Shown one piece after another: positions 1 through 64,000 of a DNA stretch of 64,000 bases (its first letter is position 1; every line of letters begins with the position of its first letter). The notes under the pieces are model-generated. The model saw nothing but the letters and a program-made list of their open reading frames with translations, did no database searches and was not told where the DNA came from. The DNA comes from Takakia lepidozioides. Its lineage: Eukaryota > Plantae > Bryophyta. The position numbers and the translations under genes are program-made. The stretch is from assembly GCA_030704615.1 (NCBI GenBank), contig CM060732.1, forward strand, positions 70,804,001 through 70,868,000, given 5' to 3'.

Positions 1-3000
1 CATCACCAGTGATAACATGCATGCATCTGCACTGCGCAGCAGTTCAACTAGTGCAGGCAGCCAGACATGTGCTGCATATTGCCGGCAGAGCTGCTCTGCA
101 AATTGGAGCTCCCACCGTCTAGAACTGGAGCGTTGATTTGCTTTCTCAGTGTTTTCCCGTTCAAGCAGTCCCTCACTCTCAGACTCCCTGACAACTCCAC
201 GCAGAAGTAACAAAAGGAAGATAGGCAAACCGACAGCCTCCTGTGTCGCTCTGAGGACATGACATTTTTCTTCATATAAGCCAAGAGAGAAACATCCAGT
301 ACGGACATTCAGATGGAAGTAAGAAAAGATTTATTGGTTCGAAGAAACACAACATGATTGCCCTCAAGTGAAACAACCCCTCGACCGAATCAAAGAACAA
401 ACAAAGGGAATTGACAAAACATCACCTAAGTAAAGTTGTAACAAGAGCCATCCTCCGGTGAGCAGGGATTTGTGGTAGCGCTGTGACAAAAACCTGAAAG
501 AAAGTGCAACATATCAATACTAGCAACAATGACTTCTCTCCCATGACAAAGAGTCCATGCACAGAAATAGATACAGAATTGAGTGTACAGTAGGTAACAC
601 TTGCCTGTAGCAGTGCTGCAGGGTCCTGTCCACCTGTCAACCAGCAAGGAACCACTGCGACCAATATCTGCTGGGCCACTTCGTGCGAATGGCTGTCCTT
701 CTGTTCATTGTTCCACTTAAGTCAGTTGCTAACATCACTGTCATGTCTCCCACAAAACCATCACCCGTGCACAGATTGGCTGACATGCATGGACTGCTGA
801 TATTCCTTTAAACCCACCACGACAAGCAACACAAATTACCATTTTCATTTCTAAAGCTGGAACTGTGCAGGACACATTGACACGGTCTGAACTGAGGCCA
901 TCTTTCCCTTGCAGTTTGTTGATGGCTTATAGACGAATCTATCCTCCTGGAAGTAGGTATCCGAAGACTAACCTTGGGCGGCTCATGAGTACTGAAAAGA
1001 GAGAAAGCAGGGTTTGGGAATGAAGGTAGGTGAGTTGAATAGGTATCCTCCCAGATCCATATTAAAAGGCTCATTCTGAAAGAGAAAAGTCACACCTGTA
1101 TAACAGTTGACATCCCAATAACAGAGAGAATGTCCAGAATGTGCTTTAGCACCCGGTCAGGATACGCTTTGGCAAAAGCTGTGAGCAAGATCAGGGCTTG
1201 ATTGCGAGTAGCTGAATCTGACACTTCAGACACACAGCGCACCACTGCGTCCACGTTGAAGGTTAAAGCTGTCACACCACCCTTGAACCATCCCCACCAC
1301 AATATGGCCTTCAGTTTCAAAAAAAGCTCCCCTCTCTTGTGTTAAGATAATTCTTAGGACAGTCATCCTCATTCCCCAATAAAATCAACCGGGCTACTTG
1401 GAGGAGAAAGAGGTTCCTTTGACTACCTTCAAGAGAAAAATTAACACCTATTTCAATCCCTTAATTTTCTCTCAAAACTAGAAATAGGAGAAGGGAACCC
1501 TGCCTTACCACTATATTCTGCCCCACATTTGAAGAAAGCGAAGTGACGACTCTCTCAAGATTCATGAGTATTAATTGTTGTACATATTCCACACTCATAT
1601 TCGAGCTGTGGCTCCCTCCTTCCGTGACTCCAATTTCAGATGCAGCAAAAGGCCACTTCTGACTCTGGGTACACTTTACCAGGTCAAACAGAGGTTCCAC
1701 AATCTCTTGTCTGCAAACACAAATACTACCACTGGTTAACCAGTAAAACACCAAAGAAGGGACTCGGCCACCTTGTCAACACTGCTATGTCAACATCAAT
1801 AATAAACAACATAAATACAAACAAACCAAAAAGTGCAAGCCACCGCTTTGAAAAATGTGCACACTAAAGTCCTTCACCACAACACTCCAGAAATAACATG
1901 AAAAGCTCAGAACCTCTCGTCCAAATCAGGCAGCCACAGTAGCACCTCCAGCAAGGCAGCAGCAGAGGACACCTGCCGATGAGGTACAGGCCAGGCTGCA
2001 CTGGGCTCCTCTGGTACTGTTGGCCTAGACCTTCTCTTTTTTCTTGCAGGACTCTCAACTGGAGATTGCTCTTGATTACAGAGGTACTTCAAATGTTTTG
2101 AGATTACAGTTGCTGGCACCTGCACGATAATCTGCAATTCTTAGTAAAATTGTTCTAGACAATAAGCAGAAGATTGTGGACCTTGTCCTCTCCACACTGT
2201 GTTTTCGAAAGTGGGTTATTCACAAGCTGCTAACAATACACAATAGAGGAAAGAGAGGAATAGAAATTTTGATGAGAAAGAGGCTAATGCACCTTCAGCT
2301 TGTGCAGAGATGCATGTGCTGTGGAGTGAACAACATCAAATGTGCTCGAACTAAGCTCAAGTAGTGCTTGGAATACTGCCTCCTGCAAACGGAAGACCAA
2401 GGTCAATTAAACAACATACACGAAGTATCAGTCTCAATCTACTTCACCTTTCTGCAAGGATTCATCAACCAGGAGAGATTTGAATGTCAGCTGGACTCAG
2501 CAGGGCCATGCATTTCTGACCTGATGATCTACACAAATCTCCTACTGGTTTCCCTTCAAACCAAACAAAGTCTCTGTCAAGGACGAAAGTGATGGTGACT
2601 AAAGATACCTGAACTGAGGTGGGAAGGGCTTTGTAAAAATCGGATGTCAAGCAACCAAGTGCTGCTAAACAAGGCTGTATGACAGCCTGATCTGCTGAGG
2701 AACCTCCTTCAACCTGCATTACATCAATTTTATTGAGATACAGTGTTAGAGCATATGCTCTTCATCCATATCCTAAAACATAGCCTGAGTAACAAATAGA
2801 GACCTCAAGGCATTACCAACAAATCCAAGAAAAACATATTGAAGCCATACTTGCCTTCAGAGCATCAGCAAACATGTGGAGAGAATGTGTCCTTCCAGTA
2901 TGAGATAGCACATTGGATGATGTAAACAAGGCGACAACCTTCGGAGTATACATCTACCAGTGCCATAAGAGACGACGCCGGCAAAAACAAGCTTAGTGGA

Positions 3001-6000
3001 TAACAGTCTCAGCACCTTCACCAACAAAAGAAATGAAAACAATCCTCTGCGCTACACTCCCTATGTTTTCCACTATCAAAAGAGGTAGAGAGAGCATCAG
3101 AAAACTGACTTTCGAAGCAGATACCTATATGCAATAAAAGTTTAAACGACAGGTATTGAGAGTATGTACTACCAGGAGAAAAATAGCTTCCGAGAGAGAG
3201 AAAACCAAGTCAGACACATGGCAAAAATAATTGCTACCTAAACATGCCACCCATTATGGATTGCTAGCTCTGTATTTCTTGTAATGAGAAAGGAACAACA
3301 CTAACGCACATCCCAAAAAATTCTTGAAAACCTCTAGAAAATTGTTCTTGCAGGGAAGATAAAGATATGCATTGTAGAGTGTAGTGCAGCTGGGGAAAAC
3401 TTTTACCTGCAAAAGGATGTTAAGAAGCTCAACCTCAGAAGAAGAAAGCTTATTGGCATGATCTGTGGGCTGGGCCGACTTGCACTGCAGGTGGTAGCTA
3501 GTGCGCCGCTGTATTAGCGGCTCCAAAGCTACCACTGTAGCACCAGCTTTCTCTGCCTCATGTCCTGCACCTTGCAGTGCCAGTAGCAGTTTCCCCTAAT
3601 AGACAACCAAAAATGTTTCAATGCCCAAAATGTGACATCTCTACAAGCTTGCAGCTGACAGTAAGAACAAACCTCAAACCAACAACCACCTACAACAAAC
3701 TATCCACATCTCTTACTGGGCATGGAAAGCTGCTCAAAATAAGACAAGTTCTGAGGTTGAAGAAGCTTCCTCAGTTTCAAATGTGGGCAGAGATGCTTTG
3801 AAACATCCTTCCACCAGATGCCACGAAGACTACTCATGAGACCACGAAGACTACTCATGAGACACTCAGGGTACTCCTGACCACGCAGAACCTTTTGGCA
3901 CAACATTTAGCCAGAGGTGTATGGTTATCTAGGACATCTCACCAGCACTGGTTGGACTTATGGCCAAGAGGTTGAGATCATTGATTCACACTTTGACTCT
4001 ATACTCCATTCTATGGTGTAGAGGCCACTGTCAACCAAGCTGGTAGGGTTTGGGTATCGAAAAGAAAAGCTACACTAACTTTTAGTGCTGGATCATAATT
4101 CTATTAACATCCAGGAGGGACAACCATACCTCTGGGAGTGGAGCCCCAACCAAGATCCTTAGGTACAACCAAAATAAATGTCCAGTTATAATCATGCATG
4201 AAAATAGTTTTTACAGCCTAACAAGAAGCAGTTTTTGTACCTGAGCTTCGATGGGCAATTGAAGAGCATGAGCCACAAGGAATGTTACAATTGACTTACG
4301 AGCACTATGCTTGAATCTGCACAGGAACGGAGCACATCAGGTGATGATAAAATGCACATCTTCTGCAAATGTTTTTTACAGAGACCTCTTTCTTCTACCA
4401 AGGTGGACATACTAAGGTTCCCAACCCCTTGCTTAAGGCTGCTGTCACATTGGAGCGAAGGTTCTCACAATTAAAGCTGGGGGAATCCAAAACCCCTCCC
4501 CCACACACACCCCCCCCCCGAACTCCCCAGCTCCCGTCATTTTGGTATTTGCGCAGCTACTGTCCTTCTCAGTGAAATCTGTGGCAGAAGGGCACAGCCA
4601 CCTTCTGCACCCTTCAAATATTTCAGGATAGTTTTATCTCAGCGGCTGCCTAATCTCCCTGACATAATACTCACAAAACACAAGTGCAACACTCAAGCTT
4701 GAAACTCCCACAACCAAGACAGAAATATGCATGTGCAGAACAAAGATGTCAATGCTGGAGAGAAATCTGGGAAGGAACTCCTACAAGATTCTAGGGAAAA
4801 CCGGCATATCTCCCTCCTGAAATGGATTCCCAATAGAATCGGTAAGAAAATACCTAAATGGGACCTTGCTTTCAAGAGGGTTGCCTGAATCACCCAATAA
4901 AGACGATAGAAATGAAGTGACATAGATTGCATCAGCCATGAAAGTACCCCCAGCCTCGGCTAAAGCTTTCACCAGCTCACTGAAGATATCATGTGGCAAC
5001 ATAGGCAGTTGCACATTCTTCACTTCTGCTTTTCAAACCATCAGCTATATCAGTCCCTGGCAACTCCCTGAAGATTGCATATTAAATCTTTGGAATAGAC
5101 TCAATGGATTGCAGAAGCATACAGTCCACCCTGTATAAGGGAAAAAAACTTCAACAACCAGCTACATGAAGTTACGTTAAGTTGGAAGAGGTGAACACCT
5201 GAATTCAGAAAGCGTGTCCCGTGCCTCTCCCATATCAGATGCAATTGTTGGACACACTCTGTAGCACTTTTGCGAAGAGCCTGAATAAATTCTCTATGTC
5301 AGATCAACAGCAAATACCAACAACTGTCCCTTCATGCCCAGCCCTATATATTAGAAGGTAAGCATCATGCCCACCAAATTTTCACCCTCATAACATAGCT
5401 AGGTCCATCATAATCCAAACTGTTTCCTGTCAAACTCCAAACATTGTGTGAAATTTGAACTTTGCAGAGGAAACACAAATGGCCTGTGGCCAAGAGACCA
5501 AGAAAACAAGAGCAAGACAACAGACTGCCAAGAGAGTAGAATGTACATAAAAACCCAGACTTACCAATCAGAAAGAAAGACTCGAGAAACAAAAACCAAA
5601 CAAGAAAAACTGGTAGTTCATGAGAGCCTCTTAGGAAAACACATAGGAGGGAACAAGAGGAACCTGAGGTTTAGCTTCCTTCATTACCTGAAGGGGACTT
5701 GCCAAAGCTACTAGTAGGGAAGGTAAAGCAGCTTGAAAATGTTCAAGTTCAGCAAGTGTTGTCCCTTCCACCATATGAGGCTCATCCTGAAGAGCAGTCC
5801 TCATGGACGCATAATGAGAAGCCAGCAAATCCAGACTACGTGCATGCAGCACCTGGGAAACCGCTGATTCTACAGCACCACTTCACCAGACTATTAATGC
5901 CAAAGCCTTAATGTACCTCCAGGTAGACGCTGAGGACTAAAACTGTCAAAATTTACTAAAAAGGGGAGGAAAGGAAAGGAAGCTTAACATCCAGTGAATT

Positions 6001-9000
6001 TACAGTTGTGTCTCACAACAAAGAAAATATGCCGATGTAGGGAAAAAATCCAAACTTGTATTTGAAAGCAATTTGGACAAAGAGTGCTTTCTTATGAGGC
6101 TTGCTCACTAATGTCAGATCATCACCATCATCATAGCAGTGAATAGCTGCTATAACTCCCCACTGACTTCACCAACGCCACATAGTGCATAAGGATTATT
6201 GTATTATGCATGCTCAGAAGCATTGGCATGGACAAAGTAGCATTAAGAAGGAAAAAAAATACCTTCTACTGTGAAAAACTTGGAAAGAAAAGGAAAGACA
6301 TTGCCGGAGAGGCGTCGAATTAGAAGCTGCAGATGTGAGGCAAAGTTGTCCATCACAGAACCCCCCACAAACAGCACAAACAGCTGACTCAACATGTCCT
6401 GCTGTCCTCCCACTTGTACCTGTCATTAACCACAATTTTGATTAGAATACTACCATTCCTCTTCATTGCAACTTTTGGTGCTGACACACAGAGACGTCCT
6501 CAATCTTTTGGATATGTTCATGGAGTAGTATATTTAATGCCAGATGTATGGAAAGACCCTTTAAACATGAGGAAGGCAAGCAGAGACACACCTGGACATT
6601 AGGAGGCACAAGTTCAACCAACTTATACAAGCACTGCAGCAACAGATGTATATATAGAGATGTGGGTTGCATGTCGAGCTGAAGAAAAACATCCCTGGAG
6701 CTTCCTGTCACGCTGTATTCTATCTGGCAAACCCCATTACAGACAATGCACAATTGAGGTTTCAAAATTGCAGAATTGGAGGCATTGACAAGATCTACCA
6801 AATAGCTTAAAGACCTCTGGAGATTCAGCAGGTCAGATCAGCAGAAAGTCATGGAACTAGACATTATTGCTTCTATCACTGTACACACCCTCACAACAGC
6901 TCCACCCTCTGAGGTTTAGTTTTACTTGATAGAACCAATGAATTTTTTTCTGCCCAACACTGGCTGGTTACACATAATTTACCTGCTGTAAGTTGGATAA
7001 TGGCAGCACCTTTCCTGATCCAATTGGCACCCACTCATCTCTGAGCCAGGGGAGGCATACTGCAATCAATCCAGGGATATGCTCTGCAACAGTTACAAAA
7101 TCTGAATAAGCTTACGAAATGAAGATCCATGTGCCATAAAATGTAGAAGGAACTCTTAACGAAACTTAAACGAATGCCCCAACTCAACTTAGTTCGCCAA
7201 GAGATACAGACTTAATTAAAACTGTCAAAATGACCTGTGGTCAGAATCCAACTTTAAAGATCACATTGACAGATTATGAACATTCACAGCTCAGGCATGT
7301 AAGTACCTTTGGGGGCATTCGTTAAGCACCATAAAATAATAAGCAGAACTAAAATTTTAGCCCTTTCATTTCCTGCAGCAGTCTTGAACAACAGTGGCAG
7401 CAAAGCTGAACTATCTTCAAGCAGTGCAGCTGCCATGCTAGAGACCACCTTGCTGTTTACTTCTGACTGCAAAACCTTCCATGCTTCCTGTGATACGAAG
7501 GAGAACAAAAGTTTGTAGTGTCAAACTACATCTCAGTACAGCATCTTCATGAAAGTATTGCAGCAAAACAGCCATCCTGCACGTGAAAGAGGATGTGTAA
7601 CAATAGTCCAATCTATAGGAAGTAAGCCCTGACTCCACCTTGCTTCTCTTAGCTCTCTGCTTTGCTGCTGATAATTCCTCCTGCACTTGCAACAGCCCCT
7701 TGAATAGGACAAATGACATGCTCCCTGCTAGTTTCAAAGCTGCCAGGTTGAGCTTCAAGGTCTGCAAGGTACCCACAGATTTCTGACCATGAGGTTATGT
7801 GCATAGAGTGGTAGGAAGAAGCGATGTATACACTGCAATTTGCTCTGGACTGACCAAATCAGTGCAAGAATATGCATCACAATAGATATCAGCAGGATCT
7901 TCTGAAACAAGGCACTCAAGCACATTCAACGAAACAGAGACTTTGAAACCCTCTCCCTGCATAGACGAAGCTCACCCTCTTAGCATAGTTCCAAAGTTAA
8001 GCTTTCCAACCTTTGGTGAAACAAGCAAATGACCAGTGATGACAGAAGCCGCTTGCTCCACATATCCCGGATGCCTCTCCAAAAACTGTGACGCAAGAAG
8101 CTTTATGGCCATAACTGCAACACTCTTTGCCTCCTTCTGTTGAGAGGTGGACCCTGTTGAAGCATGGAGTAAAATAGATCAATCCAATGTGGAATGATCA
8201 ATTCTTCAAATACTAATAAAGATCATGGTCTTCTAATAACATCATCATCATCATCCAAGTACATATGTACGGGTACTGACAACTCAGCTCCATCGCTTCA
8301 CGTTGCCAGAAGTGCAGCAACCGTCATGTTGGGAACTTGATGAATCCCTTCGAAGCAAGGGACTGACCAGGAAACCCTCTTTCCCTCGCACCTTTTCTTT
8401 CCCATTTCTCTTGGCCTGACTGAGGATCAATTGATTTCACAGGTAAATACCCCGTTTCACTCTTTTCCAGTCCCCCTTTCCACTTCCTCTGCCCTGAGTG
8501 TGCAGGGTCTATGGCCACAAAGGCCTGATGAGTCCTCGGTTCAGAAGTGATAGGTGGTTTAGGATGAACCTCCACAAGATATCGTCAGATAGTAAGATAT
8601 CACTCGATTTAATGTAAGCATTACAACGCCTCGACTGTACATCTCAGATGAGACAGCACTGGCTTTGGGAACTCTCTCGCAGCTTGCCCAAAGATATCAG
8701 AGAGCTCTTTGAACATCCATAGAGAATATGCTGGTTAGTACACTGGCTAATCCCCGCTTTAGATAAGCTATGTAATCTAAGACTCTTCTGTCTGGTATTT
8801 AAGAAAAACTAGCAATCAACAAGAGTATGAAGCGAACCTGAAGACACTTCCTCCATACATCTGGAGATAATAGATGCCAAAGCCTCAAATAATCTCTCTG
8901 GAGGAACAACTGAAACCAAGCTTTTTGTGGAAAGAAGCGAATGTACAACAGCAAAACTATCGTCATAGGCCCGTCGTAAAAGCGCTTCGCCCACGAAAGT

Positions 9001-12000
9001 TTTTATCTATGATGAGGATCACAACAGAAGTGAGTGTTCATCCCAAGTGAAACCATTAAAGACAAGCTTCCTCAATTTTGGCACTCAATATGCCAAAAAG
9101 GGACTGATGATAGAATTCAACCTCACTCCACTAGGGAGCCCTTAGCAACATGGACGACAGAAATATCAAAACAAGCAGACTAAACAGAATCCATCTGGGT
9201 AAACGATTTAATGGAATTCATCAATGGAATTAATCGAAAGTGTAGAAACACAAAACATAGAACTAACAGCAAACCTAAGACCGATGTTACAGTGACCTGC
9301 TCTTAACCCAAGTACCTCTGCATCTGCATCTCCTGTTGATGCAAGCTCAGAGAGCTGCTGAACTGCTATCTCCCTTATTCGTGCCTGCAACAAAACAAGT
9401 CATGCAGAAGGGTCCAAGCTACTCAGTCCACTTAACTCCATGCTGCTAGTATATACCAAAATCCATAGCCAAGTTCAAAGTAAACAGCATCAAAACAGAT
9501 ACATAAAGGATTTGCGCATATATTTAAAAAAAGGACAGAAAGAAGATGCACCTCAGGATGGTCAACAGAAAGAAAAAGGCTCGTATGGGACTCTGCAAGT
9601 GGCATATGGAGACTTCCAATGAAAATGTCCCGTAAAGCTTGAAATTGAGGTGACTCCTTATCACCCTTGCTGTCTCCTTCTGTGTGCTGCAGGACCCAAA
9701 GCAACTTCACAAACTCAAAAAAAAAACTCTTCAAAGAATGTTACTCATTACTAAATAGCCCAAATAGGAAAGACTTAAAATCGAGGACTCTTAAACGTCT
9801 GGTGCACACTGCATCAGCCAAATGAACCACAGCCTTCTTTCTTTAGATATCCATAAAGAACACAGAGAATGATGCCAGAAGAACCCTTGAAAGACCCACC
9901 TCCAAGCATGACCTCACGGCATTGTCCAACTCAGTGGGAAAACGTTTCTCAATTGCTTTCATCAGTCGTTTGGCCACTTTTCCTGTGCATCGCAAACAGT
10001 ATAAAGACATCAAATCCAAGCAAACATTAAGCCTTTGGCCCACAGGTAGATATATTCTAATTCAGTCAGTAGGGGATTGGTCTGAAGTCCATTAGTTTGT
10101 TGATCCATTGATAGAATGGGAAAATGAAATAGAGAGAACGCCTCAAAACTTGATTGCCCACAAAGGTAAACACTTACTTGTTTTCACAGTATCAACCTCA
10201 GAAGGTTGTGCAGCACCAGCCTTGCCTATGTAGAACTCTAGAAGCTTTGAAACAACCAGTGGTACTTGATCTTTGATTGGTACTGTATTGACTACATTCA
10301 GCAGCGCCTCCTCATATCGCTCATTCAACACACTGCAGAATGCATATTGTGCCGGCCAGCAACACAGTTAAAAAAAACTCATATCACTTCTCCATGTGAA
10401 AGCTGACATGCAAGGAGCTGAAATTGAAAGTGCAACACCATTGTGAATAGAACAGGCTTGGATGATTCTAGCATCACATGCTGTTAGGCTCACTATACAT
10501 GGAAGATCCAGTTTGAGTTTCTCAATGAACGGTGTGAAGAATGACACACAGCACCCTTAACAAATAGCTAGTAAGAACCTCATGAAGAGGTCTTGATGAT
10601 GGGACTGACCAATGCTCGATAAGAACAGTGAGGAAGAGGGACATGAATTTCCTTGCATCAAAATTCTTCACAAGCTCGGCCAGCAGGGTAACGAAATCTC
10701 TGCACAGTACACCACAAATCAACAATGTTAACTGCACTTTAAAGCAAAACATCGTTAACAAGTCTCAGGGAATCCAGATCATACTTGAAATAAAGTATTA
10801 GGAATGAAACCAAATGTTTTTGGTCTCTATCTGCAACTGCTAAACTACATCTTGCACCAAAAGAAAACTCAATTCAGGTCATATAATCCAACCTAGCCCA
10901 AACTAAAGTCTCCCCATCCTGTTCTTTATGGGTGAAAGTTCTACCTAATTGCCTACCTTACTTTAATTAGAAATTTGAAGGCCTTCAAAGGAAAAGAGTC
11001 AATGTCTTGAGTCTGAAACAGCCAACGACACAGTTGTGTAAGCAGGCTTGTTGGCTACAAGGGCAGCGAAAAACTCAGAGGCTCCCCTTGGCTTGAGGGT
11101 AAGAAGCTCCCTTTTACAAGCAACCTTTTACATTCGGGGCGAGGAGGTTGGTAAGAAATCTGAGAGACACTGTTGCTACAATAGTGAACTGAGCCGTGGC
11201 ATGAAAACCTTTTGAAAGCTGAAACCTTGAGAAACCTTGTGGAGAGATTTGAATGCCTATCTGAACTAGACATTAAGTCAACCTGCTCCTTATGATTGTC
11301 TAAGCCGGATAAGGCATTGTACCCAACATTTGCTGACCATATGATGTGGAAGTTAAGAGGAACCTGCTCAAGAAAATGTGTCCTGGGAGAACAAGGTTAC
11401 AGACAGAACATACTCAACAGCAGTAATTCTCATAGTTGGAAAACTACTGAATCACAAGCAATCATCAGCTGATCTACAAAGGGCCAAATTGAGACTAAAG
11501 TTTATATAGGAGGGGGGCTCTACCAGATCAGGGGAAGATATTGGTGCTCTCTCTCTAGAGGCTATGGCAAAGATGGTACATTATCTCTCTCTCTCTCACA
11601 CACACTCAATGATCAGGATAGAATAGGTGTGCAAGTATAGTGATGAAAGTTCCTCTTGATAAGTGGGCCGAGGCCAGAGATTGGGGAAAGCAGCTCAACC
11701 TGCATAAGCTGAATCATGACCATTAGTGACAGCTGCAACAGAGGGGCACATTCCAGCTCTGATTCCTTTTGGAAAGTTCTGGCCATGGAGTCACTTAAAG
11801 TCTCGATAAGTGATTGTGCCAACATAGCTCTGTTGGCAAGGGAGCCCACAATCAGCAAGGCTCCAACCTGGCAACAACCAGACAATTCTGGCATGTCAGT
11901 TGACAAATCTCTACATCATCAGCAATCTAACTGTTGATCGTCACAATACTGGTCCAAGCAAATCAAACGCCTTTCTCTCCAGAAAATTGCCATCAAAATG

Positions 12001-14173
12001 AGCAACACTAAATCCTGAAATATTCAGTTTTTTGTCAGTGTAGACCAGAACTGTCGGGTCTGTCCATCTCTCACTTTGGAGACAGAACACCCCAGCAGCA
12101 GGATTAAGATTGCAATTACTAAAAACATACCTGAAACTCTTGAGTGACACCAGCTTCAAAGCTGTGTAGGACAAAAGGTAATATTCGATTGACAATTTCT
12201 GATGTTACACTCGGAGATGCTGCCAGGGTCTCCATCACAACAACAGCACTGAATGATACCATGGTCCTCGACTTGGATGCATATCGAGAGACCTTCATAG
12301 CCTGAGTCATGGTCACCCTGCTTGTCAGAATCTACTGATTCACATCTGTGACAAATCCCGAACAGGTGCACAACTCCCCTTCAGAATTGGGGTGAGGAGA
12401 TAAGACCTACCGAATCACAGATAGCATCAAGCACGGCCATGTCATGTATACAGCGCTGCACCAACGCAACACGGGGAAGGGTAGCACCTGTACGCTGCAC
12501 GCCCTCTAAAAATTGCCACTTTGTTTTCCTGGTAAGAGTGTCGCATTCCCGACCACAGTAATGGACAAGATTTTAGTCAGAGACACAAGCTAGCACAAGT
12601 CAGGGCACCAAGTCCCCTCGAGTTTGAATAGCACACCAGAAGTAAGGCCAACAAACTTATGGTAACTTCACGAGTCATTTCAGCTTTCTCACACTTCACT
12701 CTATGCATGATGCCTAATACTATGCACATTCTTCAAAACAAGCAACTAGATCCTTCGCATGGACCAGCCACAATACTCATGGTTTAGAAAACAAGAGCTT
12801 ATTTGAGGATTGAGAATGCAACTTACTTGAGATGGAGGAGTTGAACAACACGGACAAAAAGACTAGTTTCATGGTAGGGAAGCACAGCAATCAGCACATC
12901 ATCCTGATTGTATACGTGGATCCTGGAATCACAACCGATATGAGACAAGCTGTGAGCAACCATCGTGTGCCCCACCACTCAATGGCAGGCTCCAAATGAA
13001 GCCAACCACTTCAAAAACTGAATGCAACACCCAAACCGACAATCACAGAAAACAAGACCAGAGGAAACACACGAGGACTACAGAGCAGGGTCAACTCCAT
13101 GGATTAGGTTCCAAACAAGACTCCATATAGGCCAGCTAGGTTTCTTGAGAACAACAAAAGCATGAGCATAAGAAGTTCTGTGACGGAAACTTTCAATGCC
13201 CAACTGAACAAACAACTGTGCTGTAGATTTTCAAAGTGAACTGGTCAGACAGCTCAAATGGGATACTCTCCTACACGTAGAACCTGGAAAACACACTCTC
13301 AACAATCATAAGAACTGAATCAGGTCTTAATTGCTTGCATCGCAAGCTAGAATATGCAGTGCAACTCTTGGCAAACAGACAGAAGAAGCACAACATACTT
13401 GTATCGCCTGATCAGATACTCCAGAGCCTGGTGCGCAGGTGTGAGCAGAATGTAGTTTGAAAGTAACCGCAAAAAGGTTGCAATGGAGCTGTTCAGTTTC
13501 TCATTGAACTCCCGTGTCTGCAGCTCTCGATCCATTTGAATGCTTTCCAGACTAAATAATGTTCTCTTATACGCCTCAAACCGGCCATCCAATTCAACCA
13601 GCTCATCAAGACCTGTAGAATTTCACAATGCACATAAGTGCACATACATACAACAGTTCGGCAGATTCGGGCATTTCATAGTATCTTATCAGTGTTAACA
13701 CACGGTGGAGCGGACATGCTTCACAATTGCAAGAAGTGGGACGTATTGCATTCAACATCAGAGGCCCACGCGGTTGGGAAAAATGCGACAAGACGTGACA
13801 TTCCCAACGAATTGATTGGACAACACATTTTCAAAGTCACAATTCAGCCCAACTCAACTGCAAATTGCGAGGGGGGTGAGGTATGAGAGGCATGCTACGC
13901 GAATGGAGAGAAAAAGAGGAAGCCAAGTCCGAGCTCTACCTGAACGAGAAGGGGAGTCTTCCTTGTTATAAAGACATGAAATACTTTCCTTCTCAAGCCG
14001 AATGGGAAAAGGGGTAACCCACCTGTTTGAGATAACGAGAATACAGTTTGAATGTCAATATCAGCTGCCTGAGATGAGGTGAAGAGAAGAGAGGGACGAA
14101 TGCTTGGTGCAGTCTTGGTCCTTTGCCGAGCAGAAGCTAAAGCCTGCAGCTGGGTTGACAGCACGCCAGACAT
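1..14173 (-). CDS. UTP10: HEAT repeat-containing protein 1 / U3 snoRNA-associated protein 10 (UTP10), multi-exon; 3' end lies beyond the window start
   Basis: ATG at 14173. Exons give MSGVLSTQLQAL..RPSLLF..QAADID, DGRFEAYKRTLFS..DRELQTREFNEKLNSSIATFLRLLSNYILLTPAHQALEYLIRRYK, IHVYNQDDVLIAVLPYHETSLFVRVVQLL, WQFLEGVQRTGATLPRVALVQRC, and further down TRNQALILLTAFAKAYPDRVLKHILDI, PAHRRMALVTTLLR and WELQFAEQLCRQY..WLPAL. These match the UTP10/HEATR1 N-terminal and middle regions. Exons are bounded by GT/GC-AG. Not every internal exon was delimited. Confidence 0.93.
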
Positions 14174-14570
14174 GATGGTAGATTGAGATTTGGTAGCTCC
14201 TCTCAATGATCATTCACACGACAATGCTTCCTTCCGCCTCCCCTACATCCCCTGAGGCTGCTATCTGCACGACTCCCAAAAACCCTCAACCCTACCGACT
14301 GAGAGCAGCCATCTCTACAACCCCAACGTGCCAAAAACCCTCAGCCCTCAACCCTACATTGGCACCCTAAACGTCTGCCCCAAGGACGGCAGTCTCCGTC
14401 GAAAGTGCGACAGAAACTACCGTCGACTGTGGCTCTTCTGTTTTCGTGATCCCTTCCGACCCATTTGTTCTTTCTCCTGAATTTCAGAGCAAGGTTTAAG
14501 GTTCTGCTCGACTGTCTATCTGTTGGGTATAAAGTGTTTGGTGAGATTGTTGATTGATTCGGTGGGAAAG
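14174..14570. promoter_or_regulatory. Short bidirectional promoter / 5' UTR region shared by UTP10 and CPN20
   Basis: Only ~400 bp separate the two divergent ATGs. Several telo-box-like AAACCCT/AACCCTA motifs occur at ~14279-14370. Confidence 0.6.
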
Positions 14571-15482
14571 ATGGCAGCCATGGCCACTCCTGCACAGCTG
14601 GGATCAGCGGTGAGTTCGCAGCTGGGAATGCCGTCTTACGAAGGACTGAGGACAACATCCTCTCGTCTGCGTTTGCAAGTATTTCCACCCTCTTCCTCAC
14701 TAAGGTGCCTCGGCGTAAGGGCTGCAACAGCTGTTGCCCCAAAGTTCACAACCCTGAAGCCTTTGGGGGACCGTCTCCTTGTGAAAATCCAGACATCTGA
14801 GGAGAAAAGTGCAGGGGGCATTCTTCTCCCCAGCACAGCTCAGACTAAGCCACAAGGTCTGGCTTTCTCTGTCCTAGTCTTTAGTATAGAAGTCTGTTTG
14901 TGAGGCAAGTGACAGCATCAGTAGTTGGAACCATGTGAATTTTATTTCTTTCAACTTTTCTCCTTACCAAAAAGTGCTGACATATCCACCTTGTTCTGTT
15001 TGGCAGGTGGGGAAGTGGTGGCTGTGGGCGAGGGGAAGACCATTGGCGAAAAAAAACTGGAGCTCAGCGTGCAAACTGGGGCTCAGATTGTTTACTCCAA
15101 GTACGCAGGCACGGAGGTAGAATTCAATGGCGAGGGGCACTTGTTACTGAAGGAAGATGATGTGGTAGGTCTTCTATCGACAGACGATATCAAGGATTTG
15201 CAACCATTGAATGACCGGGTGCTCATTCAGGTGACCGAGGCCGAGTCAAAGACAGCGGGTGGCATTTTATTGACGGACAGCTCAAAGGAGAAGCCTGTGA
15301 TCGGAACAGTAGTTTCCACAGGGCCTGGGACGTATGGAGAAGATGGGGAGAGGAAGGCTTTGGAGGTGACCCCAGGCAACACGGTGTTATACTCTAAATA
15401 TGCTGGTAATGAATTCAAGAACAAGGATGGTGTCCAGTATGTGGTTCTGAGGGTGTCTGATATTCTAGCCGTCCTCTCTTAA
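14571..15482 (+). CDS. CPN20: Chloroplast 20 kDa co-chaperonin (two tandem GroES domains); exons 14571-14856 and 15007-15482, 253 aa
   Basis: Transit peptide followed by [33 protein letters not shown]|[19 protein letters not shown], then a second [27 protein letters not shown] domain. A GT-AG intron at 14857-15006 joins the two exons in frame. Confidence 0.97.
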
Positions 15483-17319
15483 ATTTGTGTTGTGCCGATG
15501 TCTACGCTCAATCTGTTTGTCATTGTCTCCATCTTTTCATCTGAGAGATAGGATCCAATACTCTGGACTTGTGTCAGAAATATAGAATTGGCGGCTTTAG
15601 TAATTGCCCACCACACCACCACCGACGCCCGGTTGAGAGTCATGTTCACAGAGATCACTGACAAGGGTTTGCACTTTTGTAGAGTCACAGTGAGATATCA
15701 AGGGATTGCACGATTTGATTCTCACGCATAGTTTTAAGTGATGTGGGTTGTTTTCCGAATGATGTATGAATATCTGTCAGTGTTGCTGTCACGATGGAGT
15801 TGTGTCCGAAGTGGTTAAAGTGCTCATGGAGGCACTCTCCAGGAAAAACTACCCCAGGCTTTTCTGGAAAGCCTTTTGCAAGTGTCTTTATGTGGGTTTT
15901 CCAATTGTGCTCAGTTTTGGGATGGAATTGTGACAACTGGAGCAAATACTGGGTCCACCTTTGGAAGCTGTGTATTTCCTTACTACAGCTTGGGGGGGTA
16001 GTGTTTTCTGTTTGCACCCTATCTGGAATCCAATGGAAACGAAATACATTCCCTCTTAACCACATATGTTGTTGGTTGTGAGTGAGTGCATGCAAAATCA
16101 AGTTTTCTTATATGTACCCCGGTGGGCTAGAATGGGATAGTAACCACCGCAGACTGTCTTGTGTGCAGCCAGCATCTGGCTGTGTTAGATGTTTGCCGAG
16201 GATATCCTTTGTAAGGACTTAATCCTGGTGGAAAAGTAACCCTCTAGGTGCTAATTGTGGAATCTCAACCCACAAGGGTATGTGAGATGCAACTCCAATG
16301 CCCATATGCTGAGCAACCCCAATTTAAGATGTGTTTGCCGGGAATGAAGGCTTGATTTAGGCAGTGCATTCAGCCTTCATCATAGGAGTGGTTTTCCACC
16401 TAGAGGGTGTGTTTCTGCAGATTATGTCTGCAGGGAAACAGTAGTTGTTTTGATGTTGCATCACTTTTTATGAGGACATCTTTTAGTCTCTGTCCGCCTC
16501 GTCTTGCAAAGAGGTATCTTCCAGCTTCTTTCCTTGCACACTGTCTGGAATTCTTGATTCAGCAGGGTATTTTGTACTGAAGAGCTACGTCATAGCACCT
16601 TGGTTGGCAGTTTGTTCTCCTCCATGTCATATTTAAAAGAATCAGGATTGTGACACTGGTTTGATGGTTTGTCGATATCGTTCGGCAGGATTTGACATAA
16701 AAGAGTGTTGGGTTCAAGGGTACAGTTGTATGCTGATTGTGAAGTAGACCCACTTGCCTTGACAGGTGTGACAAGTGTGGATAGAAAATGTACTCATCAG
16801 ACGTTGTTTGCCGCATTGATCCCACGCCTAGTTTGATTGGAACACAAAGGGATAGAAACTATGTACCTTTGTCAGGGCCTGACGCTGGTAATATGACTTC
16901 ACTTGAAACATACAGTTGATCCAAGTTTTCTAGGTATCCTCTAGAAATCCCTTCGCACAATCTGCTGTGTGTGATTTGCCCAATAACTAGCCCCAAAAGG
17001 GCCTGGGCTTTTGGCTCAGCCTCGAGACCGAAGTTGGTAAACAGAGGTAGAGGCACAATTACTCTGATGGAATTGAAGAGGGTGGATCTATTGTGAGAGT
17101 ACCGATAACAATGAGTCAGAAAGTGGATATTGTCTTCAGTGTGGTTAGAGAGAGAGAGAGAGATGATTCAAGGACTGTTTCCTGCAATTGTGGGCTATCA
17201 TGATATGCACTGGAATTTCCCAACATAAGTTGCCATCTGAGTCTTCCAATCCAACTGCTCAACCCAATACCCCTTGTGACGTCATAAAAGTGTGAGGTCT
17301 ATCTTCCTCTAACACCTTA

Positions 17320-17410
17320 AGTGAGGGTTTTGAATAGAACTTAGTGAAATGATGGTACCGTGATGAAACCACACCTGCCCCAAGATAACGGAAAGCTAAG
17401 TTTGACAAAA
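17320..17410 (+). repeat. ~90-bp direct repeat, copy 1 (copy 2 at 19911-20003)
   Basis: agtgagggttttgaatagaactt(a/g)gtgaaat..atgaaaccacacctgcccca..aacggaaagct..ttgacaaaa is present at both positions. Confidence 0.85.
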
Positions 17411-18039
17411 AAAAATGCTACATAACAGATCGTGAATACCGTCTTACCATCCTACTTTTCCGGTTCGCCCATGTTGGTAGGTAGGGATGGAATCGATGTG
17501 TGCTGCGGCTAAAAGAGCGTTACATGTGTGCTTGAAAGGAGCTTGAAGCTTTCGACCTCCACTGCACAGATGTCGCCAAGGTGTGACATGCCATGGATTG
17601 ACGTTGAGGCATTTGTTAGACGCTCTTGTGAAGCCACCATTGAGGGCTGGATTACATCTACATTGATACACAGGTTCGTTACCGCATTTCAGTCTTCCCT
17701 TTGCTTCAATGGAGGGCTCACTATCAAAAGTTGTTCTCAGTCACATTTATCCTATTTCTTTTGGTAAACACTGCTTTAGGACAATCCCCTCAAGGAGAAC
17801 AAGCATGAAACCCACACCGGCCTGTTTGCAGCCTCCAGCAGTGCCTGGTTCATAGACACTCCAGTATTTTTAGTTGTGGCCAACTTCTGGTCCTTCACAA
17901 AACTGCATATCATGGCAGCAAGTTTGAAGTAGTCACTACCATAAAATACACTGGCTTAAAGCCATATCTGCAGGAGTCCAAATCTGAATTGAGCAAAGGT
18001 AGACAAAGATGGAAGTGAGATGAATAGATTACTCTTTCT

Positions 18040-19263
18040 TTACATGGATAAGGTGCTCTCAAAGATGGTAACCTCTGGTGAGAGATCCAACATCCTCTCT
18101 AGAGCATGCATATTTTCAAGGGTCTCATTCACCGTCTGAGCATCTGTTCCATCAGACTGAAGATGCTCATTGGCCCATGCAAAAGCTTGTCTACAATTTT
18201 CTGAATGACTCCAGGGGTGCTGCTGAGCCCCCGAGTCATCTGTGGCAACATGTTTCTCCATAGTCTTGCATCCCTCGTCAAGCTCGTGTAATCGACATTT
18301 GTGGCAATACATTTATAATTTACTCATCAGTCTCTAACGTAATCCCAAGCCCACTCTCTTGAAGTCCTCCAGGGTCCTCTCCTCTAAATGGTGCGGCGGA
18401 GCCCCTGAGACATCTGTGGCAACATGTTTCTCCATAGTCTTGCATCCCTCGTTAAGCTCGTGTCCACCAGATGACTGTGCGTACTGAACATTTGTGGCAA
18501 TATGTTTACTCCTTTTGCTCATCAGTCTCTCGCGTATTCCCAAGCCCACTCTCTTGAACTCCTCCAGGATCCTGTCGTCTAAATGGTGCTGCCGAGCCCC
18601 TGAGACATCTGTGGCAACATGTTTCTCCAGAGTCTTGCATCCCTCGTTAAGCTCGTGTCCACCAGGTGACTGTGCGTACTGAACATTTGTGGCAATCTTT
18701 TGCTCATCAGTCTCTCGCGTATTCCCAAGCCCACTCTCTTGAACTCCTCCAGGATCCTATCGTCTAAATGGTGCTGCCGAGCCCCTGAGACATCTGTGGC
18801 AACATGTTTCTCCATAGTTTTGCATCCCTCGTTAAGCCTGTGTGTACTGGACATTTGTGGCAATATGTTTATTCATTTTACTCATCAGCCTCTCGCGTAA
18901 TCCCAAGCCCACTCTCTTGAACTCCTCAAGGGTCCTGTCGTCTAAATGGTGCTGCTGAGCCCCTGAGACATCTGTGGCAACATGTTTCTCCAGATTCTTG
19001 CATCCCTGGTTAAGCTCTCGTCCACCAGATGCCTCTGTGTGGACAGTTGTGGAGAAATGTTTACTCATCAGTCCTTCGCGTGATTCCAAGCACACTCTCT
19101 TAAAATCCCCCTGGGCGAAAACGTCCCACTCTTCCGAGATCTCTAAATCACTCCACGCGTGCTGCCGATCCCCTGAGACATTTGTGGCAACATGTTTCTC
19201 CATAGTCTTGCGTCCCTCGTTAAGCTTTTGTCCACCCGAAGCAACTGCACCTACGGAAGTCAT
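18040..19263 (-). pseudogene. Frameshifted ORF made of six ~175-210-bp tandem repeats (~65-aa unit LNEGCKTMEKHVATDVSGA.QHHLDDR.LEEFKRVGLG.RERLMSK..KHIATNVQY.QS.GGHE)
   Basis: The core ggcaacatgtttctcca recurs near 18245, 18419, 18614, 18799, 18977 and 19187. The same peptide appears in successive ORF frames. A candidate ATG at 19263 follows a pyrimidine-rich acceptor. Deletions of 17 nt and 10 nt and a stop break the frame. Confidence 0.7.
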
Positions 19264-19910
19264 CAAACCTAAAAAAAAACAACGACAAGCTTGATCGGAC
19301 CTGGGCCCGAAAAGTAGAAATGACAAAACGGCCAAGTTACCGAGTGAAAAGAGACAAGGCCCAGTGCGGTGCAACCAACACAAAGACACCCATTTGTACA
19401 GACCTGCCGCCAGACATCCTCCGATTGCTTATGAGCACTGAGCATACTATCCAATTCGTCGATTCTTCGTAAGAAATAGTGGGCTGTCACTCCCAGGTTT
19501 CTTTTGAAACAACAAAAAAACAAAAAAAGGTTCTGTCACTCCCGACTGTCCCATACCAGAGTTATGGGGGCTCCGTAATCTAGTTCGGAAGGGGTCATGT
19601 AGCTGGTGGAAGTGAGAGGGGTTTGATGAAATACTGAGATGGAGAGAGGTGATGGGAGCGGGATGAACTCGATGAGGGTGAATCAAACCGCAGAGTAAGG
19701 TAAGCCAAATACTGGCAGAATCCATGCCCTTATATGCTCTGAATCCAAAACCTGGAAATTCACGACTTACTTGCTGTGAAATCCAGAGACACAAACGATA
19801 GGAGACTCGACAATTGATACTGGATCTACAACAGAAGTCTAATATCGTACCTGAATGGATGTGCATACATTAAGGTCCGAGGGCTATGGAGACCGCCAGA
19901 AATCCTTGCT

Positions 19911-20003
19911 AGTGAGGGTTTTGAATAGAACTTGGTGAAATCATGGTTCCATTATGAAACCACACCTGCCCCAAAAGACAACGGAAAGCTGGAATTGACA
20001 AAA
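19911..20003 (+). repeat. ~90-bp direct repeat, copy 2
   Basis: Matches 17320-17410 with scattered substitutions. Confidence 0.85.
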
Positions 20004-20619
20004 CACACTATAGGCAACGGGTGCCTCCAACAATGCCAGTCAAAGAAGTGCATTATATGGTATCTCACATGAGCAGCTGAATATTCTCGAGAGACGTTAA
20101 TAAGCAAGATGTACTTTTCATTCATAGACAATATTCCTCGTTCTGTCCAAGCAGGATCAGAAGTTTTTGCTTTATTAGGTAGAATGTCGTCTGCTTTAGG
20201 TCATCATCAGTGTTTCGCAAGAAAGAATTACAATGGAGGATCAACACCTTCAATATGAGGAAGATGAAAGATGGGGGCTCGCAGCCCGAAGCAACTCCAC
20301 CTATGTACCTAAGTCATCAGACCTAATAAAGAAGACGTTGAAGTCAGGATAGCCTTGATCGGAGGTTGGCCAAAAAGCAGAAAGGAAACCAAGAAAACCG
20401 AATGGAAAGGTTCAACACCCAATCATAGGACCACAACAAGATGTGTATCCACCCTCCGAGCTCTCCATATTTGTATAGGAATAGCTGAGATAACTATAGC
20501 ATAAGTGCATGTTCATTCTTGAGTTATCTCCAACTGCTATTCTGGTACTGTGACTTGAGTCACTAATAACTCAAGCTAACTAATTTAGCTATTGAGCCTT
20601 ATCTCTATCAGTAACTCTA

Positions 20620-21403
20620 TTGTTAAGACTGTCAGTTCCTATTGCAGGCCTTGGAAAAAAGTGGTATTCAAGGATCCTTCCTGTGCTTGGTCAAAATTCT
20701 ACTAGACTCGGCTTCCAACAAGGTGATGGTAAATGGAACCATATCTCATTCCTTCCCACTTCAACGTCTGTGCGGCAGGGTTGCCCACTCGCTCCTTTCC
20801 TTTCCCTCATAGCAGCTGACAGTCTTGGACATCTGCTGGAACATAGGCAAGACATAATTGGCTCCATCTGCTTTCCTCATCCACAACAACAAGATATGGT
20901 CAAACGCTCAATGTATGTAGACAATACAATTCTTCTGTTGGACAATTCTCACAAAAGCAACATAGATAGAGCATTGCTCGCTCTCCAAACCTTCTGTCTT
21001 GCATCTGGTCTTAAGATCAATTGGCAAAAATCAGTAGGGATACAATCTCCATTGCAGCAGAATGCCCAATCCCAGCATTGCCAATCGTGGGGGGAACATA
21101 TTGGCTTGAAATGGCTTCCAATCGGACAGTATCATATTCTCCTCGGGCCTCATTAAATAGGCCTCAACATATCTGATGACCAACGCTTCCAGGGAGTCTT
21201 GAAAAAATTGAAACACTAGAAGATTGCATTCTGGAGCTCCGTCATGCATACTCTCTATAACTGGAAGTCTAGCTTTGATCTTTGATCCTTAATCAAGTTT
21301 TACTGGCTTCCAATTGTTTTTTTGCTGCGGTTTGGGCCCTGGATCCACCCTCATCAAAAAGATTAGAGCCCTCCTGAGGAACTTTCTATGGGGCGCTTCG
21401 TCA
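20620..21403 (+). mobile_element. Degenerate LINE (L1-like) reverse-transcriptase fragment, interrupted by the copia element; resumes briefly after 30958
   Basis: SVRQGCPLAPFL, MYVDNT (a YADD variant), FCLASGLKINWQKS, and IKKIRALLRNFLWG immediately before the LTR. Confidence 0.8.
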
Positions 21404-21691
21404 TGTAGAAATAACAAACCACCTGATTTGTAACTATAAAGTCAGGGTTATCTGTAACACACAAATAGAACTAGAGTCAGCAAGATTTGTTGTAAAGTAG
21501 TTAGTCATCAATGAAAGAGACAACTGGGTAGATAGAAATTAAGCCGATAGAGTTATTAGCATACGGCATGTTGTAAACATAGGTAGGTGAGGTAACCGAT
21601 ATAAGACCTGTAAGTCTGTGTCGCAGATTACCGTTCTTGTGGAGATCTATTATAGTAAAGCTTGAGCTTTATGTTGCTGAGTTTTGTAACA
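21404..21691 (+). repeat. 5' LTR of copia element
   Basis: TGTAGAAA...TTGTAACA. I count 8 substitutions against the 3' LTR over 288 bp. Confidence 0.97.
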
Positions 21692-21703
21692 TGGTATCAG
21701 AGC
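21692..21703 (+). promoter_or_regulatory. Primer-binding site, tRNA-iMet type
   Basis: TGGTATCAGAGC immediately after the 5' LTR. Confidence 0.95.
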
Positions 21704-21849
21704 CAGCCATTTGATCCTTAGCTTACAGATAGATACAAGTGTCTACAGTCATGACTTCAGAGATTTCAGTGGAGAGCGTAGTGTTCAGGAGTCAGAGGTG
21801 ACTAGTCCTGCAAGCACTCAAAATTCCACACTCATCGAGAATGACATGA

Positions 21850-24148
21850 GGTGGTGAGGGAGCTATCTTTGAAGTCAACAAGCTGGCGGGAGTAGCCAAT
21901 TATCAAACTTGGAGGTTCAGATTTAAGAATCTGATCGTTCGTAACGATCTTTGGAACATCATCACCGACACACAACCGAAGGATGACTCGGAGCTCACAA
22001 ATCGCAGGAAGCAGAGGCTACTCGCCATGATTAATCTTTCAATGAAAGATGAGATCATACCATACATATCTGAGATTGATGATCCCCGTCAAGTTTGGAA
22101 CAAGCTAGAAAATTTGTTTGCCTCAGCAAGTCCAGCCAGAAGACTGTTGATCAGGAATCAGTTGTATAGTGCCAAGGTGACTGAGGATAGTAGTGTATCT
22201 GACTACCTAAGAAATGTGTAGGATTTGCACCAGCAGCTGCTAGCGATGGGAGATGTCATACCAAATGAAGATATCGTCATGGCGATACTCAATGCTCTAC
22301 CTGAGAGCTATGAGTCATTCATACAAAGCATCTCCAGTAGGGACGACTTTCCTACACTTGACCAGCTTGTGACTCGAATCCATCATGAAGAAACTAGGAG
22401 GGAGTTGAAGGGAACCAAGAAGGTTGAGGAGGAGGCTCTGATCATGAAGTTTAAGAAGCTATACAAAAAGAACGATGAGCAGAGGTCGACCAAGCCGAGG
22501 CCTGGCAAGTGCTACAATTGTGGAGAACCAAGTCACTGGGCCCGTGAGTGCACTAACCAAAAAAAAATGGGGAAGAAACCACATCAAACAAATAGTAGCA
22601 CCAAGGCAAAAGGGAAGCAAGTTGCAAACATCGTGCAAACTGAATCAAGTGATGAAGACAAGGAGTCTATTGAAGAGGGATTTGATCTATTTGAAATGGC
22701 AGTGGTCTCTCTTGAGATAGAGAAAACTCACGATGGAAGCCCATGGTACTTTGACTCGAGGGCATCCAAACATGTGACGGGAAAGAAAAGTAGTTTGGAC
22801 AGCTTTGAGGCCTGTGTGAATGACGGACGTGTGAAGTCTGCAGGAGGGCAGACTCACACTGTGAAAAGCAAAGACAAAGCCACATTTGTAACCCCTTCAG
22901 GAATAAAAAGGATTGACGAGGTTATCTACGTACCGGGTCTGACCAAAAATTTGTTGTCAGTAGGATCTTTAGCGGACAAGGGACACATCGTTGTGTTTGA
23001 TTCGCATAGATGTCTAGTATTGTCCAAAAATGGGCCCAAACAGATAGTAGCAAAAGGGATTCGTGATCCTAGAAATGGTCTCTATAAGATGGATATACAG
23101 TAGATAGAAATAAATGTTGTGTCATCGAGAGAGAAGGAAGTCAGGTTGTGGCATCAAAGGCTGGGGCATCTAGGCTCTTAGAACATGAAGCTATTGGAAA
23201 AGTAAAATCTTGTAGAAGGGTTGCCAACGCTTGATGACGTAGATGAAACCTTCGAACATTGCATGGCAGGGCGACAAGTCCGAGAGCCAGCTCCGAAAAT
23301 CAGCACAAGAAGGGCGAACAGGCCGCTCGAGTTGGTTCACACTGACCTATGTGGACCATTGCCAACAGCATCATTACGCGGTTCTAAGTATTTTGCTACC
23401 TTCACTGATGATTATAGCAGATTCAATTGGATATTTTTTCTCAAGAAGAAGTCAGAGACCTTAGAGAAATTTAAACAGTTTAAGCTACTTGCCAAAAATC
23501 AGACCAAGGAGAAGCTAGTAGCGTTGCGATCAGACCGTGGAGGTGAGTTTACATCATCGGCCTTTGTCAATTTTTGCAGAGAACATGGGATTAAGAAGGA
23601 GTTGACACAAACATATAGTCCTCATCAAAATGGAGTTTCTGAAAGGAAGAATCGAACGCTGTTGGAAAAGGCTCGAAGCATGTTTATACCCAGCAAACTC
23701 CCAGATTATCTTTGGACAGAGGCTGTGAATGCGGCAAACTATTTGGCCAATAGACTTCCTACTCGTGCAAACGAAGGTATGACTCCCATCCATAAGCTTA
23801 CAGGCGAGAAACCTCGGCTAGACCATTTGAGAGTCTGGGGTTGTGAGGCGTTCATGCATGTTGCCAAAAATAAAAGAAATAAACTTCAATCCAAGTCCCA
23901 GCGATGCTTTCTAGTAGGGTATAATGAGCAGAGCAAAGATACAGGTTGTTCTATCCAAAGAAGAAAATCATTGAAATTAGCAAGGATATTAGATTCAATG
24001 AGTCCCACTTTGGATTTAGGGCAAATGACGCTGATGCACTACAAGAACCAACACAAATCAGTCAGTTTGTCTTCAGGGAAGTGAAAGATGACTTGAAACT
24101 AAGCTTCCTGCATCACCTGCTACAATACAAGAGCGTGCTTTGTCAAAT
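21850..24148 (+). pseudogene. copia gag-protease-integrase, with in-frame stops and frameshifts
   Basis: ORF pieces 22027-22221, 22225-23103 and 23221-24084 carry the zinc knuckle, GAG-pre-integrase (LWHQRLGH) and rve motifs. Confidence 0.93.
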
Positions 24149-24882
24149 CACTAATAGAAAATCCGGCTTTTACGTCTGTTATTTTCCAGTTGTATCAGCC
24201 TTTTATGACTGCATGACTGCCCAGTCAGATAAACCTAGTCAGTTGTGACAAATGAGTCGTAAGCGCCATAGAGTCGTATCTGCCAGTCGTAGAGCTCATT
24301 GTTGACGTGGCAACGGGGACGCCTAATCATAGTCATTGATAAGACCGTAGTAAATGACTGCGAATCCATGTCAGCTTCACGTGGAACGGAAGGGATATGC
24401 CACATGTCACGTCAAAGGGAAGGAGACAGGGTCTTTACGATTGGCATATATGACTTCTGCAGATTAACCCCAGGATAACACGTGGAGAAGACTGGACATG
24501 ACTCGTGGAATCAAATTATGCAGGATGGGGGTGGTTGTTATAATTGGAGCATATGACTTCCATGGCGCACTCTAGATACTACACGTGGCACGAGTATGGG
24601 CGAACACAAGGGGTGAAAGTGGCACGTGGCGGAGGCTCTATGGATGGGAGGTAGTCGTGTACATGACCGTAGTCATGGGCCTAACTTTAGCAGCATTGAA
24701 ACATGAAAGCACATTTGAAATTGGAACATCGATTCAAATACAACATGACTTAATGTTCAAATATCCGTTCCATAATCTAATCCGGTGCTGCTACAAAAAT
24801 GCACAAAGCTGCAAAGTCTATGTAGACTTCCAAATGCCTGAGCAGAAGATGCATACACTCTTAAACTTCAGCAATCCACTAC

Positions 24883-26955
24883 CTTCATTAGCAGTGCCTG
24901 ATTTTATCAATTGTGTCGCTGCTGCTGCGGCTTCCAGTTGACCATCTACTCATGCAGGTTTCTTCTAGCTATCATTCCACAATGAATCATAGGTAATATG
25001 GAGCTTGAAAATCCGGCCCTCTTGGATGAATCTGCGCCCACACTCTATCCCTGCTCCTTCAGCTATCCATGCCCACGAGGGTATTGTTCAGAATCATATC
25101 TGGTACAATTCCAGCTTTGGTGATGCAACCATGTACCTCTTTGCATGTGCTTTCCAGGGCTGCCAGGCTTGCACATGCACTGCAAACGCACACAAACATG
25201 ATGTGGTCGAGCTTCACCCCTTCTCCCATCATTTGCTTTCAGGTCTCCAAAGCCCCATCCTGCGCTCATGCTCTGCAGGCCCTCACCACAAGGGCATATT
25301 TCATAACGACATCAATTCAATTCCAGCTTGGATGATGTCACCACGAACCCCGTCTTCACTCATTGCCTACTCTAGTTAAGTGCAATTATGGGCTAGGCTG
25401 ATACCACATCTCATTCAGCCATATTATCAAACTGCATGCCATTTGTATCCTTGTAGTTGTACCCAAACTTGGCATACATGTCCACTACGGCAACATTCAA
25501 AATCACATCAGATACAATACTAGCTTTGACAATATTACCGTGGACCTCTGCACCATTTTTCAGGGCTACCAGGCTTGCATTTGACATACGTATCCACCAA
25601 GGCAGTGGTTAGAGACATCTAGTGGTACAATTCCAACTTTGACAATGTCACCATGGACCGTTGCGTCCTTTCCAAGGCTACCAAGCTCGCATTTGACTTA
25701 CATGTACACCAAAGGAATGTTCAGAATGACATCAGGTACAATTCCAGCTTTGATGATGTCACCATGAACCTCTTGGCCCTTTCCCAGGGCTTCTAGGCTC
25801 GCATATACATATTACAAACACAAATGAACATGACCTGGTCTGGCTTCATCCTTTCCCACATCATTTGCTCTTAGGTTTCCAAAGCATCCCACACCCATGT
25901 TGCACATACCTTGCAATCATGGCACTCCACAACACCACATCTCATTTAGTCATGTTGCCAAACTCTCCATTCGCATCAGGCTTGCTACACCCACATTTGG
26001 CATACATGTCCGTCAGGGCAGTGTTCAAAATGACAACTAGTACAATTTCAGCTTTGACGATAGCAAATGGCCAAGAGTTATCCCAATATCCCGCTACCAA
26101 TGAGTTCAAGGCATATCCTTGTCACATTGGCAGTATCATGTCAAAGTCACTCCCAACTACATTCACTCAACAGCTAACTTGCAGAATTCAACATGAAAAT
26201 TGAGGGCCGATTCTGATAAGAGAGGAAAACATGGTGAAATGTGTTGAAGAAGGTGCCTTCATTAGCAATGCCTGATTTTATCAATTGTGCAGCTGCTGCT
26301 GCGGCTTCCAGTTGACCATCTATCCATGCAAGTTTCTTGTATCTATCCTTCCACAGGGAATCATAGGTAACGTGGAGCTTGAAATCCGGCCATCTTGGAT
26401 GAATCTGGACACACACTCTATCCCTGCAAAAAACAAGCATACATCTTTGCCTTCCTGCTAGCAGCTGACAATGACAGCCTAGAATTGTTCCAGCAAACAC
26501 CCCCAACCCTACTTATCAACGAGCAACGAGCTAACTTACAACATTCAATATGCATCTCAGGGCCAAGTCTGGTGAGAGGGCAAAACAAGCTAAAATAGGT
26601 CGAAGAAGAAGATGCCCAGGTTTCTTGTAGCTCTGATCCACTAGGAATCATAGTAATCTTGTGCTTGATATCCTGCCCTATTGGATGAATCTGGACCCAC
26701 ACTCTATCCTTGCTCCTTAAGCTATCCCAGCCTCTGCACACATCACGCATACATCCTCGCCTTGCTTCGAACGGCTGACATTGACGGCCTAGACTTGTTC
26801 TAGCAAACACCCAACCCTACTCATAACACGCTAGTTCTTATGTTGAATGGCATCTGCTTCTCTCTGGATTGTAACAGGCATTCACCTTTTTTCCTCGATC
26901 GTCCCACCATTGACTAGGGTCGGAAAATATTCCTTCCACAACTTCTCCTCATCCC
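24883..26955 (-). pseudogene. Captured, shuffled fragments of an OSB-PDF-motif + PLS-PPR gene
   Basis: Exon A (~26953-26886) reads EEKLWKEYF(S)DPSQWWDDRGKK|GT, with a 1-nt deletion. Exon B occurs in three copies, starting at 26690, 26404 and 25031; the best reads AG|IHPRWPDFKLHVTYDSLWKDRYKKLAWIDGQLEAAAAAA. Decayed PPR motifs lie at ~25065-26060 (TALTDMYAKCGCSK, GVKLDHIMFVCVCSACASLAALE..KEVHGCITKAGIVPDMILNNTLV). Confidence 0.85.
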
Positions 26956-27474
26956 TATATGTTCTTGGATACTTTCATGTTGCCACATTGGCAGTCACAT
27001 GCCAAAAAAAATTATACCGCCATAGATCAACCCAACAAGCTAACTTGTAGAATTCAACATGGAAATTTGGGTCGACTATGATAAGAGGGCAAAACAGGCT
27101 GAAATGTGTTGAAGAATGAGCCGTTACCACTTTGTCCTTGACCTCGTGTCATGGCAACTAGCTTTTCTTTCAACCATGGAGGATTCAACCGACCAGCAAC
27201 CCAACTCCTTTACTGAAACCAAGACGAGCAAACCTGCTTCCGACTTCAGTGAGAGAAAACAAGGGCAAACAAAGCAAAATTCACACATTTGCACAAGGCA
27301 TACGCTCCTGCACACCCACTCCATACGCAAGGCCTTGTCCTCTCATTTGGCTCATACGAGAGGCCTCACATCATGCTGAGTTGGAAATGATTTCGCACAG
27401 GACGAATTTCTTCATGCCCCGATTCTAGGGTTTGAGTCCATGTCTGCCCCCTATCCCACCAGCTCCGCTCGTCG

Positions 27475-27630
27475 TCTCTCATGATCAGACTCGACCCTAA
27501 AACAAAACAAACATAGCTCCGCCCTGTTCGACGTCTCTCGTGATCAGACTCGACACTAAAAGAAATCAAACACAGCTCTGTCGTGATTGTCATCTCTCAC
27601 AATCAAACTCAACACAAATAAAACAAACAG
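27475..27630 (+). repeat. ~59-bp tandem repeat (about 2.6 copies) inside the Pack-CACTA
   Basis: tctctc(a/g)tgatcagactcgac.ctaaaa.aaa.caaaca.agctc recurs at ~27475, 27534 and 27593. Confidence 0.75.
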
Positions 27631-28879
27631 ATGGCATGGGAGACAAAAAACGCTAAGTCCCCTCTACTCATGACTGGATGGATAAGAAGACATTACCTTT
27701 ATCATAGTAATTCCACTGTGGAGTGATTGAGTTAAGAATCTAAGATCGTTATTTTTCAGATATGAGCCAGGCATGAGTCCAGGGAATTCTTAGGGAACCA
27801 GGGAACATGGAACCAAGACAAGTTATTGAAAATAGATTTTCCCTTGTATTTGTTTATTTTTTTTAAAGGTGTTATGTTTAAAGAGCCTGGTTGGTCATAT
27901 CTTTGTCAAATGAGCTCCGTTTGACGCAGTTTTGGGGGGCATAGCTGCAGAAAGGGGAAATCTACTTATCTAGTTATTTGGACCTGACAAAAAATCTATA
28001 GAATTTTTCTAATGTAAATTAGATCCTCGATAGATGGATGGATTTTGGGTTTTCCATCAATACATCCATCCATTCATTTGTTTTTCCATTTTTTGGCCAT
28101 TTTAATTTCATCCATTCATCCAAAATAAATCTTTAAATGAGTTTCACTGTCAGTTCATCCAATTGCTGTCAGCTCAGCGTTTGCACTATCATTCGTTCAT
28201 ACGTTCATCCAGTGCACAAAAGCTATGTTTTGATACGTTCATCCAAAAGTTGCTAGCAAGACATTTGTGTATCATTCGTTGAGATAATACAGTTGTTTTG
28301 TTTCACTAACCTCAACCAGCAGTCGATTAGTTTTATTGTTAATCTGCTGGGTCAATGAAACTGTAGTTAAATATTTTTACTACTTATTATCCTCATACTT
28401 AACGCGACCTAACAACCTTAAATTCGAGCAATCCTAATTCATCCTAATCATTCATTCATCCATCCATTCATTCACAGGGTGTGGCTTAGTGCCCACGAGC
28501 AATGATATGTTGACACGTCGTCATTTGCAATCACATCTTGCATATGTTTCATCCATTTATGTTTGCATCGTCCACGTAAACATTCCTTGGGCAACCGGCA
28601 ATCGCCACGTGCAGTTGTGAATACTAACAGTCATACATTCTCATGCCCACGTCATCCTGTTGCAGTTTGGCCATGACTCCTAGTTGTATCTACCATCTTC
28701 CCCTATCTGGTCAAATGTGTTTGACCACAGATCCTGACGTGGCGGAGGTACAAGGTGGCATATACGACTTCTGTTGGTCACAAATTGCAACCAGGACTGC
28801 CTCCTTGCATTTTGTAGACATATATGCTACGACTGGGCAAATGTAGCAGATGTTAAAGCCGGAATCTGTTGTAGTGAAT

Positions 28880-30640
28880 GATGGAAACACCGATGCATCT
28901 GAAGGGTTTTCTGACGGTGAAATTGAGACGATGCAAGGAGTGACATCATCTTTGATGCATAATGGCTCTTCGTTGGATAGTGGCAACATCTCGAGAGAAA
29001 TACAAGCACACTCGAGGGAGAATATTGAGGAGAATGTGCCACGGCAATCAACAAGACAGAAACGTCTACCAAAGAGGTACATTGACTTTATTATGTCCAT
29101 AGAAGAGTAGGAACCCGTAACCTTTGAAGAAGCGATTGTGAGTAGAGGCTGGAGAGAAGCTATAAACTTTGAAATGGAGTCGATCGCTAAAAACAAAACG
29201 TGGGAGTTGGTAGATCTTCCTTCGGGGAAACAACCCATAACAACAAAATGGGTGTACAAGATAAAGATGGGATCAACTGGAAAGCCTGAAAAATTAAAGG
29301 CAGGGCTTGTGGCTAGGGGATTCCAACAGGTTGAGGGTTTGGATTATGATGAGACGTTTGCCCCAGTGATAAAATGGGCAACAATCATAACCGTTATTGC
29401 CATGGCTGCTCATGAGGGATGGGAGATCAATCAATTAGACGTGAAGACCGCTTTTCTAAATGGGGAGTTGAGAGAGGAAGTGTATATGATGCAACCTGAT
29501 GGATTTATCAAGCCAGGAGAAGAAGGAAAGGTCTGCAGATTAAGAAGAGCATTGTACGGATTGTAGCACGCTCCAAGAGCCTGGTATGAGAGGATAGACA
29601 CCTACTTGAGAGCACATGGTCTCAACAGAAATGAATCAGATTGTAATCTATATTTCTTCAATAAGGACGACAAAACAGTCATTCTAGCACTCTATGTGGA
29701 TGACCTATTGTTGACTGGTAGCGATACTACCAAGATTAGCTGGCTCCAAACCCAACTCGAGAGTGTCTTTGAAATGTCTAGCCTTGGCCTACTGAGCAGA
29801 TATCTTGGAGTAGAGTTTACCTATGTTGACAAAAGGATATTCATGGGGCAAAAGCTCTACATCATGGACATGTTGAGAGAATTTAACATGGAAGACTGCG
29901 AAACGAGCAAAATGCCTATGGCAGAGGGACTCAGGTTAGCAGCAGATATGGGGACAGAAGTAGTAGATGCAACAATGTATCGGAGAATGGTGGGGAAGTT
30001 TCTCTATTTGACCAATACTAGACCCGACATCAGTTATGCAGTTGGAATAGCAAGCAGATTCATGGAGAGGCCTGAGGAAATGCATCTCGAAGTAGTGAAG
30101 CACCTATTGAGATACCTCAAAGGAACAACTGATTTGGGAATCATGTACTGGAGAGGTGACTCTAATGTCATCAACGGATATTCTGACTCCGATTGGGCTG
30201 CGGACTATGACAGCAGAAGATCAACAAGTGGCTTCATTTTTAGGTTGGGAGCAGGGCCCATAGGCTGGCTGAGTAAACGTCAACCAAATGTAGCCTTATC
30301 ATCGACAAAGGCTGAATATAGGTCATTATCAGATAGCACCAAGGAGTCTGTTTGGCTGAAGCGAATGCTTCAAGAATTGAGTCTTGCAGACGAAAGGGTG
30401 CATATTCAGATGTACTGTGATAATCAGAGTTGCATTAAGATAGCGCATAACCCTGTTTTTCAAACACATAGAAGTCCAATATCATTTTGTTCGAGAATAG
30501 ATCTTGTTAGGAAACCTAGAGGTCAATTATGTCTCAACCACCGAATAAATAACAGACATTCTGACAAAAGCCTTAGGAAGACTCAAGTTTGAGAAGTGCA
30601 GATTCGAAGTAGGCCTGAGGAGAGAGGTCCAAACTAGAGT
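28880..30640 (+). pseudogene. copia RT-RNase H, with stops
   Basis: ORF pieces 29138-29566 and 29606-30592 contain WELVDLP, YDETFAPV, LYVDD, TRPDISYAV and YCDNQSCI. Confidence 0.93.
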
Positions 30641-30665
30641 TCTATAATTGTGGTTTGAGAGGGAG

Positions 30666-30953
30666 TGTAGAAATATCAAACCACCTCATCTGTAACTATA
30701 AAGTCAGGGTTATCTGTAACACACAAATAGAACTAGAGTTAGCAAGATTTGCTGTAAAGTAGTTAGTCATCAATGAAAGAGACAACTGGGTAGATAGAAA
30801 TTAAGCTGATAGAGTTATTAGCACACGGCATGTTGTAAACATAGGTAGGTGAGGTAACCGATATAAGACCTGTAAGTCTGTGTCTCAGATTACCGTTCTT
30901 GTGGAGATCTATTATAGTAAAGCTTGAGCTTTATGTTGCTGAGTTTTGTAACA
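30666..30953 (+). repeat. 3' LTR of copia element
   Basis: Near-identical to 21404-21691 and followed by the TSD CGTCA at 30954-30958. Confidence 0.97.
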
Positions 30954-32259
30954 CGTCAACCTCCCCCAATCGAAGAGCCCTGGTAATCTCCTAGCCCATT
31001 GATCCTGCCCCCAAATCTGAGCATTACTGGAGAGGAGCCATATGCAACTAGCCGCTTGTTTGAGACACAAATCTGCCCAGTTAAATTACGTTGGAATTGG
31101 TTTTAAAATGACAAAATCTGTATGAATTGCACATAACCAAATTGAATCAACCGACGTGTGCCCTCCGCACATGGATATGTGTGATGACAAGAAATTGCCT
31201 TAGTTCATAGCTTGAGACCTCTAGCCATCAGTCAAAATACAAACTTGAATGCCACCGCACTATGTACATACAGATATTCCCTGTAGGAAACCGGATCATC
31301 TTCCATCCAACGGAGGATAGAAGTACCGCATAAATCTGACGGTCCTAAATGAAGTTAGGCTTGTGTCAGCCCATGACCGCATGCAGAGAGTGGGGACAGC
31401 TGACATGGAACCACGGAATTGAACAGTCTCATTCAGATACAGTAACATTGAGATGCTCTCAACATATATTCAATTGGAAGTTGGATCAGTAAGACAAACA
31501 CACATACTCCACAACCATATGCCTTCACGGAACACAAAGCTTATTTAAGTACATGAAACTGTTTTGTAGTTGACAAAGGTGTGGAGACAGCAGTTCAAAA
31601 GCCTTCCAGAAACTTGTTCAATAGTCCAAGTATAACAGTGAAGGACACCATCCTTACATTATCGTACACATACATTGTTGAGCACCAAAAAACCCCCTAA
31701 GACTCTCTTGTGGATTGACCACTGACATTTGAGACTGTATACCTGGAAGATATGGAGTAACCTGCAGACTAGAATTAAAATGCAATGAAAGGGAGCGGTT
31801 TTAACTTTGTGATGGTCACTCGCTAAATAGATTCACACCCACCACCATGATCATCATGCAGAACAGCGAATAGGTGCTTCTACTCCCCAGAGACTACATA
31901 GCTCCCAACACTTGAGTGGTCATGCTCATACGCAACCACATACTCTTTATATATACAGTTTCCAAGAACTCTGGGTCTCTGTTACAGTTCCAGACATGGG
32001 GTAACACTCATCCATGATATTGGCTGAAATCAAGACATAATCACACGGTTCTTCCTCTAAATCTCAAAGCTGCAGCTGCACATGATAGATTCTTCTTGCA
32101 TGTTGGACCGAGAACATGCTTGCTTCTATCAATCATAGAGCTAAGGGGCAGCATCTGGACTTCTCCCCAATGGTAAGAAGATCTGCATACACAAGACCCC
32201 TGTATGTATCAACTACACTATGTCAACCAGTGGAGTTGACAAAAAATTTAGGAACATGC

Positions 32260-33998
32260 TCACTTTACACTAGCAGGTGCAGAAGAACATTGCCCCTTCA
32301 CCTCCAGTGTCAAGGGCTTCACCCCACATCGACGCTTCCATAGAGGCTCTTCAGTCAGGGGCTTGGCTGGGGCCATGTTTGGGGCTGTGATTTCACTCTG
32401 CCGAAATCTGCCCGAGCAGAGAGCTTGGGCAGATTGCACTTCAGCCAGAGTCAGTTCTGGAGGACCTCTTCCTTTGCACTCTTCTTCCGACAGCATCATT
32501 GACTTGGCAAAATGTCGTCCACTCTTACTCTGCAATTTCGAGTTGGTAAGTGAAGGAGCACCTGAACCAGTACAACCAGAGCGGAATCGACTGAGGTCAA
32601 TTTCAAACTCCTGCTCGGATGCAGGTTGAGAGCTTGGATTCATAGTGCCCTTGGCTCCCACAAGCTGCTTCCACTTGAAGGGCTTTGATTGGCCTGAACA
32701 TGGGGAGCCTGGTGGAGCAGCTGCACCTTTTTGTAGCTTCGCCTGACTTCCTTGCCACTTGATGTCCATTTGTTTCCTCACTGTGTCCACTGCCTTTACC
32801 TTCTTGGGTGGCCTCATTCGCACCTAGCAAAATTGAACAAAATTTGGTCAAAATTACTGGCTGTATGGACTACATCTCCTAATATTTGGGATGCTCTCCG
32901 ATTAAAAGACATGATTGGCAGGAGCTCCCTGGAGACCCCAACAAGATACCTACATGAGAGTCCATTCTAGCCCATGCAAACGTGCACCTAGGAAGACTAC
33001 TTTTTGCAGCATAGGAAGGAGTGTATTCTGGTGCTAGACAAACCTTGTAAAGTACTCTAAAATGGAAATAATTGCCTAGTACAGGGCCCCATTGTATTGA
33101 ACATCATGTGGTTGTGTTGCGTATCTAAGAGGTGGCAGGTGAGTGTCACCTGTCCTATGCAAGTCACCACGGGTGACGTTGGTTCATCACCACTCAGCTG
33201 GTCATTCCGGGCCCCATCCATGAACCAAGAAAGTTTGGCCGTTGTCTGGGCCGTTGCTCCTGGGCTCCCTTTCTTGAGCCCATTGATAGGGGGCGGCGAG
33301 GGAGCCATCTGAGAATAAAAAGCACAACAATTTCAGAGCTAGAACCAATATACTAGTTCTCTCTCTCTTATGAGCCCTTTGCGCTTTCTTCTCTGTTGGG
33401 TATGTCTGTGTACGCCCTCCCCCCCCCCCCCAGGCTTGACCAACCCCAGGATATGAGTTTGAATTCTGGGGTAGTCTTCTCTTTGTCTAATATCTCTATC
33501 TTAAAACTCACGCCCTTCCTGAAGGCTTATTGCTTCTGACCGCCCAAGTAAGGTGCCGACGGGCAAAACTTGAGAAACTCGGACAACACGCTTCAATGTC
33601 TAGGGATCCGCCTGGATACGGCGAATTCTAACATATATCTTCGGAAATGAAACCCTCAAACACACAGAATCTCTTTCAAACAGCTGTGAAATGAGAAGTA
33701 CAAAAATAGAAGAGCATGGTGAACTTACCATGTAGACGGAATTGGGTCTAAAGCACGCAAACATGCTGCTGCCAGACCGGGGGGATTGACCCGAAACCGC
33801 AAGCCCTTCATATCCTCTACCGTCCGAATCTCCAATGATTTCACATGCCACTCGCGAATCCATGCCAATGCATCTAGAACTTGCCATAGTGGACGAAGTG
33901 TGGACCTCCGAAACCCCTCCTTCTTTCACCTGTCTGCCACCGGTACAAGTTACAAACTGGTTCACAGACGGGAAGCTCCTCCGTGCTACGCGGGTCAT
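32260..33998 (-). CDS. Plant-specific uncharacterised protein of the 'EPTSPxVTCIGQVR ... LWKRR' family (At1g76070-like); exons (33998 or 33887)-33729, 33308-33150 and 32823-32260
   Basis: Phase-0 GT-AG junctions join ..FRPNSVYM|MAPSPP..GDEPTSPVVTCIGQ|VRMRPPKK..EEPLWKRRCGVKPLTLEV. The start codon is uncertain. Confidence 0.75.
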
Positions 33999-36900
33999 GT
34001 CGTAGTGGCCAGACGGATGCACACAACCAAGAGTCGGCCAAAAGCGGCTAATGCTTTGTAGACACTCAGCTCCCAGGGAAGCTATGGCTAGTAGATCTGC
34101 ACAGGCAAAGAACTGTCCCTAACTAAACCTTTTCCAATCCTCTGCACTCCGTTCCGGATGGTTCGATGGTCCATCCCCCTCCTTTCTCTTCCGTATCTAC
34201 CAGCCTACATGCAACTTCTACAGCTTCCTCCTCCTCCCCATCAAAGCTAAGCTCATCGTCGCCATCTCCACACAGAATGCTTGTGCAAGATACAGACGGC
34301 GTGTCCAAAGATCAGCAGCAGAGTGGAAGCAAGATCATATATTCCCTCCACACATTCCCAAGCACCACAGACTCGGTCTGGTCAAACCGCGCGGTTCAAC
34401 TGCGCGGCAACAAGCGCCCACCCCTGCGCCGCCTCCTCCCTCGCCAACTTTTTCTCCGGGTCAAGCCCAAGATTTCACCGGGCCAACGTCTTCTTCCGTT
34501 CTTTAGATTCGCAGGGTCTTAAGTTGGAGGCAACTGCAGTCTGCAGGATGACCTCACGTCAACAAAGCCAACTCGGATAGCAGACTAGGGTTTCGAGATT
34601 GTCTTGGTTAGTTTTCCTGGTGACTTTGGGGATATCACGATATCACGGGCAGGACACTTGTTTACGAGTGTGAGGGATCTTGAACTAGTCAATCGTTTGC
34701 GAGGGGAGGGGATGAGCACTGTGATGCATGAGGCCTGCAGTGGAGATGGTGGGGACATGAGCGAGGTTGACAAGAAAGCATGCAACTGTCCGCAGGATGC
34801 CACGAGACAGCGGAAACCGGCCCTCAACAGTTGTCTGGGACTCGCCCTGTCCACGTTTTGCTCACTTAGCAGGTCGGATCTGAAACCTGTGGGGTTTTGT
34901 CAAAGTGGTGGACCCTTTCTTTTGTTGTAAGCAACTTGATCGGTGTTGACAATTACCTTCTTGTCAATTTCAATCAGTAGTGGTGAGTTGACTACCAGAT
35001 CTTGGCTTAAGAATGTACGTACTCTTAAGACATTTCAGGAAGGACCGTCCCCGTCCAAGGGCCTCACCTACCACTTTTTTTTTTCACATTTCCAAAATCG
35101 CAGGCAGGGCGACATGTAGATTCTACCCAACGCCCATGTGGCGAGAAAAACGAGGTGACAGAGCTAGAAAAGCGGCTATGTTACAGGTGTCATATCTTAA
35201 CAGGTCCACGTAAATCTAGCTCCTGGTATTTAACCTTTGGCGCTTTCTGGCGATTTTCTTGATTTTTATTCCCACAATTCCTTAGTAAAAATAGCTGACC
35301 CATTTTCCAGGTCGGAATCTGGCGATTTTTCGCCAGATTTTAAAACACTGACCCCTTACACATCACCAAAACTGTACTGAGATCTGACCGCTGAATCATG
35401 TGCCTAACCACATCCCTATTTCCACCTCAAATATCACCATTTTCTCAGTAGCTAAGAATTGGAATCTCTTAATTTTTTGTGAGCATGAAAATTTGCTCAA
35501 CTGCAACCTCTGCAGAATAGGAAACAAAATTCGCAAAACTTATTATTGAGATTCCTAAATGGCTGAGCCAGACAGGTAGTTCGAAAATGTTGTTGAACGA
35601 TCTATGGGTTTACTTCAGTTTGGATTGATCCATCGTCCTTTGGAAACGCTTGCTCAAGGGATGGTGGCCTCAAAGCTTTATATATATGTGCGTAAAAATC
35701 GCGAAATACATCCTGGGGGAGAGTCAAAATGGGGGTCTGGGGAGGAACAAATAACCTCCTATAAGGCCGTGAAGGCGTATCGCATGGGGTACACCCAAGT
35801 GACCGAAGGGAAGGGGGAGAAGAGGTGGTGAACTAAAAGGGTGTAGGCCCTGATCTGAGAAGAAGCAAGGCAGACATGGGAGAGTCTGGCGTTGGACAAG
35901 CTAGGTGACAGACACTATCACATACACAAGACGGGGTGTACCGTTGTAATCTATCACCCAAGTCTGGGTAGTGATCTGCCCTTCCTGCTCTACGCTCCAA
36001 AGTCCAACTGCACCTTTGATTTGTAAGAGCTCAGTTTCTGGTGTCTCCAATTAATATCCGGTGCTTCAGAGTCAGCTGGCGATTTGCCAAGCCCTGGGGA
36101 TGTTGTCATTCCAAATGACTCTAGAGTCAGATATCCTGGTGCAGATGATGCTGTCTTTAGCCCAGGTGATGTCGAAGTCCGAGAACAGTTGTTGCCTCCT
36201 CCCTTCATTACACCTGCTGGAAGCAGAGATGGCGAAGTTGACACCAATGTGCATTTTGGAGCCTTTTGGGAAAACGTCAGATAAAATCTATGTGTTTAGG
36301 GGTACGTGGTGATATTGAACCGTCTTCATATTATTTTTCATAGGAACATATTAATTATTAATTGGCACTATTTATGTTGGATGGTTCTTGCTTTTTTAAG
36401 GATCTAATTCTAGTAATTTGAATTGAGAAAATCCGGTTCCAATCTTTTGAAAATGAGGACGATTCTGGTTCCTGATATTTGCTGAAAACATCAGCGTTTC
36501 CGATTCGGTTTCGATTCTGTAAATAAATAAATAATATTAAATTATTGAAAAACATTTATGTCTGGAAAAAAAAAAAACTAAAGTTCTAATGGTGAATTCA
36601 GTATTAATACATATTTCTACGAGATATGAGTTCTAGTTCATGACATTTTTTCCCCAAAGAAACATCCATGAAACCATGTGACCATTCACAAATTGGGGCC
36701 TTTACCAGAGCTCATTCACCGTGAGGCGTCAACTTACATAAGGCTTGAGGGACTGTCCTAAAAAATCACATCCCAAGAGGCAAGAAGGTTTGAACCCATC
36801 ATCATTTTGTGGCACAAAAAAGTCACACTCTGAAGAAAAAGTATGAACACTGCATTGGGAACTTGGCTTGAAGTCCAGAATGCATAACACAAATGCCTTT

Positions 36901-37156
36901 TAATACTCCACAACACAGCCTAGATGAGAAGGGGGGGTGGCATTGACTCCTACACCTACAAAACAAGACCTAGACCCGCCTATCAACCAGCTTTGGTCGT
37001 AGGTCTAGCATGGATAAGCACCACCTATCAACCAACCGGGCCGGTGGTCGATTGTGGATAGGCACCACCTATCAACCAATGGTGGTCAAGTGATAATAAT
37101 AATATAATATATGACTCATTCGGAAGGAAGCGAAAAATAAATATAGACGCCTCCTG

Positions 37157-37304
37157 AAGGAAGCGTAAATTATGGTGTCACCACAAGGGCTACTACCTTC
37201 CAGCTGAAAGGTGGACACCTTCATGACACCAGACCGTGATTTGAGCCCACAACCACATCCAACGTCGTATGTGCCCATTACCACTGGGCTACATGCTGGT
37301 TGTC
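37157..37304 (-). mobile_element. tRNA-derived SINE, copy 1
   Basis: On the minus strand, an A-box-like TAGCCCAGTGG and a B-box-like GGGCTCAAATC. The body is shared with 40435-40579, and partial 3' copies lie at ~37305-37365 and ~38085-38160. Confidence 0.7.
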
Positions 37305-38404
37305 TCCAAAGAAGCATAAGTTATGGTGTCTCTTGATCCCCAAGGGCTACTACCTTCCGGCGGTAAACCCTAAGACTCAGGCTCTGCCCTCCTCACTATA
37401 GGGGGCTTAAACTGGTGAACCTCCTTGCCCTAGTTCTTTACCCTACACTTAAACAACCTATGAAAAATAAATAGATGTTTTTTCAGGTTTATTGTTCACA
37501 CACAGCCATATGCAACTAGCCGCTTGTTTTGACAATGAATAGGCTAGTAATATATAAAGACTAGCTCATTCTTGAACCTCCTAACTCCTAACCTTCAATC
37601 TGTCAAAGACCACACATATCACCAATATGAGAGAACCATCCAGCATGAGTTTTAGAGGTGACAAGGAGAGCCGGCTAATTCCTGTGAATAGAGAGAGGCA
37701 ATAACAATGACCTAACTTCTAACTTCATCCCTCAACCATGAAGCACATGCCCATGGAGAAAACACTCCACGACAAGACCTTACCAAAACAACTTAGTGAA
37801 GGGGACCTATAAACATCGGTTGATTGAGTGTTAGACATGCATCTTTGCAGGCTCACCTATCACAAGCACCCCATCCCACCTCAAACTTTTTCAGTCCTAC
37901 TAATGCAAGCCACACAAAAAGGATGGAGAATCAATGTACACGTAAGAATTTAGTGTCATGTTCGTTGGGCTTTACTCATATGAAAAACTTGAGTGGTTTT
38001 TTAGTGCAAAAACGATAATTGGGCCCCGATTGATAATAAAAGGTTCTTGTTAATGGAGAACACTAGGAACAATAATATACAATGTCTCCCAAAGGAAGCG
38101 TAAAATATGTTGTCTTTTCATCCCTGAGCACTACTACCTCCCCACAGGAAGGTGGACACTAGGAATAATGTAAGAACTTAATGCACAAACATGTGCAATA
38201 TCTGACATGGCGGACGCCTTCATGACAGGGAGCCCTGCCGGAGAACCCAACGTTGCTGGAATTTGGTGAAAGTACAATCATACGGCTACATTAGCCCACA
38301 TGCAATTGCCAGTGGGGCTATGCTATGGCCACCTTTTATTCGGACAGCTTGCTAGATGTCCAATTTCTTTGCTTAATGTTTTTTTGGAAACGATTGCGTA
38401 TGTA

Positions 38405-39213
38405 TCAATATAGTTTGCTTGTTCTTTTGTTCGTTTTGTTTTGTTTTTAGCGTTGAGATCTCCCAGACCGCGGGCCCCAGTGTTTGGTACAGTTGCGATG
38501 AGGAGGGTGCAGTGACCTGGTCTCATAATTTTTGGACATGCGGTGTGGGAGGTGTCAAGTACCTTTGGTTGCTGGGAATTCGTGAAAAATAGCAAAGTGG
38601 GCTTTCCTGGAACAATTATTGGCCCTTCATTTGTCTTTTGTGCACATGGACATAGCTGAAAATTGGGCTTTTGTAAAATACTGGTATTCACAATATTGTT
38701 TGTAGTATTGTTGAGATCTCCCAAACCCCTGGGGGATTCTGGCCACGCTTTATGTATAGTTGGAAAACCCTCGATGAGTAAGGGTGCACGGACTTGGTTT
38801 CACAAAATTGGTCACTAAATTTTTTAACTAAATCACAAAATCAAGTGTTGGAAAGACAGTGGAGGTTGCACTTGTGCTTAGATGGAGACCATAATTTTGG
38901 TACCATTGGAAAGCCATTGATGAGTAGGGGTGCATCGACTTGGTTTCACAAAATTTGGACCTATAGGTCGAGATTTATAGAAATATGAATAATTTTGGTC
39001 GCTGAAAATTCAACAGTTACAATATTAAGTTTTGGAATGACACTTGAGGTCGGACTTGGGCCTCGACATGGGAGACACACTTGAATACATATGAGATTGC
39101 ACTTGGGCTTAGATGGGCCTTAACATATGGGACGCACTTGGAGACATAGGAAATTGCACTTGGTCTTACATTTCAATTCTTCATACATGGGCCAATGGCA
39201 CATGCTACCCTAG
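38405..39213 (+). mobile_element. Non-autonomous Helitron, unit 1
   Basis: Starts A|TCAATATA. Ends with the imperfect hairpin gggccaatggcaca followed by CTAG. Homologous along its length to 39214-39889. Confidence 0.75.
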
Positions 39214-39889
39214 TCAATATATGAAGCGAGGTAGTTTAATGTTTGTTTGGTTTGTTTTGTAGCGTTGAGATCTCCCAAAGAGTGGGGCCTAGCCCTGGTG
39301 CTTAGTACCGTAGGAAAGCTCTCAATGAGGAGGGGTGGAGGGCCTTGGTCCCATAATTTTTCGATCTGCGCTGTGGGAGATATGGAATTTCAAGTACTTT
39401 TGGTCGTTGGAAATTCGTGAAGCAAAGTGGCTTTCTTGGAAAAATGATTGGTCCTTCACTTGTCTTTTGTGCCCGAGGACATAAATGTAAATTGGTTTGT
39501 AGTGTCATTGAGATCTTCCAAAATGCGGGGGCGATCTCCCAAACCGTGACACGATTTTGGTACTGTTGGAAAGCCCTCGATGGGTAAGGGTGCACCAACT
39601 TGGTTTCACAAAATTTGGATCTTATGCGCTAAGAGTTATGGAATTATGAACAATTTTGGTCGCTAGAAATTTAACTATATTGCAAAATCGAGTGTTCGGA
39701 GGACACTCGAGGTCGCACTTGGGCCTTGAAATGGGAGACGTATTTGGATACATAGGAGATTGCACAATGGGCTTATATGGGCCTCGACATAGGAGATGCA
39801 CATGGGATATGCCTTTTGATACACATGAAATTGCACTTGGTCTTAGATTTCAATTGCTCACACATGGGCCAACGGCACAGGCTACCTAG
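39214..39889 (+). mobile_element. Non-autonomous Helitron, unit 2 (directly abutting unit 1)
   Basis: Starts TCAATATA immediately after the CTAG of unit 1. Ends gggccaacggcacaggctacCTAG|T. Confidence 0.75.
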
Positions 39890-40434
39890 TTAACTCTTCA
39901 GGCCCACTGGACGACCAAGTTTTATAGGAAGTAGATTTTTCTATGCATTTTGTTGCATATGTTAATATTTTTCAATGATTCCAATTGCAAATAATTTTCT
40001 AGCAGCATGGCCAACCCTCTTACATCGAAAGCAATAAATTCCAATGAATTATCTGACCTGTAGATTTTCTAGAAAACCCATGGGTCATGAATTTGAGCAT
40101 GCAAGAAGGGCATGGAGAGTTGAGTTGCATGGGCCCACTTCAGAGCCCTTGTTTGTCAATTATACCATTGGATTTAGAGTTGGCTTTGTCCCGCAAGGCA
40201 TCTTAGAGGCATCTTGCCTAGGCGGAGAATGGAGAACTATGGTTATCCATTTAGCCTAGTCTATGGAGGGTTGATGGGACCGCGAGGGATAAGAGGCATT
40301 GTGGAGACATCTTGCCTAGGGGAGAACTAGGCTTATATATAGACCCCTTCCAAAGGAGCATAAATTAATGACTGATTTTAATTTTTTCTTAAAACTACTA
40401 TAGGGTTGAGATAAATATCTATGAAAAATTCCAA

Positions 40435-40579
40435 AAATTATGGTGTCTCTTCACCACAAGGGCTATTGCCTTCCAGTTGAAAGGTGGACACCTTCATGAC
40501 ACACCAGACCGTGATTTGAACCCACAACCATATCCAACGTCATATGTGCCCATTACCATTTGGCTACATGCTGGTTGTC
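40435..40579 (-). mobile_element. tRNA-derived SINE, copy 2
   Basis: Near-identical to 37168-37304, with B-box GGGTTCAAATC. Confidence 0.7.
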
Positions 40580-43027
40580 AAAACCACCAAAATCACCTAA
40601 GGAAAGAGCAAGGACAGAGCCTTTTGTGGCGGAGCCACTTGTTTTTACCGGACTCTTAATGTATTGTAATCCACACCCTCACCGAAGATAGAGTGAAACA
40701 TTTAATTACAAATGAATTAATTTTTGCAATGGGTTCACCTTGAATTGCTAAGCTATGGAGAGCATTTTGACCCCCCATAAGCAGATACAAAGGACCTTAA
40801 TAATTAAAAAGACTGTTTGGCTTGAAAGTTTTACATTACTTAGTTAGGATACCATACCACATTTCTATGTGAGAGGTAGGCGCAGTAAAAATCATACCCT
40901 CACTCAAAGAGCTTTGTCAAAGCTCAAGTTTTCCCTCATCACTAAGCCACCGCCATCGCCTTAAAGAGCTCGCCCAGGCGTCGCTCACAGGAGCCATAAA
41001 CACTCATCATACTTTGCAAAATCCGTAAACAAGAACTCCCCCACTAAAACACTAAAATCTCTTTTGGCGCGTAGTGAATTTCTCCACAATTTGCTGGGCG
41101 GATGTATGTGGTAGGCAAGGTGAATATGACAAGGCTCATATGTTTGGACCTAATATGGTAGGTGTGGAGCGTCAATTAACTTGCCATAGGTTACTTTTCT
41201 AAAGGCTGCTCACAGGCTACCCAACCTTCCATCTGGAAGGGATTCCACACATTGGATTTTTTGCTATTTGCGACCTTTTTTATTTTGGGAAATACTTATT
41301 TTTAGGAATAAATAAACAGGGGGCAGGCCAACGGAAACTATATTTGGAATTATTTAGGGGAAAATTAAAACCCCATTTCCAGAAAGAAATTGGTTTGTTG
41401 TTTACAAAATGGAGCAGCACTAATATTTTCAATCAAGTTGGGAAGGCCCTCCAATTTTTTTTTATTGAAACCATCCATGTAAAATAAACCCCTCGCATGG
41501 GGTTTACCTCTAATTCTGCTCCGCCCCATTATTTCGTAGGGCTTATTCAATGGCCCACCCTTCTGAACATGGGGTCACCTGGCATGGTGCATACTGCATA
41601 CATTGCAGAAGGGCGGGCCCCTGTTGCATCGTCATCGTCAGGTACCCGCACAAGACATTCTTGAAACCATTCCACTTGCGCTTCTTTGCGCTCATCTCTC
41701 ACCTGCCAAGCAGCGTTTGCATCAGAGAAGACAACTGATACAATAGATCTCTGCAGATGCTGCATGTTGCAGCTTTGGATTCCGTTGAGAATCCGTTCAG
41801 AACTGTGTTGTTGAAGTGAAACTAGGAGGCCACTGGGTGGCCGCTTCGGGCATTAAGAGTGACCTGCTCATGACATGTCAGTGGAGTTCTTGGTCCAAGA
41901 GCTTCCATGCTGCAGTCTGCAAATCTAGATTCAAAGTTGCATCACTCAAATCGAGGGAGAGTTTGGGGACAAGAAATTCAGCTGTATCACCAACTCTCTG
42001 CAAATGACAGGGAAAACCCACATCCACTCTGGATTAAAAAAACTCTGCAGTTGATTCTTGCTGGAATAGGGCTAGATTCAGATTGGTGACTCCCATGGAG
42101 TATTACTATGAAAAAGAGGCTACAGCTCTCAAACATGAGGCATGGGCTCTTCAGGGAAATAAGAACTCATACAGGAGAGTATCTGTAGCATCCCTTTCAA
42201 CCATTTGCATCATGTCCTGATTCGTACCGTGGTTTGAGGGGCTATCAGATGCATTACACAAAGATTTCATAGGAGCGCCAACTTTTCATAGTGAGGTCTT
42301 TGCGAGAAAGCTTCCCATAGAGGCCATGCTTCATGGGCTTCAAGTTGGAGGTTTGCTACAGAAATCCATGAGTTGGAATACATGCCCAACAAAGGTTAAC
42401 ACCCACCCATGCCTGACTATCCTGCCCTATCGATGGAAGTCCCCAAATAATCTGCCTCTGCAATTCTGCACCATTTATATCTGACAATGGTACTGACTCT
42501 TTCACCATTTAAAGTAGAGTTCATTCATCCAGATGATGCACAAAATGCGGGTAAATGCTTAAGATTTACACCTGGTGGTGGGGACCTTATACTGGCGCAA
42601 TAATGGTTGCCAATTCTTTCTGGTCCCCCAGGGACAGATCACACCTGACAATATACAGGAATTACAGATGATACAAATCAGAATCATTTTACAAAATTCC
42701 CCAACCGAACCTGAGCTGTTCCCATCCGGTGAGTCATCAAATGCACATTTGATGGTTGCACAAAATCGCTTTCACAAGACCTGATCCATCCCACAACCGA
42801 TCCTTTACTATCAGCAACTACATCAAAGGTGATACACAGCACAAGCCATGTAACATCAAAAAATCGACCATGGTCAACCAAAGACTCCCATACATTTAGG
42901 TCAAGATTTGGTCCTATTTGTCAACCTCCATTTCATCTTGCTCCCCTATCTCTCCTGGGCATTCGGTGTCATTACTTGACACAAAAAGAGTGGTATGAGT
43001 CAAGAGTGAACAAAATACAAAGACTCT

Positions 43028-44977
43028 TCAAATCTGTTCAGAACCAGTAGTCACCTTTCCTTTCTTGTTCAGTGAGCCCATAATTGCCTGTTGAGCTTCG
43101 TCAATCTCTCGGTCCTGTGTCTGTCTCAGAGCAGCAGACTTCTTTCTTTTCTTCTTCTTCTTAACCACATTTTTGAAGAAAGATTGTTGCTCCATTTCAC
43201 TTTGCTGGAGCTTCCTGTTTTCAGTTGGATTTTTGGCAAGTTCATCAGACAAGTATTCAATTGTCCTCCTCTTCTCCTTGAGCAACTCTTGGAGCTTAGA
43301 AATCTCCCTTGACTTCAATTCCACCTCGCTTTCTTTGACCTGTTTGAAGATGTGGATCTCAGCTCCCAGTTGCATAAGTGCAGTCTTCAACCTTTGGTTT
43401 TCCTCTTTCAGCTCCTCAATCCCTAAGGCAGGAGATTGCTCCTGAGCAGCTGCTCCCTTCTCATCGACAAAGGTAAAAAGGCGCACCCCCATGAGTAGCT
43501 GCCTCTGAAGAGCTTCCCTGTCCTTGAACCATCTGTCCTTAGCTGCTTGCAGATCCTTACCTGCCAGTGCCTCGTCCTCTAGTTCCTGAATTTGAAAGTC
43601 CCTTTTTTCAACCTCCAAGGCCCTCCTTTCAAAGACACCTGCTGGGGTGTCTTCAGTACTGGATCGCAGCACCTGTTCTTGCTGCTGTGATTGAGTTAGC
43701 CCATCCCATTGTTCTCCCTCTTCTTCAACTGTCTTGTCCATTACCAATCTCCCACTTGCTGAAGTAGTGGTCTCTGGTGACACTCCTGGATCTCTGATGG
43801 GCTCAACTTTGTACACATTTCCTTCTCTAGTTTGTAACTGAGGTTGGCCTCTTTCAGACCCTGAAGTTCCACCAAAGGTTATAACAGCATGCCCTTGTTT
43901 CTCCCTTGCTGCGAATAGTCCCAATGCCAGGTCTTGCTCCAACCTTGCTGGTTGTGGCGGGGAGAATTGGTCTTCAGTCCGACCGACCACTCCACCAGGA
44001 AAAGTAATCTTGTTCTTAGGTGCATGCTGGATCTGTGATCTATCCTCATTCACTTGCTTACGTCCAGCTTCTTTCCTGGCTTGTTGTTGTTCTTGTTGTT
44101 CTTGATAAGAGGCATGTTCTCCCTCCATTTCTACCACTGATTGAGTACCTCGGTCTTGTGATGCCTCCATTCCCCTCTTAAGTACATCATACTCTGTCCA
44201 CAGTCTCACAAAAGCATCCCCCCTCGTTATGAGTCTGCTGGTAAGCTTTGATGTTTGCACTAAAGCCCCTTTCAGATGCTCTGAGAGAGATTGGATCAAA
44301 TTTTCCTGCTTGGCAGGCCCGGAGCTCCTGTAATGTTCTGTCAATACCTTGATAGTCTTGTGGAACTTAATAAAGTCCGTCAAAATTTCGACATGCACAA
44401 GGTCTTTTCCTTGCTTCCATCTCCCTAGATCTGCCAGTATCATGTCAGAGACTTCCTGACTCCAGTTGACAAACTCACCCTTCCTCAGCTCAACATAGGC
44501 TGCAGATGCCAGCTTCCAAGATACCATGCTTCTTGCCAAAGGTCCAAATGTTCTAATATGCATCCTCTTTACGTGCTTGTGCAGACCTCTATCAGTGCAC
44601 GTTCTAAGGATGAGCCCATTGGGGCTGTGACCAGGAAAGAACCACTTTAATTCTTCCTTCGCCTCTGTAACTGTCTCTGCAGGGGTCTTTCCTGAAGATG
44701 GCAGGCCCAGTGCTTTTGCCACAGTTTGAGCGTCCACCTTGTACACCACACCTTCACAAACCATGGTCTTTGCCTTCAGATCCACACTGGTAAGATTGTC
44801 CAAGTCCACCTGTAAGACACGTAGGTCTTGAGCTACAATGCCAAGCCAGGGCTCTTCCATAGCAGAGGCCAAGTTCACACTCCCTTGCTCCAAACGTGGG
44901 TTACACCCTGCTGCTAACTCTGAATTCTGCCCGGAGGTGTTTTCTTTCATTTGCGTGATTGCTTGTGAGCTGGCCAT
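43028..44977 (-). CDS. Intronless ~649-aa protein: N-terminal plant-transposon-like domain, Q/E-rich middle, C-terminal coiled coil and poly-K NLS
   Basis: Uninterrupted 2-kb ORF with first ATG at 44977. The segment VDAQTVAKALGLPSSG...GEFVNWSQEVSDMI resembles accessory 'putative plant transposon protein' ORFs (judged by eye). Heptad-rich tail ending in KKKKKRKK. Confidence 0.6.
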   Translation of the reverse strand: MASSQAITQMKENTSGQNSELAAGCNPRLEQGSVNLASAMEEPWLGIVAQDLRVLQVDLDNLTSVDLKAKTMVCEGVVYKVDAQTVAKALGLPSSGKTPAETVTEAKEELKWFFPGHSPNGLILRTCTDRGLHKHVKRMHIRTFGPLARSMVSWKLASAAYVELRKGEFVNWSQEVSDMILADLGRWKQGKDLVHVEILTDFIKFHKTIKVLTEHYRSSGPAKQENLIQSLSEHLKGALVQTSKLTSRLITRGDAFVRLWTEYDVLKRGMEASQDRGTQSVVEMEGEHASYQEQQEQQQARKEAGRKQVNEDRSQIQHAPKNKITFPGGVVGRTEDQFSPPQPARLEQDLALGLFAAREKQGHAVITFGGTSGSERGQPQLQTREGNVYKVEPIRDPGVSPETTTSASGRLVMDKTVEEEGEQWDGLTQSQQQEQVLRSSTEDTPAGVFERRALEVEKRDFQIQELEDEALAGKDLQAAKDRWFKDREALQRQLLMGVRLFTFVDEKGAAAQEQSPALGIEELKEENQRLKTALMQLGAEIHIFKQVKESEVELKSREISKLQELLKEKRRTIEYLSDELAKNPTENRKLQQSEMEQQSFFKNVVKKKKKRKKSAALRQTQDREIDEAQQAIMGSLNKKGKVTTGSEQI

Positions 44978-46892
44978 CTTTCGGAATGTTGGGAGTGGTC
45001 TCGGGGACCGAGCCCTTGAAGCCCGCTGATCAATTTCACATTGAAAATCGAACACAAACTGCACTGCAAATGTGACAACCTCACCAATGTCCCCAGCTTA
45101 GTAGGATAAAAGGAAGAACGCCGATGACAGAGTGCCACCACAGCAAAGAGAGCAGTTGATCAACCAAACAACCCAGCTGACTACTCATTCGGAACCGTGA
45201 GACGGGCACAACACTGAATGAACGAAATTGCTCCCCCTCCACACGACGCAAAATAGAGTGTGCCCCTTTGAATTGTTCCGGAGACAGTACTATACATCTG
45301 TTTACGAGGGCCAGCATCCCAACAGCGACCACAAGCTACCCCTAAGCAAATCTCTCGCCACAATGTAACGAATCAATGTAAAGGTAAGCATTCAGGTTGA
45401 GAACGTGATCTCCTTGCAACGCCATCCAGCAGGAAAGAGCGGGACCTAATTACAAAGAAGATTTCATTTCCTTGATCTCAATTCTATCAACTCAGCAGCA
45501 ATTTGAGGTAACCAGAAGGCAGGGCTCAAGGGTTTAGGGCTGGGAGCTTGCCTCGGTTAGCAATTAATCTCGTCTATGTTGGTATGGAGAATCTCACTGA
45601 GAAGAAGAGAAGAAGTGGACGAAAGGGATACAATCGTCGATGACGATAGTGACGGAGATGCCTGCGATGCACGACAACATGCTAACGAGGAACAGTCGAT
45701 CCTGAAAGGAAGCCGAGGTCAGGAGCGAGGAGTGACCAAGGACAAAGCAGACGGCCTAGAAGTGGTCAAGGCTTGCTGTGGCCTTCAAGTATCATACAAT
45801 TCTAATAAGGTCTGGTATTCATATGCTTGCTTTCCCGTTGTTTCTAGCTGATTTTGTGCTACTTTAAATTGAGTTAATGGTCTTTAGAGTCAAGAGATGG
45901 TTAGGTGGGGAAGATTCCGACATGGAGGAACAAAGGTATAGAGGTATGTAGCTCCGCGCTCGTTGGTTTTGAACTGTGAGCTCCATAATTTCATTGACAA
46001 AGCCCGGCAGAGTTTGCACCATTGGGCACTTCATGGTCATACCAGGGTTGGAGAGGAAGCTGAGTGTAACCGCGGATCTTGATCTCCTTCCATGAGTTCC
46101 TTCTCTTAAAATGAGAAAGAGAATGTACTCATAAGACGTTGTCTGCCGTAGGGGTGGCCCCTGTGCCCAGTTTTGGGCGGAACAAGAGGGAGCATCTACA
46201 CCTTGGTCAATATCAAAGAAGTTAGATTTCTGTCCACTAGCCCAGAGGAGAGAGGTAATTGTTAACATCTATTTGTTGTCGCCATACTGTGGGATGCCCT
46301 GTTTACACCTACCAATTTTTCTCCCAGGTCGACAGTTATGGAAATCACATTGCCCATGGAAAATCTGTAACTTCCAGTGCAAGCAATTGAGCTCTCTTCA
46401 ATGCACAGGACTAATTATCATGTCTGTATCAGATTTGACAGACATTGTTGGCCACAAAATGCCCCTAACACTAAGGGGCAAGAGAGATGTATTCACTGAC
46501 TGGCAGGATAGTCCTCCGGGACATCAACCCTCTGGAGCAGTCGTCTACCGGGCTATGGAAACTCAGGCCAGAAACGCCATAGTTCTAGTGCACAGCAGGG
46601 GATTGAGTGCTTCAAGTGCCAGGATGGACATCATCCTAGTCTAGAATGAACACTTGTAGCATCCAGAGGCTTTCTGGGACAATAGTGTGGAACAACCTAA
46701 GGTGTATCAAAGAAACAGGCCTGAAAATACGGGCTTATGAAGCCAAGTGACTAGGTATTTCTGATCTTTGTACCCGAATCCCTCTGACAAAGGGGCCTCT
46801 TTGGGAGTATTTCCCTGGAAGCACTAGCAGAATAGACACTGAAGGGATCATAAGCTGGCAGGTTCTAATGTTCTTTCAGTTTTTTCATGCAG

Positions 46893-49800
46893 GTCAAGCA
46901 ATGAGCATAGAACTTGTCCGGCAGGATTTCTTCTCAGATTGTTCACAATGGTGGGACATGAGGTTTGAAAAGGTGGCTATCTTCACTTAGGACACAAAAG
47001 AGGTTGTCAGGGAGGGCTTTTGACTTATGAGTGGTGTGATGCTGTTTGGGACTGGATTGTATCCCCGGTTGCTTAAATGAATCACGATTTGCGCTTCATT
47101 GTGAAAGAGCAGAAATTGCAGTTTTCACTACTGCTATGTATCAGTAGATTTGTGCGAAATTAGGGTGCCCATAGTATTTGATGGAGCTTTGGTGATTGGA
47201 ACTTGGAGCTGGGGTTGAAGCTATAGCTGCTCAGCTGTGCCACTTGTGCTTGTCACAGAAAAGTCCAAGATCACAACACTTCAGCCATAAGCACACAGAC
47301 GAGGTCCTTTGGATCAAGAGTTGGTTGAAGCTTCCATGGCTGAAAGCACAGCTACCTACCATGATAGATGGTAGAGAACAATATAGTGGTGGTTCTAATC
47401 TCAGTGTACACCCTGGAGCTCCAGGCCGAGAATACAATGGGTATTGTTTTGGTGATAATGCAATGGTTGCAACTCAAAAAGGTTGGTGCAGTTCATTCCC
47501 AAAGTAGGTGACTACAGTTGTTTTGTAAACCTGTTGACTGTAGAAGAAGCCTGTCTCGTGAGGAGATTTCTCTTTAAGGCAGTCAGGAGGTTTGAGGTCT
47601 GTAAGTTTGAGTATGAGGCATGTTACTCAAGTTTTGAGTCAGGCAGGATTGCAGGGTTGAATCAGGCCCAGTTGTTTATTGGACATCAGACTGACGGCAG
47701 GGATAACACCTCCACCATGACCACTAGTTTTAAAAGAGGAGCAAGAGAGGAAGTCAACAAGACATCTTCTCGCACTTGTGGATATGTGAAGACTCTTTGT
47801 AAGGCAGCACGACTAAAAGAAGCGCTACTTATTTTGAATCAACAAGACATTCGGGCAGACTCCGGTACTTATGTATGTCTGTTGCAGGAGTGCATCAACA
47901 TGAAAGGTCTAGCAGAGGGAAAGCAAGTGCATGCCCATATGATCCAAAGTGGATTCAAACCAAATATCTCCCTACTCAACACCCTTGTCAACATGTATGC
48001 CAAGTGCGGGAGTGTGGTGGATGCACGCCAGGTGTTTGACAAAATGGCCAAACGAGATCAATTTACATGGACTACAATGATAGCAGGGTATGCCAAACAC
48101 GGGTGTGGTAGGGATGCTTTCAATATGTACATGCAAATGCAACAGGAAGGAGTGATGCCCAACAAGGTCACATTCGTTTGTATTCTGAATGCATGCGCCA
48201 GTATAGGAGACCTGGAAAAAGGTAAAGAGGTCCATGCTGACATTTTGAAAGCTGGAATTGCGTCATATACAAATTTGGAGACTGCCCTTGCTGACATGTA
48301 TGCTAAATGTGGGAGCATGAAGGATGCGCGTAGAGTGTTCGACAACATGATTCAGCGAGATGTGGTCTCCTGGAATGCCATGATCGCAGGATATGCGCAG
48401 CATGGGTATGGTAGCGAGGCTCTTGAGATCTATGAGCAAATGCAAAGGCAACAGGTGACACCCAATAGGGTCACATTCACATGCCTGCTTAGCGCTTGCG
48501 CCAGCCTAGGAGTGCTGGAGACAGGCAAGCAGGTCCATGCTGAGATCAGCAAAAGCAGAATTGCAGTAAATATTATATTGGAGAATGCCCTCGTTGACAT
48601 GTATGCCAAGTGTGGGAGCATGAAAGATGCCCATCAAGTGTTCCACAATATGGCTCAACGAGATGTGGTCTCGTGGAATGCCATGATTGCCGCATATGCT
48701 GAGCGTGGGTACGGCAGGGAAGCTTTAAAAATGTATGAGCGAATGCAACTGGACAGACTGACACCGGACAGAGTAACGTTCATTTGCATTCTCCATGCGT
48801 GTGCTAGCCTAGGAGACTTAGAAAAGGGCAAGGAGATACATGCTGACATCATCAAAGCTCGCATTGAATCATACATAAATTTGGAGAATACTCTAGTTGA
48901 TATGTATGCCAAATGCGGTAGCATGGGGGATGCACTTCAAGTGTTTGACAATATGGCTGAACGAGATGTGGTCTCATGGAGTACGATCATCGCAGGATAT
49001 GCTCAGCATGGTTGTAATAAGGAGGCTCTTGAGATCTTTGAGACTATGCAACAGGAAGGGGTGGTCCCCAACACCATCACATTTGTTTCCATCCTGAAAG
49101 TGTGTGCGAGCCAAGGGGCCCTGGAAAAAGGCAAGGATATCCATGCTGGCATCATCAAAATTGGATTTCTGCCAGATGTGATTCTTGAGACTGCCCTTGC
49201 TGACATGTATGCCAAATGTGGGAGTGTAAGTGATGCCCTTCAACTGTTTCAGGATATGGCTCAACGAAATGTGGTCTCATGGAATGCCATGATCAGAGGA
49301 TGTGCTCAGCATGGGTGTGGTCTGGAGGCCCTGCAACTATTTGAACAGATGCAACAGGACGGCTTGAAACCAAATGGTATCACGTTCATCGCTCTTCTCT
49401 CTACATGTAGCCACATGGGCCTACTGGATGAAGGCCATCACTACTTCAATTCCATGATTCGAGATCATGACCTCACTCCTACATTAGAGCATTTTGGCTG
49501 CATGGTGGACCTTCTTGGCCGTGCAGGGCGATTGGATGAGGCAGAGGATTTCATTAACAGAATGCCAATCAACCCAGACGCTTCTGTGTGGAGGGCCTTG
49601 CTTGGTGCCTGCAGAATTCATGGTGATATGAAGCTAGCAGAACGAGCAGCAAAAAGCATTCTTAAGAGTGATCCGCAGGACGCCTCAGCTTATGTGCTTC
49701 TATCAAACATCTATGCTATGCCTGGCAGGTGGGATGATGAAGCAAAGGTGAGAAGAATGATGGATGGCAGGGGTGTCAGAAAGGAGGCCGGGCACAGCTG

Positions 49801-49894
49801 CATTGAGGTTGATAACGAGGTTTATACATTTGTTATGGAAGACAAATTGCATCCGCAAATTGAGGAAATTGGTGCTGGACTAATGGGCGGTTAA
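46893..49894 (+). CDS. PLS-class PPR protein (17 PPR motifs + E1/E2 + E+) with an N-terminal OSB-type PDF motif; exons 46893-46972, 47259-47481 and (47544/47643/47655)-49894; possible first exon 45576-45717
   Basis: The long ORF shows L-S-(P-L-S)x4-P2-L2-S2-E1-E2 and a PG-box variant KEAGHSCIEV. The upstream exons splice to ELVRQDFFSDCSQWWDMRFEK|KSPRSQHFSHKHTDEVLWIKSWLKLPWLKAQL. The phase-1 donor at 47482 is compatible with three phase-1 AG acceptors in the PPR frame. The PPR call is near-certain; the upstream exon model is inferred. Confidence 0.85.
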
Positions 49895-50121
49895 AGGAGG
49901 TCAGGTATGTGTCTGGCACACGCTTTGTACGGCCCAATGTGGAGGAGCAAAAGGAGTTTTCTTTTTGCCACCATGGTGAGAAGCTGGCAATTGCATTTGG
50001 TCTGTAGCACCCCCTGGGATGCCTATCCATGTCATCGAGAACCTTTGGGTGTGTGGTGACTGCCACACCACCAAGTTCATCTCAAAAGGTTGTAGGGCGA
50101 GCAGTTGTTGCACTGGATGCC
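49885..50121 (+). pseudogene. Frameshifted fossil DYW cytidine-deaminase domain downstream of the PPR stop
   Basis: Shifted frames read RLKEVRYVSGTRFV..EEQKEFSFCHHGEKLAIAFGL*, then PGMPIHVIENLWVCGDCHTTKFISK, then VVGRAVVALDA. HxE and CxxC are recognisable; the terminal HHF..CSC.DYW is absent. Confidence 0.9.
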
Positions 50122-53100
50122 GCAGAAGAAAGCGCAGTGCTGAAAGTCGTGTTTCCTGAAAGAGACTATTTTCCCCAACTTCCGTATGTTGCCTGTTTCC
50201 CCAGTAATCACCAGAAGAACAAATCCCATCTTGAAAGTGGTGGAAATGGGCGAGCTGGGCATGGTGATGTTCACAGCTCCATTGTGGTCACACGTCATAT
50301 CTGAGTTCAGCTGTCAAGTCATGGAAACCCAATGTTGCAGAATTGTTGCTTACCAAGGAACAGTATGCATGAAGAGAGTCCCGATGTAAGGGGCTTTGAT
50401 ACCCCAGAAAGTGGACTATGAGGATCGACCCAACAGATTCAAGAAAGACCACGCACTGAAAAGGTGATCTTCTCTGGACTGCCTGGGGAACATGCAGCAT
50501 CTTAACACCTTTAGCTTCTAGTTGACACGCATTGGTGAGGGCCTCAAATAGTCAGTGTTATTTCCCAAGAGTGCCACATGTGAGAGTCAAGCACACAGTT
50601 TTGCAGTCGTAATCACATGAGAGGAATTCTGAATGGCACAATAATGGATAGCCAGGTTGTGGTGGCAGTTAAGGTGGCTAGGCCAGGGCAACTACCAGGA
50701 TCAGAGTCTAAATCTCACCAACTGCAAGCTACTTGCCCACAATCAGCTCCCCACTGGGGCCATGCTGACTGCACAGTCTAGGGTGGGGACTGGGGCTTTT
50801 GGAGGCAGGGCAGGGTGAACGCATCGCAGGCAGAGATTTGTGGAGAGGGCAGACACTTGAGGCTCCTCACATTTCGGTGTCAGCCTGAGGTGGAAGATAA
50901 TGAAATTCAATGCTGATGTGCAGATCCGCTGAGACAACAAAATAGCTGAAACAAGGGTTGCATAGAGTGCCTGCAGTTCTGTCTTACCACCCCATTCTCC
51001 AAGGGAGCAATTGAATTGTTAATCTATGGTGTGGCATTCCTAGCTAGAAGCTAAGAAGAATCCCATCAAGGATTGTTAGAACAAGAGCTTAAACATGAGA
51101 ATGAGCAGGACTTAAAATCCCAATGGACAACAAAACTTGACCTCAAACAGATTCCATGCATCGTTAATCTTAGAAGCCAGATGACAAGCCAGACCTGTGA
51201 AAGGGGAGGCATTCTACCATGCACCTTTATCCTGAACAATCTTCAGGCGTTTCTCCACTTCAATAACTGCAAACTGGTGTATCTTTCATGGAAGCACACT
51301 TAACTCTTCTGTCCACCATCACTCTGGGGACACAACTGATCCTCCTTTTGACAGAATTTGAATTGCATATAATGGTGTGGTAGATGAAAGGGTCTCCCTT
51401 GCATTCAACTGACTTTTGACAAAGAAAAGTAAGAATTCATTGCAGGGTTCTAGAAAAGAAACTGGACCTTGTCGGTCAGAAATTCAATGTTGTTTGGAAA
51501 GGGAAGCAGAAGAGCTTCAATGCAATCGAGCTGCAACATCTGTGACTGATGAAGGACAGTCACCAATTGCTTGTACCCATAACCATATGACCGAAGTAAT
51601 CCAAAAGAAAAGGAAGCTAGCAGTTAAGAATCAGTGGCTTGCATCTGCTACAATTACAACCATTCTCTTCCCGAACAAAATTTTCTGCGCAAGGCAAAAC
51701 CAATCCACCTTTTCTGTCAGAAGAAGCACTCTGATGAGCATCTCCTACTGGACTACACCGAGCTAACGATGATTAAATAAAGTATCACCCAAAACTGTGG
51801 CTCGATAAGCAACATTTCATAAACAGAGTCTTATATGTCCACTGTGCCCCCACGTCCTCACTCAAGATGTGCAGAAAAACATGAGGCAATGATATCTCAA
51901 CTTTTTAAATCATGTGGAGAATCAATTGCAAGCACATTGACAGTTGCCAAGTACTAGCCAAAGACAACCTTTCTCTAAGACCCGAAACCTCCTTGGCAAT
52001 GCCAGACAAATACAGGACTATGTTCAGTGGGTCTTGAGCCTTCCCTGAAAATAAGAAACCTTTCTCTTGCAAATCAAGGCTGCTTCTTGAAAATCACTGC
52101 CACAGAAACGAGATTTGAAGCAAACATTGCATTGATCATAATCAGACAACAACAGAAGTCAGACTGCTCTATTCTATCATTGACAAGTAGAACAGTTTAA
52201 GTACTTCAAACAAAGAGTTCTGCATCAGTGTCATTTGATAAGCCTTCACCTCCCTCCTTGTTCCTTCAAATGTATGATCTTCATGGGGAGAGCTATACAA
52301 ATTTACAGGAAAATTCCTTAAGAGTTTCGGCTGTAGTAAGTTTGGTGAAACCACACTCACACAAATCCTGAATGTTGGACTGACAGAACAAGAACCCTGG
52401 AAAAGATGTAACTGACATCTCGTCCAGCATCCTCTTCACCATTGCCGAAAGCACTATTACAGTTGAGAGGGATATAGTTCACCAGGTTGGAAGATTTGCT
52501 TGGATACAGTTTATTGGCAAGAACCGTCCCGCAGGTGCTAGATGTGTGCCTGAAAGTGCCTATATGACTGTGACCTCCCTGACAAAAAAGGTTGACAACG
52601 TCTTATGAGTACATTCTATCAGAAGTTCTGTTCTGCAGTTATACACGTTGGTGGTTCAGCTAGTTTTGCAGTTGACAGATCAAAAGAATGTTGAGTCTAA
52701 ATCTGACACCTCCTTGACCTCGTAATTATATATCCTTACCACTTGGAACTTAATGTGTAAAGTTTTGTCATGGTCCATCGTTTGTTGGACAAACTTTGCC
52801 TTTGAAGGGGCAGTTCCGCATACTTATTTGTTAGTCTCCATAAGTAGTGCTAAATGTGGCAGTGCTGTATGCGCCTTCTGAAGGCTTCTGATGGTCTGTC
52901 TCTTCATTTTGGTTAGTGAGGCTCCATAAACTCAGACCAAGTGATTTCGAAGTCATAAAGGCTTCCACTTATTGTACTTACAGCAGATTAGTTCTGAAGG
53001 GCTATAGAGCACCAATGCAGAAACAACTACACGCCTGCATTGTGGCGAACCATTTCTGTGAGAGCAGAAGATAGAACGACAGAGAAAGCATTTGTTGACG

Positions 53101-53409
53101 TGCATTGGTAGCTCAAACAGCTTGGGAGGAAAGTAGAACATGAAAGAGAGAAAAAAAAGAGGAGAGAGCTCAGATCATGGGCGAACGATTCCATACTCCC
53201 GCGGGAAGCTCAAAGAGCTAACTTACAGAGGGAAGCCAACAAAGGCAGTAGGGCCCCTGCACAAGCAGCCCGATATAAGGTTTCGTTTGATCCAGGGAAT
53301 GAGAAATGGTACTTTATAACGTCATCGAAGGAAGTAATATAACGGAAGGAAGTAGCCCAAATATACCAGGCCCAAGGGTCCAACTTGGCTATTATTTTTC
53401 TACCGAATT

Positions 53410-53456
53410 ATCCCATATCGTTTGGCACGAAGTGGGTATGTATCCGCACATATAAA
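53410..53456 (+). promoter_or_regulatory. Plant snRNA promoter: USE + TATA box
   Basis: ATCCCATATCG at 53410-53420 (consensus RTCCCACATCG) and TATAAA at 53451-53456, 28 bp upstream of the U1 start. Confidence 0.9.
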
Positions 53457-53478
53457 GCCGCTCGGTGCAAAGACTAAT

Positions 53479-53637
53479 ATACTTACCTGGGCGGGATCTA
53501 TTGGTGATCAGCAAGGTCAATGGCCTAGGAGAATCCGCACCATTGCACTTCGGTGGGGGTGATCCTAGCGTCTCTCTACGGAGGGCACGCACGTCGTAAT
53601 TTGTGGCAAAGGGGGCTCGCGTTCGCGCGGCCCCCAC
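53479..53637 (+). ncRNA. U1: U1 spliceosomal snRNA
   Basis: 5' ATACTTACCTGG, loop I GATCAGCAAG, U1A site ATTGCAC, Sm site AATTTGTGG, and terminal stem GGGGGCTCGCG-TTCG-CGCGGCCCCC. Confidence 0.96.
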
Positions 53638-54699
53638 GACTCAATCCTAACCCTGGAAGAACCGTAATTGTCTTTGTCCTTGCGGACATGACTTCCTAGG
53701 TAGGGTAAAGCTCCTATTTCTCCATTTCATGGAGATAGATGCCGTTGTAGTCATTACTTGGACATGCTGAATACCATCAAGAGGTATTTCTGGACAGGCA
53801 AACTAATTTAGTCTTTTGTTAACGTCTGTCTACTTCTCGGGCAGTTGTTGAAGTCTCAAAGGTAGTTATAAAACTGCCGTAGTTTATCCTTTCAAGATAG
53901 TATTAAAATTTGCGCAATCTTTTCTTTCACATACAACTGGGTCGCCCAAAAGCAGCACTGATGTACGTGTGGAAATGATAACGAATTTGAATGCTATTTT
54001 GATCATAAGTTATGAAGAGCACCATTGGACTAATTGTACACAATGTCCGATTTGATTTGTAATGAATTGCGGTTTAGACACAGAATTCCAAGCCTCTGCA
54101 GTGGGAAGAACATAATCTAGGACAAGAGAGGTGGTTCAAATCTTTGGTTGAATAAATCACCTTCCGCTCCGGGCCAACAAACCGACTCAACGTTTTTCTT
54201 GCAATGGATAACCATTTGTGAGTTTTCTCCTCGTCCTTGCCTTTTGAAGCTTCTAAGGAGCGACTTAGCAGTAAATCTTTCTTTGCGCGACTGCGCAATA
54301 CGTTCCTGTGCAATGATGTCACATCTTGGATTTGGTGCACTCGAGTTGATGTGAATTTCATGTGTGCTGACAGACTAGTTTCTACTAGATTAGACAGGTT
54401 GAGATGCATCAAACATGGGCTTTCCGCTTGGACACTAGATGTGTAATAGTTATGTCTGAATTTTTCTTTTTATGACTCGCAACTTCTGGTCTACAAATCT
54501 TCATTGAATGTGAGCTTGCCCATGGCAATTTGAGCAGAAATTGGTCAACTTGAAGCTGGTTAATAAGGGGCCTTATTCCTACTTATCCATACATGACTAT
54601 CACAAGAGGTTTACACTAGACATAGGATGGGAGCTAACCGGAGGGCCCCGCGGTCAAATCCACACCCCTGCCTCCCTCCTGTATGCTTCACGCCCATCC

Positions 54700-55010
54700 G
54701 AGGGTCCCACGCTCCATGTTCCCGCTCCGCCGACCCCCTGTTATTGCTCCCTGCTCCTCTGCTCCTCTGTTCTCCGCTCCCCTGCTATTGCTCCCCGCTC
54801 ATCCGCTCCCCTGTTCTTGGAGCGGCGAAGCAGTAAAACAGGGGAGCAATAGCTACACAAGGGAGCCGGGAGTAGTAACAGGGGAGCAATAACAGGGGAG
54901 CGGTGGGGAGCAATAACACAGCGGAGCAGAAACAAGGGAGCGGGTGGGCACAGGGGAGCGAGGAGAACAGGGGAGCAGCGATTCGGAACAGGAGAGCGGA
55001 GATCCGCTTC
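54700..55010. repeat. Fold-back array of ctcccctg(t/c)t / acaggggag(c) motifs, probably a MITE or hAT subterminal remnant
   Basis: The left half has repeated gctcc(c)ctg / ttattgctcc; the right half has their reverse complements ggggagcaata / acaggggagcg. Termini were not identified. Confidence 0.55.
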
Positions 55011-56272
55011 AGGGACTTAGTAAATTTTTGGAGATGCAAAAAACTAATGGTACCTTAGTCAAATCCTTTCACATACGATTTCCATCGTGCCATGGGCGAG
55101 ATTTGAACCCAGCACCCCCGCAATCTGATCTACTGACAACTGATTTCCTGTGATTGCATCTGACGGTTTGGGAGCCTTCTTCTTCCAAACTTTGGGTGTA
55201 GGACCTGTTACATTGCAAATTGTGTATATAGACTAATGACAACTCCCATACTCGACTGTACTACCAGAGTCTTCAGGTGTCGAGACCCTACTATTTGGAT
55301 ATGATGGAGCTGACGACTTGGCATTGAGGACTTTGCCACTGGCCAGGCTACCCCCAAACCACACACTTGATGCTAAACCAAGCAGGTATGGTGGTACGTC
55401 CATATTACCAGGAGGTAGTGCCAGCAGAATAATGTAGGTTCTCATTCGCAGCCGATGCAGTGCATTTGCAAAATCCAGGTCCCAGGATATGAGAACATGC
55501 TGGAGGGGGGTTGTCAAGTGCCCAAAATATCATGTCCACCAACATGGTCTTACCGACTCCCTCCTTTCCTGGGCACCACCCACAGTCCATCCTGTATAAG
55601 GATCACACAATTGGTGATTCACAATACGAAGTTCCACTTGCAACATTGTTTGGACAAGTTACAAGCCGCAACATCCTGCCAACCTTCCAAGCCCCTATAT
55701 CCTTGGCCAGGTGGTCTGATGCAAGTACTACCAATTCCTAGACTCATCCCGACCAGGTGGATCACTTGTGGAACGCCCTGTAGTGAGGGTGTTGTCCTTA
55801 TGTTGACTGATAATTCCAACAGACAGCCCAATCGTTCTAGGGTACTGAACCACTCAGTAGGTGTCATAGAGAACCAGGCAAACATGGGAGGTTATGTGGG
55901 TCACAATCTCATGAGTGAAGCAGACACTGGTTCCACCCAGTTTGCTACTTTGCAGACCAATCAGCAGCGAACTAGTTGGCAGCCCAGGAGGGCTCAAGGC
56001 CAAACTATCACAAGAGTCCAACCTCAAGCTAAGTAAAGGAGACAATTGTCATGTATAATTTACCTCTTGCTGGTTTTGGACCATTTTATTTTCTTATTAC
56101 CAGAGCAGGAATACGGAATGTAAGCTCATGAATCCATATACCACTATAGGACGTTCATTTGACTAATTGTTACAACGTAAATTTAATCATCGCTGATCGA
56201 TAAGCAAATTATGTTCCATGTTTGGCAACACATATGTAAGAGGACACAGTCAAAAGACAAACCGGTCAGGAC

Positions 56273-56790
56273 CAGTGTTGGACTGGTATCAAGTTTTTTA
56301 CATACCAGACTGGTGGTACCAGGCTTATCACAAAACTTTCATACCAGTCCGGTCTATATAGTGGTGGATGTATTTTTTTTCCAAATACTGGTATGAATAT
56401 GAGTGTCATGACCACAATACCAGCTGGTATGAGATGTCAACCCTGGTATCATTCCAAAGCCATCTTGAGTTACAAATTTATCAAGTGGCAAGTATCAAAT
56501 GAAAACAAATAAAATATACATAAAGAAGTAGATATACTTAAGTACACATATATAGGCATATGTACACATAAATCAATTCAGTATACTTACCAGAGTAAAT
56601 GAGGAAGACGGTGGGGGAGTACTGGTATTGTGGCTGGTATGAAAGAACTGACACCAGCCTGGTCTGGTATATGACCAAGTATTCTCCCAAATGATACCAG
56701 ACTGGTCTGGTATCTAATACCAGTGCATATACCAGTATTATATACCAATATTATATACTAGTCCTTCACCTATATACCAGTCCAACTCTG
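56273..56790. mobile_element. hAT-type MITE, 518 bp
   Basis: TIRs CAGTGTTGGACTGGTAT / ATACCAGTCCAACTCTG (1 mismatch). 8-bp TSD GTCAGGAC / GTCGGGAC. Many internal ataccag/ctggtat subterminal repeats. Confidence 0.88.
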
Positions 56791-57799
56791 GTCGGGACGT
56801 GGTGCAAGTCGATGCCTGTGCTTGACAGTGCTGTTTGAATGACTTTTGGCAGCGACTGTATGTCACCATATGTAGAAATCGAGACAGACCCTTTCAAATT
56901 GGCTTCAGCCAGCGATAAGCTTACGTTGTGGGCTATGACATTGGGTTCAGCCCCTCCAGGCACAGGACAATTCTCTCTGTCCCGCCAAACAGATATCTTT
57001 GATGTACTCGGTGTGTAGGCGCTCCCCTTTTCCATCTCGACCTCCCCCGCCCAAGCCACTAGAACCAAGATTAGGAAAGCCTAAATAATATTCTCCACTC
57101 TTGAATAAGTAATAAAGGACAACATCCGAGGCCCTAAGTCAATATCATCGCAAGGGTTACCATCTGCGTCTGCGTTTGGCTTCTCGTTCTAATCCACTAG
57201 TGAATTTTCAAGTGTGCCACGGCATGCAGGAAGCCAATCTGTGAATAAACCCTTCGAATTCCAAATCTCTTCTGAACCTCCATATACTTTGTTACATGAG
57301 CTTGGATTTAGTTGTGAAATTACCATTCGAGTCAAGTTCAATGCATAGTTGTCTTATTCATTAAGAAAATGGAGGTTCAGATACCCTTAAGCAGCCACAA
57401 ACATTCTGACCGTGGTGTTCAAAAATGAAATTGGATTGTGCCTTCAAGAAGAGCATGCAAGTAGCAGTATCATTGCAAACAGACTGGCATCACTACAGTG
57501 GAGGAATGTAAGACTTGCTTCTGTTATACAATTAGACCGCCCATAATCGTCATTGACTGCGATACTGATCTCCTTCAGGATCTACTCAAGGCTTGCAAAT
57601 GCAGCTCACCCATGTTTGAATGTGGTGAGTGTTTTATGTGTCGCATACAACCTTCATCTTTCAACCCCCTGATCTGGCTTCCCGAGAGATTTTTTTTCCG
57701 ACATCTACAATCGTGTTAGGAAATGATTCACTGTCTAACTGGGGTACTGGATTGGGGATGTGCTCCTTCGATCAGTCTGGTCTTTGAACTGCTGTCTGA

Positions 57800-58400
57800 G
57801 GTTGTGTGACCCACTCCTTAAGTGCATCAGCTGCCATCCGGTCAGCCCCTACGTTGTGCTGGCGCGGATATGACACTGTGTCATCAAGGGACGATTTCGT
57901 TCTCTATTCTTGGCTTTCAACACCTCAGTATGGAGCAACTTGAAATTGGTGGACACAAGCAAAGCAGCTGAGGGTTTAGAAGGTCTACACCTGTGATCAC
58001 CTGGCCCTTCCTTAGCAGATGACCTTACTTGTTTAAAGCACCCTTACCCTTTTGATCTCGTTTCCACTGCTCATAGATGGCAGGTAAGTCTGGCTGCATG
58101 GGGCAAAACCTGGTCCAGTGCTCAGTGCTCTTACAAATCAGGCAGGCTGCTCATTCCTGATAATCTAAACCAGTATTGGTTTGACCTCTATAACCTGTCT
58201 TCTTTTCACCATCATCAGAAGTCCGCCAATGACTTTCAGCTTTGAAAGCCTGCAGCTTTGTCCTCACGGTATCCTGCACATTTCTCACAACAGCAGGCAA
58301 CAACTTTAGGCAGCCCTCATCCCCATCAATACCAGTACATGTATCAACATCATGCAACATGACTTGAGACTTTTTGGTAGGAACTAAACCCCTCTTTGCT
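57800..58400 (-). mobile_element. Degenerate retroelement fragment (CCHC knuckle and RNase H-like end)
   Basis: The minus strand reads ACLICKSTEHWTRFCP (~58150-58100) and YPRQHNVGADRMAADAL (~57870-57820). Confidence 0.45.
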
Positions 58401-58618
58401 GCCTTGATGCGAGCTCTCCTTGTCCGTTTTGTATGAGGTTTTCTCCAAAAACACCTGTTCAGCTGGTGGTAACCCTTTGATGAAGGAAATCTTGGTGACC
58501 AAAGGCCTCTCAGCCACCACTGGCACTGCCTTGCATACTGAAGTCCCGATTTCTGTCACTGGGATGCAGCATGCACTTTTCCCAATCCGTGACGGTGTAG
58601 GAAGAGATGAAACGGTGA

Positions 58619-60468
58619 TTATAACTGAGATACACAGCTTCGCCCTGCAGATGCCAGAGTGACTGAGCCACCTTCAGCCAAAATGCAACGTGGGTCCACA
58701 AATTGCTGCCAATCAGTGGGCTTTGCAATGGGAGTGAGCAACGGAGTATTATACAGGGGAGTGCGAGCCTTTCTACCATAGAGTAACTCAAATGGAGAAT
58801 ACCTGGTGGTAGAGTGCACAGAGGTCCGATAAGCAAAAATCAGAGTGGGTAGAGTAGTATCCCAATCACCCAAGAGTGACCCTCTCTTCTCAAGCATGGC
58901 ACACATGGTATGATTGAACCTTTCAGTCAAGCCATTGCATTGAGAATGATAGGGTGCGTTCGAATGATGCTTAACACCCAAATTAAAACACACAATCTGC
59001 ATGAGCTTATTACAAAATTCAGAGCCTTGATCGGTGAGGATCTCCTTAGGATAGCCATGGCGTAAGATGACCTCGTTGAAGAAGAACTATGTCACTGTGT
59101 CTGCATCCTTAGCAGCCAAGGCTTGAACCTCCACCCACTTAGATAGGTAATCAGTTGCCACAACAATGTAACAATGTCCCTTAATCGTAGGCTGGAGTGG
59201 CCCAACAAGATCTAGGCCCACTGATCTGGCAAATGGGTCAGACACCGGAATGGGTTGCAAAGCAAGGGAAAGACGGGTCCTAAGAAGCAGTGTCTAAGAA
59301 TGGCACTCCACACACCAAGAGATAAAGTGTGTAACATCTTGAACCATCCCTTTCCAATGATACCTCTCTTGGAGCCTCTTCCAAGTCTTAGTGATGCCCA
59401 AGTGACCAGCAAAAAGCAGAAGAATAATGCAACTCAAGCAACTCTGGAACTGAATCCCTATTCGGAACCTCCATAGCATGGGTCTGACCTTCCAAGGCAA
59501 TCCTCATGAACAGTTTACCTTCATGTGCCTCACAATGGGGAAAATGATAGTTAATCTGTCTTTGAGTAGCCTTGGATATGCCTGGAAGTTGAGTGTCGGT
59601 CATGCACTTATGGAGTAGAGCCAAATGCAAGTGATTCTCCATACCTGTACACTTAGCAAGACCAGCGAGCAGTGGGTTAATATGAGGAGATAGGCGTGTC
59701 CGCCTCTGTGTTCTCCTATAACATAAGAGCCTCATACCACATCTGAACAGGTAACAGGCAGGGCTGAAGCACAGGTCCTAAGGGGAATATATCATTGCAT
59801 GTAGCTATGTAAAAGACAGAATACCCCTAAGCTAAAGATACAACCACTCTGAAATATGCAGATGCGATCTGTTGCACACCCCTCCACCCACAAGAGAATC
59901 AACCAGGGTCAAATGTCATGAGATCCTAATCATCCAACAAGCCCATAGACCTAGGCATCTCATCAAGCAAGCTACAAAACAAGAGCTGATCTGTAGTGGT
60001 AATAGAAGTAGGAACAGATGCAGGCATGGCAATTAAATCATCAAGAAAAGAGTAAGGGGTGGGAACCTTTGTTTCCCCTCTTGTCAATGCATCAGTGTTA
60101 CCATTTACCTTGCCCTTTTTATAAACAATATCATACTCAAACCCCTGTAGAAGAAAAGACCAGCAAGCCAATCTACCTGATAATTCGCGTGGGGTTTTCA
60201 AGGCTTTGGGAGGCAAGTGGTCAGTCTCAACAGTAAAATAACAACTATGCAAATACTGACGGAAATGCTTGACATCAAATATAACTGCTAGGCCTTCCTT
60301 ATCAGGAATGCTATAATTTCTTTCATGCTTATCGAGTCTTCTAGATGCATAAGCAACAACATGCTCACGACCATCCTTCTTCTGGCTTAGGATGGCTGAA
60401 ACAGCTAGGTTACTGGCATCAGTCAGCAACAACAGACGAGCACAATTTGACACCCAGTGTGGCCACAT
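58619..60468 (-). mobile_element. Degenerate Ty3/gypsy pol fragment (RNase H then integrase)
   Basis: LTDASNLAVSAILSQ..VAYASRRL..NYS..EGLAV..TDH, then GHLGITKT..RYHWKGM..CVEC, then YHSQCNGLTERFNHT..FAYRTSVHSTTRYSPFELLYGR. RNase H before integrase is the gypsy order. Confidence 0.9.
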
Positions 60469-60787
60469 ACCATTCAGGCAGCAAAAGATCCGAGAGAAGT
60501 TGTACGTTGAGAGTACTGCGATGGTGACACCGATTCGGCAGTGGGTAGAAGAGATTGCTTATGCAAGTGATGGTTTGGAGAGAAGAGAACAAGGCGTGAG
60601 ATATACGGAGGCCCTGCCATTGTTTTAGGTTAAGGGCACTTTGGCCAACTTGATGCGACGTACCTAGTCCCTACCCTGTCTGGCAGGGCCAATAAAGAAA
60701 TGAGTGTAACATGTGCCCAACTGGGAACTAAAAACTTTCATGTTCCCATCAAGTCTCATGGGAACAACCCATGATGTAAGGTTAAGG

Positions 60788-63422
60788 TGTAGAGCTCCAG
60801 ATTCTATGGCTGTGCATATGCTCTCCTCTCAGTCCCTTGGATGAGAAGCATGGGGTTGTTGGACATATCCAATAAGAGTGCTGCATCTGGATCTCCAGAT
60901 TAGCCTCTTCGGATTATTTAAATGAAGAGAGACAGGATGTTTTTGGTGTTCAAGCTGCTGCAGTGGGATGTGTGAAGGACTCTGGATGAAACTGTTTTGA
61001 TATTCTGCTGCGTGCAACAATTGGCTTAGCTTGTGTATGTGTTCTGCAATAGATCCTCCCCTTTCAGCTTGGCAAGGTTCTATAGCTTACAATCCCCTGT
61101 GCATGACTTAACCCGCATAGGATAAGAGCATGTGCATGACTTAACCCGCATAGGATAAGAGCATATCCTTGCGACGGTTCTTTTTGGTGGAGATGGGGGC
61201 ATTTAAATCTAACAGCCTTGGTGTTATGATGATGATAGCCTAGGTTCAGTGTGGCTATGGTGGAAAGACGGTTGTACGGGAAATCTAGAAAGATGGCAGC
61301 GCAATCCTCTATGTTCAATCATTTGTCCCTCCTGGTGTACGTTGTTTCTGCTGATTTTGTGTGTCTTGTGTCTTCCTGCTTTGTGAGCGAACATTGTGCA
61401 AACAGCGGCAATGGCTTCCAGTTCGAATGATGTTGCTTCGTTTGTGATTGACAACGATTCGTTTGAAGCTGGTCTTCCTGAGTGTTGTGCATGATACTGC
61501 GTCCCCTGAAGTGCTAAGGCCTTACGAAGGAGAGCCGCCAGCGAGGGGAGACGCGGAGATTCCACTTGACGTGCCCTCTGCTTACTGGATAGAGAAATTT
61601 GAGCATACGGCCGTTGATGAAGCTCGCAAAACCATGAATTCTGAAGGAGAGAAAAGCGAGCAGCGCCACAAGATTGCTGAAGCTAAGCAGGGTGCGTTTG
61701 TTGGCAGACTACTGCAGAAGCTGCATGCAAAAGAAATCGCTAAGTGCTTACCTCGGGAGGTCATCCGTGAGCGACTTAGACAGGGCGAGCTGCTCACTTG
61801 GCCACAGATTGGAGTACCTAAGTTTGTGGTCACCCGAGATCGCACCAACAACCTTGAGAGCTTTCTGCACCCGGAGGTTCCTAGTGGCTATCGCTTTTGG
61901 GAGCTTGTTCGAGGTGGGAGTGCAGCGGTGCTGACAAACATATGCTCTGCCTGGACTGCCGATCAGCCTGCTGATGATTTTTCGTGGGAACAATCCATCA
62001 CTGGCGTCCCACAGCACTTATTTCATCTCTCTGATCGGGATATTGTGATTTTTCCTGGTGAAACCTTTGATCAAGAGAAGGTTGGGCTCTGTCGAGTCCA
62101 GATTCCTATTGAAAAATATCCGTTGCATCTCCCTGGTAGTCAAGGAGAAGGTAGTACGTACCTTTCCAAAAGGCTTGTCTTTGAAACTAAGGCCAGAACT
62201 AACATTTCTCGGGCTGAGGCTGTGCAAGCTCGTAACTACAACAAGAAAGTTCACTACTCAGAGAAATTCTTGGTGGGCTAAACTGTGTGTGTCCGTCTGC
62301 AACTTGGGAAAATAATTTCCAAAGCTTTGAAGCGTATTGAGGGCTCTTATCTCATCATTGAAAACTTCGTGGGAGAAAATTCTTGTTGCTTCCCCAACAT
62401 CATTCCACACCAACCATAACTCACCCTGTGCATGTGGACTCCCTGGTGCACAGCAGATTGGTCTTCGATCTCACCTACATCAATGTAGAAGGCAGGATGA
62501 CTGGCTGATTCTTGTGTGTGATTGAGTGCAGGGATTCAAGGCTGGAGTGTTGCAGCCTTGTGTGTTTTCTAGATGTCCAAGTTGTGGCCTCTCTTGTGTG
62601 CTTTCTGATAGTTCAACCAGTGGCCATCTCTGGTGTTGTGTGGTGTGCAAATAACGGTTTGTTGCAGACTAGCGACATCTGGTGTTAGAGGAGGTGGAAA
62701 ACCTTAGCACGGGCTTTAGCTTCGTGTTAGTTTTTGCATCACTGTTGTAACGTGATTGGGGTTTTTCCCCAGCGAGTTTTGCCCTTAGCCCACTTTGCAG
62801 GTGCAAGGTTTTCTCGCTGCGGGTTTTTTCATCCTTCTCTTGTCGGATAATAGTATTAGGCATGGTGTGATTTGCTTAGCTTCGGTAGTTCAGTATTTCA
62901 GTTAGCTTGTGGGAGCTCGCTTTCCTAGCGGGGGCAAGCTTTACATATGTAGAGCTCCAGATTCTATGGCGGTGCATATGCTCTCTTGTCAGTCCCTTGG
63001 ATGAAAAACATGGGGTTGTTGGACATTAATGATGACAGGGACTATCTTTGGTTATATGATTATCCTACGTTAACAATCACGAGATAAGCCAACCTGGAAA
63101 CTGAGATGGCTGATGTGAGGTCTTGTAATCTGCATGTCCAATAAGAGTGCTGCATCTGGATCTCCAGATTAGCCTCTCCGGATTTTTAAATGAAGAGATC
63201 ATCAGGCTTAGGCAAGATGTTTTGGGTGTTCAAGCTGGTGCAGTGGATGTGTGAAGGACTCTGGATGAAACTGTTTTGATACTCTGCTGCGTGCAACGAT
63301 TGGCTTAGCTTGTGTATGTGCTCTGCAATAGATCCTCCCCTTTCAGCTTGGCAAGGTTCTATAGCTTACAATCCCCTGTGCATGACTTAACCCACAAAGG
63401 ATAAGAGCATATCCTTGCGATG
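60788..63422 (+). mobile_element. Internally deleted (non-autonomous) gypsy-type LTR element; LTRs ~60788-61176 and 62948-63422
   Basis: Direct repeats begin TGTAGAGCTCCAGATTC. PBS TGGTGGAGATG at 61185-61195 (tRNA-Ala-like) and a G-rich tract before the 3' LTR. The internal ORF 61448-62281 ends in integrase C-terminal-like ARTNISRA..QARNYNKK..FLVG*..EGSYLIIE. No RT is present and no matching TSD was found. Confidence 0.8.
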
Positions 63423-64000
63423 GGGCTTTTAGCTTTACAAAGGGCACTTTGGCCAACTTGATGCGTCGTCCCTACCCTGTCGGGCAGGGCCAACAAATTG
63501 GACGGCATGAACACGAATGCATTCAAAAGACTGACAGACTCATTAAGTAGAGCACTACTTTGACGGCATACCGTTGTATAACAGCCCACTTGCCTAGACC
63601 CCTGTTGTACAGTACTCATTCTGGCCTTTCCTTAGATCTACGGCTGGCTATGTATATCTTCCATCACTAATGGTGAGCTGCCATGTCTGCCTCAAAGTGG
63701 GTAACTGTAGAGGGGCTAGGGGGTGATCTTTTTGGTGTACAAAGCCGGTAACTAAGAGCCACTTCACCTTGCAGTGTTGTATTAATGTGCATTTGGAAAG
63801 TGGAGGTCCTGAATAAAGTGAGTATCTCATGGAGTCCTCACTGATAGACTTCTGTAAATTTGTAGCAAAGCTTGTGCCTTGTATAGGAGCACCCCGAAAT
63901 GTTGAAACCCGTAGTGGAGTGGCATCTCTTCTACATATTATTTGATTTTGCAATCTTGATACCAACCCGGTTCTAACCATCTTGAGCAATCTTTTTGTAC

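Follow-up and report, generated by a model that had tools for sequence, protein, structure and literature searches.

Known PDF and PPR Proteins

The PDF motif, of about 60 residues, is known from OSB proteins, where it is located C-terminal, after an SSB-like OB fold, and for OSB1 it has been reported that the motif suffices to bind ssDNA (PMC6963530). The PLS-E-DYW editing factors, for example PPR56 of Physcomitrium, have in the described cases only a presequence before the PPR tract. Other PPR proteins carry a second nucleic acid-related module in the same polypeptide, i.e., PPR-SMR, PRORP (PPR-NYN), PPR4 (RRM-PPR) and OTP51 (PPR-LAGLIDADG), and a review of the Physcomitrium PPR proteins mentions RRM, LAGLIDADG, SMR, NYN, CBS and SAP as extra domains, the PDF motif not being among them (PMC9459714). 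The Whirly protein WHY1, an organellar protein reported to bind RNA as well as ssDNA, is a precedent for an 'ssDNA-binding' module of organelles that acts on RNA and in its maturation (PMC2532728).

The locus described here is found in the bryophyte Takakia lepidozioides, within a stretch of 64,000 nucleotides that we refer to as the window (assembly GCA_030704615.1, contig CM060732.1). It shares the PDF motif with the OSBs, and with the PLS-E-DYW factors it has in common a PLS triplet array, the E1/E2 motifs and what can still be recognised as a remnant of DYW. However, in this locus, and in the family to which we assign it, the PDF is N-terminal to the PPR tract and there is no OB fold. The Takakia copy differs from OSB PDFs in lacking the signature P-D, and from the described editing factors in having a PDF ahead of the PPR tract and a broken DYW. 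Compared with PPR-SMR, PRORP, PPR4 and OTP51 it is the partner module that differs, being the PDF motif of OSBs, whereas WHY1 has an unrelated fold and is a separate protein with no PPR fusion. The coordinates of the features are collected in Table 1.

Table 1. Features of the Takakia PDF-PPR locus (positions in the window).
Feature	Position	Strand	Remarks
Exon A (3' part of the upstream exon)	45400..45809	+	donor AAG/gt at 45809/45810
First-half PDF exon	46893..46972	+	80 nt; phase 1 in, phase 0 out
Second-half PDF exon and linker	47259..47481	+	223 nt; phase 0 in, phase 1 out
Inferred intron between PDF exon and PPR exon	47482..47646	+	contig arithmetic, codon check
PPR array and E1/E2 open frame	47647..49894	+	TAA stop at 49892-49894; Pfam, homologues, repeats
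DYW deaminase remnant	49891..50121	+	tblastn with Diphasiastrum DYW ends
Inverted last part of DYW (..HFHHFQDGICSSGDYW)	50201..50254	-	last ~17 residues, opposite strand

The PDF Motif

The initial annotation had proposed that two small exons with GT-AG ends encode an OSB-type PDF motif ahead of the PPR frame, and both points hold. The borders are tgcag/GTCAAG...GAAAAG/gtggct for the first-half exon and tcacag/AAAAGT...AAAAAG/gttggt for the second, and the translations agree with the peptides given in that annotation. When 3252 six-frame pieces of the window were searched with a profile of PPR-borne PDF motifs (motif definition from PMC6963530 and PMC13393729), the second-half exon was matched over profile positions 23-59 (E 4.5e-9) and the first-half exon over positions 3-24 (E 1.6e-7), i.e., complementary halves of the motif that meet at the intron. 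A profile derived exclusively from the PDF motifs of OB-fold OSB proteins also matched both exons in the same pieces (E 9.4e-9, positions 24-59, and E 1.2e-4, positions 6-24, respectively), so that the motif can be taken as genuine. As a reference, named OSB1, OSB2 and SSB proteins score 85–98 bits per motif with the PPR-borne profile. Pfam matched no family on the two PDF exons and nothing relevant on exon A. In these searches the spliced model was taken one exon at a time.

The copy is nevertheless degenerate when set against the 12 columns that are invariant in our PDF alignment (W7, D19, R21, K24, P30, D31, F32, K35, L41, W42, P49 and W51). Four of these residues have been lost (W7R, P30Q, D31H and P49L), the P-D-F signature reads Q-H-F, and C14 and S33 are found at nearly invariant columns. 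An AlphaFold model of an intact PDF of the family was confident, with a pLDDT of 92. It gave no sequence match in the PDB, no Foldseek hit at E <= 0.001 (the best was 6.2) and a best Z of 2.6 with VIA-align, with no solved structural neighbour, and therefore the fold offers no hint about function. A second, decayed copy of the second-half exon at the start of the PPR open frame (47483-47860) was considered as well and rejected: local DNA and protein alignments to the second-half exon were at the level of the shuffled controls, and the PDF profile found nothing there.

The PPR Frame and the DYW Remnant

Downstream of the motif, an open reading frame of 803 codons (47483-49894) opens at a TTG that is not a real start, the first ATG of the frame being at 47717 (725 codons). 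It codes for a PLS-class PPR array with E1/E2 motifs (Pfam PPR_2 2e-97, PPR 3.4e-94, E_motif 8.5e-17, plus a partial E+ match under the Pfam cut-off), in which four P-L-S triplet repeats of 303 nt are found between 47982 and 49190. The best homologues, at 50–54% identity, are from the lycophyte Diphasiastrum. A Cpn10-type ORF could be placed no more closely than Streptophyta/Chlorophyta.

The state of the deaminase is very different. An intact in-frame DYW cytidine deaminase domain is absent: there are frame changes near 49885-49891, at about 50010 and at an extra base in the A-run 50086-50089 (the contigs lack this base, at 50089), a TAG stop is located at 50005-50007, and a segment of ca. 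50122-50254 is inverted, with no stop after the final W of the DYW end. Pfam DYW_deaminase aligns on 50019-50156, under its cut-off. Contigs of two runs, X1 and X2, span the rearranged arrangement collinearly and without a mismatch. This is a load of about five lesions in ca. 365 bp, to be compared with 803 stop-free codons of PPR and E, and the contrast, a point against the reading as a decaying copy that we prefer below, suggests that the PPR/E part remained under selection after the DYW had been lost.

A PDF-PPR Family in Seedless Land Plants

The architecture that had been put forward for this locus (PDF, PLS-PPR, E and, optionally, DYW) is real and recurrent in seedless land plants. At least 75 annotated protein clusters of Diphasiastrum complanatum combine PDF and PPR; the 75 analyzed by PDF region measure 658–1386 aa and all have PPR families, 24 of them with DYW, so that about two thirds are annotated without it. 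Among the best 120 PPR homologues, 28 carried a PDF. Named examples of the combination are also known to us from a moss (Sphagnum), a fern (Adiantum) and a liverwort (Calypogeia), in the last with PDF and PPR within a single exon. The initial annotation knew of no characterised protein of this kind, and the literature that we searched contained no report of the combination either; the family is thus apparently undescribed. Intact members have one to three PDF modules, typically each on two small exons and corresponding to the ssDNA-binding motif of OSBs, which follow a presumed organellar presequence and precede the PPR array of a C-to-U editing factor.

The Takakia locus has the exon structure of this family, with the PDF N-terminal to the PPR on the same strand. 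The Diphasiastrum gene examined has a phase-0 intron at the identical position of the motif, and the first-half PDF exon of this species is also about 80 nt long and starts at G/QA as in Takakia. These similarities bear on whether an OSB gene, or a PDF fragment carried by a transposon, could have ended up beside an unrelated PPR gene by chance. Transposon ORFs are indeed abundant in the window, and the minus strand holds a second, fragmentary PDF+PPR remnant around 25062-27203. However, order, strand, intron position and phases are those of the Diphasiastrum PDF-PPR genes, and this common gene structure largely refutes a chance adjacency. In addition, the linker 3' of the PDF aligns with PDF-PPR proteins, no OB fold coding sequence was matched upstream of the PDF by Pfam or tblastn, and the contigs place the spliced PDF exons and the PPR exon in one transcript graph (see below). 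Capture by a transposon would be marked by inverted repeats on the flanks; none were found in 42000-53000. We consider an origin by chance very improbable, and a true family gene the better reading of the arrangement.

Transcripts and the Junction Between PDF and PPR

The X1 contigs come from one run whose RNA status is our guess; contigs spliced at GT-AG sites support it. The first record (1867 nt) aligns on 45400-45807 and extends 1152 nt further upstream, skips 45810-46892 and 46973-47258, and aligns on 47257-47482 with one mismatch, while the 80 letters between its two aligned pieces match the first-half PDF exon. The splice 46972/47259 that had been predicted is therefore present in this contig, and exon A is joined to the two PDF exons. 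Contigs identical to the locus were found over the PPR, E and DYW remnant regions as well.

The connection to the PPR exon has been worked out from contig coordinates, not from letters. The second X1 record is aligned from 47645 and has 26 loose letters. Record 1 has two letters beyond 47481 and record 2 has 28 ahead of 47647, a total of 30 that equals the k-1 overlap of contigs assembled with k=31, from which we infer the junction 47481/47647. At this junction the PPR ORF would be out of frame: the junction codon is GGA, followed by L-Q-G-stop, and the PDF ORF would end four codons past the junction, leaving a PDF-only ORF of about 100 codons. The initial annotation had noted that the phase-1 donor can be joined in frame to the PPR exon. 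An alternative AG acceptor at 47642/47643, four nt upstream, does fit that possibility, but the contigs point to 47481/47647 and none backs the use of the in-frame site, which could serve in a minor isoform (contigs give no isoform ratios).

The 5' side of the PDF is closed too. In exon A the PDF frame is non-coding, with TAA TAA immediately 5' of the donor, and the first in-frame ATG of the PDF frame, at 46901, is already at the motif itself. Exon A has another ATG, at 45576, whose 78-codon ORF meets the donor in the wrong phase, and so the observed transcript has two upstream ORFs ahead of the PPR ORF. The N-termini of the homologues, whose presequences are poorly conserved, gave no homology to the upstream region by tblastn, and no transit peptide was identified for the locus.

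A Probably Decaying, Transcribed Copy

The absence of upstream coding continuity of the PDF, the missing PDF residues, the out-of-frame junction and the wrecked DYW together indicate that the fusion has been lost, and the locus is probably a decaying, still transcribed copy of a family gene with PDF, PLS-PPR, E and DYW. It retains the exon structure of the family and the long PPR/E frame, but would no longer yield the fusion product. The initial annotation had seen here a functional chimera in which ssDNA binding is coupled to editing, and the exon order, the strand, the possible in-frame acceptor and the reality of the family architecture would all agree with it. However, a chimera is not encoded, given the TAA TAA that closes the PDF frame upstream, the Q-H-F in place of the signature, the junction at 47481/47647 and a DYW whose stop, frame changes and inversion are confirmed by independent contigs. 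We find a working chimera at this locus scarcely credible.

An unlikely but more plausible alternative to decay is that the locus works as a DYW-less PPR-E specificity factor, with translation starting at the internal ATG 47717, or on a minor isoform that keeps the PDF in frame, and with the DYW deaminase provided in trans as in the E/E+ proteins of flowering plants. The long stop-free PPR frame, with PPR and E motifs intact beside a DYW with some five lesions, would be expected of such a factor, the contigs identical to the locus span PPR, E and DYW remnant, and a lack of annotated DYW is common among the Diphasiastrum clusters. Against it stand the lack of an identified transit peptide, the two uORFs (ATG 45576 and ATG 46901) in the transcript, the degenerate PDF and the out-of-frame junction. 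To our knowledge, trans-acting DYW partners have not been demonstrated in seedless plants. A decaying copy is thus the interpretation that we prefer.

Possible Role of the Family

A recurrent N-terminal single strand-binding module on dozens of PPR editing factors is a concrete and testable candidate explanation of how, in early-diverging land plants, such factors achieve high affinity without the MORF and ORRM helpers of seed plants. We tentatively suggest, as a possibility that we would rate somewhat below even, that the PDF-PPR(-E-DYW) proteins form, in bryophytes, lycophytes and ferns, a not yet described class of editing factors for organelles, in which the PDF clamps the nucleic acid on the 5' side or tethers editing, the PPR-E part of the Takakia locus being possibly a DYW-less factor. 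As a clamp, the PDF would grip the single-stranded nucleic acid on the 5' side of the element to which the PPR tract is bound, replacing the MORF/ORRM helpers of seed plants. As a tether, it would anchor editing at nucleoid ssDNA or at transcription bubbles; nucleoid tethering, like an action on ssDNA or R-loops, is speculation. The family also links RNA editing with a motif otherwise known only in DNA-maintenance proteins.

To this picture the Takakia locus adds the conserved gene structure of the family, with the PDF intron at the position found in Diphasiastrum. It also shows that family copies decay while being transcribed, and gene models made by plain joining of exons would here over-call functional fusions.

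Motif identity and protein architecture

The locus at 45400-50254 is most probably a relic, still transcribed, of a PPR editing-factor variant that appears to be undescribed. The initial annotation had placed two small exons with canonical GT-AG ends upstream of an 803-aa PPR reading frame, and the splice-site letters and the translated peptides were as stated. In this reading frame, E motifs come after a PPR array of the PLS class (Pfam PPR_2 2e-97, PPR 3.4e-94, E_motif 8.5e-17), with a partial E+ match under the Pfam cut-off. The string WWD.R...PDF.HK was present near the N-terminus in 23 of the best 120 homologues of this frame, and a profile built from those motifs increased the carriers to 28. 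The profile search proposed for the spliced product was done one exon at a time, as were the Pfam searches. Run against the complete set of 3252 pieces from six-frame translation of the window, the PPR-derived profile matched exon 1 (E 1.6e-7, profile positions 3-24) and exon 2 (E 4.5e-9, positions 23-59), i.e., complementary halves with their joint at the intron. The remaining matches all came from a fragmentary locus elsewhere, on the minus strand. The PDF motif and its reported ssDNA binding have been described before (PMC6963530; PMC13393729). Using as query the PDF part of a PDF-PPR protein from Diphasiastrum, we recovered proteins named OSB2 (Cryptomeria, 5.5e-30), OSB1 (Linum, 1.6e-14) and single-strand DNA-binding protein (Marchantia), all with the SSB OB fold PF00436. 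The OSB motifs of these proteins score 85-98 bits each with the PPR-derived profile, and a profile from OB-fold proteins alone still matched exon 2 (9.4e-9) and exon 1 (1.2e-4), confirming an OSB-type PDF motif.

The combination of PDF and PPR is real at the family level. When only the PDF portion of a single Diphasiastrum protein was used as query, 75 clusters were retrieved, all of Diphasiastrum complanatum (658-1386 aa), with PPR families in every one and DYW in 24. When 1.84 billion representatives were searched exhaustively with a profile, 1409 PDF-bearing clusters were found; the best 150, skewed to multi-PDF proteins, included 67 OB-fold OSB-like and 8 PPR proteins. Named PDF-PPR proteins were found in Sphagnum species (one being PDF+PPR+DYW), the fern Adiantum capillus-veneris, Diphasiastrum and the liverwort Calypogeia fissa. 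In the last, PDF and PPR tract share a single unbroken exon (locus L001, 4105-7668), so merging of gene models does not account for the fusion. The proposed PDF+PPR(+DYW) architecture does exist. In the gene of the Diphasiastrum protein P0083 (locus L002) all three PDFs are interrupted by a phase-0 intron (...RF.K | ...PDFKHK) at the same position as in the window, and its initial first-half exon (~80 nt) opens on a split Gly codon and then Q-A, exactly like the window exon.

Outer phases are equal in P0083 exon pairs 1 and 2, a layout that would permit frame-preserving tandem duplication of PDF units. Proteins with OB fold and PDF (OSB-like; P0169, P0178, P0183) also occur in the chlorarachniophyte algae Amorphochlora, Lotharella and Gymnochlora, presumably derived from the green-algal endosymbiont. 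A protein model of the angiosperm Kingdonia uniflora (P0205, 1160 aa) has 13 PDF stretches plus an OB fold, far above the up to five repeats reported for OSBs (PMC13393729), and may be an annotation merge.

Coordinates of the features described (window positions unless indicated)
Feature	Position	Strand	Details
PDF exon 1	46893-46972	+	5' acceptor tgcag, 3' donor AAG|gtggct
PDF exon 2	47259-47481	+	5' acceptor tcacag, 3' donor AAG|gttggt
PPR ORF	47483-49894	+	803 codons; first codon TTG, not a real start
P-L-S triplet units (n=4)	47982-49190	+	303 nt each, inside PPR ORF
DYW frame change	near 49885-49891	+	Diphasiastrum DYW alignment
DYW stop TAG, in ...AFGL*	50005-50007	+	Diphasiastrum DYW alignment
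DYW further frame change	near 50010	+	Diphasiastrum DYW alignment
DYW, one base too many in A-run	50086-50089	+	Diphasiastrum DYW alignment
Inverted DYW end, last ~17 residues (..HFHHFQDGICSSGDYW)	50254..50201	-	No stop after; Diphasiastrum DYW alignment
Small inversion (~130 nt)	50122-50254		Moves DYW C-terminus to other strand; contigs of two independent runs
Second PDF+PPR remnant	25062-27203	-	Heavily fragmented; PDF profile and PPR homology
Copia-type gag/Pol_BBD	22225-23103		Flanks second remnant
Copia-type integrase	23221-24084		Flanks second remnant
Copia-type RVT_2	29606-30592		Flanks second remnant
678-codon ORF	43028-45064	-	Rich in glutamine, glutamate, lysine
Cpn20-like chaperonin ORF	14925-15482	+	Intron-less, 185 codons, two Cpn10 domains (PF00166, 4.3e-45)
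P0083 PDF exon pairs (n=3)	L002:3505-5736 (Diphasiastrum complanatum CM055102.1)		First half ~72-81 nt, second half ~147-180 nt

Transcripts of the locus

None of the runs recorded as RNA contains this stretch; two runs of guessed RNA status (X1 and X2) contain parts of it as contigs. Record 1 of X1 (1867 nt) aligns at 1153-1560 with window 45400-45807, within the upstream exon A, and at 1641-1866 with 47257-47482. Between the blocks are 80 letters, allowing for AG letters that fit either side of each junction, the length of PDF exon 1. The record is a GT-AG spliced molecule with the order exon A, PDF exon 1, PDF exon 2, which argues that X1 is probably RNA, and it crosses 46972/47259. It continues two letters past 47481. 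Record 2 (238 nt, no mismatches) lies on 47645-47856 with 26 loose letters, i.e., 28 ahead of 47647 once the shared AG is added, and 28 + 2 = 30 is the k-1 overlap expected of neighbouring contigs at k=31, which we take to be the value used for Logan contigs. From these coordinates we infer the junction 47481|47647, preferred also because the in-frame junction at 47643 would have extended the alignment to 47641.

A phase-1 donor had been proposed to join the PDF exons in frame to the PPR exon. The acceptor at 47643 indeed continues the frame into the PPR ORF, whereas the contig-derived junction yields a split codon GGA and then L-Q-G-TGA. The observed mRNA would therefore encode at most a PDF-only ORF of ~100 codons; the PPR ORF (first ATG 47717) would lie in a different frame and be preceded by two upstream ORFs. 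A minor isoform joined at 47643 may exist alongside this form.

Decay of the gene

An alignment of 28 PDF motifs, PPR-borne and OSB-borne, has 12 invariant columns, four of which are altered in this copy (W7 to R, P30 to Q, D31 to H, P49 to L), together with two nearly invariant ones (P14 to C, K33 to S). Exon A ends in the PDF frame as ...TAA TAA G, so that the PDF ORF could start only at ATG 46901, at the motif itself and without presequence. ATG 45576 opens a 78-codon ORF that reaches the donor at 45809 in phase 0, phase 1 being required.

The DYW lesions were located by alignment to Diphasiastrum DYW ends. Mismatch-free contigs from both runs (X1 record 7, 49982-50400; X2 records 14 and 15) span the rearranged region, which is thus not an assembly error. 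In other contigs the additional base at 50089 is missing, or the strand changes between 50067 and 50245; these are taken to be paralogues. About five lesions fall within ~365 bp of DYW, against none in ~2.2 kb of PPR/E. This asymmetry is what would be expected if the PPR/E part stayed under selection after DYW loss, as a DYW-less specificity factor, and the tight grouping would equally suit a single recent, local, messy rearrangement from which all the DYW lesions may derive. The working PDF-PPR-E-DYW chimera of the initial annotation is not upheld for this locus, given the lost PDF residues, upstream stops, probable out-of-frame junction and broken DYW.

Possible role of the intact family

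In intact members the N-terminal PPRs would touch the RNA element towards its 5' end, which would place a preceding PDF on nucleic acid still further 5'. A non-specific single-strand clamp raising affinity would be the most economical role; WHY1 is a precedent for an organellar ssDNA binder able to act on RNA too (PMC2532728). Alternatively, the PDF might tether the protein to nucleoid ssDNA. AlphaFold models an intact PDF with confidence (pLDDT 92; helix, two short strands, second helix), and the model had no solved structural neighbour by PDB sequence, Foldseek or VIA searches, so structure adds no further functional hint. PDF or OSB motifs combined with PPR or DYW proteins were not found in the literature (most subscription journals being outside the search), where reviews treat each separately. 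The accessory domains in a Physcomitrium PPR review are RRM, LAGLIDADG, SMR, NYN, CBS and SAP, not PDF (PMC9459714), and a 2026 OSB family paper nowhere mentions PPR. Provisionally, the variant appears to be undescribed.

Other features of the window

The second PDF+PPR remnant shows PDF profile matches at 27203-27147, 26933-26871 and 26407-26303, then PPR homology to about 25062, with nothing but short ORFs left. The 678-codon ORF had no Pfam match. The X1 contig with the PDF exons continues 1152 nt 5' of 45400 and, if collinear, would run antisense across this ORF. The Cpn20-like ORF may be a retrocopy or a true single-exon gene.
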